From positions 108,952 through 172,951 of the forward strand of contig NIVC01002192.1 in assembly GCA_002269645.1 (NCBI GenBank): 64,000 nt of DNA, in the 5' to 3' direction. This document shows, piece by piece, positions 1 through 64,000 of this stretch. How positions within the stretch are numbered: the first letter of the stretch is position 1; each line of letters opens with the position of its first letter. The translations under genes were made by a program, and so were the position numbers. Source of the DNA: Macrostomum lignano (lineage: Eukaryota). Below the pieces are notes generated by a model, which was not told the DNA's origin, searched no databases, and saw only the letters and a list, made by a program, of their open reading frames with translations.

Positions 1-1941
1 ACAGCGTCTCATCAGCCTCCAGTGTCCGGTACTGCGTCTCATCAGCATCCAGTGTCCGGTACTGCGCCTCATCAGCATCCAGTGTCCGGTACTGCGCTTC
101 ATCAGCATCCAGTGTCCGGTACTGCGCCTCATCAGCATCCAGTGTCCGGAACAGCGTCTCATCAGCCTCCAGTGTCCGGTACTGCGTCTCACCAGCATCC
201 AGTGTTCGGTACAGTACCTCATCAGCATCCAGTGTCCGGTACTGCGTCTCATCAGCCTCCAGTGTCCGGTACAGTACCTCATCAGCATCCAGTGTCCGGT
301 ACTGCGGCTCATCAGCATCCAGTGTCCGGTACTGCGCCTCATCAGCATCCAGTGTCCGGTACAGCGTCTCATCAGCCTCCAGTGTCCGGTACTGCGTCTC
401 ATCAGCCTCCAGTGTCCGGTACAGTATCTCATCAGCATCCAGTGTCCGGTACTGCGTCTCATCAGCATCCAGTGTCCGGTACTGCGCCTCATCAGCATCC
501 AGTGTCCGGTACTGCGTCTCATCAGCCTCCAGTGTCCGGTACTGCGTCTCATCAGCATCCAGTGTTCGGTACAGTACCTCATCAGCATCCAGTGTCCGGT
601 ACTGCGTCTCATCAGCCTCCAGTGTCCGGTACAGTACCTCATCAGCATCCAGTGTCCGGTACTGCGTCTCATCAGCATCCAGTGTCCGGTACTGCGTCTC
701 ATCAGCATCCAGTGTCCGGTACTGCGCCTCATCAGCATCCAGTGTCCGGTACTGCGTCTCATCAGCCTCTAGTGTCCGGTACTGCGTCTCATCAGCCTCC
801 AGTGTCCGGTACTGCGTCTCATCAGCATCCAGTGTCCGGTACAGTGCCTCATCAGCCTCCAGCGTCCGGTACTGCGTCTCATCAGCATCCAGTGTTCGGT
901 ACAGTACCTCATCAGCATCCAGTGTCCGGTACTGCGTCTCATCAGCCTCCAGTGTCCGGTACAGTACCTCATCAGCATCCAGTGTCCGGTACTGCGTCTC
1001 ATCAGCATCCAGTGTCCGGTACTGCGTCTCATCAGCATCCAGTGTCCGGTACTGCGCCTCATCAGCATCCAGTGTCCGGTACTGCGTCTCATCAGCCTCT
1101 AGTGTCCGGTACTGCGTCTCATCAGCCTCCAGTGTCCGGTACTGCGTCTCATCAGCATCCAGTGTCCGGTACAGTGCCTCATCAGCCCCCAGCGTCCGGT
1201 ACTGCACCTCACCATCAACTAGCCGGTTTTGCACAGTCGCAGCGCCCAATCACCGTCAACGCACCTCAGTCAATTCAAATCAATCCTGCGTCGATATATG
1301 TTACGGCCTCAATCGCAGGGCGGAAGGTGAACGCGCTAGTGGACTCGGGAGCTTCCTGCACCATTATCTCACGGGAAGCTTACCAAAGTATGCCGAAACA
1401 GAGCGTCAGAGATTTGGCCGGTGCTGAAGGCTACGTTAGCTTAGCAAACGGCAGCCCGATCGAAATCGAGAGAACAGTCCTGTTGCGACTGTCAATCGCT
1501 GATAAAGTAATAGATACTCCAGCCTTGGTAGTCAGCGGAGTGAAGTACCAACTGGTATTGGGATCCGACTTCTGCAGGGACAACAGTTGCGTCATCGACT
1601 ACAAGACAGCTGTCTTTTCAGTGCAGGACACTGCAATCCCGTTCCGATGGCAAGCTGAGCGCCCGATCGTTTGCAGAATTTTGGCGACAAGGTCCAGCAC
1701 AATACCGCCAGGTCATCAAGCAGTTCTGTCAGCAAGGCTGGAGAGCAAAGGACGACGGAACAGAGGGTGTGTCGGTCTAACTGAGAATCTCGGGGCGAAC
1801 GATTTGGCAGCTGGCCGCTGGCTTGCTAAGGCCTTAGTGATCCCAAATAGCGGCAGCCGTCTGCCGACTCGACTCATCAATATCACGGAGGAGCCAGTCA
1901 GAATTCGCCAAGGTTGTACGCTCGGGTGGTTCTGCCCCTAG
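1..1941 (+). CDS. gag-pro: Gag C-terminal repeat region plus aspartic protease (5'-partial)
   Basis: About 40 in-frame 10-aa repeats (SGTA[S/P]HQHPV), then the retropepsin motif ALVDSGAS and LVLGSDF, then a spacer typical of gypsy pol. Joins the RT frame if one C is added to the C-run near 1936. Confidence 0.85.
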   Translation, partial: TASHQPPVSGTASHQHPVSGTAPHQHPVSGTALHQHPVSGTAPHQHPVSGTASHQPPVSGTASHQHPVFGTVPHQHPVSGTASHQPPVSGTVPHQHPVSGTAAHQHPVSGTAPHQHPVSGTASHQPPVSGTASHQPPVSGTVSHQHPVSGTASHQHPVSGTAPHQHPVSGTASHQPPVSGTASHQHPVFGTVPHQHPVSGTASHQPPVSGTVPHQHPVSGTASHQHPVSGTASHQHPVSGTAPHQHPVSGTASHQPLVSGTASHQPPVSGTASHQHPVSGTVPHQPPASGTASHQHPVFGTVPHQHPVSGTASHQPPVSGTVPHQHPVSGTASHQHPVSGTASHQHPVSGTAPHQHPVSGTASHQPLVSGTASHQPPVSGTASHQHPVSGTVPHQPPASGTAPHHQLAGFAQSQRPITVNAPQSIQINPASIYVTASIAGRKVNALVDSGASCTIISREAYQSMPKQSVRDLAGAEGYVSLANGSPIEIERTVLLRLSIADKVIDTPALVVSGVKYQLVLGSDFCRDNSCVIDYKTAVFSVQDTAIPFRWQAERPIVCRILATRSSTIPPGHQAVLSARLESKGRRNRGCVGLTENLGANDLAAGRWLAKALVIPNSGSRLPTRLINITEEPVRIRQGCTLGWFCP

Positions 1942-4900
1942 AATCCACCGAACCGTTGAACACCATCAAGCTCTTAGCCGTAGAGTCAGGAGACGATCCA
2001 CAGGAAGAGCCGAAGTTCCAAGGCAGCGACAGCCCTTCGGAAGCAGACTTGCTACCAAACTCGTACGGCGACTGTGGACTGTCGACGAAAGAAGACGAAG
2101 AATTTAGAATCCTTGTCCGGAGTTACGGCGATGTGTTCACGACCAAGCAGACTTCAAGCAAGTTAACTACCGTGGTGGAGCATGAAATTAACACCGAGAA
2201 TGCGCGCCCAATCAAGATCCCACCGCGTCGTCTGCCTCCCCACTTACAGCCAGAAGTAGATCGTCAAGTCAACGAGTTGCTGGAAAAGGGGCAGATCGAA
2301 GAAGCACAGTCACCATGGTGCTTTCCTTTGGTGTGCGTAAAGAAGAAATCAGGGGAAATGAGGATGTGCGTCGATTATCGGAAGTTGAATGAGGTCACCG
2401 TCAAGGATGCAGTGCCGATGCCGAGGGTCGATGATGCGCTGGAGGCAGTACACGGCGCCAAGATCTTCTCGACAATGGACCTTCACAGCGGGTTTTGGCA
2501 AGTAGGGGTGAGACCTCAGGATCAGGACAAGACGGCGTTTGCAGTGCCGCATCGCGGACAATTTCGATGGAAGGTTATGCCGTTCGGCTTAGTGAACAGC
2601 CCAGCAACATTCACCAGGTTGATGGCAGCCGTTTTGGACAAGCAGATGTGGAAAACCTGTCTCGTCTACATCGACGATCTACTGGTTTGGTCAACCGACG
2701 TGGATGAACACCTGAGAAGACTGGAGGAAATATTCAGCAAGTTGCGGCAAGCAAATTTGTGCCTGAAGCCCCAGAAGTGTCACTTTTTGCAAAAGCAAGT
2801 GAAATTTCTCGGTCACACGCTGTCGGCTGCTGGCATCAGTACCGATGAGGAGAAAGTTCAAGAAGTGAAGAACTGGCCAACACCGCGATCCTCGACGGAG
2901 CTGCATTCATTCTTGGGCCTGTGTGGCTATTACAGAAAGTTTATTAAAGATTTCGCCGCAATAGCAGCGCCTCTAACTCGGTTGACAACAAAAGACGCAA
3001 AGTTTGAATGGAAAACGGAACAGCAGCTGGCGTTCGAAACATTGAAGGAACGAATGACAAGTTCAGAGGTTATGGCTCATCCGGATTTCTCCCCGGATGC
3101 CGGAGAGTTTATCCTCGATACTGATGGCAGTTCGAAGATGGGCATAGGAGCGGTACTTTCTCAAGTCCAGCCAGATGGAGCAGAACGAGTGATCGCCTAT
3201 GGGTCCAAGACACTAAATCAAGCCGAACGCAACTATTGTACGACTCGTTTAGAACTACTAGCGGTTGTGACTTTCATCATGAAGTTCAGATACTATCTGC
3301 TGGAAAAGCGTTCTGTCTGCGAACGGACCACAGCAGCCTGCAATGGTTAAAAAACTTCAGTGACGCCGAGGGACAGGTTGCTCGCTGGTTGGAGAAGTTG
3401 GCTCATTTCAGTACCGCATCGTTCACAGACCAGGTCGATCGCATGGCAACGCGGACGCAATGTCGAGGAAGCCAGTACGGAGACATTTCGGAGCGGAGAC
3501 ATGCCCGGCATGTGCGCAGCATCCAGAAGGACTAAATGCAGTCGAATTTGAACGATTCTCAGCCGGCAATCTGGCAAGCGAGCAGGATCAAGACGACGAT
3601 TTGAGAACAGTAAAGGAAGCGCTTGGCTCAAACCCAGTCCAGATAAAAGCGAGACAGCTTGGAGTCCACTGGCTAGAGCCGTCTGGACTCGAAAAGACGA
3701 CCTGGTGCTGCAAGAGAAAGTGCTCCTTGTGAGAAACAAAGACAGGCGCGATGAGTATCAAATGGTGCTGCCACGAAAGGCATTGGATCGTATCTTGAAA
3801 ACCCTACACGAGGGAGTGGGAGGTGGCCACATGGGCTTTGCGAAGACAAAATTTAAAGTGCTTCAGCGCTACTGGCGTCCAGGATTGTCTCGTGCCATTG
3901 AAGAATATATTCGCGGTTGTGCCACCTGCTGCAAGTCAAAGCCGGGCAAGCGAAACCGAGCACCCCTGCAACCGTTGACATTCGCAGCACCATTCGATTG
4001 CGTCATGATGGACATTGTCGGGCCGCTACCGCGGAGTAAGGCTGGAAACATTTATCTCCTGACAGTCCAAGATTCGTTTACGAAGTGGCCTGACGCGTAC
4101 CCGCTTCGCAACCAGAAGGCAAGGACGGTGGCAAGGGCGCTTTTCAATCGATGGATTAGCCAGCATGGATGTCCGAGTACTTTGCACAGTGACCAAGGAA
4201 GGAACTTCGAATCGCAAGTGATGCGCGAAATGTGCAGGATACTCGAGATCCGCAAGTCCAGAACCACAGCTTATCATCCGAGCGGAAATGGACAAGTAGA
4301 AAACTTCAATAAAAGTTTAAAATCCATCCTCAAGTGCTGCCTAGAGGACTCAGGACGAAACGACTGGGAAGAATTCGTCAGCTCTGCGTTAATGGCGTAC
4401 CGATCAAGCGTGCATCGAGCAACGGGTTATACTCCCCACTACATGGTCTATGGCACGGAGATGCGCCTACCGATAGACTTGACTGACCAGCCGCCACAGC
4501 CTGTCGATTCGCATGTAAATTTCGTCAAGGAGCTAGAAGACAAATTGCAGACAGCTCATCGCGCTGCTCGACAGCAGTTGAATACTTATCAGCGGCGACA
4601 GAAGGACCAGTACGATAAAAGAACCCGAGGATCCGATATTCAGGAGGGTGACCATGTCTTCGTCTACAGCCCCGCCCTGAAACCAGACGAAGCCGCAAAG
4701 TTTCACGTAAGCTGGCTCGGCCCAGTGAAGGTGCTCGAAAGAAGATCCGAGGTGCTCTTCAAAGTGGAAAACCCGTCAAATCGTAAAAAGTCGAAGTTCG
4801 TCCACTTCAACAACCTCCGGAAGTTCGCTCGACCGGCCGCCCTGGAAACACCAGTTAGGACCGCGGCACCGCCGGAGGTGGTCGACGAGACGGACTCGGA

Positions 4901-5108
4901 GACAGAGGCGGAATGCGAGACTTGGACTCGGCCTCAACTGATGCCGCCACAGGACGCCGAGGAAGTCGCCGAGGTGCTGGAAGAGCAGATGGAGTTGGTT
5001 GACGACCCGCAGCCTACTCATAACCCGGTGGAAGCTGCACCTGAGCCTCGAAGGTCCGGAAGGTTGCGACGGCCGCCGGATCGCTACGGCCAGCCAGTGA
5101 CATTCTAA
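1914..5108 (+). CDS. pol: Pol: reverse transcriptase, RNase H and integrase, with about three single-base frameshifts in the RH-IN linker (~3305, ~3408, ~3715)
   Basis: RT: MCVDYRKLN, MDLHSGFWQV, MPFGL, YIDD. RH: LDTDGS, AYGSKTL, ELLAVV, RTDHSSL, HRPGRSHGNADAMSR. IN: H-x6-H...C-x2-C, D-D-E (MDIVGP, HSDQG, GQVE), GPY/F-like WLGPVKV, tail RRSGRLRRPPDRY. Confidence 0.95.
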
Positions 5109-5522
5109 TGGGTTACTCGTCATCGTGAAGTCTCATCAGTTTCATATGCGATTATCGTTAAAAGCCAGAAAAATATTTCGCGAATGCGTCATTCATCATA
5201 AATACGAGTACTTCATCAATGCATCATTCATCATGAGTACGAGCAGTTCGCCAATGCGTCATTCAAGAAATTCGTTAATGCGTCATTAAGTCATTTTAAT
5301 CGCATCTTCATCGAAGTTTTGACGAGAATCAAATTTTGCCTACAAAATCTATGCATCGGTGGAGGGTATTCGGACTGGCATCCGGTGAAAACTCGAATTT
5401 GCGCTGGGACTTTACGATGCAGGGCCACGGTCCGAGGAGATGACGCTCTGGCAAGAGGGGAGCAGGAGTAAAATCTGGAGTCAGGGACAGTGTGTCGCAG
5501 GTTTGAGTACGTTGCTTTGCAG

Positions 5523-6470
5523 ATGGATTTGTACGCTGTCCTCCAAGTCGGACACACAGCCGAACGTGCCGAGATCAGGCGAGTCTATCGACAGCTAGCG
5601 CTCTTCTGGCACCCGGACAAGCACCCGGACAAGGAACTCGCAGGACGCCGTTTCCAAGAAATTGAGACTGCTGGTAGAATTCTATCGTGTCCATATCGCC
5701 GAGCGATGTACGACCAGTTGGGCGATAAATCAATCCCGTATGACGAGGCTGTAACCTTCGCAATGACGTTCATACCTCCTACTGGTGTAAGAATGCCGGC
5801 GGACATCGAAGAGGGAGTACAGCAAAGGCGAGAAGTTGAAGAAGCTCAGCGCAAGGAAGCTGGTCTCAGGCAGGGGAGACAGGGACAGAGGAACGATTAC
5901 GAAGCGGATGGCTACATTCTAATCTCGGACGACGATGAGAGCGAGGAGTCGGATGAGTGTAGCATCGACACAGAAGAAGAAGACGAGTTGCTGGCATCGG
6001 ATGGCTCCTCCGGAAGTAGTGAGTCAGAAGCTATGGAGATCGATGTACCGGAAAGCAAGGAGGTTGTCTCACATCGCGCGTCGGGAGCAATATGGGATGA
6101 TGAAAAGCTGTCGTTATCGGCAGCTGCGCGTCAGCTCCGCCATCGTTTGATGAAGCATATTTTGGCTGGACAGTCGGACGGAATCGTGTCAGTGCTCACG
6201 GCTATGAGACGGCTGTTTCGAGACTCGCAGCGAGAACCGAGGAGCGCACTGTCAATGGTCCTGCTGCAGGCGTTGTTCTTCATCCGCAGAGATATCGCTC
6301 CGGTAAAGCGTCAGAGAGCAGGCCGCCGTTACTGGTCTAGGCAGAGTTTTGATTGTTTCGTCCGACAGCTCTGTCACGAGCTCATCCCGCTGTTCGGTTT
6401 GCGCCGGCCCGGCAGGCTGCTCGAGGTCCTGAAAAGCTGCGTCGGTCTCCCTGGACTTCGGGTTCGCTAG
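5523..6470 (+). CDS. J-domain (DnaJ/Hsp40-type) protein, 315 aa, in the retrotransposon env position
   Basis: MDLYAVLQV...EIRRVYRQLALFWHPDKHPDKELAGRRFQEIETAGRILSCPYRRAMYDQLG is a complete J domain with the HPD motif. An acidic stretch and a helical, basic C-terminus follow. Intronless; lies between the IN stop and the PPT. Confidence 0.9.
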   Translation: MDLYAVLQVGHTAERAEIRRVYRQLALFWHPDKHPDKELAGRRFQEIETAGRILSCPYRRAMYDQLGDKSIPYDEAVTFAMTFIPPTGVRMPADIEEGVQQRREVEEAQRKEAGLRQGRQGQRNDYEADGYILISDDDESEESDECSIDTEEEDELLASDGSSGSSESEAMEIDVPESKEVVSHRASGAIWDDEKLSLSAAARQLRHRLMKHILAGQSDGIVSVLTAMRRLFRDSQREPRSALSMVLLQALFFIRRDIAPVKRQRAGRRYWSRQSFDCFVRQLCHELIPLFGLRRPGRLLEVLKSCVGLPGLRVR

Positions 6471-6589
6471 GGTGCCCAGTTCCGATTCATACCGTATTTT
6501 CTGCTTAATTGTACGTATGTTGTTACGCTCGTACTGTATGGGTTTATTTGCATGCTAGTGGGGTCAAGCTTCCTGGGGGAATGGCTCAG

Positions 6590-7110
6590 CAGCTGTGCGG
6601 CGCCAGTGCGCTTCCTGCCGGCTTCTGCGGCGGCCACTTGCGCGTCCTGCCGGCCATCTGCGCGCCTCGCCCGGCCGCCTTCGCGTCTTGCCGCGGCCAC
6701 CTGCGTGTCCTGCCGGCCACTTGCGCGTCCTGCCGGCCACCTGCGCGTCCCGCCCGGCCACCTGCGTGCCCTGCCGGCCATTTGCACTTCCTGCCGGCCA
6801 CTTGCGCGTCCTGCCGGCCACCTGCGCGTCCCGCCCGGCCGCCTTCGCGTCTTGCCGGCCACCTGCGTGCCCTGCCGGCCACCTGCGTGTCCTGCCGGCC
6901 ACTTGCGCGTCCTGCCGGCCACCTGCGCGTCCCGCCCGGCCACCTGCGTGCCCTGCCGGCCATCTGCACTTCCTGCCGGCCACTTGCGCGTCCTGCCGGC
7001 CACTTGCGCGTCCTGCCGGCCACCTGCGCGTCCCGCCCGGCCACCTGCGTGCCCTGCCGGCCATCTGCACTTCCTACAGGCCATCTGCGCGTCCTGCCGG
7101 CCACCTGCGA
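6590..7110. repeat. GC-rich ~20-22 bp tandem array (CCTGCCGGCCACCTGCGCGT) in the retroelement 3' UTR
   Basis: Visible degenerate repeat; it produces the overlapping spurious ORFs at 6467-7280. Confidence 0.9.
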
Positions 7111-7353
7111 TGGTTTTCTGTGGCGCCAGCTTTGATGTAAAGCCTATTCCGTGCCCCGTGGTTGCTCTGACGAACTTGCGTGCAGAAAACCAGTATTTTT
7201 TTTTCATATTTCTTTTGCGGCAACCATTTTTCTTTTTCCCCTTTGCATTAGTTTGTTTCCAATTTTTTTGTTGTTTTTGATTTTTTTGCTTTGTTATTTA
7301 AAAAATTTGGAATCCCAGTCGCCGTGGTTCGAGCTCCGCCCTGTTTTTTTTGT

Positions 7354-7365
7354 AGGAGGGGAGGG
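7354..7365 (+). promoter_or_regulatory. Polypurine tract (plus-strand priming site)
   Basis: AGGAGGGGAGGG directly before the LTR 5' TGT, preceded by a T-tract. Confidence 0.9.
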
Positions 7366-8270
7366 TGTAGTGCATGCGCCCTTGTCAGTTGGCAGGGCGC
7401 GTTGCACTTTGGGGCTGGTTGGGGGAGTTGGCGGGCGTGGCAGGGTCTGGCCCCCGGCCGGGCTTTGCGCGTGCCCCTCCCCAGCCGTGCCCCTGCCCCG
7501 TGCTCAGGGCTGGTTGGCTGCGGCCGGGCCAGCTTTGGCGCGGGTGCAGCCCCTCCCCCTTAGGCGGGGTTTTGATTGGCTGGGCCGGCGTGGTTTGTTT
7601 TGGTGAGCTTAGCCGGTGGGGCCGTCTGCCCCAGGGTTTGGGTGCTATTTATGGTGCGACTCTGGCTCTTGCCCACCACCTGCGTGCTTTTTGTGTTTTG
7701 GTGTGCTCCGAGAGTGCAAGCGCGAGACCTGATAAAAGAAACAGCAACATTAGCTACTTTGATAAAAGAAACAGCAACATTAGCTACTTGGATAAAAGAA
7801 ACACAATAGCCTAATTGAGAAGAGTCTTGGAGAATTAAGAAGAAGTCGGAAACTGCGCTTGAGACCTGCGAATAATAAACGGTGAACAGTCATCTGGCCA
7901 CTGGTAAGCCGCCTGCTGTTTGAGTCCTTTCTTTCCGGGAAGCTTGCTAGGCCGAATTCTTGCCAGAGCGTCATAACGCCGGGAGACCATATAGCTTCTG
8001 TAGTACGGTACCGTTTATCATATATATTGCGTACGCCCTACGGTATAGAGAATAGAAGCACTCGAGAGTGTCACCACACCTCGAGCCGCAGCGTGAACTC
8101 TGAGTGTCACAACACCAGAGGGATCGAATTATTATCGCAGAGCGTCGCCACGCCTGCTCGTCGTATTCATAAAAGTACAGACAGAGCGTCACTACGCCTG
8201 TTATATCACATATAATATACATGTATATTGTACTCGGGACTGGGCACCCAAGCCGACCCGGGTTACAACA
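7366..8270 (+). repeat. 3' LTR (905 bp)
   Basis: TGTAGTG...GGGTTACAACA termini, AATAAA at 7874-7879, and an alignable copy at 27548-28285. Confidence 0.9.
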
Positions 8271-8380
8271 CCCTAATGAGATCCCACCCAGCTCAACCCT
8301 AATGAGATCCCAGCTCAACCTCTCTGAGATCCCAGCTCAACCCTAATGAGATCCCATCTCAACCTCTCTGAGATCCCAGA
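8271..8380. repeat. Intronic ~22-bp repeat CCCTAATGAGATCCCAGCTCAA, interrupted by the retrotransposon
   Basis: About 4 visible copies abutting the LTR end. Confidence 0.85.
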
Positions 8381-8406
8381 TCAGCACCACTAACATCCCT
8401 GCTCAC

Positions 8407-11400
8407 CTCCAAGGACGCATTCAACCGGTCGTTGGCGTCGCCAGCGTTGGCCTGAAGGCGCCGGACCTCCGCCGCGTCACCTTCGGCCGCGGTGCTCAGC
8501 GCAGTGATCTCGGTGCCCAGCTGAAGCAGCCGGACATCAGCGGCGCCGGCGCCGTCCATCGCAGCTCCAGTGAGGTTGAGCGCGGCCGTCAGGTAGGATG
8601 AGGCGTAGGAGATCCCCAGAGACTGGGAGCCGGCCTCGGCTGTGCCCGCACTGATCCGGGCCTGCACCTCGGCCAGCCGACTTTTCACTGATGGGTTGGG
8701 TGGGGGTTACGGGATCTGTCAGACTCAGGCTCAAAGCTTATGGAGCATTCAACTTCGCAATACGTACTGGCCTGCTCCTGCGACAGGGTGCTGTTGTGCC
8801 GGTCCTTCACCGGGATCAGCACCCGGTTCTTCCGGGTCCAGAAGTCCTCGGTTTTTTTCGCCAGCAGCTGAGTGGCCTCCAAATAGTCCGGCTGGCTGAC
8901 AAAGGCATCGCCGCGAGACTTGCTGGCCTCCAGCTGGCGGAGGAAGTCTGCGGGATGGGGGCGGTTGGTGGCTTAGGTTAGTAGGCATGGGCAAGGGTTT
9001 GCTGGGTAGGGGTGTGTGGGGCAGGGTTTGTGGGGCAGGAATGTGTGGGGCAGGGGTTTGTGGGGCAGGGGTTTGTGGGGCAGGGGTTTGTGGGGCAGGG
9101 GTTTGTGGGCAGGAATGTGTGGGCAGGGGTTTGTGGGCAGGGGTTTGTGGGGCAGGGGTTTGTGGGGCAGGGGTGTGGGGGCAGGGAATTGTGGGCAGGG
9201 GTGTGTGGGGCAGGGGTGTGGGGGGCAGGAGTATGGGATTCGATCAGGGGCGAAGTGGCTCTCAGTCGGGGCCAACGCACCGGTTGCATCCGCGTCCATC
9301 AGCTGGCTGGAGTTCTGCAGTGACTGCAGGCTGGTCAGGGCCTCCTCAGCCTGGTCTCTGGTGTCATTCTGGTCCTTCATCAGAGCCAGAGTCTGGAATT
9401 AGCCAGTTTTCAATACCACAGCTCAAATAAATCTCCAGAATGACAGGCGAATCTGCCAGCGAGCTCACCTGAGCATCTTCGGCTTCCTGTCGCTTCCTGA
9501 GCTGGTCGAGTTTCTCCTGCACCGGGCCGAGGCCCACGTCGCGACCTCCTTCGCTGGCGAGGGTGGCGGCTTCGGCCTGCAGGGCGGGGAATGGGAAGAG
9601 GACTGAAGAGGAAAACTGGGATACTCGGAACAGCGGGTGAGGGGGGAAGTGGGATAAGTTTTTGAAACTAACAAGCGAGCCAAATCTGATCCTTGAGGCT
9701 GAAATCTGTGCTGCGGCGCAAAATTACTTGCTGTAAGCGCCGAAATGATTGCTGTAAGCGCTGAAATGAGTGATGTAAGCGCCTAAATGAATGCTGTAAG
9801 CACCGAAATGATTGCTGTAAGCACCGAAATGATTGCTGTAAGCGCTGAAATGAGTGATGTAAGCGCTGAAATGAGTGATGTAAGCGCCAAAATGATTGCT
9901 GTAAGCACCGAAATGATTGCTGTAAGCGCCGAAATGATTACTGTAAGCACCGAAATGATTGCTGTAAGCGCCTAAATGAATGCTGTAAGCGCCTAAATGA
10001 TTGCTGTAAGCGCCGAAATGATTGCTGTAAGCACCGAAATGATTGCTGTAAGCACCGAAATGATTGCTGTAAGCGCTGAAATGAGTGATGTAAGCGCCTA
10101 AATGAAGAGAACATATGAGTAAAGGCTTCCTATACTAAAGAGGGGGGGGGGCGGTTTCGCCATCATGACACTGAGCAGCCTCACATCGAACTGCTGCAGC
10201 TCCGAGTCGATCCGCACCAGCAGCCGCTCCAGCTCGCTGCCGTTGAGCACCGCGGCCTGGTCGGCCCGCAGCCGCTGCAGACTGGAGTTGGCGGAGTCGG
10301 TGCTGTCGATCAGCATGAAGATGCAGCTGTCGCAGACTTTGCAGCCGCCCTGCGGGGTGTTCAGCCAGCCGCGCCGGCAGATGTCGCAGCGCTCGCCGCG
10401 GACCCCGTCGACGCACTGGCACTGGCCCGTGACATTGTCGCAGCCGGCGAAGTTCGCGCCGATGCAGCTGGTGCACTCTGGGGGCGCGGGCGGCGTGGGA
10501 TTCCGTTATGGGCTGGCCAGATCCCGGTAAAGAATTCCTCAGACTGATGGGATATCTTCTCTTGGACACAGAAATCCTCATGCTGGAATCCCAACACAGA
10601 AATCCTCATGCTGGAATCCCAACACAGAAATCCTCATGCTGGAATCCCAACACAGAAATCCTCATGCTGGAATCCCAACACAGAAATCCTCATGCTGGAA
10701 TCCCAACACAGAAATCCTCATGCTGGAACCCGAACTCAGAAATCCTCAAGCTGGAATCCCAACACAGAAATCCTCATGCTGGAATCCCAACACAGAAATC
10801 CTCATGCTGGAATCCGAACTCAGAAATCCCAATTAAACCCCAAATCTCAGAGATCACAATGTTTAATCACAAACCCCTAAATTGAAATCCCCCCTCTCAC
10901 CTGTGCACCCGTCAGGTCCGTAGCCATAGTAACCGGGCAGGCACCGGTCGCACTTGTCGCCGGTGACGCCCGGCCGGCACTGGCACAGGCCGGTGTCGCG
11001 GTCGCACTGCGAGCTCAGGCTGGCGTTGCCGCAGCCGCAGTCGCGACAGCCGCCGGCCGACCCGAAGCCCCAGCGGTCGGGCTCGCACTCGGAGCAGCGG
11101 GCGCCGCTGACGCCCTGACGGCAGAGGCACTCGCCAGTGCGTCGGTTGCACTTCACGGTGCCGTTGCGGTCGCAGGCGCAGTCTGGAGCAGAATGGGGAG
11201 TTGAGCTCGGGGTCTGCGAGACCTGCCGCTAATTAGGGAGTCGCAGCGTGAAGGGTTCGCTGTCTGACACAGTCTGACACTATCTGACACTGTCTGCACA
11301 GTCTGACACAGTCTGACACTGCCTGACACAGTATTACACAGTCTGACACAGTATTACACAGTCTGACACAGTATTACACAGTCTGACACAGTATTACACA

Positions 11401-14400
11401 GTCTGACACAGTATTACACAGTCTGACACTGCCTGACACAGTCTGACACAGTCTGATACAGTCTGACACTGCCTGACACAGTCTGACACAGTCTGATACA
11501 GTCTGACACAGTCTGACACAGTCTGACACAGTCTGACACAGTCTGACACAGTCTGAAACAGTCTGACACAGTCTGACACAGTCTGACACTGCCTGACACT
11601 GCCTGACAGTCTGACACTGCCTGACACTGCCTGACAGTCTGACACTGCCTGACACTATCTGACACAGTCTGACACAGTATTACACAGCTCTGACACTGCC
11701 TGACACTGCCTGACACAGTCTGACACAGTCTGACACAGTCTGACACAGTCTGACACAGTCTGACACTGCCTGACACTGCCTGACGGTCTGACACTGCCTG
11801 ACACTGTCTGACACAATCTGACACAGTATTACACAGCTCTGACACTGCCTGACACTGCCTGACACAGTCTGACACTGCCTGACACTGCCTGACAGTCTGA
11901 CACTGCCTGACACTGTCTGACACAGTCTGACACAGTATTACACAGCTCTGACACTGCCTGACACTGCCTGACACAGTCTGACACAGTCTGACACAGTCTG
12001 ACACAGTTTGACACTGCCTGACACTGCCTGACAGTCTGACACTGCCTGACACTGTCTGACACAGTCTGACACAGTATTACACAGCTCTGACACTGCATAT
12101 CCTTTAATTAGACCCTTTTCGATCAGACACACGGGCCGTCGGAAAAGTATCAGGGGCGGATGAGAGTATGGCTCACCTGTGCAGTTCTTCGCGTCCACTG
12201 AGTCGCCGAACATCCAGTCGGTGCACAGCTCGCAGTAGTAGCCAGTGGAGTTCTGGCAGCGCAGGCACTCGCCAGTGATATTGTGACAGGAGCCCGGCTC
12301 CATCAGGATGTTGCCGCTGCACGGGCAGGGTTGGCAGGGCAGGTTGCGAGCCGGGTCGCCATAGTAACCGGGCTTGCACCTGGCAGGGTTCGGTTTAAAC
12401 TGATTATTAATCTACTAGTATTAATTTCAAGTTAATAATCTGAGCACAAGTACGTAGCCTCTATTTTTGCAATTTTATCGATCCGCTCTGACTGGCAGTG
12501 TACGCACCCACCACCCCATTTTATCGATCCGCTCTGATCGGCAGTGTACACACCCACCACCCCATTTTATCGATCCGCTCTGACTGGCAGTGTACGCACC
12601 GACCACCCTATTTTATCGATCCGCTCTGTTTGGCAGTTTACGCACCCACCACCCAATTTTCTCGATCCGCTCTGACTGGCAGTGTACGCACCGACCACAA
12701 TATTTTATCGATCCGCTCTGTTTGGCAGTTTACGCACCCACCACCCAATTTTCTCGATCCGCTCTGACTGGCAGTGTACGCACCGACCACCCTATTTTAT
12801 CGATCCGCTCTGTTTGGCAGTTTACGCACCCACCACCCAATTTTCTCGATCCGCTCTGATAGGCAGTGTACACACCCCATTACCCCATTTTATCGATCCG
12901 CTCTGATAGGCAGTGTACACACCCCATTACCCCATTTTATCGATCCGCTCTGATCGGCAGTGTTCAGGATTCCAATAAACAGATTTGAGGTAAATAACGA
13001 ACAGGAACTCACCTCTCACAATTCACCCCATCGTATCCCTCTTTGCAGGTGCAAATATCCATATCGCTACCAAGCGCTTCGCATCTCTCGGCGAAATTCC
13101 TCGGGCAGCGGGGATATCTTTGCAACGCGGAGTTCAGGAAGTGCGGGCACTGGCTACTGCTGCAATGGTCGGGTTGGCGGGTTCTCTGAATGTTTATAAA
13201 AGGAGAGAAAGTGCAAGTAGTGCTACTGTTAGTAAATTAAAGAAAAGCGGGGAATATTACTTGGACACGGCTGGCCCGGGGCAGCGGCAGGGCCGGCAGA
13301 TTGTCTTCCCATCGGACCCGGTTTCAATCACGTGACCCGGCGGGCAGACCTCGCACTTCTTGCCGTAGAAGCCGTCGCGACAGTTCTGGAAAGTTAAAGT
13401 GCTTGTGAGTTGGGAATGGGGTGGGATTCTGATGGGGTGGGATTCTGACGGGATGGGATTCTGATGGGATGGGATTCTGGTGGGATGGGATTCTGATGGG
13501 ATGGAATTGTGATGGGATGGGATTCTGACGGGATGGGATTGTGATGGGATGGGATTCTGATGGGATAGGATTCTGATGGGATGGGATTCTGGTGGGATAG
13601 GATTCTGATGGGGTGGGATTCTGATGGGATGGGATTCTGATGGGATGGGATTCTGGTGGGATAGGATTCTGATGGGGTGGGATTCTGATGGGATGGGATT
13701 CTGATGGGATGGGATTCTGATGAGGTGGGATTCTGATGAGGTGGGATTCTGATGGGATGGGATTCTGATGGGGTGGGATTCTGATGGGGTGGGATTGTGA
13801 AGGGATGGGATTGTGATGGGATGGGATTGTGATGGGATGGGATTGTGATGGGATGGGATTGTGATGGGATGGGATTCTGATGGGATGGGATTGTGAAGGG
13901 ATGGGATTGTGATGAAATGGGATTGTGAAGGGATGGGATTGTGATGGGATGGGATTGTGAAGGGATGGGATTGTGATGGGATGGGATTCTGATGGGGTGG
14001 GATTCTGATGGGGTGGGATTGTGAAGGGATGGGATTGTGATGGGATGGGATTGTGATGGGATGGGATTGTGATGGGATGGGATTCTGATGGGATGGGATT
14101 GTGAAGGGATGGGATTGTGATGAAATGGGATTGTGAAGGGATGGGATTGTGATGGGATGGGATTGTGAAGGGATGGGATTGTGATGGGATGGGATTGTGA
14201 TGGGATGGGATTGTGATGGGATGGGATTGTGAAGGGATGGGATTCTGACGGGATGGGATTGTGATGGGATGGGATTGTGAAGGGATGGGATTGTGAAGGG
14301 ATGGGATTGTGATGGGATGGGATTGTGATGGGATGGGATTGTGATGGGATGGGATTGTGATGGGATGGGATTGTGATGGGATGGGATTGTGATGGGATGG

Positions 14401-17400
14401 GATTGTGGTGGGATAGGATTCTGATGGGATGGGATTGTGATGGGATGGGATTGTGATGGGATGGGATTGTGAAGGGATGGGATTGTGATGAAATGGGATT
14501 GTGAAGGGATGGGATTGTGATGGGATGGGATTGTGACGGGATGGGATTGTGACGGGATGGGATTGTGAAGGGATGGGATTGTGATGGGATGGGATTGTGA
14601 TGGGATGGGATTCTGATGGGATGGGATTCTGATGGGGTGGGATTCTGATGGGATGGGATTCTGATGAGGTGGGATTCTGATGGGGTGGGATTGTGAAGGG
14701 ATGGGATTGTGATGGGATGGGATTGTGATGGGATGGGATTGTGATGGGATGGGATTGTGATGGGATGGGATTCTGATGGGATGGGATTGTGAAGGGATGG
14801 GATTGTGATGAAATGGGATTGTGAAGGGATGGGATTGTGATGGGATGGGATTGTGAAGGGATGGGATTGTGATGGGATGGGATTGTGATGGGATGGGATT
14901 GTGATGGGATGGGATTGTGAAGGGATGGGATTCTGACGGGATGGGATTGTGATGGGATGGGATTGTGAAGGGATGGGATTGTGAAGGGATAGGATTGTGA
15001 TGGGATGGGATTGTGATGGGATGGGATTGTGATGGGATGGGATTGTGATGGGATGGGATTGTGATGGGATGGGATTGTGATGGAATGGGATTGTGATGGG
15101 ATGGGATTGTGGTGGGATAGGATTCTGATGGGATGGGATTGTGATGGGATGGGATTGTGATGGGATGGGATTGTGAAGGGATGGGATTGTGATGAAATGG
15201 GATTGTGATGGGATGGGATTGTGATGGGATGGGATTGTGATGGGATGGGATTGTGACGGGATGGGATTGTGATGGGATGGGATTGTGATGGGATGGGATT
15301 GTGATGGGATGGGATTGTGAAGGGATGGGATTGTGATGAAATGGGATTGTGATGGGATGGGATTGTGATGGGATGGGATTGTGATGGGATGGGATTGTGA
15401 CGGGATGGGATTGTGAAGGGATGGGATTGTGATGGGATGGGATTGTGATGGGATGGGATTGTGACGGGATGGGATTGTGAAGGGATGGGATTCTGATGGG
15501 ATGGGATTCTGGAGTGAATATGGGATCAAGCGGGATGGGATTGGGATTTTCGTCGGTCATCAAGTCGCCCGGGCTCACCAGGCACTGGCCGCTGAAGGGG
15601 TCGCAGAGCTCGGAGCGGTTGTTGCAGGCGCAGGGCTTGATGGTCAGCTGGCTCACGTCGCGGCCGCCGCTGGTATCGATGAAGAAGCCGCGACCGGGCA
15701 GCTGGCAGGAGAGGCCTGAGAACTCCTTCGGACAGGCGCAGCGCTCCACGCCCCGGACGGGCCGGCCGGCAGCCGAGGACGCGTCCGACACTTCGGCCAG
15801 CTCGAGCGAGGCGTCCTGCAGCCTGGCGGTTGCAAAACAAATGCAACTCGTCACTGAAAGTTCTCAAAAAATGACAGCTCGAACGCGGGCTCGAGGCTCA
15901 CCTGACCGCCCGCACGTTGCCAACGACGGCCATCGGCCAAGAGATGCGGCGCATCCGGGCCAGGAAGTTTAGGAACTGCAGGCGGGACATCACCGACCCG
16001 TTCTGGTTGGTGAACGAACTCTGCGGGAGGTCGGGCGTCGGCCGGTCATGGATACTCTCCCAGAATCACTCTCAGCGTCTCTCAGTGACTCTCAAGACTT
16101 TCAGTGACTATAAGTAACCCTCAGTGACTCTCAGTGACCCCTAGTGACTATCATTCACTCTCAGTGACTCTCAGTGACTGTGTGACTATCAGCGACTGTG
16201 ACTATCAGTGACTGTGTGATTCTCAGTGACTGTGTGATTCTCAGTGACTCTCAGTGACTTTCAGTGACTCTCTCAGGGATTCTCGGTGACTCTCAGTGAC
16301 TCTTAGTTGCTCAGCAACTCTTCAAGACTTTCAGTGACTCTCAGTGACTCTCAGTGACTCTCAGTGACTCTCAGTGACTCTCAGTGACTCTCAGTGACTC
16401 TCAGTGACTCTCAGTGACTCTCAGTGACTCTCAGTGACTCTCAGTGACTCTCAGTGACTCTCAGTGACTCTCAGTGACTCTCAGTGACTCTCAGTGACTC
16501 TCAGTGACTCTCAGTGACTCTCAGTGACTCTCAGTGACTCTCAGTGACTCTCAGTGACTCTCAGTGACTCTCAGTGACTCTCAGTGACTCTCAGTGACTC
16601 TCAGTGACTCTCAGTGACTCTCAGTGACTCTCAGTGACTGTGTGACTATGAGCGACTGTGAATTTCAGTGACTGTGTGATTCTCAGTGACTGTGTGACTC
16701 TCAGTGACTCTCAGTGACTCTCAGTGACTCTCAGTGACTCTCAGTGACTGTGTGACTATGAGCGACTGTGAATTTCAGTGACTGTGTGATTCTCAGTGAC
16801 TGTGTGACTCTCAGTGACTTTCAGTGACTCTCAGTGACTTTCAGTGACTCTCTCAGGGATTCTCGGTGACTCTCAGTGACTTTCAGTGACTCTCTCAGGG
16901 ATTCTCGGTGACTCTCAGTGACTCTCAGTGACTTTCAGTGACTCTCTCAGGGATTCTCGGTGACTCTCAGTGACTCTCAGTGACTCTTAGTGACTCTCAG
17001 TGACTCTCAGTGACTCTTAGTTACTGCCAGCGACTTTCTTGCGATACAGAACCTGAGCAAATCCCCAGTGACGCAAGAGACTCACCTCGTGCAGCAGCAG
17101 CTCTACTCGGAGCTCCTGGCCGGGTGTCCGGCCAGCCTGCATAATGCGGTGCCTCAGCGAGCCTCCCTGGTTGGTCTGCAATTCACAATTGAAGATTTTT
17201 CGATTCCTCTCGGTTTTCCCACCGAAAATTTATCCCAACTCCCAGCCTCACCCAGAGCGTGAGGAAGCTGTCCAGCTCAGCAGCCGCAGGCGCCCCATCG
17301 AACTCCAGCCGCATGGAAAGCCGCAGGCGGCCCAGATACAGCCGCACCGTCTCGTTGGTCAGCCGCTCCACGGGGATCAGCAGGTTCGCCGAGCTGTCGA

Positions 17401-20400
17401 AGTTGCTACCAGCCGGATGCGAGAAGAGAACGTCGTTCAGCTGCTGGGATGGCGCGGAGCTGCCAGAAGGCAGCGGCTGCACCAGCCGCTTCACCGATTG
17501 CTGTGGGGCCGGGGTGGAGGCAGTGCGAGTGACGGGTGGCTTGAGAGTGACAGACAGGATGAGAGTGACAAACAGGGTGAGAGTGACAGGCAGGGTGAGA
17601 GTGACAGACAGGGTGAGAGTGACAGGCAGGGTGAAAGTGACAGGCATGGTGAGAGTGACAGGCAGGGTGAGAGTGAAAAACAGGGCTAAAGTGACAGACA
17701 AGGTGAGAATGACAGGCAGAGCGAGAGTGACAGGCAGGGTGAGAGTGACAGACAGGGTGACAGGGACCGGCAGGGTGACAGAAAAAGCTGCTTTCAAGCA
17801 AAATGTCTCCCCAGAGACTCACCGTCACCATCCTGGCGGCGGCCTCGGTGCAGGTGGCATTCGGCAGGCCGCTGCAGAAGCAGGCGGTGCAGCCCGAAGG
17901 ATTCGCCGGGTCCAGGTTGAAGAACCCCGCCTTGCACCTCGAGCACGTGGGCGGGGCCACGTTTTCCTAGAAAATCGGGATTTTCAAAGAAATTGAAAGA
18001 CCAGAACAGCCGCTTTAAGCATTTTAAGGGTTTTGCTGCCTTCTGGCGCCACTTATACCCTTGTAGCACCTTGGCGCCACTCTACCCTTGTAGCACCTTG
18101 GCGCCACTCTACCCTTGTAGCACCTTGGCGCCACTCTACCCTTGTAGCGCCTTGGCGCCACTCTACCCTTGTAGCACCTTGGCGCCACTCTACCCTTGTA
18201 GCACCTTGGCGCCACTCTACCCTTGTAGCACCTTGGCGCCACTCTACCCTTGTAGCACCTTGGCGCCACTCTACCCTTGTAGCGCCTTGGCGCCACTCTA
18301 CCCTTGTAGCACCTTGGCGCCACTCTACCCTTGTAGCACCTTGGCGCCACTCTACCCTTGTAGCACCTTGGCGCCACTCTACCCTTCAAGCGGCCACAAT
18401 AGAAGTGTGTATCCACGTGTATCCTGTATCCCCGCAGCTCACCTTGCAGGCGCAGGCGCCGGACTCCGCGCTGCAGATCTCCTCGGTGACGCCCTCGGAG
18501 GTGCAGTTGCACTTCTCGCAGCTCGGAAAGGCAAAGTGGCCGCGCTTGCAGTGGCTGCACTTTTGGCCCGCGATGTTCTCGCCGCAGCTGCCGGGTTTGG
18601 AGCAGGGGAGACTCTGCTCTAGTCTCTGCTCTAGTGTCTGGTCTAGTGTCTGGTCTAGTGTCTGGTCTAGTGTCTGGTCTAGTGTCTGGTCTAGTGTCTG
18701 GTCTAGTGTCTGGTCTAGTGTCTGGTCTAGTGTCTGGTCTAGTGTCTGGTCTAGTGTCTGGTCTAGTGTCTGGTCTAGTGTCTGGTCTAGTGTCTGGTCT
18801 AGTGTCTGGTCTAGTGTCTGGTCTAGTGTCTGGTCTAGTGTCTGCTGTAGTCTCTGCTCCGGTCTCTGCTTCAGTCTCTGCTCTACTCTAGTCTCTGTTC
18901 CAATCTCTGATCTTATTCTCCCCTTCATTCGCCGCTCACCTGCACTGTCCCGTCACCAGGTCGCAGGTGGCCGAGCCGTTAGTTGTGCCAAGCGAGTTGC
19001 AGCGGCAGGGCTGAAATTGGAAGGCGGAGTTTCGTTACCCGGCGTCTGCTCCCCCTTTGGCATCTCCGGCAGCAGCCCCGCCTCTCACCATGCAGCCGGT
19101 GACCACGTTGTAGCCGTAGTTTCCGGGCTCGCAACGGTCGCACTTCTTGCCGGCCACGTTTCTGGGGCAGATGCACTCACCGTCCGGCTCCGAGCACAGC
19201 AGACCGCCCGGACAGTCGCACTCTGCGGCGGTTAGCCGATATGTATCGAAATTCAATATGCAGCCTGTTGAATTTCGCTGTACCCACAGCTTCATCTGAC
19301 ATCCACAGCTTCATCTGACATCCACAGCTTTATCTGACAACCACAGCTTCATCTGACATCCACAGCTTCATCTGACATCCACAGCTTTATCTGACAACCA
19401 CAGCTTCATCTGACATTCACAGCCAGTGGCCCCTGACACCCAGTGTCCTGACACCCAGTGTCCTGACACCCAGTGTCCTGACACCCAGTGTCCTGACACC
19501 CAGTGTCCTGACACCCAGTGTCCTGACACCCAGTGTCCTGACACCCAGTGTCCTGACACCCAGTGTCCTGACACCCAGTGTCCTGACACCCAGTGTCCTG
19601 ACACCCAGTGTCCTGACACCCAGTGTCCTGACACCCAGTGTCCTGACACCCAGTGTCCTGACACCCAGTGTCCTGACACCCAGTGTCCTGACACCCAGTG
19701 TCCTGACACCCAGTGTCCTGACACCCAGTGTCCTGACACCCAGTGTCCTGACACCCAGTGTCCTGACACCCAGTATTCTAACACCCAGACTCCTGACGAC
19801 AATCAGTCTCCTGACAGCCAGTCTCCTGACACCCAGTGGGCCCTGACACCCAGTGTCCTGACAACCAGTCTCCAGACACCCAGACTCCTGACATCCAGAC
19901 TCCTGACAACCAGTCTCCCTGACACCCAGTGGGCCCTGACACCCAGTGGGCCCTGACACCCAGTGGGCCCTGACACCGAGTCTTCTGGCACCCAGACTCC
20001 TGACAATCAGTCTCCTGACAGCCACACTTCTGACACCCAGTGGGCCCTGACACCCAGTGTCCTGACAGCCAGTCTCCTGACACCCAGACTCCTGACATCC
20101 AGACTCCTGACAACCAGTCTCCTGACACCCAGTCTCCTGACACCCAGTGTCCTGACAGCCAGTCTCCTGACACCCATTCTCCTGACACCCAGTGGATCCC
20201 GACACCCAGTCTCCTGACTCCCAGACTCCCGAGCACTTCTCTTCGCCATCTGCTCACTCTTGCACTCCGGGAAGCTGAAGTAGCCGATGGGGCATCGGTC
20301 GCAGGTGCGGCCAACCGTGATGCCGCGGCAACTGCACTGGCCAGACAGCGGGTCGCAGGTCTTGTTCAAGGCTCCCTGCGGGTGGCACTGGCAGGGCCTG

Positions 20401-23400
20401 TAGCCTTTGTTGTAGGTTACACTGGCCTGCTGCAGGCAGCGGGAGCACAACGGGTCCGAGCGCCTGCAGGTTTGATGAGGTCATTGAGCATTGGATGTGG
20501 TCATTGAGCATTGGATGTGGTCATTGAGCATTGGATGTGGTCATTGAGCATTGGATGTGGTCATTGAGCATTGAATAAGGTCATTGAGCATTGGATGAGG
20601 TCATTGAGCATTGGATGTGGTCATTGAGCATTGGATGTGGTCATTGAGCATTGGATGTGGTCATTGAGCATTGGATGTGGTCATTGAGCATTGGATGTGG
20701 TCATTGAGCATTGGATGAAGTCATTGAGCATTGGATGAAGTCATTGAACATTGGATGTGGTCATTGAGAATTGGCTGCCGTCATTAGGTCTCACCGGACT
20801 TCCAGCTCGTCAGCCAACAGGCAGTCTTGGCGGAACGTGGCGCCCAGTCGGACAGGGCTTTGCGGCAGCGGTGCCTCCGAAGTTGTAAGGAAGGCGGAGA
20901 ACTTCAAAAGGGTGGCGGTGGCGGTAAAGCTGAAGTGGACAGACACTGAAAGACAGCAGCAGCCCATCTCCCCAGATACAGCAACCCTCACAGACACAGC
21001 AGTCCTTACAGACACAGCAGTCCTTACAGACATAGCAGGCCTCACAGACACAGCAGTCCTTACAGACACAGCAGTCCTCACAGACATAGCAGGCCTCACA
21101 GACAGCAGTCCTTACAGACACAGCAGTCCTTACAGACATAGCAGGCCTCACAGACATAGCAGGCCTCACAGACATAGCAGGCCTCACAGACACAGCAGCA
21201 ACCCCCAGACAGACAGCAGCGCTCACCAGAAGCAGAGTGGCGTCTCCTTCCGCCCGGATCTCGGCGGTCACTTCGTTGATTCCGGGCAGCCGCAGCATCT
21301 CGCCGATGTCCACAGGGCAGCCGGCCTCGGCGGCGCAGAACTGCAGCGCCACGGAGCTGCGGACGGGCTCGGTTTTGGGGGCCGTCAGGGTGACGTTGAG
21401 CACCGGCAGCCTGTCGGCAAAGCCGGAGCCTTTCTGGCGCACCATGGCGAAGGCGCGGTAGCGAGTGGGGGCAGCGGAGTCGGCCGAGTCAGCAAACCGG
21501 AGACTGACGGTCGCCGCGCCCGCCGACAGCTCCAGCGGCTGCCCAGGCGGAGGCGGCGGAGGCGGCGGCTGCCCGCCATCGGCGACTGGGCGCGGCTGGC
21601 CGGCAGCTGCCTGCGGCGCCTCCCAGGCCGGAGCGATGGCGGCGCGGGGGCGGCCGGTGCCGGCGATGTCTGGCAGGCGGTAGCGGGCGATGCGGGACTC
21701 CAGCAGCCGCGGCGACCAGCGGCTTAGCGGAATGGTGTACACGGCTCTCTGCGGTGCGGGGAGGCGGCTGCAACTGATTTGTGCGATCACACTGTCACAC
21801 AGCACTGTCACACAGTAGTGCCATAGCCTCAGCACTGTCACACAGCACTGTCACACAGTAGTGCCATAGCCTCAGCACTGTCACACAGCACTGTCACACA
21901 GTAGTGCCATAGCCTCAGCACTGTCACACAGCACTGTCACACAGTAGTGCCATAGCCTCAGCACTGTCACACAGCACTGTCACACAGTAGTTCCATAGCC
22001 TCAGCACTGTCACACAGCACTGTCACACAGTAGTTCCATAGCCTCAGCACTGTTACACAGCACTGTCACACAGTAGTGCCATAGCCTCAGCACTGTCACA
22101 CAGCACTGTCACACAGTAGTTCCATAGCCTCAGCACTGTCACACAGCACTGTCACACAGTAGTTCCATAGCCTCAGCACTGTCACACAGCACTGTCACAC
22201 AGTAGTGCCATAGCCTCAGCACTGTCACACAGCACTGTCACACAGTAGTGCCATAGCCTCAGCACTGTCACACAGCACTGTTACACAGCACTGTCACACA
22301 GCACTGTCACACAGCACTGTCACACAGCACTGTCACACAGCACTGTCACACAGCACTGTCACACAGGCGGCCTCACCAGGCTGAGCCCGGGCCCAGACAG
22401 CAGCTGCAGGCGGATCTCCGTGTCGGCCGCCTTCAGCGCCAGCTCTGCCGGCAGGTCGGGGGCGCGCCTTCTCTTGGCGGGGTGCCGGCAGGGCTTGGAG
22501 TTCGGGCAGGCGGGCAGCTGGAACTCCAGGCTGTTGTCGCCCACCCGCAGGACCACTGTGTGGCCTCCGGGCCCGTCGCTGACGAAGTCCAGCAGCAGGA
22601 AGCGGCCCCCAGGGCGGGTAACGCTCAGCGCCAGGACGACTTCCGAGTCCGCCGTCAGAAACCGCTGCTCGGCTGAGGACTCCTGCAGGATGCGCGTGTG
22701 GGAATGTTCAGGATTAGTCACCGTTCAGGGCTGAGGACTACGGCCTGAGGGCTAAGGCCTGAGGGCTAAGGCCTGAGGGCTACGACGGCCTGAGGGCTAC
22801 AGCATGAGGGCTACAGCCTGAGGGCTACGGCCTGAGGGCTTGCTACTTTCCAGTTTGCGCAGTTTCTATGAGGTTCTGGAAGCACCCTATCGAACCCCAT
22901 GCAGCCTCACCAGCCTGAACTTGTCGTCCAGCATGGGCAGCTCGAACTCCGAGCAGACAACGAAGTCGTTGGCGGCTGAACTCGGGCAGGGCGGCGGGCT
23001 GATAGCCGCGCAGGCCTGGCCGGTCAGCAGCTCGGCCGGCGTCAGCTCCAGCCAGTCGATCAGCAGCGCCTCCTGGGCGAGGCGGCCGTCGGGGTCGGCC
23101 AGCTCCAGCCGCAGCGTGAGGTTCCCGGCGTCCGGCAGCTCCACGGTGGCCGTGGAGGCGGCGCCGGCATTGGCGGGAGCTCCGACGGGCACGCTGGCCA
23201 GCTGCCGGCCGCCGACCGCGGACACACGCAGGGCGAAGCCGGCGGCGGTGTCGTTGGCGCCGGCGGGCTGGAAGCCGGCCGCCAGGTAGCGGATGGCGAG
23301 GCGCTGCGGCCCCGGCCCTGGGCTGACGGTCGCGAGTTCGAGCTCCACGGCAGGCTGCGGCTTGTCGAGCGGCACGTAGCCGAGGTAGGAGAAGCCGGGG

Positions 23401-26400
23401 AACTCCGTTGCGTTGAAGGCGTAGCGCAGCTGCGGCGCCGTCCCGTTGGCGCCGTTGGGGGCGTCGGCCGGCGACGATGGGATTCGAGCGGAGGTCTCGA
23501 GCTCGATTCGGTGCTGTCCGAGGCCCGGCCAGAAGTGCTCAGACGCTGGCCGGTCGCACAGGCGGCCAGCCACCGAGTCGTTTAGGCAGGCGCAGACGCT
23601 GCCGACGCCGTCGGGCGCGGCGACGCAGTTCGGGCCGAGGGAGCCGGCGGTGTCGCAGCCGCAGGGCAGGCAGCCAAGCCAGCGGCCGGCCGCCAGGTCC
23701 CGGGAGCCGCTGGGGCAGCGGGAGCAGCCGGAGCCCACAGCCAGCGGCTTGCAGGTGCAGCTGACAGCGGGGGAGCGCGGGTGGACGGGGCGTTTGAGTG
23801 CAGCGGTGATTATTGCCTCTGATTGGTGTCCGGATGTGTCTGATTGGTGTCCGGATGTGTCTGATTGGTGTCCGGGTGTGTCTGATTGGTGTCCGGATGT
23901 GTCTGATTGGTGTCCGGGTGTGTCTGATTGGTGTCCGGGTGTGTCTGATTGGTGTCCGGATGTGTCTGATTGGTGTCCGCGTGTGTCTGATTGGTGTCCG
24001 AGTGTGTCTGATTGGTGTCCGGGTGTGTCTGATTGGTGTCCGGGTGTGTCCGATTGGTGTCCGGGTGTGTCTGATTGGTGTCCGGATGTGTCTGATTGGT
24101 GTCCGGGTGTGTCTGGTTGGTGTCCGGGTGTGTCTGATTGGTGTCCGGGTGTGTCTGGTTGGTGTCCGGGTGTGTCTGATTGGTGTCCGGGTGTGTCTGA
24201 TTGGTGTCTGGGTGTGTCTGATTGGTGTCCGAGTGTGTCTGGTTGGTGTCCGGGTGTGGCTGATTGGTGTTCGGGTGCATCTGATTGATGTCCGGGTGTG
24301 TCTGATTGGTGTCCGGGCGTGGCTGATTGGTGTCCGGGTGTGTCTGATTGGTGTTCGGGTGCCTCACCGCCCAGTCTCCAAGTCGCAGTCGGCCAGCTCG
24401 CCGGCCACGCCCTCAGCCGTGCAGTTGCAGCTCTGGCAGCCCTCCGGATTGTCGCTGCTGAGGTCCCAGAAGCCGGGTCGGCAGCGCTGGCAGCGGGGGC
24501 CAACGGCGTTGGGCTTGCAGATGCAGGGTTTGGGCGAGTTCTGAATGCACAGGCCGTTGGGGAACTTCGGGAACACCTTCGAGCCGCGGGTGTCGCAGGC
24601 GCAGGCTGAAGGGAAGCGGCGGCTGTCATGTGAGCTGCTGCTATAAACACAAAACCCCCTTAAAAACAGCAGTAAACAGCCGCAAGCCCCCATAAACACA
24701 GCAGTAAACAGGCGCAAGCCCCCATAAACACAGCAGTAAACAGCCGCAAGCCCCCATAAACACAGCAGTAAACAGCCGCAAGCCCCCATAAACACAGCAG
24801 CGAACAGCCGCAAGCCCCCATAAACACAGCAGTAAACAGCCGCACTCACGCTCGCACAGCGGGAAGTTCCGGTAGCCGATCCGGCAGGAGTCGCAGTTGG
24901 CGCCGCGCACGCGGGCTCGGCAGCGACACTTGCCGGTCAGCGGGTCGCAGGCGCTCCCGGCTTCGCTGCCGGCGGCGCTGCACCGGCAGGGCTGGCACTC
25001 CACCGTGCCGTTGCCATGGTCACGCAGCAGCGTGAAGCCCGGGGCGCAGCGGGAGCAGTCCCGCCCGGCGTAGCCCTGGTGACAGAAGCAGCGGCCGTTG
25101 TCGGGGTCGCAGCCGGCGGTCCGGTCGGAGCCGGCCGGGTTGCAGCTGCAGCCGGTGCAGTTCGGGAAGCCCCAGCGGCCGTGCCCGCACTCGGAGCACT
25201 GCGGCCCGCCGAAGCTGGGCTCGCAGAAGCAGGCGCCGGTGGCGGCGCTGCACACCGAGGCGTTGGTGCCATCCGGGTCGCAGTTGCACTCTGCGGGCGA
25301 GCGGCCCCGAAAGTTACTGAATCTCACCCGATATGTTTCTGAATCTTATCTGCCCTTTACCGAATCTTATCTGCCCTTTACCGAATCTTATCTGCACTTT
25401 ACCGAATCTTGTCTGCACTTTACCGAATCTTATCTGCACTTTACCGAATCTTGTCTGCACTTTACCGAATCTTGTCTGCACTTTACCGAATCTTATCTGC
25501 CCTTTACCAAATCTTATCTGCACTTTACCGAATCTTATCTGCCCTTTACCGAATCTTGTTTGCACTTTACCGAATCTTGTCTGCACTTTACCGAATCTTG
25601 TCTGCACTTTACCGAATCTTGTCTGCACTTTACCGAATCTTATCTGCACTTTACCGAATCTTGTCTGCACTTTACCGAATCTTATCTGCACTTTACCGAA
25701 TCTTGTCTGCACTTTACCGAATCTTATCTGCACTTTACCGAATCTTGTCTGCACTTTACCTAATCTTATCTGCACTTTACCGAATCTTGTCTGCACTTTA
25801 CTGAATTTTGTCTGCACTTTACCGAATCTTATCTGCACTTTATTGAATTTACTTGCACCGTCCTATCCCCCAGCCCCAGGCCGCACTCACTGAAGCAGCT
25901 GCCGCGGTACATGAAGAAGCCGGTGTCGCACTGGTCGCACAGCGGCCCCGTGTAGCCCGGCTTGCAGTCGCACGAGCCGCTGTCGGGGTCGCAGACTTCG
26001 CTTGTGGCCCCGTTGAGAGAGCAGTTGCACTCTGCAGCAGGTGCGCGTGTGACTCAGGGTGACTCAGTGACTCATTGTATGCTAGCCTGAGTGACTCATT
26101 GTGTGCTTGCCTGAGTGACTCATTGTGTGCTTGCCTGAGTGACTCATTGTGTGCTTGCTTGAGTGTCTCATTGTGTGCTAGTCTGAGGCTCATTGTGTGC
26201 TTGCATGAGGGACTCATTGTGTGCTTGCCTAAGTAATTAATTGTACGCTAGCCTGAGTGACTCATTGTGTCCTATTCTGAAGGGACTCATTATGTGCTTG
26301 CCTAAGTGACTCATTGTGTGCTTGCTTGAGTCACTAATTGTGTGCTTGCCTAAAGGACTCATTGAATGTGCTTGCCTGAGTGTTACTAGGAGTGGCGCAT

Positions 26401-29400
26401 TGTGCACCATTCGGTGTGACTCATTGTGTAATACTATGTACCAACTCTTATCAAGTTGCCAAAAAGCTCCAAATAAAAGTGCAGAGTGAGTCGGTGACTC
26501 ACTCTGGCAGTCGGGGAAGCCGGTGAATCCGTCAGCGCAGGTGTCGCATTTGTCGCCGCCGAACGTCGGCCTGCACGCGCAGCGGCCGTCGGCGGAGTCG
26601 CAGCGGCCGGCCACAGTGCCGACCGGGTTGCAGTCGCAGGGTTCGCAGGCCGGCGGGTTCGTGTAGCCGGCGGCGCAGCTGGACGGGGGCGGGAAATCCC
26701 GGGGTTGTAAAATTGGCGGGGGCTTGCAGGGGACAGTTGAAGGGCAGATCAAAAGTACAGTTGAAGGGCAGATAAAAAGTGCAGTTGAAGTGCGGATCAA
26801 AAAAGTACAGTTGAGGGGAAAATCAAAAGTACAGTTGAAATCTCACAGCTCGCAGTTAAGCCCGGTGAAGTTCTTCTTGCACAGGCACTCGCCGTAGCCA
26901 TCCTTGCACTCGCCGCTGGAGATCTGCGTGCTGCAGTTGCACTCTGCGGGAGCAGGTTTTTCGGGAGGCACTTCATGAAAAGTTTGCCCCAGAGCCGCGA
27001 ACCAAAAACAGCAAAGCACAATTTGCGACGATGAGGCCTCACACAGGGTGTACAGTGGCCCTGACTTTCTTATCGTCAGGCATGTACATCTCTGTGCCTC
27101 AGGGATGGCCCTCATCTAACGGAATCGAACTTGGCATTCGAGCTGCATTCCCAAAGGGGATCTCATTGTGCGGCCACTCACTGACGCAGGAGTCGGTGCG
27201 GTTCCACGCCCGGCCCCATGGGTGGAAGAAGCCCGGGATGCAGGAGCGGCAGTTCAGGCCGGTCGTGTTGTCGCTGCAGTTGGCGCAGACGCCGCCGCCC
27301 TCGTAGATGCCGTCGAGGTCCATGGAGAGCCGCTTGCGGGCCACCTCCGGGTTGAAGATGCAGGTCTGGCTGTGGCCGTGGCAGTTGCACTCTGCGGCGG
27401 ATGTGGATTGCGGATTGCGGATTGTGTATTGTTGATTGTGGTTTTTGGATTGCGGATTGTGTATTGTGGGTTGTGGATTGTTGATTGTGGTTTTTTGGAT
27501 TGCGGATTGTGTATTGTGGTTTTTGGATTGCGGATTGTGGATTGTGGTGTAGTGCATGCGCCCTTGTCTGTTGGCAGGGCGCGTTGCACTTTGGGGCTGG
27601 CTAGGGGGGTTGGCGGGTGTGGCAGGGTCTGGCCGGCGGCCGGGCTTTGCGCGTGTCCCTCCCCAGCCGTGCCCCCTGCCCCGTGCTCAGCGCTGATTGG
27701 CTGCGGCCGGGCCGGCTTTGGCGCGGTTGCGCCCCCCCCCCTTGGCGGGGTTGTGCTTGGCTGCCCGGCGCGGCCAGTCTCTATTTCTCTGATTTGCTCG
27801 TTTTGTGGGCTTAGCCGGTGGGGCCGTCTGCCCCAGGGTTTTGTTGGTATTTATTGCGTGACTCTGGGTTTTGCCACGCCCTTCGTTTGTTTTTTGCGCT
27901 CCAAGATTGCAAGTGAGACTTGTGAGACTGCAAAATCAATAAACGTGCGAACAGTACTTTGGCCAGTGGTAAGCCGCCTGCTTGAGTTCACTCTTTTCTG
28001 TGGAGCTTGTTAGACTTCAGGGAGTCCTTGCCAAAGCGTCAAAACGCCGGGAGAGCATATAGCTCGTACTAAACTGTACCTCTACTTAATACTGTATACC
28101 CACTGTATGAGCACTCGAGCACACCTCAAGCCGCAGCGCGAACTCTGGAGTGTCACAACACCAGACGGAGCAACCTGTTATCGCAGAGCTTGTATCCATA
28201 TAAGTACTAGACAGAGCGTCACTACGCCTGTTATATTACGTATAACACTCGGGACTGGGTACACAAACCGACCCGGGTTACGACAGTGGATTGCGGATTG
28301 TGGATTGCGGATTGTGGATTGTGGATTGTAGATTGTGGATTGTGGATTGTGGATTGTTGATTGTGGATTGTGTATTGCGGATTGTGGATTGTGGATTGTG
28401 GATTTTGGTTTGTGGATTGCTGATTGTGGATTGCGGATTGTGGATTGTGGATTGTTGATTGTGGATTGTGGATTTTGGTTTGTGGATTGTGGATTGTGTA
28501 TTGCGGATTGTGGATTGTAGATTGTGGATTGTGGATTGTGGATTGTGGATTGTTGATTGTGGATTGTGTATTGCGGATTGTGGATTGTGGATTGTGGATT
28601 GTGGATTGTGGATTGTGGATTGTGGATTTTGGTTTGTGGATTGCTGATTGTGGATTGCGGATTGTGGATTGTGGATTGTGGATTGTGGATTTTGGTTTGT
28701 GGATTGCTGATTGTGGATTGCGGATTGTGGATTGTGGATTGTTGATTGTGGATTGTGGATTGTGGATTGCGGATTGTGGATTTTGGATTGCGGATTGCGG
28801 ATTGTGGGTTGTGGATTGTGGATGCTGGTTTGTGGATTGCTGATTGTGGATTGTGGATTGTGGATTGTTGATTGTAGATTTTGGATTTTGGATTGTTGAT
28901 TGTGGATTGTGGATTGTGGATTGTGGATTGTGGATTTTGGTTTGTGGATTGCTGATTGTGGATTGTGGATTGTGGATTGTTGATTGTGGGTTGTGGATTG
29001 TGGATTGCGGATTGTGGGTTGTGGATTGTGGATTGTGGATTGTTGATTGTAGATTTTGGATTTTGGATTGTTGATTGTGGATTGTGGATTGTGGATTGTG
29101 GATTGTGGATTGTGGATTGTGGATTTTGGTTTGTGGATTGCTGATTGTGGATTGTGGATTGTGGATTGTTGATTGTGGGTTGTGGATTGTGGATTGCGGA
29201 TTGTGGATTTTGGATTGCGGATTGCGGATTGTGGATTGTGGGTTGTGGATTGTGGATGCTGGTTTGTGGATTGCTGATTGTGGATTGTGGATTGTGGATT
29301 GTTGATTGTGGATTTTGGATTGCGGATTGCCGATTGTGTGTTGTGGATTGTGGATGCTGGTTAAAAATCTTCAATCTCTTGATCTCCTAAAAAATCCCAC

Positions 29401-32164
29401 AGAAATCCCACAGAAATCCCACAGAGATCCCACTCTCCGCTTACTTTCGCACGGCTTGCCGGCCTTCCACGGCTTCTGTGGGTGCGTGGCGGCGCAGCGG
29501 TCGCAGGTGTCGCCCTCGACGCCCTCGATGCAGCGGCACTTGAAGTCGTCGGCGAGGCTGTCCAGCTCACAGGAGCCCGCCAGGCCGTTGCAGTAGCAGT
29601 GGCCACTGACCTTCAGCAGGCTGACGCTGTAAAAGTACTGCGAGGCGAGGCGGCGGGCGGATCTACAGGGCTAGATTCTAAAAGCTAGAGTGAGAGAATC
29701 TAGGGACCGGAGCTATAAATCTAAAGACCGTAACGATAGATCTCGGGACAGGAATGATAGATCTAGGGACCGGAACGATAGATTTAGGGACCGGAGAGAT
29801 AGATCTAGAAACGGGAGCGATAGATCTAGGGACCGAAGCATGGGAGCTAGGGACCGAAGCATGGGAGCTAGGGATTGGAGCACGGGATCTTGGGACCGGA
29901 GCATGGGATCTAGGGACCGGAGCATGGGATCTAGGGACTGGAGCATGGGATCTAGGATTTGGAGCATGGGATCTAGGATTTGGAGCATAGGATCTAGGGA
30001 TTGGAGCATGGGATCTAGGGATTGGAGCATGGGACCTAGGGATTGGAGCACGGGATCGAGGGATTGAAGCATGGGATCTAGGGATTGGAGCACGGGATCT
30101 TGGGACCGGAGCATGGGATCTAGGGACCGGAGCATGGGATCTAGGGACTGGAGCATGGGATCTAGGGATTGGAGCACGGGATCGAGGGATTGGAGCATGG
30201 GATCTAGGGACCGGAGCATGGGATCTAGGGACCGGAGCATGGGATCTAGGGATTGGAGCACGGGATCTAGGGATTGGAGCACGGGATCTAGGGATTGGAG
30301 CACGGGATCTAGGGATTGGAGCACGGGATCTAGGGATTGGAGCATGGGATCTAGGGATTGGAGCATGGGACCTAGGGATTGGAGCACGGGATCGAGGGAT
30401 TGAAGCATGGGATCTAGGGATTGGAGCATGGGATCTTGGGACCGGAGCATGGGATCTAGGGACCGGAGCATGGGATCTAGGGACCGGAGCATGGGACCTA
30501 GGGATTGGAGCACGGGATCGAGGGATTGAAGCATGGGATCTAGGGATTGGAGCATGGGATCTTTGGACCGGAGCATGGGATCTAGGGACCGGAGCATGGG
30601 ACCTAGGGATTGGAGCACGGGATCGAGGGATTGAAGCATGGGATCTAGGGACCGGAGCATGGGATCTTGGGACCGGAGCATGGGACCTAGGGATTGGAGC
30701 ACGGGATCGAGGGATTGAAGCATGGGATCTAGGGACCGGAGCATGGGATCTAGGGACTGGAGCATGGGATCTAGGGATTGGAGCACGGGATCTAGGGACT
30801 GGAGCACGGGATCTAGGGACCGGAGCATGGGATCTAGGGATTGGAGCATCGGATCTAGGGACCGGAGCATGGGATCTAGGGATTGGAGCACGGGATCTAG
30901 GGACCGGAGCATGGGATCTAGGGGCCAGGGGAATCGGCGGAAGCCTCACCCGTTTCTTCTGGTTGTCGTCCTTTCTCTCGTTCAGCGGCGTCATGCTGGT
31001 GGAGAACTTGTACAGCCGGCGGAAGTTGATGCGCACCGATTTGACCCGCAGGAACTCCAGCAGCCGGTCTGAGGGCTGCTGCCCGCTTGGCCGGTCTTTG
31101 TTCAGCAGGATGTTGATCTGCCCGTGTTTTTTAGTCGCATGAACTTGTGTATATAACGGGCTAATGCTCTACTTAAAGTAGGATAAAAGCATTTTCGTTT
31201 ATGTATTGCACCAAAAATAGCTAAATTACACATTGCCATTGATTTTTTTCTATTTTCAAGTGCATATTGTCATTGACTTTCTAAGAATCAGAAGTTAAAT
31301 TTAGATTTCTATAAATACTTTCATATGTAACAATTTTTGTTCATCTGTAATTTTTCTTTCTAAGAAATACTTAGTTACATTTAGTGTATCGGAAAAAAAT
31401 TTTGTTTATTATTTGATCTTAAATAATCACTTTTTCATTTGAAGTTGTTAGGATCAATTATTTTAAACTTTCTTTCTTAGAATATATTTTCTATTTCTAT
31501 TTCTATTTTTCCATGAAACACTCATGGTATTTCTAAGAAAACCCCAGCACTGCGAACGCACATCGGCCGAGTGGTCCTGGAAGCTCTCCAGCTTCTTGTA
31601 CTTCTCCATGCAGATGACCTCGTCGTCAGCGTCCGCCCGCGTCTTCGGCTCCATGCGGAAGTCCCGGCGGCAGTCGGTGCTGAAGTACATCAGCGGCTGG
31701 TAGGTCTCGCCGTCAAGCGACTTCAGCACAACGAAGGCGGCCGGCCGGGGGCTCTCGCCGGTCTTCATCACGATGTTGTCGATCTGGTAGACCTTCTTGA
31801 AGGTGATGGTGAAGTTGACGTTCTCGAAGGCGTCGCCGCGGATGAGCGGCGGACTCATCCAGCTCAACGAGTCGCCCAGGTTCGAATTCTTCACGTGCGA
31901 GGCCGGGTGGGAGAACCTGTTGCACTTGCCGCACTGACTGCCGTCCTTCATCTCGATGCCAGACTCCGACTCGTGCTTGATGCCGCCGGTGATCTTGCAG
32001 AACTCCTCCGTGATGCTCTCGCCGTCAGGCCCGACCCCGCAGGTTGCCGAGGCCTCTAGGGTGGCCGCCTGCTCCAGGTTGTTCACCATGGGCTCCTGCA
32101 GCTTCAGCCCGGAGCAGCTCAGCAGCAGCAGCAGAGCCGCTGCCAACCGCCACTGCGTCTTCAT
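8407..32164 (-). CDS. LAMA5: Laminin subunit alpha (alpha3B/alpha5, LanA type), 31 exons; the C-terminal part (rest of the coiled coil and expected LG domains) lies beyond the left edge
   Basis: Signal peptide, LN domain (ATCG...FCK, GESPRP, RYFYS), LE repeats, LF, LE, L4 ([15 protein letters not shown]), LE, coiled coil. Exons (GT-AG, phases checked): 32164-31562, 31117-30950, 29637-29445, 27391-27182, 26943-26847, 26678-26503, 26031-25891, 25290-24850, 24605-24368, 23760-22911, 22682-22377, 21748-21227, ~20901-20795, 20463-20258, 19222-19089, 19010-18940, 18587-18443, 17966-17823, 17500-17252, 17175-17086, 16020-15902, 15822-15579, 13385-13261, ~13117-13013, 12379-12177, 11182-10901, 10477-10185, 9576-9469, 9392-9281, 8947-8768, 8687-8407. 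Confidence 0.93.
8985..9235. repeat. Intronic 15-bp minisatellite GTGGGGCAGGGGTTT
   Basis: Direct inspection. Confidence 0.9.
9725..10100. repeat. Intronic 21-bp minisatellite TGATTGCTGTAAGCACCGAAA
   Basis: Direct inspection. Confidence 0.92.
10565..10830. repeat. Intronic 28-bp minisatellite AACACAGAAATCCTCATGCTGGAATCCC
   Basis: Direct inspection. Confidence 0.92.
11262..12097. repeat. Intronic 10-bp minisatellite CTGACACAGT with variants
   Basis: Direct inspection. Confidence 0.93.
12470..12962. repeat. Intronic 46-bp minisatellite (TTTTATCGATCCGCTCTGACTGGCAGTGTACGCACCCACCACCCCA)
   Basis: About 10 copies with variants. Confidence 0.92.
13412..15545. repeat. Intronic 16-bp G-rich minisatellite GATGGGATGGGATTGT (~2.1 kb)
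   Basis: Direct inspection; 16-aa periodicity in translation. Confidence 0.95.
16065..17030. repeat. Intronic 10-bp minisatellite TCTCAGTGAC
   Basis: Perfect core at 16330-16640 with degenerate flanks. Confidence 0.95.
17535..18895. repeat. Three intronic arrays: 18-bp (17535-17785), 27-bp (18040-18385), 12-bp TCTAGTGTCTGG (18612-18895)
   Basis: Direct inspection; each lies in a different intron. Confidence 0.9.
19283..21200. repeat. Intronic arrays: 19-bp (19283-19420), 15-bp CCTGACACCCAGTGT (19430-20225), 20-bp (20475-20770), 18-bp (20975-21200)
   Basis: Direct inspection. Confidence 0.9.
21785..22842. repeat. Intronic composite 13/43-bp array (21785-22365) and ~14-bp array (22730-22842)
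   Basis: Direct inspection. Confidence 0.88.
23818..26845. repeat. Intronic arrays: 21-bp (23818-24362), 32-bp (24645-24845), 21-bp (25325-25850), 24-bp (26050-26400), ~23-bp (26735-26845)
   Basis: Direct inspection; each intron has a different unit. Confidence 0.88.
27402..29360. repeat. Intronic 7-bp satellite (GGATTGT)n split by a solo LTR
   Basis: Repeat at 27402-27547 and 28286-29360. Confidence 0.93.
27548..28285 (+). mobile_element. Solo LTR (738 bp) related to the 7366-8270 LTR
   Basis: TGTAGTGCATGCGCCC...GGGTTACGACA termini, 4-bp flanking duplication GTGG, AATAAA at 27938-27943, collinear similarity in both halves. Confidence 0.92.
29685..30925. repeat. Intronic 21-bp minisatellite GGAGCATGGGATCTAGGGACC
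   Basis: Direct inspection. Confidence 0.93.
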
Positions 32165-32899
32165 CTTGCGGCTGCTTCTGCGGAACTTCCGGCTGCGATT
32201 TTCAGGAGAGGAACAAAGAAGAGGAGCTGCTGGAGGGTCCAGGCAGGGATCCGGGAGGTGGAGGCCCCAGTCGGGCTTTATGAAGCGCGCGACCGCCGAT
32301 CGTCATGGGGGGGGGAAGGGCAGAGACAGCAGAAGAAAGCGGCTGGGCCTGGAGGTGAACGCCTGTCGGTGGCTGGTCTGGGGGCCAAGGAGGTCTTGAA
32401 CCGGAGTTTGGATTCCCATTTGTAAGACCGCAACTTCCGGTTTGCACTCAGCAGATTGGCAAGTTTTTAGCAACTTCTGCTCGAAGAATTCAGTTTTTGT
32501 AAACTCGATCTGATTTTAAAGCTGAGTGAGTTTGCTGCAGCAGTTTCACTTTTTTTCAACTGCTTTTTAGCGTCCAGTTAAGAATGATTTGCTTCAAAAC
32601 TTCTGCATCCAGATTCTGATCCAAGGCTTCCTTGGTTGGGGGGAGGCGTAGGGGGGCGCCTGCCTGCTGAATCAGCAGCGCCTTTCGCATCCTGGAGGGG
32701 GGGGGGAGGCTGCGGTCGATGGAGGTGCGCAGCGGGCGGTCCGGCATTCCGAGGGCCGAGGCCTGGCGGGGAAGAGGGGAGGCAGCCAGGCTGGGGCAGG
32801 AATGAAGCGAAAGGATTTCGTTGCCGAACGCAGTTCCCAGTCATTTTAATTGTCCCCTCTGTTCCCAAAGATTCTGAAGTTCCGCAGCGCTGGGACGGC

Positions 32900-33660
32900 C
32901 GGGGCTGGCAGGCTGGGGCTGGCAGGCTGGGGCTGGCAGGCTGGGGCTGGCAGGCTGAGGCTGGCAGGCTGAGGCTGGCAGGCTGGGGCTGGCAGGCTGG
33001 GGCTGGCAGGCTGGGGCTGGCAGGCTGGGGCTGGCAGGCTGGGGCTGGCAGGCTGGGGCTGGCAGGCTGGGGCTGGCAGGCTGAGGCTGGCAGGCTGAGG
33101 CTGGCAGGCTGGGGCTGTGCCAGCTGCCGTGTGCGATGCCGGTATTGGAGAGCTACGGCAGCCGCGGCATACCACTGCATCCGCATGGGCATCTGTCACT
33201 CCGTCTGAGTCTCCCATGGTGTCATCTGGGGCGTCTGTCACTCCGTCTGAGTCTCCCATGGTGTCATCTGGGTGGGGCGCCTGTCACTCCGTCTGAGTCT
33301 CCCATGGTGTCATCTGGGTGGGGCGCCTGTCACTCCGTCTGAGTCTCCCATGGTGTCATATGGGACGCCTGTCACTCTCTGAGTCTCCCATGGTGTCATA
33401 TGGGACGCCTGTCACTCTCTGAGTCTCCCATGGTGTCATCTGGGACGCCTGTCACTCTCTATCTGAGTCTCCCATGGTGTCATCTGGGACGCCTGTCACT
33501 CTCTGAGTCTCCCATGGTGTCATCTGGGACGCCTGTCAAATCTCTATCTGAGTCTCCCATGGTGTCATCTGGGACGCCTGTCACTCTCTATCTGATTCTC
33601 CCATGGTGTCATCTGGGACGCCTGTCACTCTCTGAGTCTCCCATGGTGGCATCTGAGGTA
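32900..33660. repeat. 14-bp array (32900-33115) and ~40-bp array (33190-33660) between the divergent laminin and nervy genes
   Basis: Direct inspection. Confidence 0.85.
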
Positions 33661-34033
33661 GACTAAGGGTTCAGAGAGTCAATATTTAATATATAATGTT
33701 CTTATTTTAGTGTGAAGGTGAGCACTGCATGCAGTCCAGTTGCCCAGTCAGTTCAGTTTCCAATCCAGAAATCTAGCTGTAGGCGTCCATGCGCGAGGCC
33801 GCTCTATTTATTTTCTCTCCTGCGCCTCTCCCCCTCCCGCTGAGCAGCAGCTGCGCCCGGGACCCGGCCAGCTGTGCGGCACAAGCCGGGCTTCCCAGCC
33901 CCCCCATTGGCCGCTGCCGCACAGCTGTGAGGCCGGGCGCCTCTCCGATAAAACCCGGCCGAGTGGGCAGCGAGGCCGGCCGGGCCTCCGCGAGATCTCC
34001 GGGTGAGCCGAGCAGCTGCGCCAAGCTCTGTGC

Positions 34034-37000
34034 GTGAGCAAAACAATTGACAAGCCGGCCAAGGCACAGCGAGTCCTCCGGGACCAGGCGGAGATCCCGC
34101 ATGACGGCAACGATGGCGTCTGCAAGCTGACGAAACTGCGAAGGTTCCTCGCCACTCTGCTGCAGTTCGGCCAAGACATCGGCCCGCAGGTCGGGGATCG
34201 AGTCCAGGACCTTGTTAGGCAACTCCTGGTGAGAGATGGCGATTCTCACTGATCCCCACTGATTCCCATTCAAGTCACTGATCCCCACTCAAGTCACTGA
34301 TCCCCACTCACTGATCCCCACTCACTGATCCCCACTCACTGATCCCCACTCACTGATCCCCACTCACTGATCCCCACTCACTGATCCCCACTCACTGATC
34401 CCCACTCACTGATCCCCACTCACTGATCCCCACTCACTGATCCCCACTCACTGATCCCCACTCACTGATCCCCACTCACTGATCCCCACTCACTGATCCC
34501 CACTCACTGATCCCCACTCACTGATCCCACTCACTGATCCCCACTCACTGATCCCCACCCGCAGACCCACAGTCTCACCTTGGAGCAGTTCCATTCGGAG
34601 CTGCAGGCCGCCACGAACTTCCCTCTGCGCCCATTCGTGATCCCATTTCTGCGGTCCAGCCTCCCGCTGATGCAGGCGGAGGTGGCGCAGCTGTCGGCGG
34701 CCAACGGCCAGGCTCCCGGCGAGCTGCTGGCGGCGCGGAGACTGGCGGACTTCCTGCAGCGAACGCCGGCGGCGACGGGGGCGGCGGAGCCGGCGGGCAG
34801 CGGCAACCCGGCGCGGAAGCGGCGATGCAGCGGTGACTTCAAAGAAGGGTGAGTCTGCAAGGCAGCTAGAGATGCTCCGGCCGCTCCATCTACTGCCTGA
34901 GCTGACCTCACCGCAATGCACTTGCAGGGCCAGGATCAAGAGGCGGCTGTCCGATTCCGTTTCCGATTCCGTTGCTATGGGCAACGAGGCCTCGAGGGAT
35001 TCGAATTCGAACTCGGCACCGGCATCGGTCAGGCTGTTCGGTGAGGCAGCAGGTGGGGAGGCATGGGTGGGGAGGCATGGGTGGGGAGGCATGGGTGGGG
35101 AGGCATGGGTGGGGAGGCATGGGTGGGGAGGCAGTGGGTGGGGAGGCAGTGGGTGGGGAGGCAGTGGGTGGGGAGGCATGGGTGGGGAGGCAGTGGGTGG
35201 AGAGGCAGCGGGTGGGGAGGCATGGGTGGGGAGGCAGTGAGTGAGGAGGCAGTGAGTGGGGAAGCACGGGTGGGGAGGCATGGGTGGGGAGGCATGGGTG
35301 GGGAGGCATGGGTGGGGAGGCATGGGTGGGGAGGCATAGGTGGGGAGGCATAGGTGGGGAGGCATGGGTGGGGAGGCATGGGTGGGGAGGCATGGGTGGG
35401 GAGGCATGGGTGGGGAGGCATAGGTGGGGAGGCATGGGTGGGGAGGCATGGGTGGGGAGGCATGGGTGGGGAGGCATGGGTGGGGAGGCATGGGTGGGGG
35501 AGGCATGGGTGGGGAGGCATAGGTGGGGAGGCAGTGGGTGGAGAGGCAGCGGGTGGGGAGGCATGGGTGGGGAGGAAGTGAGTGAGGAGGCAGTGAGTGG
35601 GGAAGCACGGGTGGGGAGGCATGGGTGGGGAGGCATGGGTGGGGAGGCAGTGGGTGGGGAGGCAGTGGGTGGGGAGGCAGTGGGTGGGGAGGCATGGGTG
35701 GGGAGGCAGTGGGTGGAGAGGCAGCGGGTGGGGAGGCATGGGTGGGGAGGCAGTGAGTGAGGAGGCAGTGAGTGGGGAAGCACGGGTGGGGAGGCATGGG
35801 TGGGGAGGCATGGGTGGGGAGGCATGGGTGGGGAGGCATGGGTGGGGAGGCATAGGTGGGGAGGCATAGGTGGGGAGGCATAGGTGGGGAGGCATGGGTG
35901 GGGAGGCATGGGTGGGGAGGCATGGGTGGGGAGGCATGGGTGGGGAGGCATAGGTGGGGAGGCATGGGTGGGGAGGCATGGGTGGGGAGGCATGGGTGGG
36001 GAGGCAGTGAGTGAGGAGGCAGTGAGTGGGGAAGCACGGGTGGGGAGGCAGTGAGTGAAAAGGCATGGGTGGGGAGGCATGGGTGGGGAGGCATGGGTGG
36101 GGAGGCATGGGTGGGAAGGCATAGGTGGGGAGGCATGGGTGGGGAGGCAGTGGGTGGAGAGGCAGCGGGTGGGGAGGCATGGGTGGGGAGGCATGGGTGG
36201 GGAGGCAGTGGGTGGAGAGGCAGCGGGTGGGGAGGCATGGGTGGGGAGGCAGTGAGTGAGGAGGCAGTGAGTGGGGAAGCACGGGTGGGGAGGCATGGGT
36301 GGGGAGGCATGGGTGGGGAGGCATGGGTGGGGAGGCATGGGTGGGGAGGCATAGGTGGGGAGGCATAGGTGGGGAGGCATGGGTGGGGAGGCATGGGTGG
36401 GGAGGCATGGGTGGGAGGCATGGGTGGGGAGGCATAGGTGGGGAGGCATGGGTGGGGAGGCATGGGTGGGGAGGCATGGGTGGGGAGGCATAGGTGGGGA
36501 GGCATGGGTGGGGAGGCATGGGTGGGGGGAGGCATGGGTGGGGAGGCATAGGTGGGGAGGCATGGGTGGGGAGGCATGGGTGGGGAGGCATAGGTGGGGA
36601 GGCATGGGTGGGAGGCATGGGTGGGGAGGCATGGGTGGGAAGGCATAGGTGGGAGGCATGGGTGGGGAGGCATGGGTGGGGAGGCATGGGTGGGGAGGCA
36701 GTGGTGGGGAGGCAGGGGTGGGGAGGCATGTGTGGGGAGGCATGGGTGGGGAGAAAGTGAGCACAGATCCATATACATTGCTGCATACATATGGCACGCA
36801 GCAGCTGGGGAGCAGTGAGCTGACATGTGGCAGCATAGGTGGGGAGGCATAGCCAGGCATAGAGTGGGGAGCGGGAGAGGCATGGGTGGGGAGGCACACA
36901 GAGGCATGGAGGGGGCATGGGTGGGAGGCATGGGGGAGGCATTCAGGCAGATGAAGCGGGTGGGAAGCGCTGGGAGAGTGAAAGCGTGAGGCATGGGTGG

Positions 37001-37925
37001 GAGGCATTGGAGATGGGGGGCACCATAGGTGGGGGGCATGGGAGGGGAGGCAGTTGGGAGGCAGGGGGGGTGGGGAGGCAAGGCATGGGTGGGGAGGCAT
37101 GGGTGGGAGGCATGGGAGGCATGGGTGGGGAGGCATGGGTGGGGAGGCAGATGGAAGCAGTGAGGTGGGGAGGCATGGGGGGAGGCATGGGTGGGGAGGC
37201 ATTCCATGGGTGGGTGGGGAGGCACAGGGAGGCATAGAGGCATGGGTGGGGAGGCATGAGGCATGAGTGGGGAGGCAGTGAGTGGGGAGGCACGGGTGGG
37301 CATGCTCGCAGCAGCAGCCCAGCTGCCAGCCAGGCAGCCGCAGCTCCATCAGCTCCAGCATCCTCAGAGTGGCCAGCGGCCCGAGAGGCCGGGTGCATTG
37401 GAAGGCGATGAAGCGGCTGGCGTGAGGCAGGACAAATTGGAGATCAAGGGGGGACAAAGGGAGGTCAAAGAGAGAACAGTAGGAAGGGGGGACAAATGGG
37501 AGGTCAAAGGGAGGACAAAGGGAGGGCATCAGAGCCGGGTGCGCAGAGACAGAAGCGCATAATACAGCAGCAGCAGCAGACGGCGGCAGCTGCTCCCCAA
37601 TTGGCAGTCCCGGCAGATTGTGGCCAGCCGGAACCCTGGGAGGGGGGAGCCCAGCCTGTCCCCAGCAGCAGCGCCAGCAGCTCTCTCTCCCCAACTGCAC
37701 ACACGGCAGACCCTGGCAGCTGTGGCCAGCCTGGTGGCCGGGGCGCGGAGCTCCCTGGCTGAGCTGCAGAGAGTCTGCGAGCCTCATCATCAGCCTCAGC
37801 AGCAGCAGCAGCAGGCGGCGCTGGCATCTGTGGGCGGCAGCCTGGCGGCCTCCGTGGCGGCGCTGATGCAGGGCAGTGCGGGGCGCTGGGGCATCGAAGG
37901 GTTGGAGAAAAATTTTGCGCGTCAC

Positions 37926-37959
<34 letters not shown>

Positions 37960-39544
37960 TCATGCAGCTGGGTGAGTGAATGCTCATTTCAATTTAGCTT
38001 TTTTGTCACCTGAAACCGGCCGCCCTAACTTTGGATGTTCCACTTATTTTTCTGCTTTTGTCGCTTTATCTCTCGGTGAGCCCTGATGCAGTTCGCCGCC
38101 TCTCCCTTTGTCCCCGCACCGAGCCTGGCTGCAGCGGCGCCTCTCATTTCGCCCGGCGCTGCAGCTGCTCCCGCAGCCCAGGATGAGGCAGCCGATGAGA
38201 GGGGGCGGCAGGTGCAGAGGCCGGCCAGGAAGGGAGTTGGGCTGCGGCAGCAGCTGTTTCCAGGGGACAGCGAGGCGGGGCTGCGCGGGCCCCCAGGTGG
38301 TGCCTCAGCCTGGCTGTCTGGGGTGGGGGGGCGAATCAGCTGCTGCCGCTGCTGCCAAGTGAGCTCAGCTGACCCAGGCAAGCCAGCGTGCTGAGCACAG
38401 GCCGGCAGGTGGTCCTGCAGAAACAGCCCGGGCGGCCCCCCAGCAGCAGTTTCAACAGTAACCCAATCTGTTACTGTCTCCCCCCCCCCAGCTAAGTCCA
38501 CCGGCTCTCTCGCCGAGTGCGCGAGGCTTCGGGCTGCAGCGGCGGGCGACAGGTGGCTTTCAGCGGTGCCAGGTGGCTGCTGCGCTTTGCCTGTCCGCCA
38601 GCCAGATCCCCTGCCACCCCCTGCTGTAGGAACTGAAACTGCGGGGAGGCAGTCTTTTGGGAGAATTGATCCTTCAGATCCCTACCTGCGACCCGTTCTT
38701 GCAGACAGCCTGGTGTCCAGCCTGCGGCGCCAGGCCCAGCAGGAGGCTCGCGCGGCCGTGGCGGCTGCAGAGGCGCGCGCGGAGCAGCTGCTGGCGGCCG
38801 AGCGGCTCCGGTCGCAGCGGATGGCGGCGCGAATCAGGGAGGAAGCCCTGGCGGCCAGCAGGGTGCAGGTCGGCTCCGCCGAGGTGAGCAACGACGGAGT
38901 GGCGGGCTGTAACCTGGGAGTGGCGGTCTGTGACGTGAGAGTGGCGGGCTGCGACCTGAGAGTGGCGGGCTGTGACCTGAGAGTGGCGGGCTGTGACCTG
39001 GGAGTGGCGGGCTGTGACCTGGGAGTGGCGGGCTGTGACTTGAGAGTGACGGGCTGTGACCTGGGAGTGGCGGGCTGTGACCTGGGAGTGGCGGGCTGTG
39101 ACCTGAGAGTGGCGGGCTGTGACCTGGGAGTGGCGGGCTGTGACCTGGGAGTGGCGGGCTGTGACCTGGGAGTGGCGGGCTGTGACCTGAGAGTGGCGGG
39201 CTGTGACCTGGGAGTGGCGGGCTGTGACCTGGGAGTGGCGGGCTGTGACCTGGGAGTGGCGGGCTGATTATGAGATTAGCGAGCTGATTGTGGGATTAGC
39301 GGGCTGAGTGTGGGATTAGCGGGCTGAGTGTGGGATTAGCGGGCTGAGTCTGGTTTTCCCGTCCAGTCGCTTTCGTTGTTTCGCCTCGCAGACCTGCTGG
39401 AACTGCGGTCGGATCGCTTCGGAGACGTGCAGCGGCTGCAGCGCGGCCAGGTACTGCGGCAGCTTCTGCCAGCACCGGGACTGGGACCGGCACAGGGCCA
39501 CATGCGGAATTCTGGCCCAGCAGGGTGGGTTGCCGCGGTTTTGA
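34034..39544 (+). CDS. RUNX1T1: Nervy / MTG8 (ETO) / CBFA2T-family co-repressor; start not resolved
   Basis: TAFH/NHR1: [35 protein letters not shown]|[32 protein letters not shown]2-like: [27 protein letters not shown]3: [32 protein letters not shown]: [33 protein letters not shown]. Exons ~34034-34228, 34565-34848, 34928-35040, 37312-37421, 37710-37971, 38135-38296 (tentative), 38678-38883, 39392-39544. Confidence 0.93.
34250..34557. repeat. Intronic 14-bp array CTCACTGATCCCCA
   Basis: Direct inspection. Confidence 0.92.
35050..37300. repeat. Intronic 14-bp G-rich array CATGGGTGGGGAGG (~2.2 kb)
   Basis: Direct inspection; source of the many overlapping Pro/His and Gly ORFs. Confidence 0.95.
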
Positions 39545-41350
39545 ATGTCGATGTTATAAGTCATTATCTGTCTGAATCTGTGTCCGTGCACCTGTGCCTG
39601 AATCTGTGTCCGTGCACCTGTCTGAATCTGTGTCCGTTCACCTGTGTCTGAATGTGACTGTGCACCTGTGCCTGAATGTGTCCGTGCACCTGTCTGAATG
39701 TGTCCGTTCACCTGTGCCTGAATGTGTCCGTTCACCTGTGCCTGAATGTGTCCGTGCAACTGTGCCTGAATGTGTCCGTGCAACTGTCTGAATCTCTCCG
39801 TTCACCTGTCTTAATGTGACCGTGCACCTGTGCCTGAATGTGTCCGTTCACCTGTCTGAATGTGTCCGTTCACCTGTGTCTGAATGTGACTGTGCACCTG
39901 TGCCTGAATGTGTCCGTTCACCTGTCTGAATGTGTCCGTTCACCTGTGTCTGAATGTGACTGTGCACCTGTGCCTGAATGTGTCCGTGCACCTGTCTGAA
40001 TGTGTCCGTTCACCTGTGCCTGAATGTGTCCGTTCACCTGTGCCTGAATGTGTCCGTGCAACTGTGCCTGAATGTGTCCGTGCAACTGTCTGAATCTCTC
40101 CGTTCACCTGTCTTAATGTGACCGTGCACCTGTGCCTGAATGTGTCCGTGCACCTGTCTGAATCTGTCCGTTCACCTGTGCCTGAATGTGTGACCGTTCA
40201 CCTGTGCCTGAATCTGTGACCGTGCACCTGTGCCTGAATGTGTCCGTGCACAGTGAGTGATAAGCGAGTATATTTAGGCCCCATATCAGCTTATTTCCGC
40301 AGACTGCTGCAACAGACTCCCCACAAATTTGCAGAGTCCCCCATAGAGGATGACAGCGAAGGCGACAGAGGCCGTCGCTCCGCCCGCAAGATCAGGGGAA
40401 GCGCACCGCTGCAGGACCGCCCCTGACCTGCAGTGACCTCCTCGCTTTTATATCGCCCGAACAGAGTGACAGCTTTGAGCAACTCGGCAAACTTCTATTT
40501 CATTTTCTAGTGCAGCTGCCAGCCGTTGATTTGCAATGCAGTGGCAGAATCCAAGCCAGCACTGAGAAGTGAGGCCGTGCCAGATGTGCAGCAGCTCCGA
40601 CAGGAATGAGCAGGCAGGAAGTGGGAACTCCACCAGCTGGCGGGCGCCAACTGCGGTGCTTCTCACCGGGACTGGCGCTGAGTAGTCTCGCGAGATTTGC
40701 AGTTACCCACTCGGTTCGGGCACTCTAGTATTGAGCTTCAACTTCAATCCGAGGCTTGCTGCTACACCTACTTAGAGTAATAAAATACGCAAATGCACAT
40801 AGCGGTGAGACATGTGAATAGACTGATCACAAACACGGCACTGTCTGAGGCTCATTTATTTCTCTGCTCTGATCCAGCAATTCACAATTTATGCAGATTC
40901 AAATATGATTACGGCACCACATGAAGGCTTGCACAAGCAGAAATCATCAAGAATACGAGTCAAGACATTTGGAATTCACTTTTCTCTGTCAACAGACTTT
41001 GATAACTAATACACTATAATTAGTAGCCCGGGAAAGGCGCCCAGAGAACTGAAATTAACAGACAAGGAAAACAAGTTGCTCCACAACCATCGGTAAGAAG
41101 AATCTGAATGAGACTGATGGGGCAGCACTGCACAGGCTGCAGGTCAGGGTGGCACACAGGCTGCAGGTCAGGGTGACACACAGGCTGCAGGTCAGGGTGG
41201 CACACAGGCTGCAGGTCAGGGTGGCACACAGGCTGCAGGTCAGGGTGACACACAGGCTGCAGGTCAGGGTGACACACAGGCTGCAGGTCAGGGTGACACA
41301 CAGGCTGCAGGTCAGGGTGGCACACAGGCTGCAGGTCAGGGTGGCACAGT
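38900..41350. repeat. 21-bp intronic array (38900-39345), ~24-bp array after the nervy stop (39565-40250), 24-bp array (41125-41350)
   Basis: Direct inspection. Confidence 0.88.
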
Positions 41351-41594
41351 TAATGGCATCAGAGTGGAATATTGCGCAATGCCTCACAGAATCGGAGGAA
41401 TAAAGGACGATGACAGTCCAGCAGAATTCAGTACTGAACACTCAACATAGCGTGGAAGCGTGAAGCAGCACGCAGAGCCGCATACGCAGCAGCAGCAATA
41501 AAAGCAAAAGCACAAGAGAATATTTCGGCAGTCAACTTCCACCCCAAGCGGCAAACTGCCCCCATTGGCTAATTGTACTTGGATTTTATTTAGG

Positions 41595-44500
41595 CTATTT
41601 CTTCCGATGCAGCGACCGGCCCTTCTGGGTGAGCGGCGGCCCGCTGCCGAATACCGAGGGCTTGGCGGGAGCTGGTTGAGGCGGCGGCGGAGGCTGCTGG
41701 GGCGGCGGCTGCTGAGGCGGAGGCTGCTGGGGCGGCGGCTGCTGAGGCGGAGGCTGCTGAGGCGGCTGCGGCACCTCCTGCGCAGATACCGGAGGTGGAG
41801 CAAGCAGCTGGTAGAAATTTCCTGTCGTCAAGGGCGGCTGAGGTGGAGGTGGCTGCTGCTGCTTGTACACCATGGGGGGCTGCGGTGGCGGCGGCGGGGG
41901 CGCAGCTGCCTGGCCGTAAAAGCTGGCAGGCGGTGGAGGCGGCGGCTTCTGCTGATAGAAAGCAGCAGCCGATGCTGGCGGCGGTGGCGGCGGCGGCTGC
42001 TGGTGAAAGCCGGATGGCGGCGGCGGCTGCTGGTGAAAGCCGGATGGAGGCGGCGGCTGCTGGTGAAAGCCGGATGGCGGCGGCGGCTGCTGGTGAAAGC
42101 CGGATGGCGGCGGCGGCGGAGTCGCCGGGGGCTGCAGCGGCGGCGTCATTGATGACAGGCGCGACTGCGAAGCGGAGGGTGCGAGGGCGGCGGGTCGCAC
42201 GCCCAGGGGCAGGTAGGCCTCGCGCAGGATGGCCAGCGCGGTGTCCTCGGAGCTCCAGTAGCCGGCGTGGCTGCCCACGGCGAACAGGTACTCGTTGAAG
42301 GTCTCGATTGGCGACTCCTGCAGGACGAAGTCAACTCGGCGGCCGTTGTTGAGGGCAGCGGCGAGGCTCTCTTGGTCTTCGCCGTCGGGGTCGGCCGGGG
42401 TCCGCGGCTGCCTCGGCTGGCCCTGCTGCATAGAGTCGCTGAGCAGCTCGGCGGCCAGCGAGTCCAGCTGCTGGTCGTCTTCGGGCCTGGCGGCTACCGA
42501 CCTGCGGCGGTTGGGGGGGGGGCGATTGCAGATCAATGATCCCAGATTGCAGATCAGTGATCCCAGATTGCAGATCAATGATCCCAGATTGCAGATCAAT
42601 GATCCCAGATTGCAGATCAATGATCCCAGATTGCAGATCAATGATCCCAGATTGCAGATCAATGATCCCAGATTGCAGATCAGTGATCCCAGATTGCAGA
42701 TCAGTGATCCCAGATTGCAGATCAATGATCCCAGATTGCAGATCAATGATCCCAGATTGCAGATCAGTGATCCCAGATTGCAGATCAATGATCCCAGATT
42801 GCAGATCAATGATCCCAGATTGCAGATCAATGATCCCAGATTGCAGATCAATCATCCTAGATTGCAGATCAATGATCCCAGATTGCAGATCAATGATCCC
42901 AGATTGCAGATCAGTGATCCCAGATTGCAGATCAATGATCCCAGATTGCAGATCAATGATCCCAGATTGCAGATCAATGATCCCAGATTGCAGATCAATC
43001 ATCCTAGATTGCAGATCAATGATCCCAGATTGCAGATCAATGATCCCAGATTGCAGATCAATGACCCCAGATTGCAGATCAGTCATCCTAGATTGCAGAT
43101 CAATTATCCTAGATTGCAGATCAATGATCCCAGATTGCAGATCAATGATCCCAGATTGCAGATCAGTGATCCCAGATTGCAGATCAATCATCCTAGATTG
43201 CAGATCAGTGATCCCAGATTGCAGATCAATGATCCCAGATTGCAGATCAGTGATCCCAGATTGCAGATCAATGACCCCAGATTGCAGATCAATGATCCCA
43301 GATTGCAGATCAATCATCCTAGATTGCAGATCAATGATCCCAGATTGCAGATCAATCATCCCAGATTGCAGATCAATGATCCCAGATTGCAGATCAATGA
43401 CCCCAGATTGCAGATCAATCATCCTAGATTGCAGATCAATCATCCTAGATTGCAGATCAATGATCCCAGATTGCAGATCAATGATCCCAGATTGCAGATC
43501 AGTGATCCCAGATTGCAGATCAATGACCCCAGATTGCAGATCAATGATCCCAGATTGCAGATCAATGATCCCAGATTGCAGATCAGTGATCCCAGATTGC
43601 AGATCAATGATCCCAGATTGCAGATCAATGATCCCAGATTGCAGATCAATGATCCCAGATTGCAGATCAATGATCCCAGATTGCAGATCAGTGACCCCAG
43701 ATTGCAGATCAGTGATCCCAGGTTGCAGATCAGTGATCCCAGATTGCAGATTCAATGATCCCAGATTGCAGATTAATGATCTCAGATCCCCAGCCACCAG
43801 CTCGCACCTGTGGGCCTGTGCGAATCCCTGCAGACTGGCCCAGGTAGATCGCAGGCTGTCCACCAGACGGGCTTTGAGATCGGCGCCCACCCTGGCCAGG
43901 CCATCCCGCAGCTCCAGGTGCAGCCGCTTGCGGCCCTTGTGATGAGGCAGCAGGCAGGGCCGGGCGGGGCACTGCGGCAGCAGCGGCTCCAGGCGGAAGG
44001 CCAGCGGGTCCAGCGGGTGGAACAGGTTGAACAGGCAGGCACCGCCGGGCAGGCGGAACTCGGCGCCCAAAGTGGTGCGGCCGCGGGCGGCCAGGAAGAA
44101 GGCCAGCGGGCAGCCCAGGGCGAACAGGGCGCGGGGCGCGAAGTCCAGGCGGGCTGAGGCGTCGGCAATGGCGGGCGCAGCGGTGGAAGTGGCGGCGGGC
44201 GCAGCAGCGGAACTGGCGTCGGTGGCGGCCTGGGCGTAGGCGAGGAGTTTCTTTCGAGGCCCCAGAGGCAGACTGAGGTCCTTGGCGTCCTGCGAATTAT
44301 CAGTAGTGCAAGTGCAATGAGGGCCCAGTGCAATGACCAGTAGGTGGGGGAGGGCAGTGCAATGACCAGTGGGGTGGGGGGGCAGTGCAATGACCAGCGG
44401 TTAGGGGCTCGCAGCCGCAATAATTTGGGGTCAGCAACTCCCAAGGCATTAGCCAAAGCTTCTCGTAACCTACTGATTAACACGCAACCTATAAGAATCG

Positions 44501-46332
44501 AACCCGGGCCCTTCCGGCGAGCTCACCTGTTCAGTGAAGCCCCGCAAAGTCTCCAGGTCGATCTGCTCCTGGGCGAACTGGTCCGCCAGGTCGCCAAGTC
44601 CCAGCCGCTGCAGCACCGACTCTACAGTCTCCTCAGACTGCGGCTCCGCGTCCTCCGCTGCCGCCTCCGCCTCCGCCTCCAGCGCCTGCGCAACATCGCC
44701 GTTGGCGCTGGCCGACCCGGACGACTCGATCACGTCGAAGGCGAGGACGCCGCCAAGGCCGTGACCGGCGATGGAGAAGCCGCCAGAGTAGGCGGGGTTC
44801 CTGGCCGCGAACAGCGACCGCAGGCGGCACAGCTCGGCCGCCAGCCCGGGCGCCGCCTCGGCAAGTCGGCGGGCCTCCCCGGCGGCCAGCGCGTCGCCAA
44901 GCAGCCGCCGGAGCCGCGGCACCGAGGAGGGCGTCAGGCGGGCCATCAGGCGGGCATCGATAAGCGGAGGCTGCCGCCACACGGCCGGCAGGAACTCCAG
45001 GCGGCCGGGCCGGTGCGGGAAGTGGCTCCGCATGAGGTCCGCGCAGGTCCGCCGGATTCGATCGGCCGCGCCCAGCGGGTGCTGACCGGCGCCGGCGTCG
45101 GGGACCAGCAGGATCACGTGATCGATGGGCTGCCACTCACCCTCGGGCAGGGCGCCCACCAAGTGGCCGGTGCCGCGCACCAGGGTCCAGGGGCCTGGGG
45201 ACTCACCGGGGCCGGTGGCCGGCGCCACCCGGTACTGCAGCAGGTCGGCGGGGCCCTGGAATACGAAGGCCGTGTCCGCCTGGCCCAGCGACGCAGGCAG
45301 GCGGATCTCCCGGCGCCAGGCGCCGGTCTCCACAGCCGAGCGGTACTGCAGCTCCAGCTGCTCGCTGGTGGCCTCATCAAAGGGAGCGAGCACCCCCGAG
45401 GAGTCGGCCTCGGCCCGGCGGAACCAGGTGCAGCGGCGGATCGGCAGGTCGGGCTCCTGCCAGTAGGCCGCCCGCTTCACCCTGGCCGGCAGCCAGGCGT
45501 CGTACCGGCCGCCGTCCACCGGCACCGGCGCCTCCGACATGGAGTTGGCGGCCTGCTCAAGGCGCTGCGAGTCGTGGCCAGTAAAGGGCATCCAGATCTT
45601 CTCCTGCCGTTGCTGGCCGGCCTCCGCCTCCGCATCCCAGTCGTCAAGCGGCTGCTCAAAGAACCAGTGCGCCTCTGGCGGCCGGTAGCCGCTGAAGAGG
45701 CCGGGCGGCGGCCCGCCGGCTGTCGGATCGGCAACTGCCGGCACCGAGGAGGCCACCGCCGACGCCGCAGCCGTTGTCTGGTAGCCGCCGGCAGCAGAGT
45801 TTGAAGAGTAGGAGACGGGCGGCGGCTGGAACCCGGATTGCTGCTGCTGCTGCTGGTAGGATGCCAGAGATGGCGGCGGAGGCTGCGCGGAAAACGCTGT
45901 TGAAGAGGCGGCTGTCGCCGGCGCCGCGGAGCCAGAGAAGGCGGCGTCGGCCGGCGGCACCCAGCGACGCTGCGGGAGGCCGCCGAAACGGACGCCACCA
46001 GTGCCGCTGGGAGGAGGCGCTGCGGGTGGCGGCGCGCCAGCGGCGGGTGGCGGCGCCGCGGCCGGCTGGCCAAGGAAGGAGTCCTCGTCCAGGGCTTCCA
46101 GCTCCTCGAAGCCGCCGCCAACGACGCTGCTGGCCGCTCCGCTGGGCAGCTCGGCGGCGGCCGCGGGCGGAGGCGGCGGCGGAGGCGGCGGCGCAGGCGG
46201 CACCAGCATGGCGGGCAGCTCAAACGCGATGCCCTGATTTGAGGCTGCGAACAGCAGCGATGGGGCGGCTGCCTGGCCGCTGGGGGTGGCGCTTCGCTCG
46301 CGACTCTGCGATGCTCGGTGATGGTCGGACAT
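41595..46332 (-). CDS. SEC23IP: SEC23IP/DDHD2-like WWE-lipase-SAM-DDHD protein (~1064 aa, 3 exons) with degenerate lipase motifs
   Basis: P-rich N-terminus; WWE (HWFF...[13 protein letters not shown]...VDGGRYD...[15 protein letters not shown]); lipase-like GHGLGG; SAM ([23 protein letters not shown]...[11 protein letters not shown]); DDHD ([24 protein letters not shown]...[10 protein letters not shown]). Exons 46332-44527, 44289-43808, 42501-41595. Confidence 0.9.
42525..43790. repeat. Intronic 21-bp minisatellite GATCAATGATCCCAGATTGCA
   Basis: Direct inspection. Confidence 0.95.
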
Positions 46333-47159
46333 GCCAGCAGCGCGATCTGAGGGCCAGGTGAAGGCAGTAGTAGTTATGAGCAGTGGCACATTATGGTATC
46401 TGAAAGTAATTCATTGATTAACTTTGTTTTTTATTTTATTGCAAGATATCCAACAGTAACTTTTTAATTGCATTATAGTAAAACTACTGTGCTCTGCTAT
46501 ACAATGTGTAAAGCTAAACTATTGCAATTTGCCAATTTTCATCGTCTTATACTTAATTTTGATTTTTATAGGTAGAGATTTTAACAATTTTTCAATGTTT
46601 CGTCTTTACCAAAGAGTTACATGTTATTTTTCTACTATTTAAAAATGTTTAATATTGTTTCTAGTTTTATTGAGCCAAGAGCCAATAAGCATCTAGATAA
46701 CAGGTATCTAGGTATCTATGTAACAGATCTGTATATTATATTTTTATAGGAAAAGATATTATATTAGTCAAGTAAACTTGAGAAAATATGCATACTAGCA
46801 ATCTATTGCCTCCTTTTATAAGGTGCCCAAAAAGCAAGAGACAAAAATATTCATATGAATCCTATTTGACTTGACATCTTAGCAATTGCTTTATAAGCCT
46901 GCCCATCTTAGCAACTCTCTTTAATAAGCCTTGACATCTCAACAATTCCTGCAATAAGCCTTGAATCTTAGCAAAAATAGTAAGCACCCCTAGATAGCAA
47001 ATAGTCTATACAAAAATTTCCTTAGATCTATAGTTCTTTGTCACAATTTCTGATCAAATGGTACAACTTTGGAGAAAATGGTTGAACTATTTTTTTCTGA
47101 AATCAATCATAAACTGATATATAGACAAACTATTCAGTGTATAATTTAATATATAAGAT

Positions 47160-48100
47160 AATCATGGTAATAATTGATTACACTTGCCCAAATGGGCAGA
47201 TGTGCAACTGATGCACCAATTCATTATCTGAAACCAGTTGGTGAAGCATTGGGACCATTCACTTTGTCCTATGGTTGCCATGGCATCTTGATATGCTTGA
47301 ACAGCCTCCTCACTGGATGAAAATTGATGCCCCTTCAGCTGACTCTTGACTTTTGGGAACAAAAAAGTCACATGGGGCCAGGTCAGGTGAGTAGGTTGGG
47401 TGTGGTAGCAATTTTACTTCAGAATTGGTCAAGAAGTCAATAGTCAAAGCAGCCATGTGTGCCAGGGTGTTGTCATGGCGCCACAGAAGACCACGGACTC
47501 CAGTTCTAGGACATCATTTGGCCTATGCGTTGAGGACTTTGGTACACAGACATTGGTATACCAATGTGGTGTCACCATCTGCTGACTCTCGAGTGCTACT
47601 GTGGCCACATAGCCCATGAGCTGAAGAATGCTATGACCATCTTCTTTCCTGAACTCCTAGATCGGATGGCCTTCTGAGTGGCATCCTTATCAGGAAAGCA
47701 CCACTGTGATGATTGACACTTTGTCTTGGTTGGAAATTGTAAATCCATGTTTCACCACCTGTTAGAATATCAAAAACAGACTACTGGATGTGTCCACTGT
47801 TGAATTTGGTGGCAGTTTCTTGCGGCTAGAATTGTCTAATTGGGAGGGTTTTGTGTGTGGGTGGATTTTTGTGTGGAAACATTGGTGTTTCCGCTTGGAA
47901 TCAGCCAAAGAAACAGCCATATTTTGTAGCGGGTGTGTCCACTGTTGAATTTGATAAGCATGAACCAACACTAATCTACCTTGGAAGTCTTCTGGTCAGC
48001 AGTGAGGCAGTGGGGGATCCACTGGGACACCTCTTTTGCACTCAAAGGTGTTGGTATAGGATCTCATTAAGTTCCCCCAATCCAATCTCTAGGCTTGCCT
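47160..48100 (-). mobile_element. Decayed mariner (Tc1/mariner) transposase remnant
   Basis: Minus-strand LLPHPTYSPDLAPCDF...FPKVKSQLKGHQFSS, upstream WIYNFQP / RSRSSGKKMVIAFF and SQWIP (WVPxxL-like), with many stops and frameshifts. TIRs not identified. Confidence 0.82.
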
Positions 48101-50609
48101 CGAGCTAGCAGTAGGTGATTCAAGGATCCTCCAAGATAAGCTGCTCTGCCTCATTAATGTTTTGGTAGATAACTGCGGTTGCAAGCCTGCCACAATGGGG
48201 CTTATCTTGGAGGTGCTGCCGACTGTATCTGAATTCTGCATATTAATCAAAAACTATTGTCCACAATAGTGCAGTCTTGAAAACAGCTTTGAAGCCGATT
48301 TAGTGATTCTTGGGATAATAAACCCATTTTGTAGTCATAATAAATTATGGCTCTAAAATGCTCACAAGAGAGTTCCATGGCTACTGCATGTTCCTAAGTC
48401 GGGGTACAATAAAAAAATCCAAATAGCTCAAGGCAGCAAACTTGTCTATAGCTAAAATTGGAGGTATAAATTTAAAACATATTTTTATGCCAATAAATAA
48501 AATATTTAAACCCTAAAACAAGCCATCTTGCTCCATCTGGAAATTTTCAGAGCACCCTTCGCATTTACCCTTAATTATCTTAGCAAAAACTAATATCTAT
48601 TTTAGCTAGAAAAACTTCTAAAGCAATGAAAAGTTGTTAAGTATCTTGCTCAAGCAAGGATAAATTTTTTTCAAGTTTTGTTATATTTTCTATTTTTGCT
48701 CATTTTGTTATATTATAATAATAAGTAGAGCTAGGCTAGGCTAATGTATGATAAAAAACTCAGCTTAGTCACCAGGTTATAATTTTCCTATTAAAGGTTT
48801 GTATAGAATATGATTGTGATCAATAGGTTAACCTCAAACTACTCTTATCAATATTTTGGTTTTTTAATCTAAATTCCACCTTTTTTAGCTTTTAATCCTT
48901 CTAGGCTATTTTATGGACTTGTCATATTTAGCTTCAGCCTAATCTATCTAACTTTTGTATTCTTATATATGTTCTTTTAAATGCTGCATTTATACTAGTT
49001 AGCCCCAGCCTTTATTCTGCTTTTCCCTATTATCCACACTCTCTTAATGCTATATACTATTTCCCTATACTCTTCACACATTGCAAGTCAACAGTGAGGC
49101 ATTGACTGACTCACATTGTTATTAGGCCTAGTAGTAATTGTAATTCTATTAACATGTCGTAAGTGCACTTATAATATTTATTGAAGCTTCTTCAAGTTTA
49201 TGTTGATAAAATACTTCCCTATAGAGTTCTACACCCCTATAGAGACAAAATTATGATCCTATCAAAATTGAAACTATTTTATCAACATAAACTTGAAGAA
49301 GTCCATTTATTGTTATCTCTTATTAGGCCTACTGCTAAAAGCCATCAAAATCATTTGAAAATGCTCAAAGAACCTAAACTCAGAGCTGAAGTGAAGAAAG
49401 ATCAAGTCAAGATTGGATTCATCTTCAAATCCAAAGCCGAAGTTGACTGGTTTAATTGCAGCTGTGATACATTTAGCTAGGCTAGAGAAAAAACACAAAG
49501 GTAAAATTGCTAAAACTTTTCTGCTGACGAAATTTTAAATGGACAAACATTTGAATGGGCAAAAAGCCTGAGTGGGGCTGTCAATCTAGCTAAACGATGA
49601 CAATGTAAGTTGTTTTTTGCCGCCTTTTGGTTTCTTAGAAAATGAGCCTGCATGACGCCGCATCAGTTTTAAACCCCAGCTATTACTGTTAAACAAGTTT
49701 AACTGACCATTCTTAGGCTTTAGGGAGAACATAAAACTTTCTTACTTATTTCTTTAAGCTAGCATATTTTACTTTCCAATAAAACTTTTTGTAGATATAA
49801 CATAGTAAGAGCCGCTGCATTAAAATAACAAATCCGGCATGAAAAACTTAAGCCTAGATGGCTGAGCTAATCTGTAGAAAGAGAATGCATTTACATACAT
49901 ATATACCCACATGGATTTGCATGGGCGTCTCTAGAACATTTTCGAAAATGGCTGACAATAGAGAGAAATAAAAAATAAAGGTAAATTAGGCGACCAAGGT
50001 TAGATTTGATTGACAACCGTTTGCATGGGTTATGGATGTCGCGAAGAAAGTGTACAATCACGCTTCCTTTTAAACTTTTAAACTTCTAGACCTTTCAACT
50101 TTTATATTTCGATTTGTGTGTGGTAGGAATACAGCAATGTTAAGACTGTCGGCAGAGCAGCAGTTGCATATCCACTCAGTCACGGCCCAAGGGGGCATAA
50201 GGCCACGTCACTGTCACGAACGTCTATTCAGCTATGAATCAAGGACACTGTATATAGTTATATACAGGCTCCTTGCTATGAATCCGCTAAAAAAGAAAAT
50301 TTTACAAAGAGATTTTTCGAGAGGAGATTGAACACCAACTTTTCTTAGTTTTACATGTAACTTGCTGTCTCTTCTCTTCTGGTTTTAGGCTTTTAGCTAG
50401 CTGTCTCTTCAGATACAGCTCTCTTCTAGTAATCTGAAAATTGTATTTTTAACACGCATGTGATTTTATTTAAACTTTTTTTCCAAAAAATGAAAGGTCC
50501 CGTTTATGTTTAGTTATAGTGTCCTACAATATTTCGAATATTCAGGGTGAATATTTCAACTGTTCAGGGTTAAGTGTCTTGGTTGCCTCACAATGCAATT
50601 CTTTTTGCT

Positions 50610-52132
50610 TCACTCGCACGAGTTTCCCACTGGGTCGAACAGCCGGATGACCACCAGGCCGTGCTGGCCGGCGTTGCCGCCAGTGGTGCCGCTGCAGCCG
50701 CTGCCGGAGCAGAAGGAGCCGCCGCCGCCTCCTGGAGGGCCCCCCGAGAAGCTGGTGGCACCTCCGCTGAAGCCGCCGCCGGCCCCGGCAACGCCCCAGT
50801 TGGGGTTCATCGTGCCGCCGCCTCCGCCGCCGCCGAACCCGCCGTCGCCGGTGTTGGAGCCGCCAGCGTCGCCGCCCAGCCAGCCCTCGGCCCGACTGCC
50901 GCCTCCGTCACCGTCGTCCGGTCCCCGCCTGGTGCACACCGGCTTCCCCAGCCAGCCGGCGCCACAGCCAGCGAGGTTCTGGTTGCCGGTCATGGCGCTG
51001 GAGTCGTGGAAGCCCGGCTGTCCGTTGCTGCCGCCGTGGCTGTTTCCGCTCGGATTCGCGACGGAGCCGTTGACGCCGGCCTCTCCGGGCAGGCCTGTTG
51101 AAATTTTGGATGCGGCTTTTACCGGCTGCGTAGCAATCTGAGATAAGCTCAAGCTGAGTGTACTCAAAGTGGAGTCCGTTTGAAGTTGGGGTATTGTCAG
51201 AAATCTGAAGCTGGTGCTGTGTTCCCTATAGACCTATGTAATTTTACTGCACTCACCATCCCTATGATAGGTCCCGGCACCTCCACCTCCGGCTGCAGCC
51301 AGCAGCAGCTCGTCTGCCGTCTGGTACACGAAGCTGCCGCCGCTTCCGCCGCCTCCGCTGTACTTGGAGCTGGGAGGACCGCCGGCCTGTCCGACCACGA
51401 CGCTCAGCTGGGTGCCGGCCGTCAGGTTGAAGGCGCCGGACACGAAGGCGCCGCTGCCGCCAGCCTTGCCTGAGAAGGAGTTGGTGCCGCCTCTGGCGCC
51501 CGACACTTCGATCCGGTAGCAGCCGGTCGAGGGGATCGTCACGGACTGGATGGAGCCGGCACTGCCCGTGCCGCTGTCTGCAGTGAAAGAGGGCGCTGCA
51601 GATCAGATGTCAAGGTGCAGCAAATGCTCGAAGCACAGAAAATTTGAAAACATTGGCTTTTCCTCACTTCTGAGCTCAATGGTGACGTTCAGCATCCTCT
51701 TCCTCATTAGCATCAGCTCCGTGAAGTTCTCGGCCGTCCACAGCCTGGCGCCGGGCTCGGAGCCCACGAGTCTCTGCAAGTGAGTCCCGGCCGGTCCCGG
51801 CGCCTGAGACGCGTCGTTCAGCAGCAGCAGCTGGCAGACGCGCGAGCTGGGAATGAGCGAAGCCAGCAGGCAGCCACTTGACGCCGGTCAGGTTGACGAG
51901 TTCGCTGCTGGAGGCGTTGCCGATCAGGACGGGCTCGGGGGCCAAGGTAAAACGGCCGGAACAGTCCGGACGCGAGCCTGTGAGAGTTCAATTGGGAAAG
52001 CATCGCATGCATAAGTCAAACCCACGCAAGGGTTTTAATCCAGCTCCAAGATTTACCTGACACAGCAGCGGAGCAGCAGCAAAGCATGAGGGCTATGTAG
52101 CAGATTAACAGCATCTCCAGCTGTCTCGGCAT
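50610..52132 (-). CDS. Secreted protein with a Cys-containing (PAN-like?) N-terminal module and an ALK/LTK-type glycine-rich domain; one frameshift in exon 2
   Basis: Signal peptide MPRQLEMLLICYIALMLCCCSAAVS (52132-52057); exon 2 51977-51668 (310 nt, phase mismatch); exon 3 51577-51257 (TIPSTGCYRIEVSGARGG...FNLTAGTQLSVVVGQAGG...GGGGSGGSFVY...LLLAAAGGGG); exon 4 51094-50610. No TM or kinase. Confidence 0.75.
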
Positions 52133-52739
52133 GCTCTCTGCTAATCGCGGGGCTTATTCAAGCTTTAGTCTATAACAAACTGTCAAATGTGTCTGTGAGT
52201 GCACGGCCGGCGCCCACTCGGAATCAGAAATAGCGATAGAAATAGAGGCAGAAGTTTGACAATTTTGCACTGAGCTGTTTTTCCCCGTTGCCTGGAAACT
52301 GCCAACAGAATTGAGGGTTTAGCAGTCTTCTATTGGCTAAGCAGGGGGCGGCAGCATTCCGGTTTGAGACTCCTCATCGCGGGCTCATCAGCCCACGCAG
52401 GAATTGTCAGGATTCCAATGCGAATACCTAAATGTGAGCACAAAGCAAGTAGGCTTAAGAAAAGTCTGTATGCGCGCGAGTAAAGTGCACCCGTGCACCA
52501 ATTGAAAGTTTGAAGCTCGCACCCCGTCCAGCAGCTGGGTTGGGCGATTTGATCACTATTAGATCACCAGCTAGATTTCAGCAGATCCCACTGGAGCTCC
52601 TCACCCTGTCGTGTTGGCTAAGTAGACAAAAGCTTTTACAAGATTGCTTGAACCCCAATTCATTCTATCTGTTTAAACCAAAATGGCATCAGCCCCGAAA
52701 GCCTGCAATCCAAGCTAAGATATGAGCATCCGCTTTGAG

Positions 52740-53310
52740 CATCAGCAACTTCCCCTTGAGCACTAGAATCTCAGAAACTTCCCCTTGAGCACTGAATCTC
52801 AGCAACTTCCCCTTGAGCACTAGAATCTCAGAAACTTCCCTTGAGCATTGGAATCTCAGCAAACTTCCCCTTGAGCACTAGAATCTCAGAAACTTCCCTT
52901 GAGCACTGGAATCTCAGAAACTTCCCTTGAGCACTAGAATCTCAGAAACTTCCCTTGAGCACTAGAATCTCAGAAACTTCCCTTGAGCACTGGAATCTCA
53001 GAAACTTCCTTGAGCACTGAAATCTCAGAAACTTCCGCTTGAGCACTGAATCTCAGAAACTTCCCTTGAGCACTGGAATCTCAGAAACTTCCATTGAGCA
53101 CTAGAATCTCAGAAACTTCCCTTGAGCACTGGAATCTCAGAAACTTCCCTTGAGCGCACTAGAATCTCAGAAACTTCCCTTGAGGGCACTGGGAAAATCT
53201 CAGAAAAGCTTCCCTTGAGCGCACTGGAATCTCAGAAACTTCGCTTGAGCACTGAATCTCAGAAACTTCCGCCCTTGAGCACTGGCATCTCAGCAACCGC
53301 CCCCTTGAGC
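52740..53310. repeat. ~28-30 bp tandem array (CTTCCCTTGAGCACTAGAATCTCAGAAA) abutting the Maverick
   Basis: About 18 copies, degenerating toward 53310. Confidence 0.9.
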
Positions 53311-54885
53311 CCCCCCCCCTGAGCGAAGACTTTTATGGGCGCGAATTTTTTCGGCGTACGGGCGGATCGCGGACCGAAATGAATGAAAAGCGGTTTTCCT
53401 TATTCCCTCCGCCACTTTGACAAAGGCGGCGGGTATTGGCATTACAAGAGCGTCCGCTAAAGTGGGTGGCAGCCGCATATCAAATGTGAAATCTATAAGA
53501 AGTGGGTTGTCTAATGTACGCTGTAATATTAAGACATATAAGGCGCGCACATTTGGCAGGTTGAATGAAACATGCCCCAGTAAAAATTTAATTCACTATA
53601 CGGAAACTAAAAAGAGAATGAAATCTATAAGAAGTGGTTGTCTAATGTACGCTGTATATTAGACATATAACGCCGCACATTTGGCAGGTTGAATGAAACA
53701 TGCCGTAAAATTTAATTCACTATACGGACTAAAAGAGAATATAAGGGATCTATGAAAAAGCACATACCATTGTACATTGTCTTATGATACAAAAACATAC
53801 GGGTACAAATGTACGTTTGAATGTCCAGTTAGTCATTGTAAACTGTTTAACTGAGTCTAAAGCTGTCTTTGTGTACACAAAAGGCAGAGCTGAGGCAGTG
53901 AGACATGTTTTCATGAGTTCAAGTTCCCTAGCTGCTTTTTCTCAGCTCTTAGTCTTTACTCGTGCAAAGGTCAAATACTTTTCCGAATGCCGTGCGGACA
54001 CGCCTGCCGGCCATGTCAGCCCAATAAATATCTTCTTGACTGCTGCGACTTCAGCTGTGTGTCCAGTTGCGACAATTCCAATCAGACAACATCGAAGGCG
54101 CGCTTCATCTGGATTCGGCAGCTCAGTTGCGCCAGCTGTCTGAGAGCGACAGGAAAACCAGAGCTGTTTCCCTGATTAAGTACTCCGCTATTCCTGTCAC
54201 CGACATCGAGCTGGTGCTGCCGAATAATAACAGTTCGACGAAGAGGACCTGCGGTAACTGGCAGATAAATTCGAAGTCTAAAGCACAGCGTGTCTGAAGG
54301 ACAATTTCTGAAGGACATCAGGGGTTGGAAACATTTTTTATCTTAAGGCTAGATGAAGAATCCAGTTCAGGCCGTGCGCCATGTGTGAGTGGAAAGGAGA
54401 GAGAATAGAAGCTGAGAGGCGAGAGTAGAAGGCATGAGGGGGCTTTTGGGACAAAATTTTTCACGTCCTCCATAATCCCATTAAATCCATCCATATTATC
54501 CCCGACAGAATCAGAAAAAAAGGGGGGTCGCACTCGCTCACAAAACGTCCTCCATAATCCCATTAAATCCATCCATATTATCCTTGACAGAATCATGAAA
54601 AAGGGGAGGGGCCGCACTTGCTCCGAAAACTTCGAACATAATCCCATTAAATCCATCCATATTATCCCTGACAGAATCAGAGCAGGTGTCCACTGATACC
54701 TGTTATGCTCACTGACACAGACATAATCCACTGACATCCACCCATAGCATCTTCGAAACAATAAGAAAATAATCTGCACTCTTCTCCCCACATTCAATCC
54801 GAAGCGGCGAAACCAGATCCCAAAGACTTTAAATCATCAGCGCAGGGTCCTTACCCTTTGAAAAAAAATTAATTTCTCAATAAAA

Positions 54886-55125
54886 ATGTTTCCAGTTGTC
54901 TCTCCAGGTTCCTATTATACTCAGCCTCATCCATTGTACAAATCCAAGTACCAATGCAAACTAGAATGCAGCGAATACATGAGAAAATATTGTCCCGGCA
55001 TTGATATCAATGTCCCTAATATTAATCAAGCACTTAAATCTCACTGGTTTCATAAGTATGGAGTAACCTACGTAAAAGATTACGACAGCTACTATAACTT
55101 TGCTGAAGTTATAAGGCAGTTGTAG
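54886..55125 (+). CDS. Maverick small hypothetical protein (79 aa)
   Basis: Intact ORF preceded by the same CAATAAAA-ATG motif as the capsid genes. Confidence 0.55.
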   Translation: MFPVVSPGSYYTQPHPLYKSKYQCKLECSEYMRKYCPGIDINVPNINQALKSHWFHKYGVTYVKDYDSYYNFAEVIRQL

Positions 55126-55186
55126 TAGACAACTACAAGGTTGTACCTGGCGGCTTATATCCTAATTTTACAAGTCTGAAGACGAC

Positions 55187-56044
55187 TCACATTCTCTCAA
55201 TAATAATTGTTAACACAAACTCTTCCCCGTTAAAATCGACACCAACTCCATCCTCTGTTTCAAACAGCAGAACGATTTCATGTATCTCCCTATTACTCAG
55301 AATCACTCTTTTCACAGGGTTTGGCTTTTGCACAAGCATTTTGCCACCAGCAACAGAGTTTGAAATGTTAAAAAGTATGTTGGTTCGTTTGCCTTTGAAT
55401 ATCCAATCATGGCTCAGATTGCTACGAATTAATATATTCAAACCTTTGACAATGTCAGCGATATTTGGCGCCAAGTACATACCGGATATTAGCCGGGACA
55501 CAGCAACAGTGCCAGGCGCCTGCAGCGGGCTTTGGTCTGTGGCGCCACCATAAACTCTCTTTTCAAATCCCAACTCGCGATACCAAGTGCCATCTTTAAA
55601 CTCTACCTCTGCGTCCTTATGAACTTGCAAGATAACTCTCATGACAGTTAGATCATAAGTTAATCTAACAGGGAACAGTTTATTTTCTGGTTTGCTTTCA
55701 TCCGGTATCTCAAAATGCTTTCGTTTAGTGAAGACATTCTCCAAGAAGTAATTATAAGTATCCACGCTCTGTGTGCTGACAGGAAATATCACAACCTCTG
55801 TTGTAGTACGCTTCCATTTGTAATAAAACTTGTTATTTTCCGTTGTCACATTGGGAACATTTGACCACCCAGTGAAATCATTGAGATAGACGTGGTAATT
55901 CGCCTCGGGATCCAAACGAAGTGGTTGCTCCAATTTTTGAATGAAGATTCCGTTTGACTCAGTAATGCGACCCGCTACAGTGATTGGAATGCTCTCCTTA
56001 GAGTGTGAAACAATGTTGTTCAGTCTTTCGGCTATGGCTTCCAT
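55187..56044 (-). CDS. Putative minor capsid protein (penton-like, single jelly roll)
   Basis: 285 aa, beta-rich; C-terminal IRSNL...NILFNI...KPNP...EIVLLFETEDGVGVDFNGEEFVLTIII resembles Polinton minor capsid proteins; adjacent to the MCP. Confidence 0.7.
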   Translation of the reverse strand: MEAIAERLNNIVSHSKESIPITVAGRITESNGIFIQKLEQPLRLDPEANYHVYLNDFTGWSNVPNVTTENNKFYYKWKRTTTEVVIFPVSTQSVDTYNYFLENVFTKRKHFEIPDESKPENKLFPVRLTYDLTVMRVILQVHKDAEVEFKDGTWYRELGFEKRVYGGATDQSPLQAPGTVAVSRLISGMYLAPNIADIVKGLNILIRSNLSHDWIFKGKRTNILFNISNSVAGGKMLVQKPNPVKRVILSNREIHEIVLLFETEDGVGVDFNGEEFVLTIIIERM

Positions 56045-56065
56045 TTTTTTATTGAAAAAAATTAT

Positions 56066-57361
56066 TCAAACTTTACTAGACGAGTTATTGATCATATTGA
56101 CCTTGATCTTCCTCTCAAATGCATAGATAATAAACAGATCAACAGCCGTTGCGGCACCAAATTCTTTCCGCTCGATATTAGTCACAATGTTAACAGGGCT
56201 ATTGTCTGTAGGCATTTGTCTAGCAGTCACATCAACACCAAATATTGGATATAGTTTTTTATACTGCAAGGTTGTCAAAACAATACCGTTATTCTCTTTG
56301 ACAGCCAAGTCCGACAGTTCATTGTAAAACTTACTAATCTTGTTCTCCGAGAAATTCCCATTTTGTGGCAATGCAGGGTATAAATTGTCACTGATCTCAT
56401 GTTGAATCGATCGAATGTTTCCATGTAGATATCTACCTACATTAGTTGTATTCCTCATAGTGACAATAATGTACCTTGGATTGCTACAGGAGCCTTCTTT
56501 AATGCAAATATTGTGTCTTGCGTCATTCCGCTCATCTCTGCACATATAAGCTGTATAAGCAACATCAATGTCTTTCTCAATCGCCTTCAAGTATTCAGCT
56601 TTGAGTGCAGTCTTTGGCTCAATAATTTCTAAGTACAGCTCCGCGCTAGTTAGCTTAATCTCCATCGATGTATGATTGGCCCCCGACCAAATTCCTCTGT
56701 TCCGATCATCTCTAGTCAGTCTAAATGTGTAGCTAAAGTTGCTTGTCAACCGATTGAAACTATTACAGAAACCACTCATAAACCTCAAAGGTACAAAAAT
56801 ATCTACAGACCTAAACAGCGGATTCTTAGCAGCATCGTTCTCACCAGCAAGAGCATAGTTGTATCTCTCCTTTCTCTTTTTGTAACCAGGGTCATTCTCA
56901 TCTCCTGTCTGTTCATTGGGGATGAATCCAGCACCGCTCCCCATCTGAATAAAATCCGGGTTCTCAATCAAGCACTGGGTATCATAGACCACACCAAAGT
57001 TTGCTATTCTTTCCAACTCTGTACTTCCATTGGACACATTAAACTCTTTGAACATATAAGCCCAGAAATTACTGGTTAGTGCGACATCCGCATTGTGTAG
57101 ATCATCATTAGCATGAGCGGCGTCTGCGCCTCCTTTAGTTTTGAATTGAAACGTCATATAGAAGCCGCTCCTTAGACTGTGGACACTGACCAAAGACGAA
57201 CATCCATTGTATGTAAATGTCAGTGTTTGGCCAGGACCAAGATTAGTTTCATTCTGATTTTCCTGACTGGGAACTCTTACCTGAGTCGCTTTGATTGTGC
57301 TATCATCACTCAAAATAGGCTTGTTAATTTTGTAGAAAACTGGTGTCAGTGGGTCGTTCAT
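56066..57361 (-). CDS. Putative major capsid protein (double jelly roll)
   Basis: 431-aa intact ORF of MCP size, beta-strand pattern (IKLTSAELYLEII, RYIIVTM, LYPIFGVDVT, LFIIYAFERKIKV), in the virion module. Fold inferred, not computed. Confidence 0.72.
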   Translation of the reverse strand: MNDPLTPVFYKINKPILSDDSTIKATQVRVPSQENQNETNLGPGQTLTFTYNGCSSLVSVHSLRSGFYMTFQFKTKGGADAAHANDDLHNADVALTSNFWAYMFKEFNVSNGSTELERIANFGVVYDTQCLIENPDFIQMGSGAGFIPNEQTGDENDPGYKKRKERYNYALAGENDAAKNPLFRSVDIFVPLRFMSGFCNSFNRLTSNFSYTFRLTRDDRNRGIWSGANHTSMEIKLTSAELYLEIIEPKTALKAEYLKAIEKDIDVAYTAYMCRDERNDARHNICIKEGSCSNPRYIIVTMRNTTNVGRYLHGNIRSIQHEISDNLYPALPQNGNFSENKISKFYNELSDLAVKENNGIVLTTLQYKKLYPIFGVDVTARQMPTDNSPVNIVTNIERKEFGAATAVDLFIIYAFERKIKVNMINNSSSKV

Positions 57362-57391
57362 TTTTTTAACTAAAATAAAATAAAATAAGAA

Positions 57392-58594
57392 ATGAAGCGA
57401 AAAAGTACACAGCAGATATCTGAATTGGAGAAGCTAGCACAAGCAGAAAACGAGTTACCGGGCTAATAAATAAGGAGCAACAATCCTACAATGAGTTTGT
57501 CCAAGCAGCCACCGAATTTCACAAACCCGGATACACAGAAGCGAAGAAAAACCTCGACACTGTGAAGGAAGCAGTTGATGATATTCAAGAGAGCCACTTG
57601 CAAAATACATTGGGTAAAATCCCATCTTCACCGGGACAACCACAGGCTCAGGAACCAGGACAACCAGTGCAGATGAAAGTGACGGATAACTTTTTTGGCC
57701 CCGTATTGGATGATGGAAAATATATTTTTGGAATAAGCGCCTGGCGAAAAAATATTACCGGGGAACCGGCGGATTACAACATTGAAGTGACAAAGGAAAA
57801 TATTTTAATCAATAAAGGCGCAGAAACTAAACGAATCCCCTTCACTCAAAGTTTACTCGACTACATGACTAAAAATCTAGAGAAAACGTCTAAAAAGCAG
57901 TTCGAAAATTACAAAGATCTTGTTACCTTCGCTTTAGAGAGGGATATAGATATGCTCAAGAACGACGGTGTTTTGAAAATTTTACATGAAAACGGGATTG
58001 TCTTGAACAGGTTTAAAAAATACAAATACTTTCAACAATGGTTTGGTTTGCCGGATCAAGAAGAGGTCATAAGACAACAACCACAACAACACAGCCACAA
58101 CAGCAGCAACCAAAACAACAACTAACAACAACACAACAACCACAACAGCAACCACAAACACACACCACAACCACAACAACCTCCACCGCCACAGCAACAA
58201 ATCACACCCGAACAAGTACTAGAAGCGCTTGAAAAAGCAGGGCAAATGAGATTTCCCAGTACAAAGATACAAACCCTGATACTTGGCGACAATTAGAGCG
58301 GCTCTCCCAGAACGAATGAAGCGAATCAATGACAGAGTATTCACACCTCAACAAAGACAAGCGCCACATGACAGTTCCTCCTCTGACCAATCATTCGAAT
58401 CACCTCCAAGCTCTTCCGGAAAAGGCATGCCTGAATTCTACAAGCGGTTAGCTGTTCTTCTAGGAGCGGCAAAGACCGGAATGAAAGACGAGAATAGAAA
58501 AGAATTTGTCAACATCCTGGACAAAATGCTTGAGAGAAAATATATCGATAAAAGAGCAAGAGAACTTTTGCTTTCACGGTTTAACAAAAAATAA
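57392..58594 (+). CDS. Maverick hypothetical protein, frameshifted, with a Gln-rich stretch and C-terminal RLAVLLGAAKTG...EFVNILDKML
   Basis: Consecutive ORF fragments 57562-58125 and 58283-58594; the C-terminal motif resembles a commonly conserved Maverick ORF. Confidence 0.5.
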
Positions 58595-58610
58595 ATTTCT
58601 ATTTAAAAAG

Positions 58611-58990
58611 ATGCCAATTATTTTCGAAAAAGACATTGACAAATACTACGACAAAGAGGAACTTAATCTCATTAAACGCGGATCTGGACTTTTCCCTGCA
58701 GGCCACTATCCAAGAAAAGAACGTTCTGGGAACGGTCTTGCCGATTTGATCGCTCAGGGGCCAAGATTTTTAAGGTCATTGGAGAGAACAAAGAGAACAT
58801 CAAGAACGTTGCCGAAGCGGCTGGCAGTGTAGCCACAGCAGCCAAAAAGATTAAAGATACGGTTAATGAAACCCGGAAATCAATACCAGATATTCAACCC
58901 CTTGCACCGAGTGCAGATAGTGTCGATCCAGCCATCTACGCAAAGATGAGAGCTGAATATAAGAAAGGAGGCGGTTTTAAATTTGACTAA
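58611..58990 (+). CDS. Small basic putative core protein with GxG/GGG motifs (one homopolymer frameshift near 58758)
   Basis: MPIIFEK...KRGSGLF...RSGNGLADLIAQG[A]KIFKVIGENKENIKNVAEAAGSVATAAKKIKDT...YKKGGGFKFD*. Confidence 0.6.
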
Positions 58991-59186
58991 TTTGGTGCAC
59001 CCTGACGGTAAAAGAGGTGTGAGGGTGTAGGACTAGTCGGATGTAGGACTAGTCGAAAAAAGACACACACAACCCGAAAAAAGACACACACATCCCGCAA
59101 AGAGACACACACATACACATCCCGAAAAAAGACACACGCGTCTTAAATACACAAGTTTAAAAAGAAAAAGTTTTTTTACATAAAAA

Positions 59187-59984
59187 ATGGACTTCACAAA
59201 CGACTTTCATCCCCACTGGACACGCAATCAGATAAAATTTGCTCACAACGAGATAATTTCAGGGCACTTCCGATGCATTGTTGTTGGCTCATCTGGGTCA
59301 GGGAAAACCTTCAGAGTTTTTAACATGCTCCTCAGACCTGGATTCCTCGATTATGACACACTACATATCTATTCACCCACTCTGTATCAAGATGAGTATA
59401 AAATGCTAGTAGCGGGCCTACAGAACAAACTCAACAAGGAAGATATTATTCAATGTTTTAGACATCAAAAAGACCTCAACAGCAACCCGGAAGTTGTAGC
59501 CACTGAATACGCAAAGCACATCCCAGACAATGAAAAATGGCAAAAATTAAAGTTTTCACTTATGGAGATCCACAGATAGATCCTAAAACTAAACTCTTAC
59601 CTCAACCTGATGAACTAGAAAAGGGGAGAAAGCACCTGATTGTCTTCGATGACTGCATGACCGGTCCCAGAAACAGATAGAAAATTATTTCACCCGGGTA
59701 GACACAATAACTGCAATGTTATTTACATTGCCCAAAACTGGTTTGAACTGCCAAATAAAACAATTAGAGGTAACTGTAATTTGATTCTCCTTTTCCCAAC
59801 CATACCACAGGATCGACTGAAACGATTTTATAATGAGGTCATTGCCCCAGCTCACATTACATATCCAGCTAAGAACTCTAACAGAACAATATCACAGGAG
59901 GAATTTGTTAACATATGCTATGAAAAGTGGAACCAACCCTATCAGTTTGTCATGATTAATAAGGAGAAAAGAATTTTAATTTAA
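59187..59984 (+). CDS. A32-like (FtsK-HerA) genome-packaging ATPase, three single-base frameshifts
   Basis: Walker A GSSGSGKT, Walker B HLIVFDD, FTRGRHNNCNVIYIAQNWFELP, TIRGNCN. Confidence 0.9.
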
Positions 59985-59999
59985 TTTTTCATTTAAAAA

Positions 60000-60809
60000 A
60001 TGTCTATTAATTTTGCAGGTGAATCAACTACAGGCAACAGCACTCTCACAACTTCCTTCCTTGACAAGCGCTACATTAACACTGATGAGGAGATCCCAGA
60101 GATCAAACTGAATAAAAACAGACTGAAAGCCCTAGAGCGCTCCATGCACCAGTTGCAAATAAACATGGAAGATCTCAGGCTTAAAGTAGCTAGGCAGAAG
60201 TTTGAAAGTGATAAGCTTTATGTGCCGTTGTTAAACGCAACTAATGAACTTAGGTCAGAAATAACTTCGGCAGTCTCGCAAATCAACGGCTTAAGATCGA
60301 CAGTTAATCTTCTGGGAAATTCCACTGATAGACGGATGCGTATTTTTGAAGGAGGAGTTTTCACAAACACAGCTAAAGTAAATAATTTAGAAGAGTTCAT
60401 GAACCAGTCAACAGTGTTGCATGATAGAATTAAAGAAAACGTCGCAACCAACACAGTTAAAGTAAATAATTTAGAAGAGTTCATGAACCAGTCAACAGCG
60501 TTGCATGATCGAATCAAAGAAAGACTTGAAGCATTAGAGAGAAGCGATGTATCACACAGTAGCTATCTAAACGGAATGTATAGCTCCTGGGGTAAAATAC
60601 TAAGGAGGCTTGATCGTCTGGAGAGAACACTCAATCTTCGTGACATTGCTATTGATGAAGCAGAATCTGCTGCTCGTCCGGTCATGTCTACAGATCGAGT
60701 AGAAGGAGCTCTGGACCCCGCCGGAGTAATCCGGCACGCTCTCAAACGTCAGCCGCCCAGCCGCTGCCTGCTGGACTCGCGATCCTCCGGCGTCACGAGA
60801 GCCGCCTAG
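60000..60809 (+). CDS. Coiled-coil protein (fibre/spike-like?) with an internal 24-aa duplication
   Basis: Heptad pattern; NT(A/V)KVNNLEEFMNQST(V/A)LHDRIKE occurs twice. Confidence 0.55.
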   Translation: MSINFAGESTTGNSTLTTSFLDKRYINTDEEIPEIKLNKNRLKALERSMHQLQINMEDLRLKVARQKFESDKLYVPLLNATNELRSEITSAVSQINGLRSTVNLLGNSTDRRMRIFEGGVFTNTAKVNNLEEFMNQSTVLHDRIKENVATNTVKVNNLEEFMNQSTALHDRIKERLEALERSDVSHSSYLNGMYSSWGKILRRLDRLERTLNLRDIAIDEAESAARPVMSTDRVEGALDPAGVIRHALKRQPPSRCLLDSRSSGVTRAA

Positions 60810-60900
60810 ACAACCGGCGGTGCAGATGGAATTATCAAAAAGAAAACAGATCTTTAACCGGATAGTTTTATAATTTTTTTTTATTTTTTCTAGGGAAAAA

Positions 60901-61631
60901 ATGGCCCAACAAAATTCTCTATACGATCAGTCTCAATACGCTGAACCTAAAATACCGACAGCACCAAACCCAATGGCACCGAATTCGAACACACAAAGCC
61001 TGAATGCACCGAATCTGAATGCACCTCAATATGAGCAACAAAAACTCTACCCGTCATTACTTGTAACTCTCAGCAGTTTCGACTAGTGGAGATTCAAAAA
61101 ATGCGAGATGATCTTGAAAAAAATATTTTCCACAACACAAAAGAAAATTAAGCGCTATGAAGCCACTGTAAATTTTTCGACTACAGCAATATGATTCTAG
61201 GATCTGTGTGTGTTCTAACTGGGTCTGCTGCAGCTGTCTCAGTGTTGCCAGTCATCACAGCCCCAATCGCAATCCCGCTCGGCTCTGCTGGTGCTGCATG
61301 TGGACTTATTTCAGCAATTACTGGAGCATTAGCGCGAAACAGGCGAAAAAAACTAAAGCAGCTACAGGAGAAGCAAGTAAAAGAGAAAGGGGTGCACACT
61401 TCAATCATAGGTTACATTTCAAGGGCAATCGAGGATAAGTTCATTTCAGAGGATGAGTTCAAAACCATTCAGGATCTTTATGAACAATCAATTCGAATGA
61501 ACTTGAACATGGTCGGTACTGATGACATGAGTCAGCTGAGAAATGAACTCGAGAAAGTTCTTCAACATTATGCGGAAAAAAAGTCGGCAAGAAATTCGGC
61601 AAGAAGGACAACGAGAAATACACCACAATGA
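60901..61631 (+). CDS. Hydrophobic-hairpin membrane-associated Maverick protein (frameshifted 5' part)
   Basis: Gly/Ala-rich hydrophobic segments (ILGSVCVLTGSAAAVSVLPVITAPIAIPLGSAGAACGLISAITGAL), a basic patch, and ISRAIEDKFISEDEF. Confidence 0.6.
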
Positions 61632-62036
61632 ACCCCTATGAAACACAGCCAAGAATAATTTCCTTGTAGGTCTTTCGTGTTTGGTCATTGCATACAAAAC
61701 AGTCATGCACAGCTCACCGCAAATATCACTGCTAAGACCTTGGAGAATAAAGTCTGAGCGATAAATTTTTTTATTATTTTTTCCCTTCATATAATTTCTT
61801 AGCTCTTCTGGTACTGCCGTCCCATAGCTATCGAAGTAATAACACTTGTGCTTGCGATCGGGATCAATCACCCAGCAAACCCAATGAGATCCTGGCTTAT
61901 CGGTGGTGTCAAAGTTCATGATGCCGCATTCCTTTCTTAGAGGAAAATCAGGCAGAGTGTCCCTCATAAATATTCCTCTAAAGTTTGGGATTTCCAGTTC
62001 GTTAGCCAAATCTTCCAGAAAGTTATTTGTCGTCAT
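61488..62036 (-). CDS. Adenain/Ulp1-like cysteine maturation protease
   Basis: Catalytic triad motifs GSHWVCW, YFDSYG, QGLSSDICGELC. The 3' end is probably frameshifted. Confidence 0.9.
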   Translation of the reverse strand: MTTNNFLEDLANELEIPNFRGIFMRDTLPDFPLRKECGIMNFDTTDKPGSHWVCWVIDPDRKHKCYYFDSYGTAVPEELRNYMKGKNNKKIYRSDFILQGLSSDICGELCMTVLYAMTKHERPTRKLFLAVFHRGSLWCISRCPSCRISCRLFFRIMLKNFLEFISQLTHVISTDHVQVHSN

Positions 62037-62115
62037 TTTTATGTTATTTTTATGAGTTTTATTAAACTTTCTCTTAAACCTAAACCCAATCTCCTAATCT
62101 CCTAAACCCAATCTC

Positions 62116-64000
62116 CTAAACCCAACTCCCACCTCCTAAACCTAATCTCCAGTGCCCGAACGGTAGACTGTTGATATTGTCATCAAAAATGAATCTCTTG
62201 TTATCTGCACCAGACAGTCCAATCTTCTTTTGCCGAATTGTGTGAATAATATGGTTTTTGGATTGTAGCTTTGAGAACTCATGAGATGTCTTTTTGTTGC
62301 AATTCAAGGCGTCTCTGTATTCAGCTTCATTAATTTCCTTCCTAACCACACGTTTCGGAATTCCCTTTGATTTTTTAATTGGGTCTGACGACTCACATTT
62401 TACAAAATAGGACTTTGCTCTCAACCAATGAATTCAGTGATTATGTCACCAGCAATCTCGTCCTTCATTTTCCCAATCACTTTCTTGTTAGTGCGTCAAA
62501 CACTTGATCGCCATTCTGTGTCCTGCAAGATTCATCATACTCAGACAAGTCAAACAAATCTTTTTGCTGCAGCATGTCCTGATAAATGTCTTCTGTTTGA
62601 ATGTCCATAATAAAACTGTCTGTGTCGTGTACAAGAGTTTCATTTTATCCTTGTACTGCTGCTTCATGCCATAGAAGAATGGTACATCAGACGTTTTGAT
62701 TCGTCGAGAACAGTGACACCTGTATAGATCGGCTTGCGCAGCGTCACCTTGGTTTTGTAAAATATGATCACACCTAAGTAGCTATTAAAGATATGGAGTT
62801 CTTTGAATGTTGGCTTTGACATATTTGCCTGAATAACAGCAGGCTCTGATGAGGTAACAAGTTTCAGGTTTGTTCTTTTCCGCTCATTCTCAAGAGTCTT
62901 GCCATAGACAGAGTTGTTGGCTAACTTAAAGAGGTTCTTGTCAAAGTCGTTGGTTGCTTTGGTCCTAAACTGGGTGTTCTTATCAATGTAGGGTTTCATC
63001 CACGCTTCCTCTGTAAATGTAAGAGCCCGTGAACTTTGGTGACCCTGCAACCAAGTGAGATAAAATACTGAAGCAGTTTGTAATGGATTTTGTAACGTGT
63101 CTTGTTGTTTAGATTCTGTGTTAGTTTTTCTGTATGTTCTTTTTCTGTTCCTGACAGGTGCCAAGTTCCATTATCATTGGGAGTTTCGATTATTTTCGGG
63201 CACTTGATGTTCTCTGGAAGGGTGGAAAGTCAGAGAAATAGTCGTGAAGCTCTGGTGGAATGTAAACATCAACCTCATAAATGGCAGCCAATGAAAAGTC
63301 CCACTTTAGTTCTGATGAGGGTAGCCATCGAAAATCTCTAACTGGAAGATCTTGACTCATCGCCCACCCGTAGAGATTATTAGCGTCCAAGTAAGTAATG
63401 TAGTTTGAGGCTGCTCCTTATTGTAAGATTCAATGTAGGGATTGTTTGCTTTTGCATACCTGTTAACGCAAATTGAGATCCCCCTCGCTTTGACGATTCG
63501 ACAAAATTGTAATGTCAATGTCTGTAAGAAGTTCAATGTACCAATCTGGATCTTGATCCCATTTCATTTTAAGCAAAGATTCCCAGCTAGTGGCAGGCAG
63601 AGACACATAATGTGCTGGATCGAGGCCATATGCTGTGTACCAGGTGTATCTGAAGGTTTCAAACACATCGGCCAGCAGAAACACATCTGTGAAGAGGTAA
63701 AGCAGGTGATACTGGAAGAAGTTTTGACAATTAAAGTAATTATAGACATGCTTCGCGTGCTCATAGTCTTTGTCAGAGATTCCAGAGTCTGTTAGCTTTG
63801 AAAAGAACTTCTCCTGTGGTGGTAAACCTTCTTCAAATACGTGATACCAGTAATATTTCATAGGGGTAGAAGCCTTTGGTTCTCAGGAGTTTAAATGATT
63901 CATCACTGTTGTAAATTTTACTTGCAAACATCTTTGTATATGTACATTGTTCATCTTTTAGATTCTTGCTTAGTTCGTCTAGACTGGCAGCTAGAAATTG
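62116..64000 (-). CDS. polB: Protein-primed family B DNA polymerase, 5'-partial, fragmented by single-base frameshifts
   Basis: YLDANNLYGWAM (motif A), FKLANNSVYGKT (motif B), LLYT[D]TDSF (motif C, one G missing near 62626), GKMKDE, KSKGI, TPR/exo-region LLADVFETFR. Confidence 0.93.

Follow-up and report, generated by a model that had tools for sequence, protein, structure and literature searches.

A J-domain protein gene in the envelope position of young Ty3/gypsy retrotransposons from Macrostomum lignano

Structure of the element

The window analyzed here is a stretch of 64,000 nucleotides from contig NIVC01002192.1 of the Macrostomum lignano assembly GCA_002269645.1, and all features described below lie on its forward strand. 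Its first part is occupied by a young Ty3/gypsy LTR retrotransposon. Pfam profiles place the pol domains in the gypsy order, upstream of a further open reading frame (ORF3) that encodes a J-domain protein: an aspartic protease (1300..1572; PF13650, E 7e-12), a reverse transcriptase (RT) core (2337..2822; PF00078, E 1.2e-38), RNase H (3009..3410; PF17919/PF17917) and an integrase comprising a zinc finger, core, SH3-like end and acidic tail up to its stop (3771..5108; PF17921, PF00665). Pol is split into several frame pieces in this copy, with RNase H divided between two of them. The C-terminal chromodomain that characterizes chromovirus integrases was not detected by Pfam in the window's integrase.

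The partner 5' LTR is located just upstream of the window (L021:7690-8589) and is 99.1% alike to the 3' LTR over 906 columns (1 mismatch, 2 gaps). It is followed by a primer-binding site, which we take to be of the tRNA-Lys type, and by a 306-aa Gag containing one zinc knuckle (PF00098). Going by this primer type, our guess would place the element in the Gmr1/Osvaldo cluster, which has 40 families in M. lignano (PMC12801592). Between the Gag stop and the protease lies a tandem array of 30-nt units (1..1215, starting upstream of the window) that encodes a 10-aa repeat in the pol frame. The original prediction took this array for an expansion of Gag, which proved incorrect: the array follows the Gag stop and occupies the -1 frame running into the protease. 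In other J-carrying families, the protease sits close behind the 5' LTR and leaves no room for a comparable array. A slippery heptamer, GGGAAA(A/C), is present after the last zinc knuckle in all six families scanned, together with a predicted hairpin.

A spacer (5109..5522) separates the integrase from ORF3; its likeness to sister family B stops near 5290, at what may be a recombination point. The spacer ends in a predicted splice acceptor (5512..5522), a pyrimidine-rich stretch with a CAG abutting the ATG of ORF3 (5523..6470), and similar sites occur in sister families. Downstream are a GC-rich imperfect repeat in the 3' untranslated part (6595..7110), the polypurine tract (PPT; 7354..7365) and a 905-nt 3' LTR with TG...CA ends (7366..8270), which carries a TATA-like box at 7646, an AATAAA at 7874 and a predicted splice donor at 7904. 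The sequence of both element ends reveals a 4-bp target-site duplication (TSD; 8271..8274).

The protein encoded by ORF3

ORF3 translates stop-free to 315 aa. Its J domain (5526..5714; aa 2-64) spans positions 1-63 of 63 of the DnaJ profile PF00226 (E 5.5e-18, 65.3 bits against a cut-off of 27.8), contains an intact HPD motif at aa 30-32 (nt 5610-5618) and is the sole Pfam domain of the protein at E up to 0.1. This agrees with the original prediction of a 315-aa ORF, with a full J domain and HPD, between the integrase stop and the PPT/3' LTR. Judged by Pfam and sequence, the G/F-rich region, zinc finger and DnaJ_C domain are all absent. The protein thus has the sequence and fold of a class C J-domain protein, with HPD between helices II and III.

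An AlphaFold2 model of the full protein, built on 19 alignment rows (mean pLDDT 81.5), contains the J domain, helices at 73-80 and 93-126, disorder at 129-193 and five helices at 200-307. A structure search with the whole model matched the J part to solved J domains (Z about 10). Model and alignment together delimit an element-specific helical extension (5739..5900; aa 73-126), an acidic linker predicted to be disordered (5901..6107; net charge -23) and a conserved, basic five-helix C-terminal domain (CTD; 6120..6443; net charge +17). Modelled alone, the CTD reaches a pLDDT of 88.8 and a pTM of 0.82, and its predicted structure is that of a well-folded module of no named family. It drew only generic helical matches in the whole-model structure search (best Z 7.8) and no match under E 0.33 in a viral fold library. 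Compared with DnaJ-X (PF14308), it gave no Pfam match and an Atlas score of 0.77, which lies inside the range of shuffled proteins.

Despite its position, ORF3 does not encode an envelope protein, a point on which the earlier reading was right. With the J domain at the N-terminus and a top 19-residue hydropathy mean of 1.33, which falls on an internal helix, the sequence gives no sign of a signal peptide or membrane anchor. The signal peptide, fusion peptide and transmembrane helix of errantivirus-type ORF3 products were not found, and the predicted model is soluble.

Copies, sister families and selection

The element is not a single insertion. Searches of the genome with its DNA returned 32 matches, and 21 protein matches span aa 1-315, all but one of them stop-free. 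In each of the 20 copies fetched, the integrase end lies upstream and the PPT/LTR downstream, the distance from J stop to LTR ranges over 583-1050 nt, and 19 of the 20 have an uninterrupted frame of 315 aa or more. Because 24 of the 32 DNA matches are near full length at 99-100% and this layout recurs in 20/20 copies, the placement of the J ORF reflects neither chance nor chimera, although the counts overstate the number of insertions since the assembly is partly redundant (PMC12801592). Both ends could be located in three other copies, and a 4-bp TSD flanks two of these as well as the window's copy; in two further copies examined for a TSD, no end motif was detected. The proposal that the ORF belongs to the LTR-bounded unit is therefore confirmed by the paired LTRs, the TSD and the 20 copies. 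A UniRef record of M. lignano also contains the window's J ORF (P0009).

Related genes were sought at 24 loci from a protein search and at 10 further loci. Among the 24, the J ORF stands directly behind pol in 11; one is a deleted remnant with integrase pieces, three are remnants without a pol of their own upstream, one has a distant pol upstream and eight are ordinary host J genes, none of which carries the extension or the CTD. Pol lies upstream in eight of the 10 further loci. The J proteins of these sister families are 25-40% identical and occupy the same slot in the element, and nine sister-family loci have LTR pairs that are 97-99.8% alike. Judged by location, element copies make up close to half of the 150 DnaJ matches scored in the genome.

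The family in the window is young, as indicated by the LTR pairs of six copies, which are 0-4 substitutions apart. With only 0-3 differences in 19 of 20 loci, its copies are too young for a within-family selection test. The original prediction suggested a dN/dS comparison among copies; here, pairs of families were compared with a Nei-Gojobori script and bootstrap. Between families A and B, dN/dS is 0.10 for the J part (aa 1-82; bootstrap 0.04-0.21), 0.16 for the linker and 0.24 for the CTD (bootstrap 0.14-0.40). Comparable values were obtained for C1138 and its kin (0.11 for the J part, 0.23 for the CTD) and for the J part of C620 and C17 (0.11). One partner in each of these comparisons is a degraded copy, and this pushes the ratio upward. 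In a control based on nucleotides only, mismatches by codon position were 0.19/0.21/0.44 (p 1e-13). Two comparisons are less informative: A versus C1138 gave 0.44-0.46, which is unreliable at that distance, and for C2156 versus C1811 the value was 0.31, its interval extending to 1.12. The J gene is under purifying selection between families, and that it is a real and selected gene is virtually certain.

The youth of the window's family is what could still be said for a passenger, i.e., a host retrogene or assembly chimera without function for the element. Such a passenger is very improbable in light of the many copies with different flanks and TSDs, the consistent order of integrase, J ORF, PPT and LTR, the between-family dN/dS far below 1, and the lack of extension and CTD at all eight host J loci examined. 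The original prediction had named two outcomes that would count against it: an ORF limited to this copy with dN/dS near 1, or a host retrogene or chimera outside the LTR unit. Both are contradicted, as the ORF is multi-copy, lies inside the LTR-bounded unit and is under purifying selection.

One clade with several domain layouts

Three layouts of ORF3 were recognized. The simplest, consisting of J domain, extension, acidic linker and CTD, is found in the window's family and in C1138, C620 and C3853b. In C2156, a chromodomain (E 1.4e-12) is inserted in the linker region, and the ORF3 of this family corresponds to an M. lignano record at NCBI (P0002); the window's family has no chromodomain. In the C471/C525/C340 group, and also in C647, a TatD-like domain stands behind the CTD. 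Of 12 diverse members, 11 retain the HPD motif, and 4-6 basic residues surround helix II; every full-length member has the CTD. The exception is C647, a multi-copy family that has lost HPD but keeps an ORF of 552 aa.

The persistence of the C647 ORF in many copies, together with the constancy of the CTD, would suit a protein in which the J region and CTD form a folded binding scaffold independent of Hsp70, for example an integrase tether. This is distinctly unlikely, as nearly all members keep HPD even where they are 25-40% identical, and dN/dS is lowest in the J part. Moreover, the integrases of families A and B are about 90% identical but their CTDs only 62%, which argues against tight co-evolution of the two proteins.

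On the evidence of the trees, the J carriers form one RT clade. In an RT-RNase H tree of 18 rows, the 11 J-family rows fall on one side of a branch with an SH-aLRT of 96, while a shorter RT-core tree leaves the base open. The ORF3 tree repeats the deepest split, separating the TatD pair from the rest (99/99). A set of 20 loci was additionally picked by RT likeness and not by the presence of a J gene. Four of these show a J, CTD or TatD end; nine group with the J families yet show none of these, being truncated, interrupted or deleted; and seven belong to a sister group without J. In C109, a member of the J clade, a full integrase is followed by an LTR and the J gene is missing, which shows that loss in cis can occur. 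Together with the HPD loss in C647, such J-less derivatives indicate that it is not indispensable in cis. The simplest reading of these sequences would be one capture followed by vertical descent, in the course of which domains were added, the gene was sometimes lost and, between A and B, at least one module was exchanged.

Retention across the clade could be explained by a particle chaperone, as the original prediction envisaged. The CTD would then bind Gag or Gag-Pol, and Hsp70 would aid assembly or uncoating; viruses do use J domains and Hsp70 in particle handling. We regard this as unlikely. The repeat offered as its reason lies outside Gag, chromodomain and TatD-like add-ons fit a capsid client poorly, and the sister clade, which is multi-copy and has long pol frames, carries no J gene.

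Relatives outside the assembly and the search for a donor

A CTD profile was searched against 1.84 billion representative proteins and gave nine matches. Six are unnamed proteins and one is an M. lignano record; the other two, from a fish and a butterfly, were discarded as sums of weak repeats. Within this search, the CTD does not occur outside this protein family. P0017, which clusters with one of the matches, is at most 56% identical to anything in the M. lignano genome, and P0014 has no match in that genome at 1e-25. By these sequence comparisons, relatives of the J protein appear to exist outside this assembly, and all four full-length ones keep HPD and CTD. A word-based search with aa 70-315 found nothing among 3901 candidates, a scan of viral contigs found no relative, and the 80 metagenome loci examined, from 325 confirmed, are ordinary DnaJ genes without CTD, RT or integrase.

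The donor of the J domain was also considered. The tests reject neither monophyly of the element J domains (p-AU 0.87 and 0.39) nor the alternatives. DNAJC9 is a class C J-domain protein that acts as a histone co-chaperone. Like proteins of this kind, ORF3 combines an HPD J domain with a specific module and a charged linker and has no G/F or zinc-finger region; the likeness ends at the J domain, and ORF3 is encoded by an element. As a donor DNAJC9 is unsupported: the profile match ends at residue 66, the CTD probability is 0.2% and it ranks low among donors. Its middle helical region (PF23302) and histone-binding tail were not found in the element protein.

Expression and a predicted spliced message

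In all 11 family contexts, read by eye, a yAG and a pyrimidine-rich run occur 0-16 nt before the start of the J frame. A GTRAG donor lies 166-258 nt past the TATA-like box in six of eight LTRs, against a chance expectation of 0.2-0.9 sites per LTR at any position. In C340, C525 and C471, the J frame lacks an ATG of its own; here an A stands before the LTR donor and a TG, in the J frame, after the acceptor, so that the predicted splice would create an in-frame start codon. Being closely related, the three families amount to roughly one independent event. The donor in the LTR and the acceptor at the ATG predict a spliced J message.

Expression data came from contigs of seven distinct runs out of 24, the runs being presumed RNA. 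These contigs cover the J ORF and gag and show neither level, strand nor ends. Contigs of four runs cross the acceptor without a junction or break, and among the LTR loose ends displayed for four runs none leads into the J ORF (49 pieces lay outside the display); the weight of both negatives is limited, as run contigs drop rare forms and are only presumed to be RNA. Supplement 2 of a study of M. lignano retrotransposons contains a mildly heat-induced DnaJ-only transcript cluster whose Pfam score is like that of the J protein, a likeness of score only (PMC12801592).

A proposed role in recruiting Hsp70

In J proteins, the J domain stimulates Hsp70 through HPD and the attached domains choose the client. 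An Hsp70-recruiting role would fit the intact HPD and basic helix II of most families, and the chromodomain and TatD-like add-ons of sister families may point more to chromatin or nucleic acid. We read ORF3 as a third gene that one Ty3/gypsy clade has retained for a long time and, with a probability of roughly 0.5, as an adaptor that would bring Hsp70 to a client predicted to be bound to chromatin or nucleic acid. A nuclear adaptor is favored because the acidic linker, the basic helical domain and the chromodomain or nuclease-like fold all point in that direction.

Under this adaptor reading, the J protein would be made from a spliced message joining the 5' LTR donor to the acceptor at the ATG, much like the env of insect errantiviruses. 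Its J domain would then stimulate Hsp70, as in other J proteins with HPD. In the last and weakest step, the basic CTD, aided elsewhere by the chromodomain or nuclease-like fold, may hold a client in the nucleus, where Hsp70 could either loosen a host repressive complex on element copies or remodel the integration complex. In a stronger version, the clade would encode its own nuclear Hsp70 adaptor through env-style splicing; swappable modules (a chromodomain reading histone marks, a nuclease-like fold) would aim its constant J-plus-helical core, and the adaptor would dismantle host silencing complexes on element copies. Such an anti-silencing factor driven by a chaperone is not known to have been described for retrotransposons, and this version is less likely than not.

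Some observations run against the adaptor. No splice junction appeared in the contigs of presumed-RNA runs, HPD has been lost in C647, 9/20 of the RT-selected loci fall within the clade but show no J or CTD, and the window's family has no chromodomain.

Small-RNA silencing could be affected in another way, if the protein were a decoy that diverts Hsp70 from Argonaute/PIWI loading. In C. elegans, a J protein is reported to help one Argonaute bind Hsp70 and load small RNAs, but the same protein did not bind the PIWI protein PRG-1 (PMC11194074). The present analysis gave no link between the CTD and Argonaute, and a chromodomain would be superfluous for a decoy, which makes this quite unlikely.

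Comparison with known systems and significance

Extra ORFs are known from other gypsy elements. In the bdelloid rotifer elements Juno and Vesta, the non-env ORF3 encodes DEDDy exonucleases or GDSL esterases (PMC5408684). Both systems involve a captured cellular domain without a membrane anchor that sits in the env position and varies between families. In contrast to Juno and Vesta, the elements described here share one J-plus-CTD core that has been passed down within a clade and has acquired further domains. The main text on Juno and Vesta mentions neither DnaJ nor chaperones (PMC5408684).

For the mode of expression, the closest parallel is found in insects. In Drosophila errantiviruses, env-F is a third ORF before the 3' LTR that is expressed from a spliced message, and members of the springer subclade join their env exon to an upstream AU dinucleotide (PMC12992720). 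This resembles the predicted A+TG start of the ATG-less J families. The J ORF differs from env-F in having no signal peptide, fusion peptide or membrane anchor, a donor inside the LTR and a splice that is predicted only.

Some LTR retrotransposons of M. lignano are activated by heat through heat-shock elements in their LTRs (PMC12801592). The J families inhabit the same host and would likewise be tied to its heat-shock system; unlike the heat-activated elements, they had no canonical heat-shock element in 15 3' regions, and none was present in five LTRs with one mismatch allowed. The main text on the heat-activated elements mentions neither DnaJ nor extra ORFs, and supplements 3-5 could hold domain annotations (PMC12801592). 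A literature search by title and abstract start found no DnaJ or J-domain retrotransposon cargo (Repbase, GyDB and the earlier M. lignano classification paper lay outside its scope), and one match was the name of a host gene (PMC9004415). What appears new, as no description was found, is a selected J-domain co-chaperone as retrotransposon cargo.

Viral J domains are known from polyomavirus T antigen and from the capture of Jiv by pestiviruses. There, a selfish element carries part of a J protein in order to use host chaperones, as the J element would, although these carriers belong to different virus classes and the comparison is by description only.

The J-carrying elements inflate the apparent J-protein count of the M. 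lignano genome. If the protein does recruit Hsp70, a retrotransposon would supply its own targeting factor for the main chaperone of its host, as some DNA viruses do. A link between Hsp70 and transposon control would then be testable with one small protein, in an animal that can be made transgenic (PMC12801592).

Gag-pol junction

Passage from Gag to pol likely occurs by a -1 frameshift, as a slippery GGGAAA(A/C) lies behind the last zinc knuckle in all six families scanned, and a hairpin is predicted at this site in the window's family, family A (L021:9716-9780, in the piece adjoining the window upstream). In-frame 30-nt repeats, spanning about 1.4 kb in all, separate the stop codon of Gag from the protease (L021:9800-10000 and window 1-1215), and the pol frame is open throughout them. 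The element itself sits antisense within a tandem-repeat intron of a gene whose laminin EGF exons lie on the minus strand (window 8359-12411).

Variation and probable exchange of the J-domain gene

The J-domain ORF (J ORF; window 5523-6470) carries TGG in place of its stop codon (window 6468-6470) in 7 of 20 copies (L010-L014, L019, and L020), giving an extended open frame of 344-566 aa with a hydrophobic stretch. This read-through state looks derived, because the stop of the other families is found at the position equivalent to 315 aa.

Loss has also taken place in the family bearing a TatD-like domain, derivatives of which are without the J part or the entire third gene (L190 and L191). C150 has lost the J part and retained only the TatD-like end, and C109 has lost the entire third gene.

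J domains are also encoded elsewhere in the genome. A frame of 1449 aa (L230, minus strand), intronless and bearing a J domain at its N terminus, recurs in several genomic places. It is without the helical extension that follows the J domain in the elements and could represent a further mobile or repeated gene. At L060/L061, a distant pol (RT identity 41%) is followed, at 2.2 kb, by a decayed J ORF in which HLD replaces HPD; this ORF is either a nested remnant or a between-clade transfer.

At least three distinct primer-binding sites follow the 5' LTR among J families (L084, L088, L096, and L052), and judging by these the tRNA primer was probably switched within the clade.

Between mid-protease and the spacer (window about 1627-5290), the DNA similarity of family A to family B (L022/L023) is ~92%, but dS between their J ORFs is about 1.0 and their 3' ends and LTRs do not align. 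From this disparity, we infer that recombination swapped the J-LTR module.
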